Shown here: positions 1 through 20,000 of the stretch, one piece after another
Layout: the number at the start of each line of letters is the position of its first letter
How positions within the stretch are numbered: position 1 is the stretch's first letter
DNA from: an uncultured virus (IMG/VR IMGVR_UViG_3300009507_000015)
Lineage: Duplodnaviria; Heunggongvirae; Uroviricota; Caudoviricetes
Length of the DNA: 20,000 nt
Direction: 5' to 3' (one strand)
IMG/VR virus record: IMGVR_UViG_3300009507_000015
Translations under genes and position numbers: made by a program
The notes under the pieces: model-generated
The model's input: the letters and a program-made list of their open reading frames with translations, nothing else
The model's database searches: none
Told to the model about the DNA's origin: nothing

Positions 1-2
1 AT

Positions 3-488
3 GATTATGAAAGAAGAACTCCTGTAACATCTCATGTTCAATTTACATATACTACAAATTGGTTTATAATTAAATTAAATGATGTTTATTATAAATATGA
101 TTTGTCTAAATCTACTGTTAGTTTTTTAAAGGGTGAATGGTATGCTGCTGTTATTAACTTAAATCAATTAGCTAAACAATTATCATTATTTTTATATAAT
201 ACACCAGAATTAACTGGTGCTATTAATCCAGATAAAACAGCTGATTTAAATAACATTTATATAAACACACAAACAGTTCCAGCAATAACAGTTCCTGAAG
301 GCTATGCATGGAAATTATTAGGGTGTGAAAGTGATTTAACCAATATCAGAATATGGAGTGAACCAATAGAGGTAGAATTACAAGAATTAATTTTAAGTCA
401 ATATGTAGTAAAAGATTCTCACTTAGCTTTATTATTAGATAATGCTTCTCCAGAATTATTATTACCAACAGCTACTAACCCAAGATAA
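3..488 (+). CDS. Partial (5'-truncated) hypothetical protein, probably virion structural
   Basis: The frame of the listed 102..488 ORF stays open back to the window edge (DYERRTPVTSHVQFTYTTNWFIIKLNDVYYKYDLSKS...), so TTG 102 is probably not the true start. Beta-rich composition, lies just before the packaging genes. Confidence 0.7.
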   Translation, partial: DYERRTPVTSHVQFTYTTNWFIIKLNDVYYKYDLSKSTVSFLKGEWYAAVINLNQLAKQLSLFLYNTPELTGAINPDKTADLNNIYINTQTVPAITVPEGYAWKLLGCESDLTNIRIWSEPIEVELQELILSQYVVKDSHLALLLDNASPELLLPTATNPR

Positions 489-493
489 CTTGG

Positions 494-501
494 AATATAT
501 A
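494..501 (+). promoter_or_regulatory. Candidate phage late promoter (RATATATA)
   Basis: AATATATA ends 18 nt before ATG 520. The same motif precedes the sheath, tube, GIY-YIG, tmRNA and 19844 genes. Confidence 0.5.
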
Positions 502-519
502 TTATAAATTTAAGGTATA

Positions 520-1128
520 ATGAAAGAATCATCGAAAGGTAAATTTCGTGATAGTTTAGGAGATTTATTAAATGATCTACCAGATGAGGTAGAAGGTTTA
601 GAAAATAATTCCGAAGAACTACAGCCAGTAAAAATAGATAGCGGACAAGGTGCTGCTTTAGTTAAGGCTAAGACAAAGGCTGAAAAGGTAATGAATAGTT
701 TATTAACTTTTTATTTAAGTGAAGAAATTATTGCAGAGCATGAATACATTAGAGCAAAGGCTCAATTAGATGAATCTGCATTATCTATGTTAATAAGACA
801 AATGCAAAATAGTGAAACTGCTATTACCTTATTAATGGAAACAATACATGAAGGTGATGTATCACCAAGAATGTTTGAAGTACTTAGTGATTTACAAAGA
901 ACTCTTTTGGATATTATTAAAAGCCAAACCATGTATATGGTAGCTATCGAAGAGAATGCTAAAAAGATATCTCGTGATGTAGATGTTTATCATAGCACAG
1001 AAAGTTCAACATCCAATAAACAAAGTGGTATTAAATCTAGAGGAACAAAAGATTTAATGAGAGCTTTACAAGATACAATTAAAGAAGAAGATATAGAAGA
1101 CGTCGATGGAAATGAAAATGAAGAATGA
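520..1128 (+). CDS. Probable terminase small subunit (T4 gp16-like position)
   Basis: Helical 202-aa protein upstream of terL. The segment 'SPRMFEVLSDLQRTLLD' and the C-terminal 'GTKDLMRAL' resemble gp16-family 'PRAYEV...GSTADL' motifs. Confidence 0.65.
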   Translation: MKESSKGKFRDSLGDLLNDLPDEVEGLENNSEELQPVKIDSGQGAALVKAKTKAEKVMNSLLTFYLSEEIIAEHEYIRAKAQLDESALSMLIRQMQNSETAITLLMETIHEGDVSPRMFEVLSDLQRTLLDIIKSQTMYMVAIEENAKKISRDVDVYHSTESSTSNKQSGIKSRGTKDLMRALQDTIKEEDIEDVDGNENEE

Positions 1129-1369
1129 TTATCTGTTAATTCAGGAAATCGAACAACAAGAAACTAAAACAGATTCAGGAATTATAATACCTGTTGAGAA
1201 ACATAATCGCCAAGCAAAGATTATTAATGCTGGTGATGCAGAGTATTTAAAGGCTGGAGATGTTATATTAAAAAATATGGGCAAAGGTACAATGTTAACT
1301 TTAAATAATACAGAATTTGAAGTAATACATATTAACCAAATAATTGCCGTAGTAGAAGATAATGGCTAA
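1106..1369 (+). CDS. groES: GroES/Cpn10-like co-chaperonin (true start may be ATG 1112 or 1118)
   Basis: Mobile-loop 'ETKTDSGIIIP', 'LKAGDVIL' and C-terminal 'IIAVVE' follow the GroES pattern (EKTASGIIIP...VKVGD.VL...DILAIV). Confidence 0.85.
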   Translation: MEMKMKNDYLLIQEIEQQETKTDSGIIIPVEKHNRQAKIINAGDAEYLKAGDVILKNMGKGTMLTLNNTEFEVIHINQIIAVVEDNG

Positions 1370-3176
1370 ACCACAAGCAGAATCAGCAGGATTTGAATTT
1401 AAGATATCGAAAGGTGCTGAGTCTTTTGCGTGGACTAGTCATAAAGTTGAGCAATTAATGCTGGCTATTGATGAAGGTTATAAACCAAAGTCTACACCTT
1501 TCTATGAAGGTAATCCTAATTTAAGAAAAGGTAATATTGTATTTAATTATACTGATGAAGAGATAAGAGAAATTAAAAGGTGTGCAAAAGATATTGTTTA
1601 TTTTGCTAATACTTATTGCACTGTAATGACGGATGAAGGTTTACAGACAATTGAACTAAGGCCTTACCAAGAAAATATGTTAAGGCAATTTCAAGCTGAA
1701 AGATTTAATATATGTTTAGCAAGTAGGCAGGTTGGTAAAACAATATGTTCATCTATTTTTATTGCATGGTATTCGGTATTTAATTTTGATAAAAATTCGC
1801 TAATACTTTCAAATAAGGGTGCTACAACAAGAGAGATTATTGATAAAGGTAAAACTATATTAGAACATTTACCTTTCTTTATCAAGCCCGGTACACTTAA
1901 ATGGGATGTGTTTAATTCCAAGTTTGATAATGGTTGTAGAATCATAGGTCAGACAACAACTAAGAAAGCAGCAATTGGTTTTACTATTCATTTATTATTT
2001 ATGGATGAGTTTGCTCATATACCTGCAAACTTTGTAAATACCTTTTATGAAAATGTTTATCCAACGGTGTCTGCATCTACAAACTCTAAAGTAATAATAA
2101 CTAGTACACCTAATGGTTTTAATAAGTTCTATGACATCTATACAGCTGCTGATAAAGGATTAAGTGAATATACGCCATTCCGAGTTGATTGGTGGGATGT
2201 ACCTGGAAGAGATGACGCATGGATGAGACAAGAGGTTGCCAACTTAGGAAGTGATGAAGCATTTAATAGACAGTATGGAAATCAGTTTATAGCAAGCTCT
2301 TCATTATTATTAAGTGCAGCTAGTTTAAAAAAGTTAACACAAGGCCAAATAGAATTTGAACATAAAGAGATACCAGAATTTGATGATGCCGAAATTGATT
2401 ACTCCGGTTTACTATGGCAACCTAATTTTAATTTAGATGAAATAGAAGAAGATTATAATTATTGGGTATTCTCGGTTGATATAGCAGAAGGTACAGGTGG
2501 AGACTTTTCAGTTATTAATATTTTTCAGATTAAGATGCTAGATGAAAAGGATTGGAAAGGTGTAACCACGCCTGGAAGTTTTGTTGACTTTTTTGGTATT
2601 AGTCAAATAGGAAGATTTAGAAGTAATTCTCATACCATAGAAGAATTTGCAAAAACACTATACATTTTAGCATTTGATTTATTTTACTCAGAAAATGTAA
2701 AATTAATTATAGAATGGAATATGTTTGGTGGAGAATTAATAAAAAGAATGGAAACTGTATTTCCACAGAGAAATGAATTTGATGAAGAAAGTGTTGTTAA
2801 ATTTAAACATAGAGTTGATGCCAAAACAAAACAATTTGGCCTTAAAGTAAAAAAAGATAATAAACCTATTTTCTGTCAAAACTTTAAAAAATATATTTCT
2901 CAAAATAAAATTAGCATTTATGATAAAGATACTGTAAAAGAATCATCAACCTTTGGTAAACTCCCAAATGGATCATATGCAGGCCAATTAGGTAATGATG
3001 ATTTAATTATGACTTGTATAAATAGTTCTGAGTTCTTTACTACATTAGATTTTTCAGATTTTGTCGAAGAGATTTATGATGAGATAGATCCTTCTATTCA
3101 AAATAAGATAGAAGAAATTCTAGAAAAAGATTCAAAGGGTGGGAATCTAAATTTTGATATCTATGACTTAGTATAA
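1362..3176 (+). CDS. terL: Terminase large subunit (T4 gp17-like)
   Basis: Adenine-binding LRPYQ, Walker A ASRQVGKT, Walker B LLFMDEFA, coupling motif ITSTPNG, nuclease 'VDIAEG..GDFS' and 'NDDLIM'. Confidence 0.97.
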   Translation: MAKPQAESAGFEFKISKGAESFAWTSHKVEQLMLAIDEGYKPKSTPFYEGNPNLRKGNIVFNYTDEEIREIKRCAKDIVYFANTYCTVMTDEGLQTIELRPYQENMLRQFQAERFNICLASRQVGKTICSSIFIAWYSVFNFDKNSLILSNKGATTREIIDKGKTILEHLPFFIKPGTLKWDVFNSKFDNGCRIIGQTTTKKAAIGFTIHLLFMDEFAHIPANFVNTFYENVYPTVSASTNSKVIITSTPNGFNKFYDIYTAADKGLSEYTPFRVDWWDVPGRDDAWMRQEVANLGSDEAFNRQYGNQFIASSSLLLSAASLKKLTQGQIEFEHKEIPEFDDAEIDYSGLLWQPNFNLDEIEEDYNYWVFSVDIAEGTGGDFSVINIFQIKMLDEKDWKGVTTPGSFVDFFGISQIGRFRSNSHTIEEFAKTLYILAFDLFYSENVKLIIEWNMFGGELIKRMETVFPQRNEFDEESVVKFKHRVDAKTKQFGLKVKKDNKPIFCQNFKKYISQNKISIYDKDTVKESSTFGKLPNGSYAGQLGNDDLIMTCINSSEFFTTLDFSDFVEEIYDEIDPSIQNKIEEILEKDSKGGNLNFDIYDLV

Positions 3177-3193
3177 AAAGTAGTTACTTGGTA

Positions 3194-3215
3194 GATATAT
3201 AAAAAAACAAATAAA
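3194..3215 (+). promoter_or_regulatory. Candidate late promoter/leader of tail sheath gene
   Basis: GATATATA at 3194-3201. The 21-mer ATATATAAAAAAACAAATAAA (3195-3215) recurs exactly at 6472-6492. Confidence 0.6.
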
Positions 3216-3235
3216 CAAAAAAAATATATTATAAG

Positions 3236-6200
3236 ATGGCACTAGATCCAAAAATAGCTTCTCTTAAAGCTGCAGGAACATATAGGTTTGAATTTGATAA
3301 AAGTCAAGTCGTAAGTATACCTGCAAATCAAACTCGATTGGTAGTCGGTTTTTCTAAGACAGGCCCGTTCAATACACCCGTCTTTGTTCCCGATACTTCT
3401 TTCTTTAAACAAGTATACGGTGATATAGATAGAAATTTAGAAAGAAAAGATTCTTTTTTCCACAGAAGCTGTTTATCAGCTCTTGAAAGAGGTCCTATTC
3501 TTGCTCTTAATTTATTAAGCTTAGATGCTACTGATAAAGTTAATGCTGTTCGTTTTGCAACATCTGCAACACCAGAGGCACAAGCTAATATAGGAGCAGA
3601 CTATGAATACGCAAAATTTTATAACAGAGATAAATTTTGGTTTCCATCAACATCAGATTTTTTAACTAATGTTGGGGCAAATCAAGATGTATTAAGTTCA
3701 TTAACAGTAAATGATTTATTAGATGTTACTAACTTAGGACAAAATCCTATATCTGTAATCGCTAAAAAATCTGCTGCAACAAACGTTTTACCTTATCAAG
3801 TAACTGTTGAGGAATGGTATGGTGCTGCAAATGTACCAGGTTTCTTAGATAAAGATAGTTTAATATCTGACTTCTTTGTAGATATCTTTGTATTAAAAGG
3901 TAACTTCGGTGGAGACTTTAGTACTACTACTCCTTATTCAAGGTTTAATTCAGATCCATTATTTCAAAAGTATTTTGATCCAACACAAGGATTAAAAAGA
4001 AAAAAGTTTGCAACTGATTCTACAGATACATTATTACAAGAATTCTTTAATGAAACTGAAGTAACACTACAAGCAACTTATACTGCATGTTTAATTCCGG
4101 ATTTTGTAGATTTATTAGGTAATAACCTTTTCGTTGAAAAAGTTGTTAATGCTGATACTGCAAGTACTGGATTATTTGTTACTGTAAATGAAGATTTATT
4201 TAGTGGAGATATTTTAATAGATGGTGTACCTGGAGGAATTGATATGATAGGACACAATATTGAATATACTCAGGCTACTTCAATCCAAGATGATGTTAAT
4301 TTCTTATCATACGGTGGATCAATTGTTTCTGACTTATCTTATGCAAGAACACAAACCTTATCTACAACTGTAGTTAATTCAGCAAGTACAATAACTACTT
4401 CTGTTCCTACTGCTGGAGGTATACAAATACAACTAGTAAATACTGATGCTACTAAAGATGCTATCTGGGATGCATTCTCAGGAATGAGAGCAAATACGTC
4501 TTCATTAGTAGGATCATTTATATATGATACTGTAACTACTGAATGGGTACCAGTAACATCTGTACAAACTGTAGGTAATACTGTAACTGTATTATTATCA
4601 GATGTAGGTTCAACGCAATTAGCAGATTTTCCAACAGGTGCTGCTGCAAGTTATACTTATATTAATGAAGCTGACTTTGGATTTGTAAGAAATACAAATG
4701 TAAGTGGTGGAGCTGCTGGAATTATTGGTTCTTATGGATCAACATTACAAAAGCAATTTGCTAACGGTACTTTAACTGATGGTGATGAAGCAGTTTACAA
4801 AGATGCATTAGGAACTTATACTTCTTATTTAGCAATGAATTCTATAGACTTTGGATGGATTATTGATGGAGCTGGGGCAACTGCTGCAGGAACTAAGAAA
4901 GCAATATCTGATCCAGCATATTATTTACCAGCTGTAAGCATTACTCCTTATGAACAAGATTCATTTACTACATTAACGCCACAATCTCAATTTACAATTG
5001 ATAGCACAGGGCAATTTATTAAGTCTGATGGTACGGCATTATGGCCAGTAAATACTTTAGGTGTACAAACACTAAAAGGTGCTCTTAACCTTACTGTAGA
5101 TATTATAGGTGATTCATTAAACGAACCAACATTAAAGCCAAATGAAATTCTTATTGCAACAACTTCACCAGAACTTGCTGATATTGTTGTAGGAAATTAT
5201 ATGGTACATTTTGAAGGTTCTGCTACAATACCACATTCTAGGTTAACAAGAATAAACATTGTAGAAGGTGGATTAACTCCTTCGGAATATGCAATTATTC
5301 CTGCAGGAACAACTGCCATTAAAGTAACATGTCAATCTGAGGTTAGTGTAACTGCACAAGGTGCTTTAAAAACAGTAGAGGTTTATTATCCAATTGATTC
5401 TTGGGTAGATTACCTTAATGTATTTGAATTACCTGGGTTTGCATTAGATTCAACTAAACATGTACCTGATGGAACAAATTCTAGACAGAATAAATGTTTA
5501 AGTCCAATATTAGGTGGAACTAATTTATATAAAGCTTTAATCGACAGAGAAACAATTAACTTCCGTTATGTAGTAGATACTTATGGAAATGGAATTGAAG
5601 CAAACTGTAAAGCTATTTATACAAATTTATGTATGAGTAGAAAAAATGCATTTGCTATTGTAAATTCTCCATCAGCTAAAGACTTTAAGAAAAATACAGA
5701 TCCAAGTTTCTCTGATGCAACTGGAGGGTTATCCTCTAAGTTTATATCTGAAGGTGGAAACCTTGCACTGAATCCAACAATTAGATTCTCGTTACCTGCT
5801 GCAACAAGCGGTGGTTCATGGGGAGGGTATTATTATCCATTCTTAACTGTTAGAGATTTAGGTAAGAACATAAGTGTACCACCTGCAGCATATGTATCAA
5901 ATAACTTTATTCTTAAATATGAAAACGCATTACCTTGGTCAATCGTAGCAGGTGTAAGACGTGGAGTAATAGGTGGAAATGGAGTTGTAGGATTAGAGAT
6001 TAATCTTGACCAAGAAGACAGATTCTTCCTAGAGCCATTCGGAATCAATCCAATTGTATTCCAAAGTGGAACAGGACCAACTATCTTTGCAAATAAAACT
6101 GCTCAGCAAGTTCCAAAATCTGCTTTAAGTTCAATTAATGTTAGAGAGGTTGTAATTTACATCCAAGATGGTATTGAAGCAATTCTTAAAAACTACTTAT

Positions 6201-6454
6201 TTGAATTTAATACAGCTCAAACAAGATTAGAGATTAAAACATTAGCTGATAACTTCTTAGCAACTGTTCAAAATGATGATGGTGTTTATGATTATAGAAA
6301 TATAATGGATGAAACCAATAACACACCAGAGGTCATTGATCAAAATGTAGGTATCCTAGATACATATATTGAACCAACGAGAGGAATGGAAATTCTTGTA
6401 CAAAGAACAACTATTTTAAGAACTGGTGCAATTAGTACAGGAAACTTTCAATAA
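3236..6454 (+). CDS. Contractile tail sheath protein (T4 gp18-like), enlarged
   Basis: N-terminal 'AGTYRFEFDKS...VVGFSKTGPFNTPV'; C-terminal 'PWSIVAGVRRG', 'GINPIVF', 'SINVRE', 'FEFNTAQTR', 'DETNNTPEVID...YIEPTRGME' are standard sheath motifs. Confidence 0.96.
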   Translation: MALDPKIASLKAAGTYRFEFDKSQVVSIPANQTRLVVGFSKTGPFNTPVFVPDTSFFKQVYGDIDRNLERKDSFFHRSCLSALERGPILALNLLSLDATDKVNAVRFATSATPEAQANIGADYEYAKFYNRDKFWFPSTSDFLTNVGANQDVLSSLTVNDLLDVTNLGQNPISVIAKKSAATNVLPYQVTVEEWYGAANVPGFLDKDSLISDFFVDIFVLKGNFGGDFSTTTPYSRFNSDPLFQKYFDPTQGLKRKKFATDSTDTLLQEFFNETEVTLQATYTACLIPDFVDLLGNNLFVEKVVNADTASTGLFVTVNEDLFSGDILIDGVPGGIDMIGHNIEYTQATSIQDDVNFLSYGGSIVSDLSYARTQTLSTTVVNSASTITTSVPTAGGIQIQLVNTDATKDAIWDAFSGMRANTSSLVGSFIYDTVTTEWVPVTSVQTVGNTVTVLLSDVGSTQLADFPTGAAASYTYINEADFGFVRNTNVSGGAAGIIGSYGSTLQKQFANGTLTDGDEAVYKDALGTYTSYLAMNSIDFGWIIDGAGATAAGTKKAISDPAYYLPAVSITPYEQDSFTTLTPQSQFTIDSTGQFIKSDGTALWPVNTLGVQTLKGALNLTVDIIGDSLNEPTLKPNEILIATTSPELADIVVGNYMVHFEGSATIPHSRLTRINIVEGGLTPSEYAIIPAGTTAIKVTCQSEVSVTAQGALKTVEVYYPIDSWVDYLNVFELPGFALDSTKHVPDGTNSRQNKCLSPILGGTNLYKALIDRETINFRYVVDTYGNGIEANCKAIYTNLCMSRKNAFAIVNSPSAKDFKKNTDPSFSDATGGLSSKFISEGGNLALNPTIRFSLPAATSGGSWGGYYYPFLTVRDLGKNISVPPAAYVSNNFILKYENALPWSIVAGVRRGVIGGNGVVGLEINLDQEDRFFLEPFGINPIVFQSGTGPTIFANKTAQQVPKSALSSINVREVVIYIQDGIEAILKNYLFEFNTAQTRLEIKTLADNFLATVQNDDGVYDYRNIMDETNNTPEVIDQNVGILDTYIEPTRGMEILVQRTTILRTGAISTGNFQ

Positions 6455-6470
6455 GAAGTAACTAAAGACG

Positions 6471-6492
6471 AATATATAAAAAAACAAATAAA
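6471..6492 (+). promoter_or_regulatory. Candidate late promoter/leader of tail tube gene
   Basis: AATATATA at 6471-6478 within the same 21-nt element found upstream of the sheath gene. Confidence 0.6.
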
Positions 6493-6494
6493 AT

Positions 6495-7049
6495 ATGCCA
6501 CTACCACATTATACCCAATCAAGGGCCAGTAGCCAAAGGTACGAACCTATTCAGCCTAACCTATTTGAGGTGACTGTATTTTCACCACTAGGGGATGATA
6601 CGGGTTTAATCTTAGAGCAAGTAAAATCAATCGGAGGATTAAATAACTTAAATCCATCTATTGATGCTATAAATCAAAAATATAAGTTTGCTGATAGATC
6701 TTATGCAGGTATGCCAGCTCAGACGTTTGTTGATTTAACCATGAACTTTACTCTTAATTTGAATGAAGCTAATGAAAACTACATTTATAATACTTTCCGT
6801 AATTGGAATAACTTAATCTATGATCCATTAACTGGTGAAATGGGATTAAAGAAAGATTATATAGGAAGTATGATTGTAGTTCAATATAACAGAGCAGGTG
6901 ATATTTTCAGAAAGATTACATTTAAAGATGTATTCCCAACTGGACAACCTGATTTTGTGGATGAATTGAATTATGAAACTCAAGATGCAGCTGAATTAAC
7001 AATGACTTATCGTTGTGATCACTGGGTTGAAGAGAACGTAGGAGCATAA
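6495..7049 (+). CDS. Tail tube protein (T4 gp19-like)
   Basis: 184 aa directly after the sheath; 'PNLFEV', 'FRNWNNLIYDPLTG', 'KKDY', 'FKDVFPT', 'ELNYE', 'MTYRCDHW' are typical of gp19-like tubes. Confidence 0.92.
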   Translation: MPLPHYTQSRASSQRYEPIQPNLFEVTVFSPLGDDTGLILEQVKSIGGLNNLNPSIDAINQKYKFADRSYAGMPAQTFVDLTMNFTLNLNEANENYIYNTFRNWNNLIYDPLTGEMGLKKDYIGSMIVVQYNRAGDIFRKITFKDVFPTGQPDFVDELNYETQDAAELTMTYRCDHWVEENVGA

Positions 7050-7061
7050 ATTTTAAATATT

Positions 7062-7095
7062 AAACTGGGAATATTAAAGTATTCCCAGTTTTTTT
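7062..7095 (+). terminator. Rho-independent terminator after sheath-tube operon
   Basis: Perfect 12-bp stem AAACTGGGAATA (7062-7073) / TATTCCCAGTTT (7080-7091), 6-nt loop, running into a T tract ending at 7095. Confidence 0.9.
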
Positions 7096-7106
7096 GCTTA
7101 CTCCCT

Positions 7107-7133
7107 AATATATAATATAAAATATATAATATA
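7107..7133 (+). repeat. Tandem 13-nt direct repeat AATATATAATATA, each copy containing the late-promoter motif
   Basis: Identical copies at 7107-7119 and 7121-7133, ending 3 nt before ATG 7137. Low complexity limits significance. Confidence 0.5.
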
Positions 7134-7136
7134 GAA

Positions 7137-7607
7137 ATGATAATCTATAAATTACAACAGCAAAAAACAAACAAGGTTTATGTAGGGTATTCTATAAACG
7201 ATAACCCAAATAACCTTGGATCAGGCAAATACATCAAAAGAGCAGTTAGAGATTTTGGAACTAAAGCTTTTAATAGAGAAGTTCTAGAAATTTTTGAAGG
7301 CAATGAACCTTTAAGTGATGTTTTAAAAAGAGTGGAATATTGGATTGGTAAATTTAAATCTGATAATCCTAAATATGGTTTCAATGAAACTGTACAAGAA
7401 CTTATTCCTCAAAAGAAAAGGCTTACTAAAAAATTACAAGTTTTATTAACACCTGAAGATGAGGATAGTCTAAATACAATAATTATACAAAAATCAATGG
7501 AAACTGGTATAAAACCTGTAGCAATTTCTAGATATGTAAGACAGTTAATAGTAGAGCATATTGTTGATGAAAATAAAATTGAAAAACAATTAATAAAAAA
7601 TAATTAA
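7137..7607 (+). CDS. GIY-YIG (Seg-like) domain fused to a C-terminal ribbon-helix-helix-like domain
   Basis: 'IIYKL....TNKVYVGYS', 'LGSGKYIKRAVRDFG..AF.REVLE' and 'NPKYGFN' match Seg-type GIY-YIG. The C-terminus 'LTKKLQVLLTPEDEDSL...AISRYVRQLIVEHI' has an RHH pattern. Confidence 0.75.
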   Translation: MIIYKLQQQKTNKVYVGYSINDNPNNLGSGKYIKRAVRDFGTKAFNREVLEIFEGNEPLSDVLKRVEYWIGKFKSDNPKYGFNETVQELIPQKKRLTKKLQVLLTPEDEDSLNTIIIQKSMETGIKPVAISRYVRQLIVEHIVDENKIEKQLIKNN

Positions 7608-7609
7608 AA

Positions 7610-8608
7610 ATGTCAAAAGAGCACGAAGAAAATATTAAGAAAGAATTTGCTGCTGCTGAAGGTATTGCAGTAGAAGCTACAGAAACTCCTAAAGAAACAG
7701 TTAAGGAATTAGGTAAAGTTGATGTTAACAGACAAATGGATAAAATTACGTCTGATGATGTAGAAATAAAAAGATTAAATGCATTAGTAGGATATACTAA
7801 ATTAGATCTTACTACATTCCCATCAAGAGGTAAATTTTATAGAGATGATTTTGAAATTCATATCAGGCCTGCAAGAGTTGCTGAAATTAGAGCGTTTTCT
7901 ACAATAGACGAAAACAATTTAAAAGAAGTAGATGATGGATTAAATAATATTGTACTATCATGTAGTAAAGTACAATATGGAAATCAAAGAGGATCTTATA
8001 AAGATGTTCTTGAAGAAGACAGGATTTATTTAATTTTGTCAATTAGAGAATTAACATTTAAAACAGGAGAACAAACATTAATGATGCCTGTTGGAAAAAA
8101 ATCATGTAAAACTAATAATTGTAAAGCACAAGAATCTGTTGAATTGAGAACAAACAATTTACAATTTAATACTATCGTTGATTCAATTGAAAAATATTAT
8201 GATGATGCTGATAGGTGTTATTCTATAACTACAAAAAATTATGGCATGATTAAATTGGCACCACCTACAATCGGTGTTATGAGAGCTATAACTGATTATA
8301 TCAGAACTAGGGAAGAAAAAAATCAAAGCTGGGATAAATCTACACTAGCTATCTTGCCTTACTTACAGAGAGAATGGCGAGGATGGCAAGAAAAAGATAT
8401 ATTTTCTTTAATTACCTCCTTTCAAGGATGGGATGCTACAAAATATACAATTGTGTATAGGTTAGCTGAAGATTTAAAAATCGGTGTAAAGCCGGAGATG
8501 GGATTCCCATGTCAAAGCTGCGGTGAGGAGGTCACCGTTCCGCTCACGTTTCCCGGCGGTATCAAGGCTATGTTCATTATTCCAGATATCTCTGCTGAAC
8601 TTCTTTAA
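7610..8608 (+). CDS. Baseplate hub / tail assembly chaperone (T4 gp26-like)
   Basis: 'FPSRGKFY', 'IRPARVAE', 'EDRIYLILSIRELTF', Cys pairs (CKTNNC; CQSCG) and 'LAPPTIG'; located between tube and tape measure. Confidence 0.75.
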   Translation: MSKEHEENIKKEFAAAEGIAVEATETPKETVKELGKVDVNRQMDKITSDDVEIKRLNALVGYTKLDLTTFPSRGKFYRDDFEIHIRPARVAEIRAFSTIDENNLKEVDDGLNNIVLSCSKVQYGNQRGSYKDVLEEDRIYLILSIRELTFKTGEQTLMMPVGKKSCKTNNCKAQESVELRTNNLQFNTIVDSIEKYYDDADRCYSITTKNYGMIKLAPPTIGVMRAITDYIRTREEKNQSWDKSTLAILPYLQREWRGWQEKDIFSLITSFQGWDATKYTIVYRLAEDLKIGVKPEMGFPCQSCGEEVTVPLTFPGGIKAMFIIPDISAELL

Positions 8609-8858
8609 AGTCAGAGTATTACTTTTAGAAAAGTTGCATCTCCAGCCTTCAGAGCTGGATTTGCTTCCTTTCTATGAATATGAGTATACATTAGAAATTT
8701 ATAATGATTTACTAAAAGAGCGTAATAAGCAAGAGCAACAAAATACTAAAGACACTCAGGATAAATACAATATGGATGGCTTAAAAAGCCAGGCTTCTAG
8801 TCAAATGAAAGGTATGAAAGCACCAAAGATGCCTTCATTAAAAATGCCTAAATTGTAA
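8523..8858 (+). CDS. gp51-like/tail chaperone second ORF overlapping the upstream gene in the +1 frame; real start unclear, possibly reached by frameshifting
   Basis: 'SLLNFFK...LQPSELDLLPFYEYEY' resembles the small 'SLENYY...ELENMMPWERE' protein that follows gp26 in T4-like phages. No ATG precedes this conserved core. Confidence 0.65.
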   Translation: MRRSPFRSRFPAVSRLCSLFQISLLNFFKVRVLLLEKLHLQPSELDLLPFYEYEYTLEIYNDLLKERNKQEQQNTKDTQDKYNMDGLKSQASSQMKGMKAPKMPSLKMPKL

Positions 8859-8872
8859 AAAATAAACCTTAA

Positions 8873-11848
8873 ATGGCTGCCGTAACTTTAAAAGATTTAA
8901 TGGACCCTCTAAAGAAAATAGAGGCTGCCGCCAATGAAACCAATGAAAAGTTAGATGCTCTTATTGCAGTCTCTACTGGTGGTAATGATGGTGGTGGATC
9001 AATGGCCATTATAAGTGAATTACAAACTCAAACTCTATTGCTTCAACAAATAGCGGCAAGTTCCGCTGATGAGGCGGAGTATTCCAGTAGAAATTTAAGC
9101 AATTTTATTTTTACTCGTTTGCACAGAAAGAAACTATTATCAGCACTAAAAGAAAAAAATGAAGAAGATGCTGCAGGTGGCGGTGCTCCTGCAGGTGGTG
9201 GAGGTGGTAAACTAGCTGATTTAAAAGCATTAGGTATAGGATCTATTAAAACTGCAATGGGAATGATTCTTTGGGCAGTTGTACCTAAGAAAGGTGTAGA
9301 GAAATTTGCCAATTTTATTGAAACCACATTTACTAAATTAGCAGAACAAGATTCCAAAAAAGTTAAAGAAGGTATTGAGTCATTAGATATGATGGGTGGT
9401 GCAATATTTAAATTTGCAAAAAGTTTAGCATTAGCCACACCACTTTTATTAATCGGTGCATTAGGAATTCCTATTTTATACTTAACTACTATATTGGTTA
9501 CTCCATTATTTCTTTTACTAGGAATGGCGGAAAAACAAATTAAAGGTGGTGGAGAAGCTATGGCTGATATGGGTATGGGATTGGTCAAATTTGCAGCCGG
9601 TTTAGCGCTCTTTGCTTTAGTATCTTATTTTGTTATGCAAGGCGGACTGCCTCTAATGATGACTATGGCTGGATCTATAATATTAATAGGTGGTGCCGTA
9701 GCTCTTTTAGGTTTAGTTGATAAACAAGTTAAGAAAGGTTCTGTTGCTTTAGCTATGATGGGTATTGGTTTAGCAGTATTTGGTTTAGGATATGCAGCCT
9801 ATGCAGGATTAATTGCATTAACAGCTCCAACATTAGGTGATATAGCATTACAAGCAGGAATATTAGTAGGGCTAGGAATAGCAACTGCTTTATTAGGATT
9901 TGCATTTTCTTTTATAATACAAGGTGCACTTTCAATGGTTGCCATGGGTGTTGGTTTATTAGTCTTTGGTTTAGGATATATTCCATTTGCTCATGCTACT
10001 AAAGATACTACAATGGAAGATGTTGGGGTACAGGGTGCATTATTATTAATGTTAGGTTTAGAATTTGCAGCAGCAGGATTAGGCGCATTATTTATTATAC
10101 CAGGAGCTCTAGCGTTTGCAGCAATCGGTGGTGCACTGTTATTATTAGCACCGGGATTAGCAGCTATTCAAAAAGTTAACTTTACAGAAAAAGATGCTGT
10201 TAAACTAACAACAACATTAGCTGGTGTAAAAACGGCATTTATAGGGCCTCCTAAAGGTGGAGGAATAAAAGGAATATTTGCAAGCATAGGTGGCGCAATA
10301 AGCGGTGGAGCAGATGCTGTTGCTATGGTATCAGCTGCCGCAGGTTTTGCAGCAGCAGGTAAAGCATTAAGTTTATTATCAGTAGGATTAAAAGATTATC
10401 AAAAACTAGATTGGACTGATGAAGAAAGTGTACAATTAGCTGGAGTTTTATCTGGTATTAGTACAGCCTTTGCACAAGCAGGTGGAGAAGCTGCAACCCC
10501 AACAGGTTTATTTGGAGCTGTATTTGGAAATGCGTTTAGTCCTAATGCAACTAAGAAAGGAATAGATTCTGTAATGGGTGCAGGTAAAGCATTAACTAGT
10601 ATAGCAGTAGGTTTAACAGAATTTCAAAAATTAGTAGATAGTCAAGTAGATTTTGTTGTATTAGGAGATGCAATATCTAAAACAGTTGGATTCATACAAA
10701 GAGCATTTGCTGCCGTAGCCGAGGAAGGTAATGTAGATGCAGGTGGATTCTTTGGATCATTATTTGGAATTAAAAAGAATAAAGTAGCAGAAGGATTATC
10801 TTCGGTGCAAGGTGCAGGTACTGCCTTAAAAGATATTGCAATTGGTTTAACTGAATTTCAAAAATTAGTTGAATCTAAAGTAGATTTTGATGCAGTTGGT
10901 GCAGCTATATCTAAATCAGTTGGTTTTGTACAAGAAGCGTTTGCAGCTGTTGCCGATCAAGGTAATGTACAGGCTGGTGGTTTTTGGGGAAGCCTACTTG
11001 GAATTAAAAAGAATAAAGTAGCAGAAGGTGTTGAATCAGTACAGGGTGCAGGTGCAGAATTAAGAAATATTGCAGAAGCCTTATCTACATTTTCAGGTAT
11101 TGAAGATCCTGAAGCTGTTGCTATGAAAATTAAAACAACATTAGGTTTAGTTGGTTCTGCTTTTGCTTCTATTGGTGGAGCAGAAAATGAAGAATCGGAT
11201 TCTTGGTTATTTTTTAGTTGGGATGAAAATAAAATACAAAAAGGTATTGAGGCTGTTGATGGTGCAGGTTCTGCATTAACAGATATTGCAGAAGGCCTTA
11301 AAGCTTTCAGTGGAGATTTTCAACCGGAAGCGGTTGCAGCATCGGTAGGTAAATTATTAACTTCTATAGGAACTGCGTTCAGTGATCTTTATGCAGCTAA
11401 TCCTGAAATGTCTCAAGAACTAGATGATTTTAAATCCTTTATAGTAACTTTAGGGGATGTTGCAGAAAAAGGCCAATTAGATAAAGCTGCTGAAGGTATT
11501 TCTAAAATTGCAGATTCAATTAATAAAATAGATATTGACAAGGCAGTATCATTTGGTAATTTATTTGATAGCGCATCTAACCTATCATCTGATAGAGGAG
11601 CTTATAGGGCATTAGCTAGAGCAGTTGAAGATATTAGGGATATGATGGAAGCTGGTGGAGACAGTCCTAACATATTAGAAAGAATAACTGGAACAGGTGG
11701 AGATTCTAAGAAATCTTCGTCTAGTAGTGGTGGATCTTCGGAACTTAAGAAGACTCTAAACTCTTTAAATAGAACTATTGGATCATTACCTCAAAACATA
11801 TCAACTGCAATCCAAACAGTTGAAATATCCGTATCAGGCCCAGCATAA
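8873..11848 (+). CDS. Tape measure protein-like (Ala/Gly-rich, hydrophobic segments, internal repeats)
   Basis: 991 aa, follows the tail chaperone pair, has an N-terminal coiled coil, a hydrophobic repeat region and roughly 78-aa amphipathic repeats. Confidence 0.75.
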   Translation: MAAVTLKDLMDPLKKIEAAANETNEKLDALIAVSTGGNDGGGSMAIISELQTQTLLLQQIAASSADEAEYSSRNLSNFIFTRLHRKKLLSALKEKNEEDAAGGGAPAGGGGGKLADLKALGIGSIKTAMGMILWAVVPKKGVEKFANFIETTFTKLAEQDSKKVKEGIESLDMMGGAIFKFAKSLALATPLLLIGALGIPILYLTTILVTPLFLLLGMAEKQIKGGGEAMADMGMGLVKFAAGLALFALVSYFVMQGGLPLMMTMAGSIILIGGAVALLGLVDKQVKKGSVALAMMGIGLAVFGLGYAAYAGLIALTAPTLGDIALQAGILVGLGIATALLGFAFSFIIQGALSMVAMGVGLLVFGLGYIPFAHATKDTTMEDVGVQGALLLMLGLEFAAAGLGALFIIPGALAFAAIGGALLLLAPGLAAIQKVNFTEKDAVKLTTTLAGVKTAFIGPPKGGGIKGIFASIGGAISGGADAVAMVSAAAGFAAAGKALSLLSVGLKDYQKLDWTDEESVQLAGVLSGISTAFAQAGGEAATPTGLFGAVFGNAFSPNATKKGIDSVMGAGKALTSIAVGLTEFQKLVDSQVDFVVLGDAISKTVGFIQRAFAAVAEEGNVDAGGFFGSLFGIKKNKVAEGLSSVQGAGTALKDIAIGLTEFQKLVESKVDFDAVGAAISKSVGFVQEAFAAVADQGNVQAGGFWGSLLGIKKNKVAEGVESVQGAGAELRNIAEALSTFSGIEDPEAVAMKIKTTLGLVGSAFASIGGAENEESDSWLFFSWDENKIQKGIEAVDGAGSALTDIAEGLKAFSGDFQPEAVAASVGKLLTSIGTAFSDLYAANPEMSQELDDFKSFIVTLGDVAEKGQLDKAAEGISKIADSINKIDIDKAVSFGNLFDSASNLSSDRGAYRALARAVEDIRDMMEAGGDSPNILERITGTGGDSKKSSSSSGGSSELKKTLNSLNRTIGSLPQNISTAIQTVEISVSGPA
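10610..11077 (+). repeat. Tandem 234-nt (78-aa) intragenic duplication
   Basis: GLTEFQKLV starts at 10610 and 10844. A 31-nt exact match TTGGAATTAAAAAGAATAAAGTAGCAGAAGG occurs at 10764-10794 and 10998-11028. Confidence 0.9.
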
Positions 11849-11866
11849 AAACATTCTATTTTCTTA

Positions 11867-11894
11867 AAACTATCTTTAATTTTAGCTATATAAT
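11867..11894 (+). promoter_or_regulatory. Candidate pre-replicative promoter AAAC-N17-ATATAA
   Basis: Same architecture upstream of the topoisomerase gene (13763-13789) and the 17057 cluster (17014-17039). Confidence 0.45.
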
Positions 11895-11925
11895 ATTTAT
11901 AACAGTTAAAGTTAATTAGAATAGT

Positions 11926-12729
11926 ATGAAGAAAAATATAGTTTGGTTTGATTTAGAAACCACAGGAATCAGCACAACAGCTGACCGCATAATTGAGATC
12001 TGTATGATTAAAACAGATTTTGATGGCAATGAGATTGAAACTTACAATCAATTAGTAAATCCAGGAAATGTAGCAATGAGAGCCGAAGCTGAAGAAAAGC
12101 ATGGCATATCTTTAGAGATGTTAAAGGATAAACCAACCTTTGAAATGGTAGCATCTGAAATCAATGACTTTATTGGTGATAGTGACTTAGGAGGGTATAA
12201 TGCCTTATTCTTTGATGTTCCTTTCTTATGTGAGGAGTTTATGAGATGTGGTATAGTATTTAATCACAGAGGTAGAGCTGTAATGGATCCATTCCTTATT
12301 TACAGTAACTATGAAAAAAGAGATCTAACAAATACTTATAAAAAATTCACAGGTAAAGATTTAGAAGGTGCACATAGAGCTGAAGCAGATGTTAGAGCTA
12401 CTATGGAAATATTTCAAAAACAGAGAGAAGTGTATGATATGCCACAAACTGCTGAAGAAATTGATAAGGTTGTAAATACTCGTAGAGCAGATCAAGTTGA
12501 TTTAGGAGGTAAGCTAAAATTTGATGAAATAAATGGAAAGAGAACAATCGTATTTAATTTTGGAAAGAATAAAGGTAAACCTTTTAAAGAAGTATTTGAA
12601 ATGGATGGAAGGTACATTGATTGGATTATAGATAAAGGAGAATTCTCAACAGAGTTAAAAGTTATTTGTAAAAAATTAGTTGCAAAGTTTAAAGCTGAAC
12701 AAAATAAAAATATAGAAATGCCATACTAA
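11926..12729 (+). CDS. DEDDh 3'-5' exonuclease (DNA Pol III epsilon/DnaQ-like) with C-terminal FGK(Y/H/N)KG domain
   Basis: ExoI 'FDLETTG', ExoII 'GYNALFFD', ExoIII 'AHRAEADV'; C-terminal 'FNFGKNKGK...YIDWI'. Confidence 0.93.
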   Translation: MKKNIVWFDLETTGISTTADRIIEICMIKTDFDGNEIETYNQLVNPGNVAMRAEAEEKHGISLEMLKDKPTFEMVASEINDFIGDSDLGGYNALFFDVPFLCEEFMRCGIVFNHRGRAVMDPFLIYSNYEKRDLTNTYKKFTGKDLEGAHRAEADVRATMEIFQKQREVYDMPQTAEEIDKVVNTRRADQVDLGGKLKFDEINGKRTIVFNFGKNKGKPFKEVFEMDGRYIDWIIDKGEFSTELKVICKKLVAKFKAEQNKNIEMPY

Positions 12730-12731
12730 AC

Positions 12732-12760
12732 TTTCAGAAAGAGAGAAAGTTTGTTATAAT
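12732..12760 (+). promoter_or_regulatory. Candidate sigma70-like extended -10 promoter overlapped by an inverted repeat
   Basis: TTTCAG (12732-12737), a 17-nt spacer ending in TGT, then TATAAT (12755-12760). Inverted repeat AAACTTTC/GAAAGTTT at 12728-12735/12745-12752. Confidence 0.4.
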
Positions 12761-12786
12761 TATAATATACTAAACATATACATAAG

Positions 12787-13116
12787 ATGATAAAAAGATT
12801 AGAAAATTCCAGTTTACAAGATCATACATTTCATGGTCACTATTTTGAAACCTCTAAGGAAGATTTGGAAAAGGTATGTGGTCCTGTTATGTATAACGAT
12901 GATGATTCTGATGAAGTAACTCAAAATGAATGGGAAATGACAACAGAGGATGGTACAACTTTTACTATTTATGATTATAAAGAATTTAGATCATATGAAG
13001 ATTATGAAAAGATTGAATGGCATATAGGAACAGAAAATAGGTTTGGATCTAAGAAAGCTTACGAAGCAATGTATAGAGCATTTCATTTACATCCTAAAAT
13101 TACTTATAATATATAA
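12787..13116 (+). CDS. Hypothetical phage protein
   Basis: 109-aa acidic ORF with 'EW...FTIYDYK...EWHIG', a pattern seen in small phage proteins. Function unknown. Confidence 0.75.
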   Translation: MIKRLENSSLQDHTFHGHYFETSKEDLEKVCGPVMYNDDDSDEVTQNEWEMTTEDGTTFTIYDYKEFRSYEDYEKIEWHIGTENRFGSKKAYEAMYRAFHLHPKITYNI

Positions 13117-13118
13117 AT

Positions 13119-13129
13119 CGTTCTTTGAA
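13119..13129 (+). promoter_or_regulatory. boxA-like antitermination element
   Basis: CGTTCTTTGAA lies 5 nt before the tmRNA 5' end and resembles rrn boxA (TGCTCTTTAACA; GTTCTTTGA variants). Confidence 0.45.
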
Positions 13130-13134
13130 TTATT

Positions 13135-13478
13135 GGGGGTGACCGGTTTTTGACAATCTGATTGAAATAAAAACTACAGCACCGGGTGATGACCAACATC
13201 AATCTTAGCCGACAACGCTGAGTTAGCAATGGCTGCCTAAGTAGGTAAGTAATGCACATCATGTTATTAGTATGCTTGTAAATAATTAAGATGAAAAACG
13301 AAAGCAGCTACAGGTTAATCAAAGTTCCTTAATACTTGGCAAGTTTTGATTCTCATGGAGTATCTTGTAAAAAACCATTGAGATATTTTTGGAAGTTTAA
13401 AAAAACTTATCCTAAGCTGTAAGAAATGTTTTTATGAATGCTTATTGGACGTGGGTTCGAATCCCACCACCTCCACCA
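13135..13478 (+). ncRNA. ssrA: tmRNA (SsrA), one-piece, 344 nt; predicted tag (A)ADNAELAMAA
   Basis: 5' GGGGGTG pairs with 3' CACCTCC-ACCA, including the G3:U alanine identity pair. T-arm GTGGG-TTCGAAT-CCCAC preceded by GGAC. 5' 'GACCGGTTTTTGACA'. Helix TACAGC/GCTGTA. Tag frame GCC...GCT GCC TAA at 13208-13240. Confidence 0.95.
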
Positions 13479-13482
13479 CAAT

Positions 13483-13556
13483 GGGGAATTAGCTCAGCTG
13501 GCTAGAGCGCCTGCCTTGCACGCAGGAGGTCATCGGTTCGACTCCGATATTCTCCA
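13483..13556 (+). tRNA. tRNA-Ala(TGC); CCA not encoded
   Basis: Acceptor GGGGAAT/ATTCTCC-A with G3:U70, D-arm GCTC/GAGC, anticodon stem CCTGC/GCAGG with TGC at 13517-13519, T-arm ATCGG-TTCGACT-CCGAT. Followed by CAA, not CCA. Confidence 0.98.
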
Positions 13557-13572
13557 CAAAAAAATAAACATT

Positions 13573-13764
13573 ATGAAAAAAGATTATGAATTCGTTATTA
13601 AAGTAATTAGAAATAAAGAAAATAGATTAATACATTATCCAGCTATTAAAAATTTAATAGATATTTGGAAAAATAAATGGAGAGGATCTAAAAAATATAG
13701 TAAAAACATATATGATGTTTATTTACATTCTCTTAAACTTAACCTTAAAAGATCATTTAGGTAA
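13573..13764 (+). CDS. Small basic hypothetical protein (63 aa, MKKDYEF...)
   Basis: Plausible coding 3' part of the listed 13438..13764 ORF. ATG 13573 has an A-rich leader like other genes here, while the upstream part overlaps the tmRNA and tRNA. Confidence 0.6.
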   Translation: MKKDYEFVIKVIRNKENRLIHYPAIKNLIDIWKNKWRGSKKYSKNIYDVYLHSLKLNLKRSFR

Positions 13765-13789
13765 ACAAACTTTAAAACTTACCATATAA
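13763..13789 (+). promoter_or_regulatory. Candidate pre-replicative promoter (GT)AAAC-N17-ATATAA
   Basis: GTAAAC at 13761-13766 and ATATAA at 13784-13789, 11 nt before the topoisomerase ATG. Confidence 0.45.
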
Positions 13790-13800
13790 AAATAAAATAC

Positions 13801-15675
13801 ATGGCAGTAAACATTGAAAAGAAGTACCAGAAATTAACAGATACCGAACATGTATTGTTAAGACCTGGTATGTATGTAGGATCAATTAAGCCACATACTG
13901 AAGAAGTATTTTTACCTACCAAAGGAAAAGATCAATTTCAATTAACTGAAGTAACTTATAATCCAGGATTCTTAAAACTGTTTGATGAAATAGTTTCCAA
14001 TTCAGTTGATGAACATAAAAGAAATTCTAAATTAAATAAAATTAAAATTAATATAGATATGTCTACAGGATTAATATCTATATGGGATAATGGTGGAATA
14101 CCTGTAAAGATTCATAAAGAGTATGATGAATGGGTACCTGAAATGATATTTTCTAATTTAAAAACAGGAAGTAATTTTGATGATACTGAAGATAGAATTG
14201 TTGTAGGTACTAATGGTGTAGGTAGTACACTTACAAATATATTTAGTAAAGAATTTACAATTGAAACTTGTGATGGTAAAAAACAATTTAATCAAACATT
14301 TAGTAATAACATGGCTAATAGAACTAAGCCAAAAATTACTAATAAGAAAACTGCTCATACTCAAATAACTTATTTAACAGATTTTGAAAGATTTGGATTA
14401 AAAGGTATTAATAAGAATCATTATTTAATGATTACTAAAAGGCTTATTGATATTGCTGCATGTAATCCTACTTTAAAGATTTTTCTAAATGATAAACCAA
14501 TTGCATTTAGAACATTTAAAGATTATGCTAGTCGTTATGTAACTCCAGTCTTTTATGAACAATCAGAACATTGGAAAATTGGTATTGGCCATTCTACTAC
14601 AGGATTTAAGGCAATATCATTTGTTAATTCTGTTGAAACAAAAGACGGTGGTACGCATGTTAATAATATAGACTGGCAAATTACATCTTATCTTAGAGAA
14701 AAAATAAAAAGAAAATATAGAGTAGATGTAAAACCTTCTGAGTTAAGACAACATTTATATTTGTTTATTAACTGTACTGTTATTAATCCAGCGTTCTCTT
14801 CTCAAACAAAAGAAAAGTTAATTACAGCTCCAAAGGATTTTGGTACAAGCCATACATTAAGTGAAAAAGTTTTAAGGCAAGTTTTAAATTCTGAAATTAT
14901 ACAATCAGTATTAGATTGGATTGAGAGAAAAAAAGAAGCTGAAGAAAGATCTAAATTAAGAAAGCTAAATAAAGGTTTAGATAAAACCAAAGTATTAAAA
15001 TTAATTGATGCTAAGAAGAGAGGTATTAGAGAAAAATGTACACTTGCTATTTTTGAAGGTGATTCTGCATCATCTGCATTTAGAAGATATAGAGAACCAC
15101 AATATCAAGGAGCATTCCCATTAAGAGGTAAATTTATTAATGTTAGAGAATTATCTGCATCTAAAGTTGTACAGAATAAAGAGGTACAATCAATGATGGC
15201 TGCTATGGGTTTAAAGATCGGACATGAACCTAAAGACTTAAGGTATGGAAAAATATTATTGTATACTGATGCGGATGTAGACGGTAATTCTATTTCAGCT
15301 TTACTAATTAATTTCTTAGGTAAGTACTGGCCAGAATTATTTAGTGAAGGTAGGATATTAAAAGTAGAAACACCTTTAATGGTTGCAAAGAAAGGAAAGG
15401 AATCTTTAAACTTTTATTCTGATGAAGAATACAAAGAATGGGAATCCAAGCAAAGAAATTTAAATTCTTGGTCAATTGAATATAAGAAAGGTTTGGCTGC
15501 ATTAGAGGATGCTGAATATAAGGAGATCATTAGAAGCCCGAGAACCTTTACATTAACAAAAGATAATGAATTTAACAATACATTAGATATCTGGTTTTCT
15601 AAGGATTCTACACCTCGTAAAAGCAAGATACTTGGCCACGAAGTAAAAACTATTAACAAAAAATCATTATTTTAA
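13801..15675 (+). CDS. Type IIA topoisomerase large (ATPase+TOPRIM) subunit, T4 gp39+gp60 equivalent
   Basis: 'EHVLLRPGMYVGS', GHKL 'EIVSNSVDE', 'DNGGIP', 'GTNGVGS', TOPRIM 'EGDSA', 'PLRGK', 'TDADVDG', 'YKKGLA'. Confidence 0.97.
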   Translation: MAVNIEKKYQKLTDTEHVLLRPGMYVGSIKPHTEEVFLPTKGKDQFQLTEVTYNPGFLKLFDEIVSNSVDEHKRNSKLNKIKINIDMSTGLISIWDNGGIPVKIHKEYDEWVPEMIFSNLKTGSNFDDTEDRIVVGTNGVGSTLTNIFSKEFTIETCDGKKQFNQTFSNNMANRTKPKITNKKTAHTQITYLTDFERFGLKGINKNHYLMITKRLIDIAACNPTLKIFLNDKPIAFRTFKDYASRYVTPVFYEQSEHWKIGIGHSTTGFKAISFVNSVETKDGGTHVNNIDWQITSYLREKIKRKYRVDVKPSELRQHLYLFINCTVINPAFSSQTKEKLITAPKDFGTSHTLSEKVLRQVLNSEIIQSVLDWIERKKEAEERSKLRKLNKGLDKTKVLKLIDAKKRGIREKCTLAIFEGDSASSAFRRYREPQYQGAFPLRGKFINVRELSASKVVQNKEVQSMMAAMGLKIGHEPKDLRYGKILLYTDADVDGNSISALLINFLGKYWPELFSEGRILKVETPLMVAKKGKESLNFYSDEEYKEWESKQRNLNSWSIEYKKGLAALEDAEYKEIIRSPRTFTLTKDNEFNNTLDIWFSKDSTPRKSKILGHEVKTINKKSLF

Positions 15676-17015
15676 TGAAGAGAACAGTAACATCCTTTTT
15701 TGATAAAGAATATTTAGAGTATGCTAAATATGTGGTAGAGAATAGAGCTATACCAAGTTGTATAGATGGTCTTAAACCTACACAAAGAAAAGTTGTTTAT
15801 ATCGCCAATAAGATATGGAAAACTGGTAATGAAAAGCCAATGAAATTATTTCAACTTGCAGGTAGGGTTGCAGCTGAGGCGTTTTATCATCATGGTAATA
15901 CTTCATTAGAATCATCAATGGTCGGTATGGCTCAAAAGTTTAAAAACTCATTACCATTGTTAGAAGGTATCGGTCAGTTTGGATCATTAAGATCTCCATC
16001 TGCTGGTGCACCTCGTTACATTAGTGCTAAGCTACATCCTAATTTTAGATTACTTTATCAAGATTTTGAATTACTTGATAATAAAATAGAAGAAGGAGAA
16101 AAAATAGAACCAGAACATTTCTTACCTATAGTTCCAACCGTTATATTAAATGGTACATCAGGTATTGCAGTAGGTTTTGCTACTAATATATTAAATAGAA
16201 ATCCTAAAGATGTAGTAGATGCATGTATTGCTGAGATAAATGGAAAAAGAATAAAAACTTTAGCTCCATGGGTTGAAGAATTTAAAGGAACTTTTACTAG
16301 AGATTTAGAAAATCCTAAAACATGGAAAATTAGTGGTTCTTATCAGGTTATCAATACTAACACAGTAAAGATTACTGCAATACCTCCTAATTATACATAT
16401 GAAAGATATGAAGAAATATTAAATCTTTTACAAGAAAAAGGAATCATTACTTCTTATGATGATAATTCATCTGAAACAATAGAATATGTTTTAAAATTTA
16501 GAAGATCTATTTTAAAAGATTTAATTTCTAAAGATAGATTAGAACGAACACTAAGGTTAAATACACAAGAAACTGAAAATCTTACAACGATAGATGAAAA
16601 CGGTGAACTTAAAATATTTAATAAAGCCGAAGAAATAGTAAAACATTTTGTTAGTGTTAGATTAGGTTGGTATCAAACTAGAAAAGATTACCTAATTAAT
16701 AAAACAGAAAAACAATTAGCATTAGTAACTAATAAAGCTAGATTTATTAAAGATATTATTGATGGTAAACTAAAAATTAATAATGTTCCTAAAGATAAAA
16801 TTATAGCTTATTTAAAAACTAATGATTATGATACAGTACATGGATCATATGATTATCTTTTATCAATGGCTATTCATTCTTTAACAAAGGAAAGATATGA
16901 AAAATTATTACAAGAAAAAGAAGGTTGTATTATTGCACTTAAAACGATAAAAGCAACAGACCCTAAAGAAATGTATTTAACAGATCTTAAAAAATTAAAG
17001 GCAGCAATTAAGTAA
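15675..17015 (+). CDS. Type IIA topoisomerase medium (breakage-reunion) subunit, T4 gp52-like
   Basis: 'RAIPSCIDGLKPTQRK', 'YHHG', catalytic 'APRY', 'NGTSGIAVGFAT'. TAATG coupling with the upstream subunit. Confidence 0.97.
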   Translation: MKRTVTSFFDKEYLEYAKYVVENRAIPSCIDGLKPTQRKVVYIANKIWKTGNEKPMKLFQLAGRVAAEAFYHHGNTSLESSMVGMAQKFKNSLPLLEGIGQFGSLRSPSAGAPRYISAKLHPNFRLLYQDFELLDNKIEEGEKIEPEHFLPIVPTVILNGTSGIAVGFATNILNRNPKDVVDACIAEINGKRIKTLAPWVEEFKGTFTRDLENPKTWKISGSYQVINTNTVKITAIPPNYTYERYEEILNLLQEKGIITSYDDNSSETIEYVLKFRRSILKDLISKDRLERTLRLNTQETENLTTIDENGELKIFNKAEEIVKHFVSVRLGWYQTRKDYLINKTEKQLALVTNKARFIKDIIDGKLKINNVPKDKIIAYLKTNDYDTVHGSYDYLLSMAIHSLTKERYEKLLQEKEGCIIALKTIKATDPKEMYLTDLKKLKAAIK

Positions 17016-17039
17016 ACTTTTTTTAAAAAAGGCATATAA
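17014..17039 (+). promoter_or_regulatory. Candidate pre-replicative promoter (GT)AAAC-N16-ATATAA
   Basis: GTAAAC at 17012-17017 and ATATAA at 17034-17039, upstream of ATG 17057. Confidence 0.45.
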
Positions 17040-17056
17040 TAATAAATCAATACCCT

Positions 17057-17206
17057 ATGAAAAAATTTCAGTTTTGTATTAAAGAAGATTGCAGAACAGC
17101 ATGTGAAGCAAAGAATGAAGAACTTGCATGGCAATGGTTAGCTGAAACAAAAAGATTAACAGTAAAGGCAGTTAAAAAACTTTACTACATAAAATCAAAT
17201 AATTAA
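17057..17206 (+). CDS. Small hypothetical protein (49 aa, MKKFQFCIKEDCRTACEAKNEELAWQWLAETKRL...), absent from ORF track
   Basis: Manual translation: an ATG-to-TAA frame fills the gap between the candidate promoter and ATG 17209. Confidence 0.6.
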   Translation: MKKFQFCIKEDCRTACEAKNEELAWQWLAETKRLTVKAVKKLYYIKSNN

Positions 17207-17208
17207 TT

Positions 17209-17436
17209 ATGATAAAAGAACAAGAAACAACTGTTAATTCTTCAATGATTAATAGGTACATATATAATTTTGCTACAAAAACCTTAAAGGTAGAATTTAA
17301 TAGCGGGGCATTATATGAATACAAAAATGTTGAGGCAGAGTTATATGATGAATTATGTAAATCTGAATCAGCAGGTAAATTCTTTAACGAGAAAATAAAA
17401 AATAACTTTGAACATACACAACTTTTAATAGACTAA
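17209..17436 (+). CDS. KTSC-domain protein
   Basis: 'VNSSMI..Y.Y.....TLKVEFNSGALYEY.NV....Y..L....SAGKFFN..IK' is the KTSC consensus. Confidence 0.92.
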   Translation: MIKEQETTVNSSMINRYIYNFATKTLKVEFNSGALYEYKNVEAELYDELCKSESAGKFFNEKIKNNFEHTQLLID

Positions 17437-17439
17437 CAT

Positions 17440-17673
17440 ATGACAACAAATAAAAATGTAATTTACGACGCGCTTAAAGCTCAATTTGAAGCACAAAAGC
17501 AAAAAGCTTTAGCAACACTAACAATTTATTTAACTAATCCTGTAGGAATTGGTGAACACCCTCAACATATAGAGGAAATGGAAACAATGGCCAGATCATT
17601 AGCTGAGGCAGAAGATGTACTATCAACATTAGAAAGAACATTTGAAACTGAACCTGTAGCAGATAATGAATAA
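17440..17673 (+). CDS. Hypothetical helical-hairpin protein
   Basis: 77 aa, two helices joined by 'YLTNPVGIGEHP', a motif I recall from small T4-like marine phage proteins. Confidence 0.75.
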   Translation: MTTNKNVIYDALKAQFEAQKQKALATLTIYLTNPVGIGEHPQHIEEMETMARSLAEAEDVLSTLERTFETEPVADNE

Positions 17674-18145
17674 AGTTATATTAATAGGAAAGGCCGCTGC
17701 TGGTAAAGATCATATGAGAAAAGTCTTAGAAGGCAGAGGTTTTACATACGGTACTTCTTATACTACAAGACCACCTAGAGAAGGCGAAATTGATGGTAGA
17801 GATTATTATTTTATATCAGAAGAAGATTTTAAACATTATGCTGAAAATAATTTTTGGTATGAATATGTTAAATTCAACGGTTGGTACTATGGCTCAAGCA
17901 TAGAACAATTTAAAAATACATGTAACCTATTTGTTATGACACCTCATGGTGTTAATGCAATTAATCCTATTGATAGAAAAAAATGTACTATCATTTATTT
18001 AGATATTCCTTTAGAAATTAGAAAACAAAGACTTTTAGAAAGAGGAGATCTTAATGATAAAATAGAAAGAAGAATTGCTGCTGACGAAAGGGATTTTGAA
18101 GGCTTTACTGATTTTGATATTATTGTAAACAATCCTAACTTTTAA
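17666..18145 (+). CDS. gmk: Guanylate kinase-like
   Basis: P-loop 'GKAAAGKD' and GK signature 'SYTTRPPREGEIDGRDYYF...YYGS'. Confidence 0.92.
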   Translation: MNKVILIGKAAAGKDHMRKVLEGRGFTYGTSYTTRPPREGEIDGRDYYFISEEDFKHYAENNFWYEYVKFNGWYYGSSIEQFKNTCNLFVMTPHGVNAINPIDRKKCTIIYLDIPLEIRKQRLLERGDLNDKIERRIAADERDFEGFTDFDIIVNNPNF

Positions 18146-18163
18146 TCATATAAAAATAAACAA

Positions 18164-18775
18164 ATGGCTAAATTCATTATTATAGAAGGTACCGATAATG
18201 TAGGTAAAGATACACAACAAGATTTAATTATTAAAAATATGAGTGAGCATGTTTTTCACAAATTACATTATTCGGCATTACCGTTTAAAGATGATATAGA
18301 AAAACATACTACATATTCTAAAGATCTTTATAAAAGTATGTTTTTATTAATGATGAAATCTAAATTAGGATATAAAAAAGGTGATACTGATATTAATCTT
18401 ATCTTTAATAGATCTCATTTAGGTGAAACTGTCTATTCTCCCCTTTATAGAGGTTATTCAGGTGATTATGTTTTTGATATTGAAAAGAAATACACAAAAG
18501 CATTAAGAGAAGATTTATATTTAATTACATTAACCAATGATCCACATACAATATTAAAAAGAGATGATGGTAAATCTTTTTATGGTAATGAAGAAGAGGT
18601 AAAGGCTGAGGTTGATGGTTTTAGGAGAGCTCATAGATTAAGTACCATTAAAAATAAATTGCATGTTAATGTTGGTACAATGAGTGCAATAGAAGTTTCT
18701 AATATTATTATAGATTTCTTAAAGCAAGAGAATACCATAACAGGAGATAATAAACAATTAAACTTATTTGTATAA
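18164..18775 (+). CDS. Thymidylate-kinase-like dNMP kinase
   Basis: P-loop 'IIIEGTDNVGKDTQ' and 'FNRSHLGETVY..LYR', a variant of the TMPK DR motif. Confidence 0.8.
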   Translation: MAKFIIIEGTDNVGKDTQQDLIIKNMSEHVFHKLHYSALPFKDDIEKHTTYSKDLYKSMFLLMMKSKLGYKKGDTDINLIFNRSHLGETVYSPLYRGYSGDYVFDIEKKYTKALREDLYLITLTNDPHTILKRDDGKSFYGNEEEVKAEVDGFRRAHRLSTIKNKLHVNVGTMSAIEVSNIIIDFLKQENTITGDNKQLNLFV

Positions 18776-18951
18776 TGTCCAGAGCAGAAGATATACTTTA
18801 TAAAGCTCATGAAGAAGGTATTAGGGATGCTGTGTTTGCAGAATCTAAAGCATTAAGAGAAGCTGATCCTAAAAAATATAAATTTAAGGAATATGCTGAT
18901 GTATTAGAAGAAGCATATAAAAGAGTAGTAAAACGAAAGAATAAAAAATGA
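18775..18951 (+). CDS. Small hypothetical protein (58 aa, MSRAEDILYKAHEEGIRDAVF...), absent from ORF track
   Basis: Manual translation. Translationally coupled at both ends (TAATG at 18773-18777; ATGA at 18948-18951). Confidence 0.75.
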   Translation: MSRAEDILYKAHEEGIRDAVFAESKALREADPKKYKFKEYADVLEEAYKRVVKRKNKK

Positions 18952-19829
18952 GAACATATAGAGGAGATACATTTGCAGATGTTTATGAAAAAGCATTAAG
19001 AGATACTTTAGAGAATCCTGATTATACTTCTAAACCAAGAGGTATGGAAATTAAAGAAATATGTAATGCAGCATTAGTTATAGATGATCCTTACTTTCCA
19101 CTTTATGAAAATGAAGAAAGAAGTAGTCAATTTAAATATATTGCTGGTGAAACTGTTTGGTATTTTACAGGTAGAAAAGATATTAAATTTATTGATAAGT
19201 TCTCAAAGTTTTGGAAACAATTAGATAATGGTGATGGTACTGTTAATTCTGCGTATGGTAATCTTATATTTAAAGAACCTCTTTCTGATGGTAGAAATCA
19301 ATGGCAGTGGGCATTAGATTCATTAATAGAAGATAAAGATTCTAGGCAAGCTATTTTACATTTTAACAAACCGTCTCACCAATGGCAAGGTAATAAAGAT
19401 TTTGTATGTACTCTTAATGGTATATTTCAAATCAGAGATAATAGATTAAACTTTACTGTTGATATGAGATCAAATGATCTTATTCTAGGTACTGCAACTG
19501 ATATTGCATTCTTTTGTTTATTACAGCAACAAATGCTAAAACATTTAGAAAGATATTACCCTGAACTTAAAATGGGTACATATACTCATATTGTCCATTC
19601 ACTTCATATTTATGAAAGACATTTTGATTTAGTTAAGAGGATGCTAAATAAACCATTTAGTGAAATGTCATATCCGCCTTTACAAAGAAATCTTATTACA
19701 ACTAAAGGTCATCCTACTGATACTATGAATGAGTTAGAATCAGATATAGTACAGGGCTGGGACGGCGAATGGCTTAATGATCCATTATTTGAATGGTTAG
19801 CATTTCATAGTAACGGTGGAGATATATAA
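18948..19829 (+). CDS. Thymidylate-synthase-fold enzyme, probably dCMP hydroxymethylase/methylase (T4 gp42-like)
   Basis: 'VNSAYG', 'DSRQA', catalytic 'DFVCT' (C154), 'MRSNDLILGTATD' (D185) and 'SLHIYERHF'. Confidence 0.85.
   Translation: MRTYRGDTFADVYEKALRDTLENPDYTSKPRGMEIKEICNAALVIDDPYFPLYENEERSSQFKYIAGETVWYFTGRKDIKFIDKFSKFWKQLDNGDGTVNSAYGNLIFKEPLSDGRNQWQWALDSLIEDKDSRQAILHFNKPSHQWQGNKDFVCTLNGIFQIRDNRLNFTVDMRSNDLILGTATDIAFFCLLQQQMLKHLERYYPELKMGTYTHIVHSLHIYERHFDLVKRMLNKPFSEMSYPPLQRNLITTKGHPTDTMNELESDIVQGWDGEWLNDPLFEWLAFHSNGGDI
19821..19828 (+). promoter_or_regulatory. Candidate late promoter GATATATA
   Basis: Same motif as before the sheath and tube genes, 15 nt before GTG 19844. Confidence 0.5.
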
Positions 19830-19843
19830 TAAAATAAATTAAA

Positions 19844-20000
19844 GTGTTGAAATATCTAAAACTTTTTGAACAATTCTTAAATGAAAAGAAACCTAAAGGA
19901 GCACCAGACTTCCATCATTCTGATGCACCTGATGCTGAAGGTAGATTTAAAGATCTTTCTATAAAAGATTTAGCCGCATGGTTAATTAAAACTAGAAAGA
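19844..20000 (+). CDS. Partial (3'-truncated) probable internal head protein
   Basis: Open frame from GTG 19844 (or TTG 19847) to the window end: MLKYLKLFEQFLNEKKPKGAPDFHHSDAPDAEGRFKDLSIKDLAAWLIKTRK. Confidence 0.7.
   Translation, partial: MLKYLKLFEQFLNEKKPKGAPDFHHSDAPDAEGRFKDLSIKDLAAWLIKTRK

What the first reader, a model, noticed from the sequence alone, without database searches (positions are those of the whole stretch)
8491..8664. GC-rich structured cassette at the tail-chaperone overlap: candidate programmed +1 (or -2) recoding
Seen: 8491-8560 is 44/70 GC in a roughly 30% GC window, driven by synonymous G/C-ending codons (CCG GAG...AGC TGC...GTC ACC...CCG CTC ACG...CCC GGC), which points to selection on the RNA. 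It can fold: hairpin CGGTGA-GGAGG-TCACCG (8521-8537) with a Shine-Dalgarno-like GGAGG loop in a window whose genes otherwise lack SD motifs, an enclosing imperfect stem 8491-8503/8544-8557, and a downstream hairpin GCA-TC-TCCAGC/GCTGGA-TT-TGC (8636-8664). The gp51-like ORF overlaps in the +1 frame with no ATG before its conserved core. Two candidate shift sites exist: CTT-TAA (8603-8608; slipping to TTT gives F/L-K-V-R, like the prfB CUU-stop site) and TTT-CCC-G (8549-8555). Known: tail chaperones before tape measures make G/GT pairs by -1 (lambda) or -2 (Mu) shifts. Inference: this is an unusual +1-type, structure-assisted version in a T4-like phage. The apparent homology of 'SLLNFF' begins before the stop, which favours an earlier shift site.
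Basis: partly seen in the sequence, partly recalled or inferred. Interest (0 to 1): 0.8.

Follow-up and report, generated by a model that had tools for sequence, protein, structure and literature searches.

The report
Conserved +1 frameshift in phage tail chaperone
A giant-phage gene lying between the tail tube and tape-measure genes seems to make a second, longer protein when ribosomes slip forward one base at a rare-codon site, behind a conserved RNA hairpin, in a wide group of large phages.

Summary
8491-8560 is 44/70 GC, the highest value of any 70-nt stretch in the window, and it is built from rare codons.

ORF1 (7610-8608, 332 aa) belongs to the T4 gp26/gp51 "hub assembly chaperone" family. 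It lies between the tail tube gene and a tape-measure-like gene. ORF2 is in the +1 frame in the window, in all 77 close metagenomic loci that reach the ORF1 end, and in 14 of 14 distant phages (PAU, Lak, Tenacibaculum, Chryseobacterium and Flavobacterium phages and huge uncultured phages).

In 49 unique close sequences, substitutions switch from ORF1 third positions to +1-frame third positions about 30 nt before the ORF1 stop. This rules out CTT-TAA as the shift site. A +1-frame stop at 8544-8546 in 21 of 49 confines the shift to 8547-8576. Within that interval only ACG-TTT-CCC-GG is invariant at synonymous sites. CCC makes up 2.6% of Pro codons.

GGAGG lies 17 nt upstream of TTT in most lineages, inside a hairpin with compensatory covariation. 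The downstream hairpin also covaries, but its role is unknown. The enclosing stem and the "gp51-like ORF2" label are not supported.

No protein-level evidence exists. I rate this a new variant of the tail-chaperone frameshift.

The parts
6495..7049 (+). Tail tube gene (context)
   Evidence: phrog_32623 at 7e-36 and phrog_3629 'tail tube protein' at 5e-7. It follows the sheath gene 3236-6454.
7610..8608 (+). ORF1, 332 aa. A gp26/gp51-family (PF12322) chaperone-like protein with two CxxC pairs; the 0-frame product.
   Evidence: phrog_36717 at 3.6e-26. 38/80 family members hit PF12322 and 32/80 hit phrog_150 'baseplate hub'. AF2 pLDDT 90.6. BFVD matches to T4-like baseplate hub proteins. 496 representative relatives.
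8520..8538 (+). Upstream hairpin HP1: a 7-bp stem with loop GGAGG (8527-8531)
   Evidence: Predicted. Pair 8522:8536 is GC 35 / AU 12 / GU 2 of 49, with no mismatch. Its r2 ranks 2nd of 971 nearby site pairs. Synonymous sites in the stem and loop are almost invariant. A hairpin enclosing GAGG recurs in distant phages.
8544..8546 (+). Position of a +1-frame stop codon in relatives; the 5' limit of the shift interval
   Evidence: TAA or TGA here in 21/49 unique close sequences. The homologous spot carries a stop in LR756500, LR756501 and L094.
8549..8555 (+). Most likely +1 shift site, UUU_CCC_G (Phe314-Pro315)
   Evidence: The block 8546-8556 is invariant in 49/49, including three synonymous sites. 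CCC is 2.6% of Pro codons. TTT-CCC occurs at the homologous spot in 7 distant lineages, and TTT-C in 12 of 14.
8556..8858 (+). +1-frame part (ORF2 domain, 100 aa plus stop). 8556-8605 is dual-coding with the ORF1 tail.
   Evidence: Translation. From 8576 to the ORF1 stop the changes fall 25/0/2 on ORF1 codon positions 1/2/3. The conserved core FSLFQ...QPSE..PFYEYE and the C-terminal K-x-P-K motif appear.
8603..8608 (+).
   Evidence: The +1-frame selection begins upstream of it. 11/49 relatives carry CTT-TTA-TAA instead.
8636..8664 (+). Downstream hairpin HP2, inside the ORF2 coding sequence; role unknown
   Evidence: Pair 8645:8655 is GC 30 / AU 17 / GU 2 of 49, and 8642:8658 is CG 40 / UG 9. 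Its r2 ranks 1st of 971.
8873..11848 (+). Tape-measure-like gene, 991 aa (context)
   Evidence: Assigned by position, size and hydrophobic, Gly-rich repeats. The only family hit is weak: phrog_788 'tail protein' at E 0.0013. A syntenic 1086-aa gene is present in MA9V-2.

Best explanation
ORF1 encodes a chaperone of the T4 gp26/gp51 family, placed between the tail tube and tape-measure genes. Most ribosomes read it to the TAA at 8606 and make a 332-aa protein.

A fraction of ribosomes slip one base forward at UUU_CCC_G (8549-8555). Either peptidyl-tRNA-Phe moves from UUU to UUC while the very rare CCC codon waits in the A site, or tRNA-Pro moves from CCC to CCG. Both routes give the same protein. 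These ribosomes continue in the +1 frame to 8858 and make a 415-aa fusion (...TVPLTFP-AVSRLCSLFQISLLNFFK...), which carries a small helical domain and a basic C-terminal K-x-P-K tail.

The pair is the functional counterpart of lambda G/GT. A hairpin that shows GGAGG in its loop, ending 10 nt before UUU, is a conserved part of the signal.

Shown: the conserved +1 phase, +1-frame purifying selection inside the overlap, the 30-nt interval that must hold the shift, RNA-level constraint, and covariation.

Inferred: the exact codon, the hungry-codon mechanism, a stimulatory role for the hairpin/GGAGG, the existence and ratio of the two proteins, and the chaperone function.
For: Phase: ORF2 is +1 in 77/77 close IMG/VR loci with a complete ORF1 end (80 fetched, 3 run off). 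It is also +1 in 14/14 distant phages with 18-58% ORF1 identity.

No natural fusion: no in-frame fused form appears among the 150 listed representatives of 496; I read 8 of them, picked for length or early match end.

Selection: in 49 unique sequences, Fitch changes per ORF1 codon position 1/2/3 are 6/0/28 in 8546-8575 and 25/0/2 in 8576-8605. They continue on the +1-frame third position after the stop.

Interval: a +1 stop lies at 8544-46 in 21/49. Of these 21, 18 have no ATG/GTG/TTG in the +1 frame before the ORF1 stop.

RNA constraint: only 14 of 114 synonymous-capable ORF1 codons have an invariant third base, and 10 of those lie in the 16 codons 8507-8554 (Fisher p 9.5e-8).

Rare codon: CCC is 5/193 Pro codons in the window. 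It is equally rare in distant loci, where the site's CCC is the only one in the frames counted for LR745206 (1/38) and LR756502 (1/38), and one of two for PAU (2/77).

ATC codon: the rare ATC before AAR is used in 5/5 'IK' lineages. It gives Ser in the +1 frame and avoids a +1 TAA, which suggests +1 decoding upstream of 8574.

GGAGG and hairpin: GAGG ends 17 nt before TTT in 10 of 12 lineages tested, and a hairpin encloses it (Fisher p 1.6e-4). Covariation at 8522:8536 is.

+1-frame protein: the spacing from FSL to P(F/Y/W) reads as 32-33 residues (my count on the, 39 translations), while the ORF1 stop floats 10-14 codons after the conserved Phe.

Literature: CCC and UUU are named the most slippery +1 codons after CUU (PMC10885494, passages read). 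+1 shifts at rare CCC occur in Listeria phage PSA (PMC5009743, passages read).
Against: - There is no protein, ribosome-profiling or reporter evidence.
- Four lineages have UUU_CAA, where the A-site codon is common. MA9V-2 lacks the site and has AUU_UUU_C nine codons later. Many distant lineages also have a prfB-like CUU_U or AUU_U at the later Leu/Ile-Phe motif, so the site may differ between lineages.
- A fusion made at 8549-8555 would lack Gly317 and Phe322, which are nearly invariant in the family.
- GGAGG is 17 nt from the P-site codon. That matches neither the 3-nt prfB spacing nor the roughly 10-nt dnaX spacing (both recalled). Likely hosts (Bacteroidia) sequester the anti-SD (PMC10798248, abstract). 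Published upstream-hairpin stimulators sit next to the E site (PMC6321510, abstract and passages).
- Folding energies are not better than shuffles.
- TTG 8634 is invariant in 49/49. PAU, LR756500 and MaF61 have ATG codons near the ORF1 stop. A separately started short ORF2 product is therefore not excluded as an additional product.
Confidence: 0.72

Rival explanations
1. The frame change happens later, at the conserved Leu/Ile-Phe motif (window 8570-8576). The route would be a +1 slip of tRNA-Leu/Ile on NUU_U or a -2 slip of tRNA-Phe from UUC onto UUU. The fusion would keep the whole ORF1 domain through Phe322.
For: 0-frame conservation ends (Phe322) exactly where +1-frame conservation begins. 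CTT-TTC or ATT-TTC occurs in 8 distant lineages, and MA9V-2 has ATT-TTT-C at the same spot. TTC is used there although it is rare: 1/66 Phe codons in the LR756500 locus.
Against: In the window clade the site reads ATG/CTC/CTG/CTA-TTC in 47/49, which allows no re-pairing. The rare TTC is equally explained by a +1-frame Ser codon. The use of ATC upstream suggests that +1 decoding has already begun. The GGAGG spacing tracks the upstream TTT.
Confidence: 0.12
2. ORF2 is a separate small gene, initiated on its own at TTG 8634 or, in relatives, at a nearby ATG. The overlap is incidental.
For: Public annotations call small separate genes: PAU gp94, MA9V2_060, BPT24_131, MaF61 ORF156 and PTm1 ORF-023. 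TTG 8634 is invariant. ATG codons lie near the ORF1 stop in PAU, LR756500 and MaF61.
Against: The +1 phase is invariant in 91 of 91 loci. +1-frame purifying selection starts 30 nt before the ORF1 stop. 18 of the 21 sequences with the proximal +1 stop have no start codon in the overlap. The annotated starts of gp94 and MA9V2_060 fall inside the conserved PFYE motif. The G of TTG 8634-8636 is paired in HP2.
Confidence: 0.08
3. A prfB-like +1 shift occurs at the last sense codon, CTT-TAA (8603-8608).
For: CUU_U before a stop is the classic +1 site. NTT-TAA ends ORF1 in the window, LR756500 and MA9V-2.
Against: The +1 frame is already under selection 10 codons upstream. 11/49 close relatives carry CTT-TTA-TAA. 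Distant relatives end ...AAA-GAA-TAA, GAT-TTT-TAA or GAT-GAG-TAA. No SD-like motif lies 3 nt upstream.
Confidence: 0.04
4. The frame change is made in the RNA, by transcriptional slippage or editing, or it is an assembly error.
For: None specific.
Against: There is no homopolymer longer than 3 nt at the site. The same arrangement appears in 91 independent assemblies. Contigs from two RNA libraries cross the site with no indel (X1 8346-8614 and X3 8466-8741). Contigs hide rare variants and may derive from DNA.
Confidence: 0.02

Closest known systems
Lambda G/GT, P2 E/E+E' and Mu tail assembly chaperone frameshifts (Xu, Hendrix & Duda 2004; reviewed in PMC5009743, passages read)
   Same: Two overlapping ORFs lie between the major tail or tube gene and the tape-measure gene. 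The second ORF has no reliable start of its own. The frame relation is conserved across very divergent phages. A short and a C-terminally extended product are expected.
   Different: The shift is +1, not -1, and there is no XXXYYYZ heptamer. ORF1 is 332 aa and belongs to PF12322 rather than a known TAC Pfam family. The signal is a conserved 5' element rather than a 3' element.
Listeria phage PSA/A118/A500 +1 frameshifts at rare CCC (cps ACA_CCC_UCC with pseudoknot; tsh CCC_UGA; PMC5009743, passages read)
   Same: A low-GC genome, a +1 shift on or next to a rare CCC codon, and a phage structural module.
   Different: Those shifts occur in capsid and major tail genes, and the stimulator is a 3' pseudoknot or a stop codon. 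Here the next codon is GGC and no supported 3' structure lies within 10 nt. The hairpin 8540-44/8555-59 shows no covariation.
E. coli / Flavobacterium prfB +1 frameshift (CUU_UGA_C with an SD 3 nt upstream; PMC10798248, abstract read)
   Same: A +1 slip with an SD-like GGAGG upstream. The likely hosts are Bacteroidia, where the SD is conserved although the anti-SD is sequestered.
   Different: The shift is not at a stop codon (tested here). GGAGG is 17 nt from the slip codon, not 3, and it sits in a hairpin loop.
T4 gp26 and gp51 hub assembly chaperones (PF12322; PMC3004832, Table 2 passage read)
   Same: ORF1 is a sequence and fold relative. T4 gene 51 lies upstream of genes 27, 28 and 29, the last being the tape measure. 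In both cases there is a short form and a form with a C-terminal extension.
   Different: T4 uses two separate, divergently transcribed paralogous genes and no frameshift. The gp51 tail shows no detectable similarity to the ORF2 domain.
UUU_CGN +1 sites of influenza PA-X and amalgaviruses (recalled, not checked in a paper here)
   Same: tRNA-Phe slips from UUU to UUC in front of a slowly decoded C-starting codon. MaF61 has UUU_CGA.
   Different: Those are eukaryotic ribosomes and RNA viruses, and no upstream hairpin is known.
Refolding upstream hairpins that stimulate +1 frameshifting (PMC6321510, abstract and passages read)
   Same: A 5' hairpin acting on a +1 site, shown to work on 70S ribosomes.
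   Different: Those hairpins were engineered and sit next to the E site. Here there is a 10-nt spacer and a conserved GGAGG loop.

Membership tests
Tail assembly chaperone G/GT-type programmed frameshift | Gene pair located between the major tail/tube gene and the tape-measure gene | tested here: met
   The order sheath, tube, (endonuclease), ORF1/ORF2, 991-aa TMP-like gene is shown. The same order holds in PAU, MA9V-2 and pT24. The TMP identity rests on position and composition plus a weak phrog_788 hit.
Tail assembly chaperone G/GT-type programmed frameshift | The second ORF overlaps the first in a conserved alternative frame and lacks a conserved start | tested here: met
   +1 in 77/77 close and 14/14 distant loci. 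No start codon in 18 of the 21 sequences with the proximal +1 stop.
Tail assembly chaperone G/GT-type programmed frameshift | -1 slippery heptamer XXXYYYZ | tested here: not met
   No such heptamer lies in 8547-8605. The frame relation is +1/-2.
Tail assembly chaperone G/GT-type programmed frameshift | G-like chaperone fold | tested here: inconclusive
   The top three of 48,161 chains by VIA-align are 3klu YqbN (Z 4.6), 3fgx (Z 3.1) and 2ob9 HK97 tail assembly chaperone (Z 3.0). That YqbN is an XkdN-type tail chaperone is recalled. The Z values are in the noise range, and Foldseek against the PDB found nothing.
Tail assembly chaperone G/GT-type programmed frameshift | Two products made in a fixed ratio, both absent from virions, binding the tape measure and the tube | not testable with these tools
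   This needs protein work.
PF12322 T4_baseplate (T4 gp26/gp51 hub assembly chaperones) | Pfam score above the gathering cut-off | tested here: inconclusive
   The window protein scores 14.2 bits against a cut-off of 24.5. 38/80 family members match (best 6.7e-10). hhalign of the family against gp51 gives prob 70.7%, E 3.8e-5, and against gp26 prob 24.9%. BFVD Foldseek matches to 'baseplate hub subunit/assembly protein' range from E 1.7e-9 to 1e-5.
prfB-type +1 frameshift | Shift at the codon before an in-frame stop | tested here: not met
   +1-frame selection starts 30 nt before the stop.
prfB-type +1 frameshift | SD-like sequence about 3 nt upstream of the slip codon | tested here: not met
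   GGAGG ends 17 nt before UUU.
Rare-CCC +1 frameshift (Listeria phage PSA type) | In-frame rare CCC codon at the shift site in a low-GC genome | tested here: met
   CCC at 8552-8554; 5/193 Pro codons; invariant in 49/49.
Rare-CCC +1 frameshift (Listeria phage PSA type) | Stop codon or pseudoknot immediately 3' of CCC | tested here: not met
   The next codon is GGC. The only nearby predicted pairing (8540-44/8555-59) has mismatches and no covariation.

The most novel reading that the evidence does not exclude
The gp26/gp51-type 'hub assembly chaperone' is the missing G/GT equivalent of T4-related and jumbo myoviruses. In the PAU/Lak/marine clade, one gene makes the short and long forms by a +1 frameshift. 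T4, quoted as the exception to the conserved tail-chaperone frameshift, reaches the same end with two paralogous genes: gp26 as the short form and gp51 with a C-terminal extension.

The signal would itself be a new kind of +1 stimulator. It is a hairpin that shows GGAGG at a fixed 17 nt before UUU_C, and it is kept in phages whose hosts do not use Shine-Dalgarno sequences.
Probability: 0.2. Interest if true: 0.85.

Novelty: new variant of a known kind. Interest (0 to 1): 0.7.

Why it matters
- It would add a large and ecologically abundant group of jumbo and mega phages, including the Lak phages and common marine phages, to the set with a tail-chaperone frameshift. Their annotations currently show a hypothetical protein plus a mis-started mini-gene, or nothing at all.
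- The direction is +1, which is rare in phage tail-chaperone genes. The shift uses a rare-codon slip site and a conserved 5' GGAGG hairpin at a spacing that no known stimulator explains. The hosts probably ignore SD sequences, which makes the ribosome-mRNA mechanism directly testable.
- It links the poorly understood T4 gp26/gp51 chaperones to the G/GT paradigm.
- In practice, gene callers and frameshift predictors miss this site.

Tried and rejected
- **Complex prediction:** tail tube (A3) with the ORF2 domain (A4) gave no verdict, score 0.00. This says nothing either way about binding.
- **Rfam:** no family matched in 8300-8900 at E <= 1.
- **Foldseek, ORF1 model against the PDB:** nothing at E <= 0.001.
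- **ORF2-domain profile against T4 gp51:** no similarity, prob 0.2%. A pairwise BLASTP stretch (KLHLQPSEL.. against KLLVNPDEI..) had E 0.95 and was dropped.
- **Pfam and PHROGs on the +1 part:** only phrog_8286 (unknown function) at E 0.0099.
- **Folding energy:** MFE z-scores of -0.52 and -1.43 give no support.
- **Rejected pairings:** the enclosing stem 8491-8503/8544-8557, and the small hairpin 8540-44/8555-59 around the slip site, which shows no covariation.
- **-2 slip at TTT-CCC:** rejected by inspection, since no re-pairing is possible.
- **GGAGG as the SD of an internal start:** rejected, because no start codon follows in any frame within 15 nt.
- **Searches for more diverse loci:**
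  - P0127 and P0216 found no loci.
  - P0154 found two.
- **Own assembly:** not held.
- **Earlier findings of this scan:** none (one search did not complete).
- **Literature:**
  - 'phage PAU' + frameshift gave 2 irrelevant papers.
  - 'Lak phage' + frameshift + tail, gp26 + gp51 + 'tail assembly chaperone' and 'baseplate hub' + 'ribosomal frameshift' + 'tape measure' + jumbo gave nothing, judged from the listed titles and abstract openings, describing this frameshift.
  - Subscription journals and supplements were not seen.
Full report
**Setting**

The window carries a myovirus structural block. In order it holds the large terminase (1362-3176), a 1072-aa sheath (3236-6454), the tube (6495-7049), a homing-endonuclease-like ORF (7137-7607), ORF1 (7610-8608, 332 aa), an ORF open in the +1 frame (8488-8858), and a 991-aa tape-measure-like gene (8873-11848). 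These are followed by an exonuclease and T4-type topoisomerase II subunits.

The relatives found with ORF1 are jumbo and mega phages: uncultured LR756500 (47% aa identity), Sphingomonas phage PAU, Prevotella Lak phages, and phages of Chryseobacterium, Tenacibaculum and Flavobacterium. Translation starts in the window have A-rich leaders, and none of 19 has an SD-like motif. From this and the relatives I infer a Bacteroidota-type host; this is not shown.

8491-8560 is 44/70 GC in a 31% GC window, the maximum for any 70-nt stretch. The excess sits at codon third positions (15/24 here against 15.7% overall) and uses the rarest codons of the genome. CCC is 5 of 193 Pro codons. ACG is 4.2% of Thr codons, GTC 4.4% of Val, TGC 2/38 of Cys and CTC 1% of Leu.

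**The frame relation is conserved**

I fetched 80 close IMG/VR loci (77-100% ORF1 identity). Of these, 77 reach the ORF1 end and 3 run off. In all 77 the ORF2 homologue is in the +1 frame and ORF1 ends in TAA.

The same holds in 12 of 12 distant phage records and in 2 further IMG/VR loci. That makes 14 of 14 at 18-58% identity.

Among the 150 listed representatives of 496 clusters, lengths give no sign of an in-frame fusion. I read 8 of them, chosen for length or an early end of the match, and none continues into an ORF2-like sequence.

Public annotations of the small downstream gene start at an ATG inside the conserved P-F-Y-E motif (PAU gp94, MA9V2_060) or inside the overlap. These starts are not credible.

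**Where the frame changes**

I aligned 75 usable sequences without gaps over -400 to +178 around the stop. These were the window plus 74 loci; six loci were dropped because three were too short and three lacked the end. They gave 49 unique sequences. I counted parsimony changes per site on a tree.

- Up to 8572, changes fall on ORF1 third positions. In 8546-8575 the counts for positions 1/2/3 are 6/0/28.
- From 8576 to the stop they fall on ORF1 first positions, which are +1-frame third positions (25/0/2). The same phase continues after the stop.

The +1 frame is therefore translated and under purifying selection at least 10 codons before the ORF1 stop. CTT-TAA cannot be the shift site.

A +1-frame stop codon occupies 8544-8546 in 21 of the 49 sequences. 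The homologous spot carries a stop in LR756500, LR756501 and L094. The shift must therefore lie in 8547-8576. In 18 of those 21 sequences, no ATG, GTG or TTG exists in the +1 frame before the ORF1 stop.

**The site**

Inside that 30-nt interval, only ACG-TTT-CCC-GG (8546-8556) is invariant, including three synonymous positions.

Across ORF1 codons 8207-8572, only 14 of 114 synonymous-capable codons never vary at the third base. Ten of those lie in the 16 codons 8507-8554 (Fisher p 9.5e-8).

At the homologous position, distant phages read as follows:
- TTT-CCC in PAU, LR745206, LR756502, pT24, LR756501, L094 and L095.
- TTT-CAA in LR756500, Lak-B5, Lak-C1 and PTm1.
- TTT-CGA in MaF61.
- TAC-CCC-A in LR756504.
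- MA9V-2 has no such codon pair there, but has ATT-TTT-CTA nine codons later.

CCC is as rare in those loci as in the window. It is 1/38 of the Pro codons counted in LR745206 and in LR756502, where the site itself is that one codon, and 2/77 in PAU.

UUU_C and CCC_N both allow perfect +1 re-pairing, and either slip gives the same protein...TFP-AVSR.... One further hint that +1 decoding begins upstream of 8574 is the Ile codon before Lys. It is the rare ATC in all five 'IK' lineages, which gives Ser in the +1 frame, whereas ATA would create a +1 TAA.

A competing site is the Leu/Ile-Phe motif (8570-8576). Many distant lineages have CUU_U or AUU_U there. The window clade has no slippery sequence at that spot in 47/49 sequences.

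**RNA elements**

*Hairpin HP1 (8520-8538, loop GGAGG).* It has a clean compensatory pair, 8522:8536, which reads G:C 35, A:U 12, G:U 2 and no mismatch.

*Hairpin HP2 (8636-8664).* It has 8645:8655 as G:C 30, A:U 17, G:U 2.

These two pairs are the two most strongly correlated of 971 nearby variable site pairs. Each changed several times on the tree, with 5 and 8 joint-state changes. A variant contig in an RNA library carries both HP2 changes together.

*GGAGG position.* GAGG ends exactly 17 nt before TTT in 10 of 12 distant lineages tested (14 nt in pT24, 22 nt in MaF61). A stem encloses it more often than in flank-shuffled controls (combined p 1.6e-4). The lineages are not independent, and the stems differ in register. 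The Glu codon there is always GAG, although GAA dominates these genomes.

Folding energies alone are unremarkable. No Rfam family matches.

*How HP1/GGAGG acts is not known.* The 17-nt spacing fits neither the prfB spacing nor the dnaX spacing (both recalled). Bacteroidia sequester the anti-SD (PMC10798248, abstract). Published upstream hairpins that stimulate +1 shifting on 70S ribosomes abut the E site (PMC6321510, abstract and passages). With UUU or CCC in the P site, the 3' arm of HP1 would lie 11-17 or 14-20 nt upstream. By my recollection of ribosome footprints, that is about where mRNA leaves the ribosome. A refolding effect is plausible but inferred.

HP2 lies 80 nt downstream of the site, and I assign it no role.

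**The proteins**

ORF1 folds confidently (pLDDT 90.6). It has no Foldseek match in the PDB. Its three best VIA-align matches are YqbN, 3fgx and the HK97 tail assembly chaperone, all at low Z of 4.6-3.0.

Among viral models, it matches T4-like 'baseplate hub subunit/assembly' proteins (E 1.7e-9 and weaker). Of 80 family members, 38 hit Pfam PF12322 and 32 hit phrog_150.

Both T4 gp26 and T4 gp51 are PF12322 members. The review of T4 tail assembly lists both as hub assembly chaperones (PMC3004832, table passage). The family profile aligns to gp51 with prob 70.7%.

The ORF2 domain has a conserved core, FSLFQ..L.N..K....QPSE...PFYEYE, followed by a low-complexity stretch and a basic K-x-P-K end. 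It resembles nothing known, including gp51. ORF1, not ORF2, is therefore the gp26/gp51-like part.

**Other checks**

Contigs from two RNA libraries cross the site without an indel. This is weak evidence against RNA-level frame change.

**Verdict**

I put a conserved programmed +1 frameshift that yields a 415-aa fusion at about 0.85. Placing it at UUU_CCC_G in this window has lower odds, and 0.72 is my confidence in the best explanation as stated. It works like the G/GT tail-chaperone pair but differs in direction, slip site, protein family and 5' signal. I found no description of it in four literature searches. Everything rests on comparative sequence evidence; no product has been observed.

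Noticed in passing
window 13135-13557: The phage carries a tmRNA gene (13135-13478, Rfam RF00023, 75.8 bits, tag peptide DNAELAMAA) directly followed by tRNA-Ala(UGC) at 13483-13557. The listed ORF 13438-13764 overlaps them and is probably spurious.
   Followed up: partly
window 8636-8664: A hairpin inside the ORF2 coding sequence has compensatory covariation (8645:8655) and no obvious function. Its 5' arm contains CUCC, which could pair with the GGAGG loop 110 nt upstream.
   Followed up: partly
L086 (Lak-B5) 3348-3350 versus L087 (Lak-C1): The +1-frame ORF2 of Lak-B5 has an in-frame TAG where Lak-C1 has GAA. This fits the TAG reassignment reported for Lak phages (recalled, not checked here).
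   Followed up: no
window 7137-7607: A homing-endonuclease-like ORF (phrog_314, E 2.3e-9) sits between the tube gene and ORF1. A GIY-YIG-like ORF occupies the same place in LR756500 (L001 2333-2878).
   Followed up: no
L002 5010-5147, L003 4863-5039, L088 3387-3608, L090 3399-3569, L092 3528-3650: The deposited small genes downstream of the ORF1 homologues (PAU gp94, MA9V2_060, BPT24_131, MaF61 ORF156, PTm1 ORF-023) are truncated or mis-started pieces of the +1-frame domain.
   Followed up: yes
window 8634-8636: The rare Leu codon TTG is invariant in 49/49 close sequences. It could be an alternative start for a short ORF2 product, or be fixed because its G pairs in HP2.
   Followed up: partly
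window 3236-6454: The tail sheath protein is unusually long, at 1072 aa. Only its C-terminal third matches sheath families.
   Followed up: no
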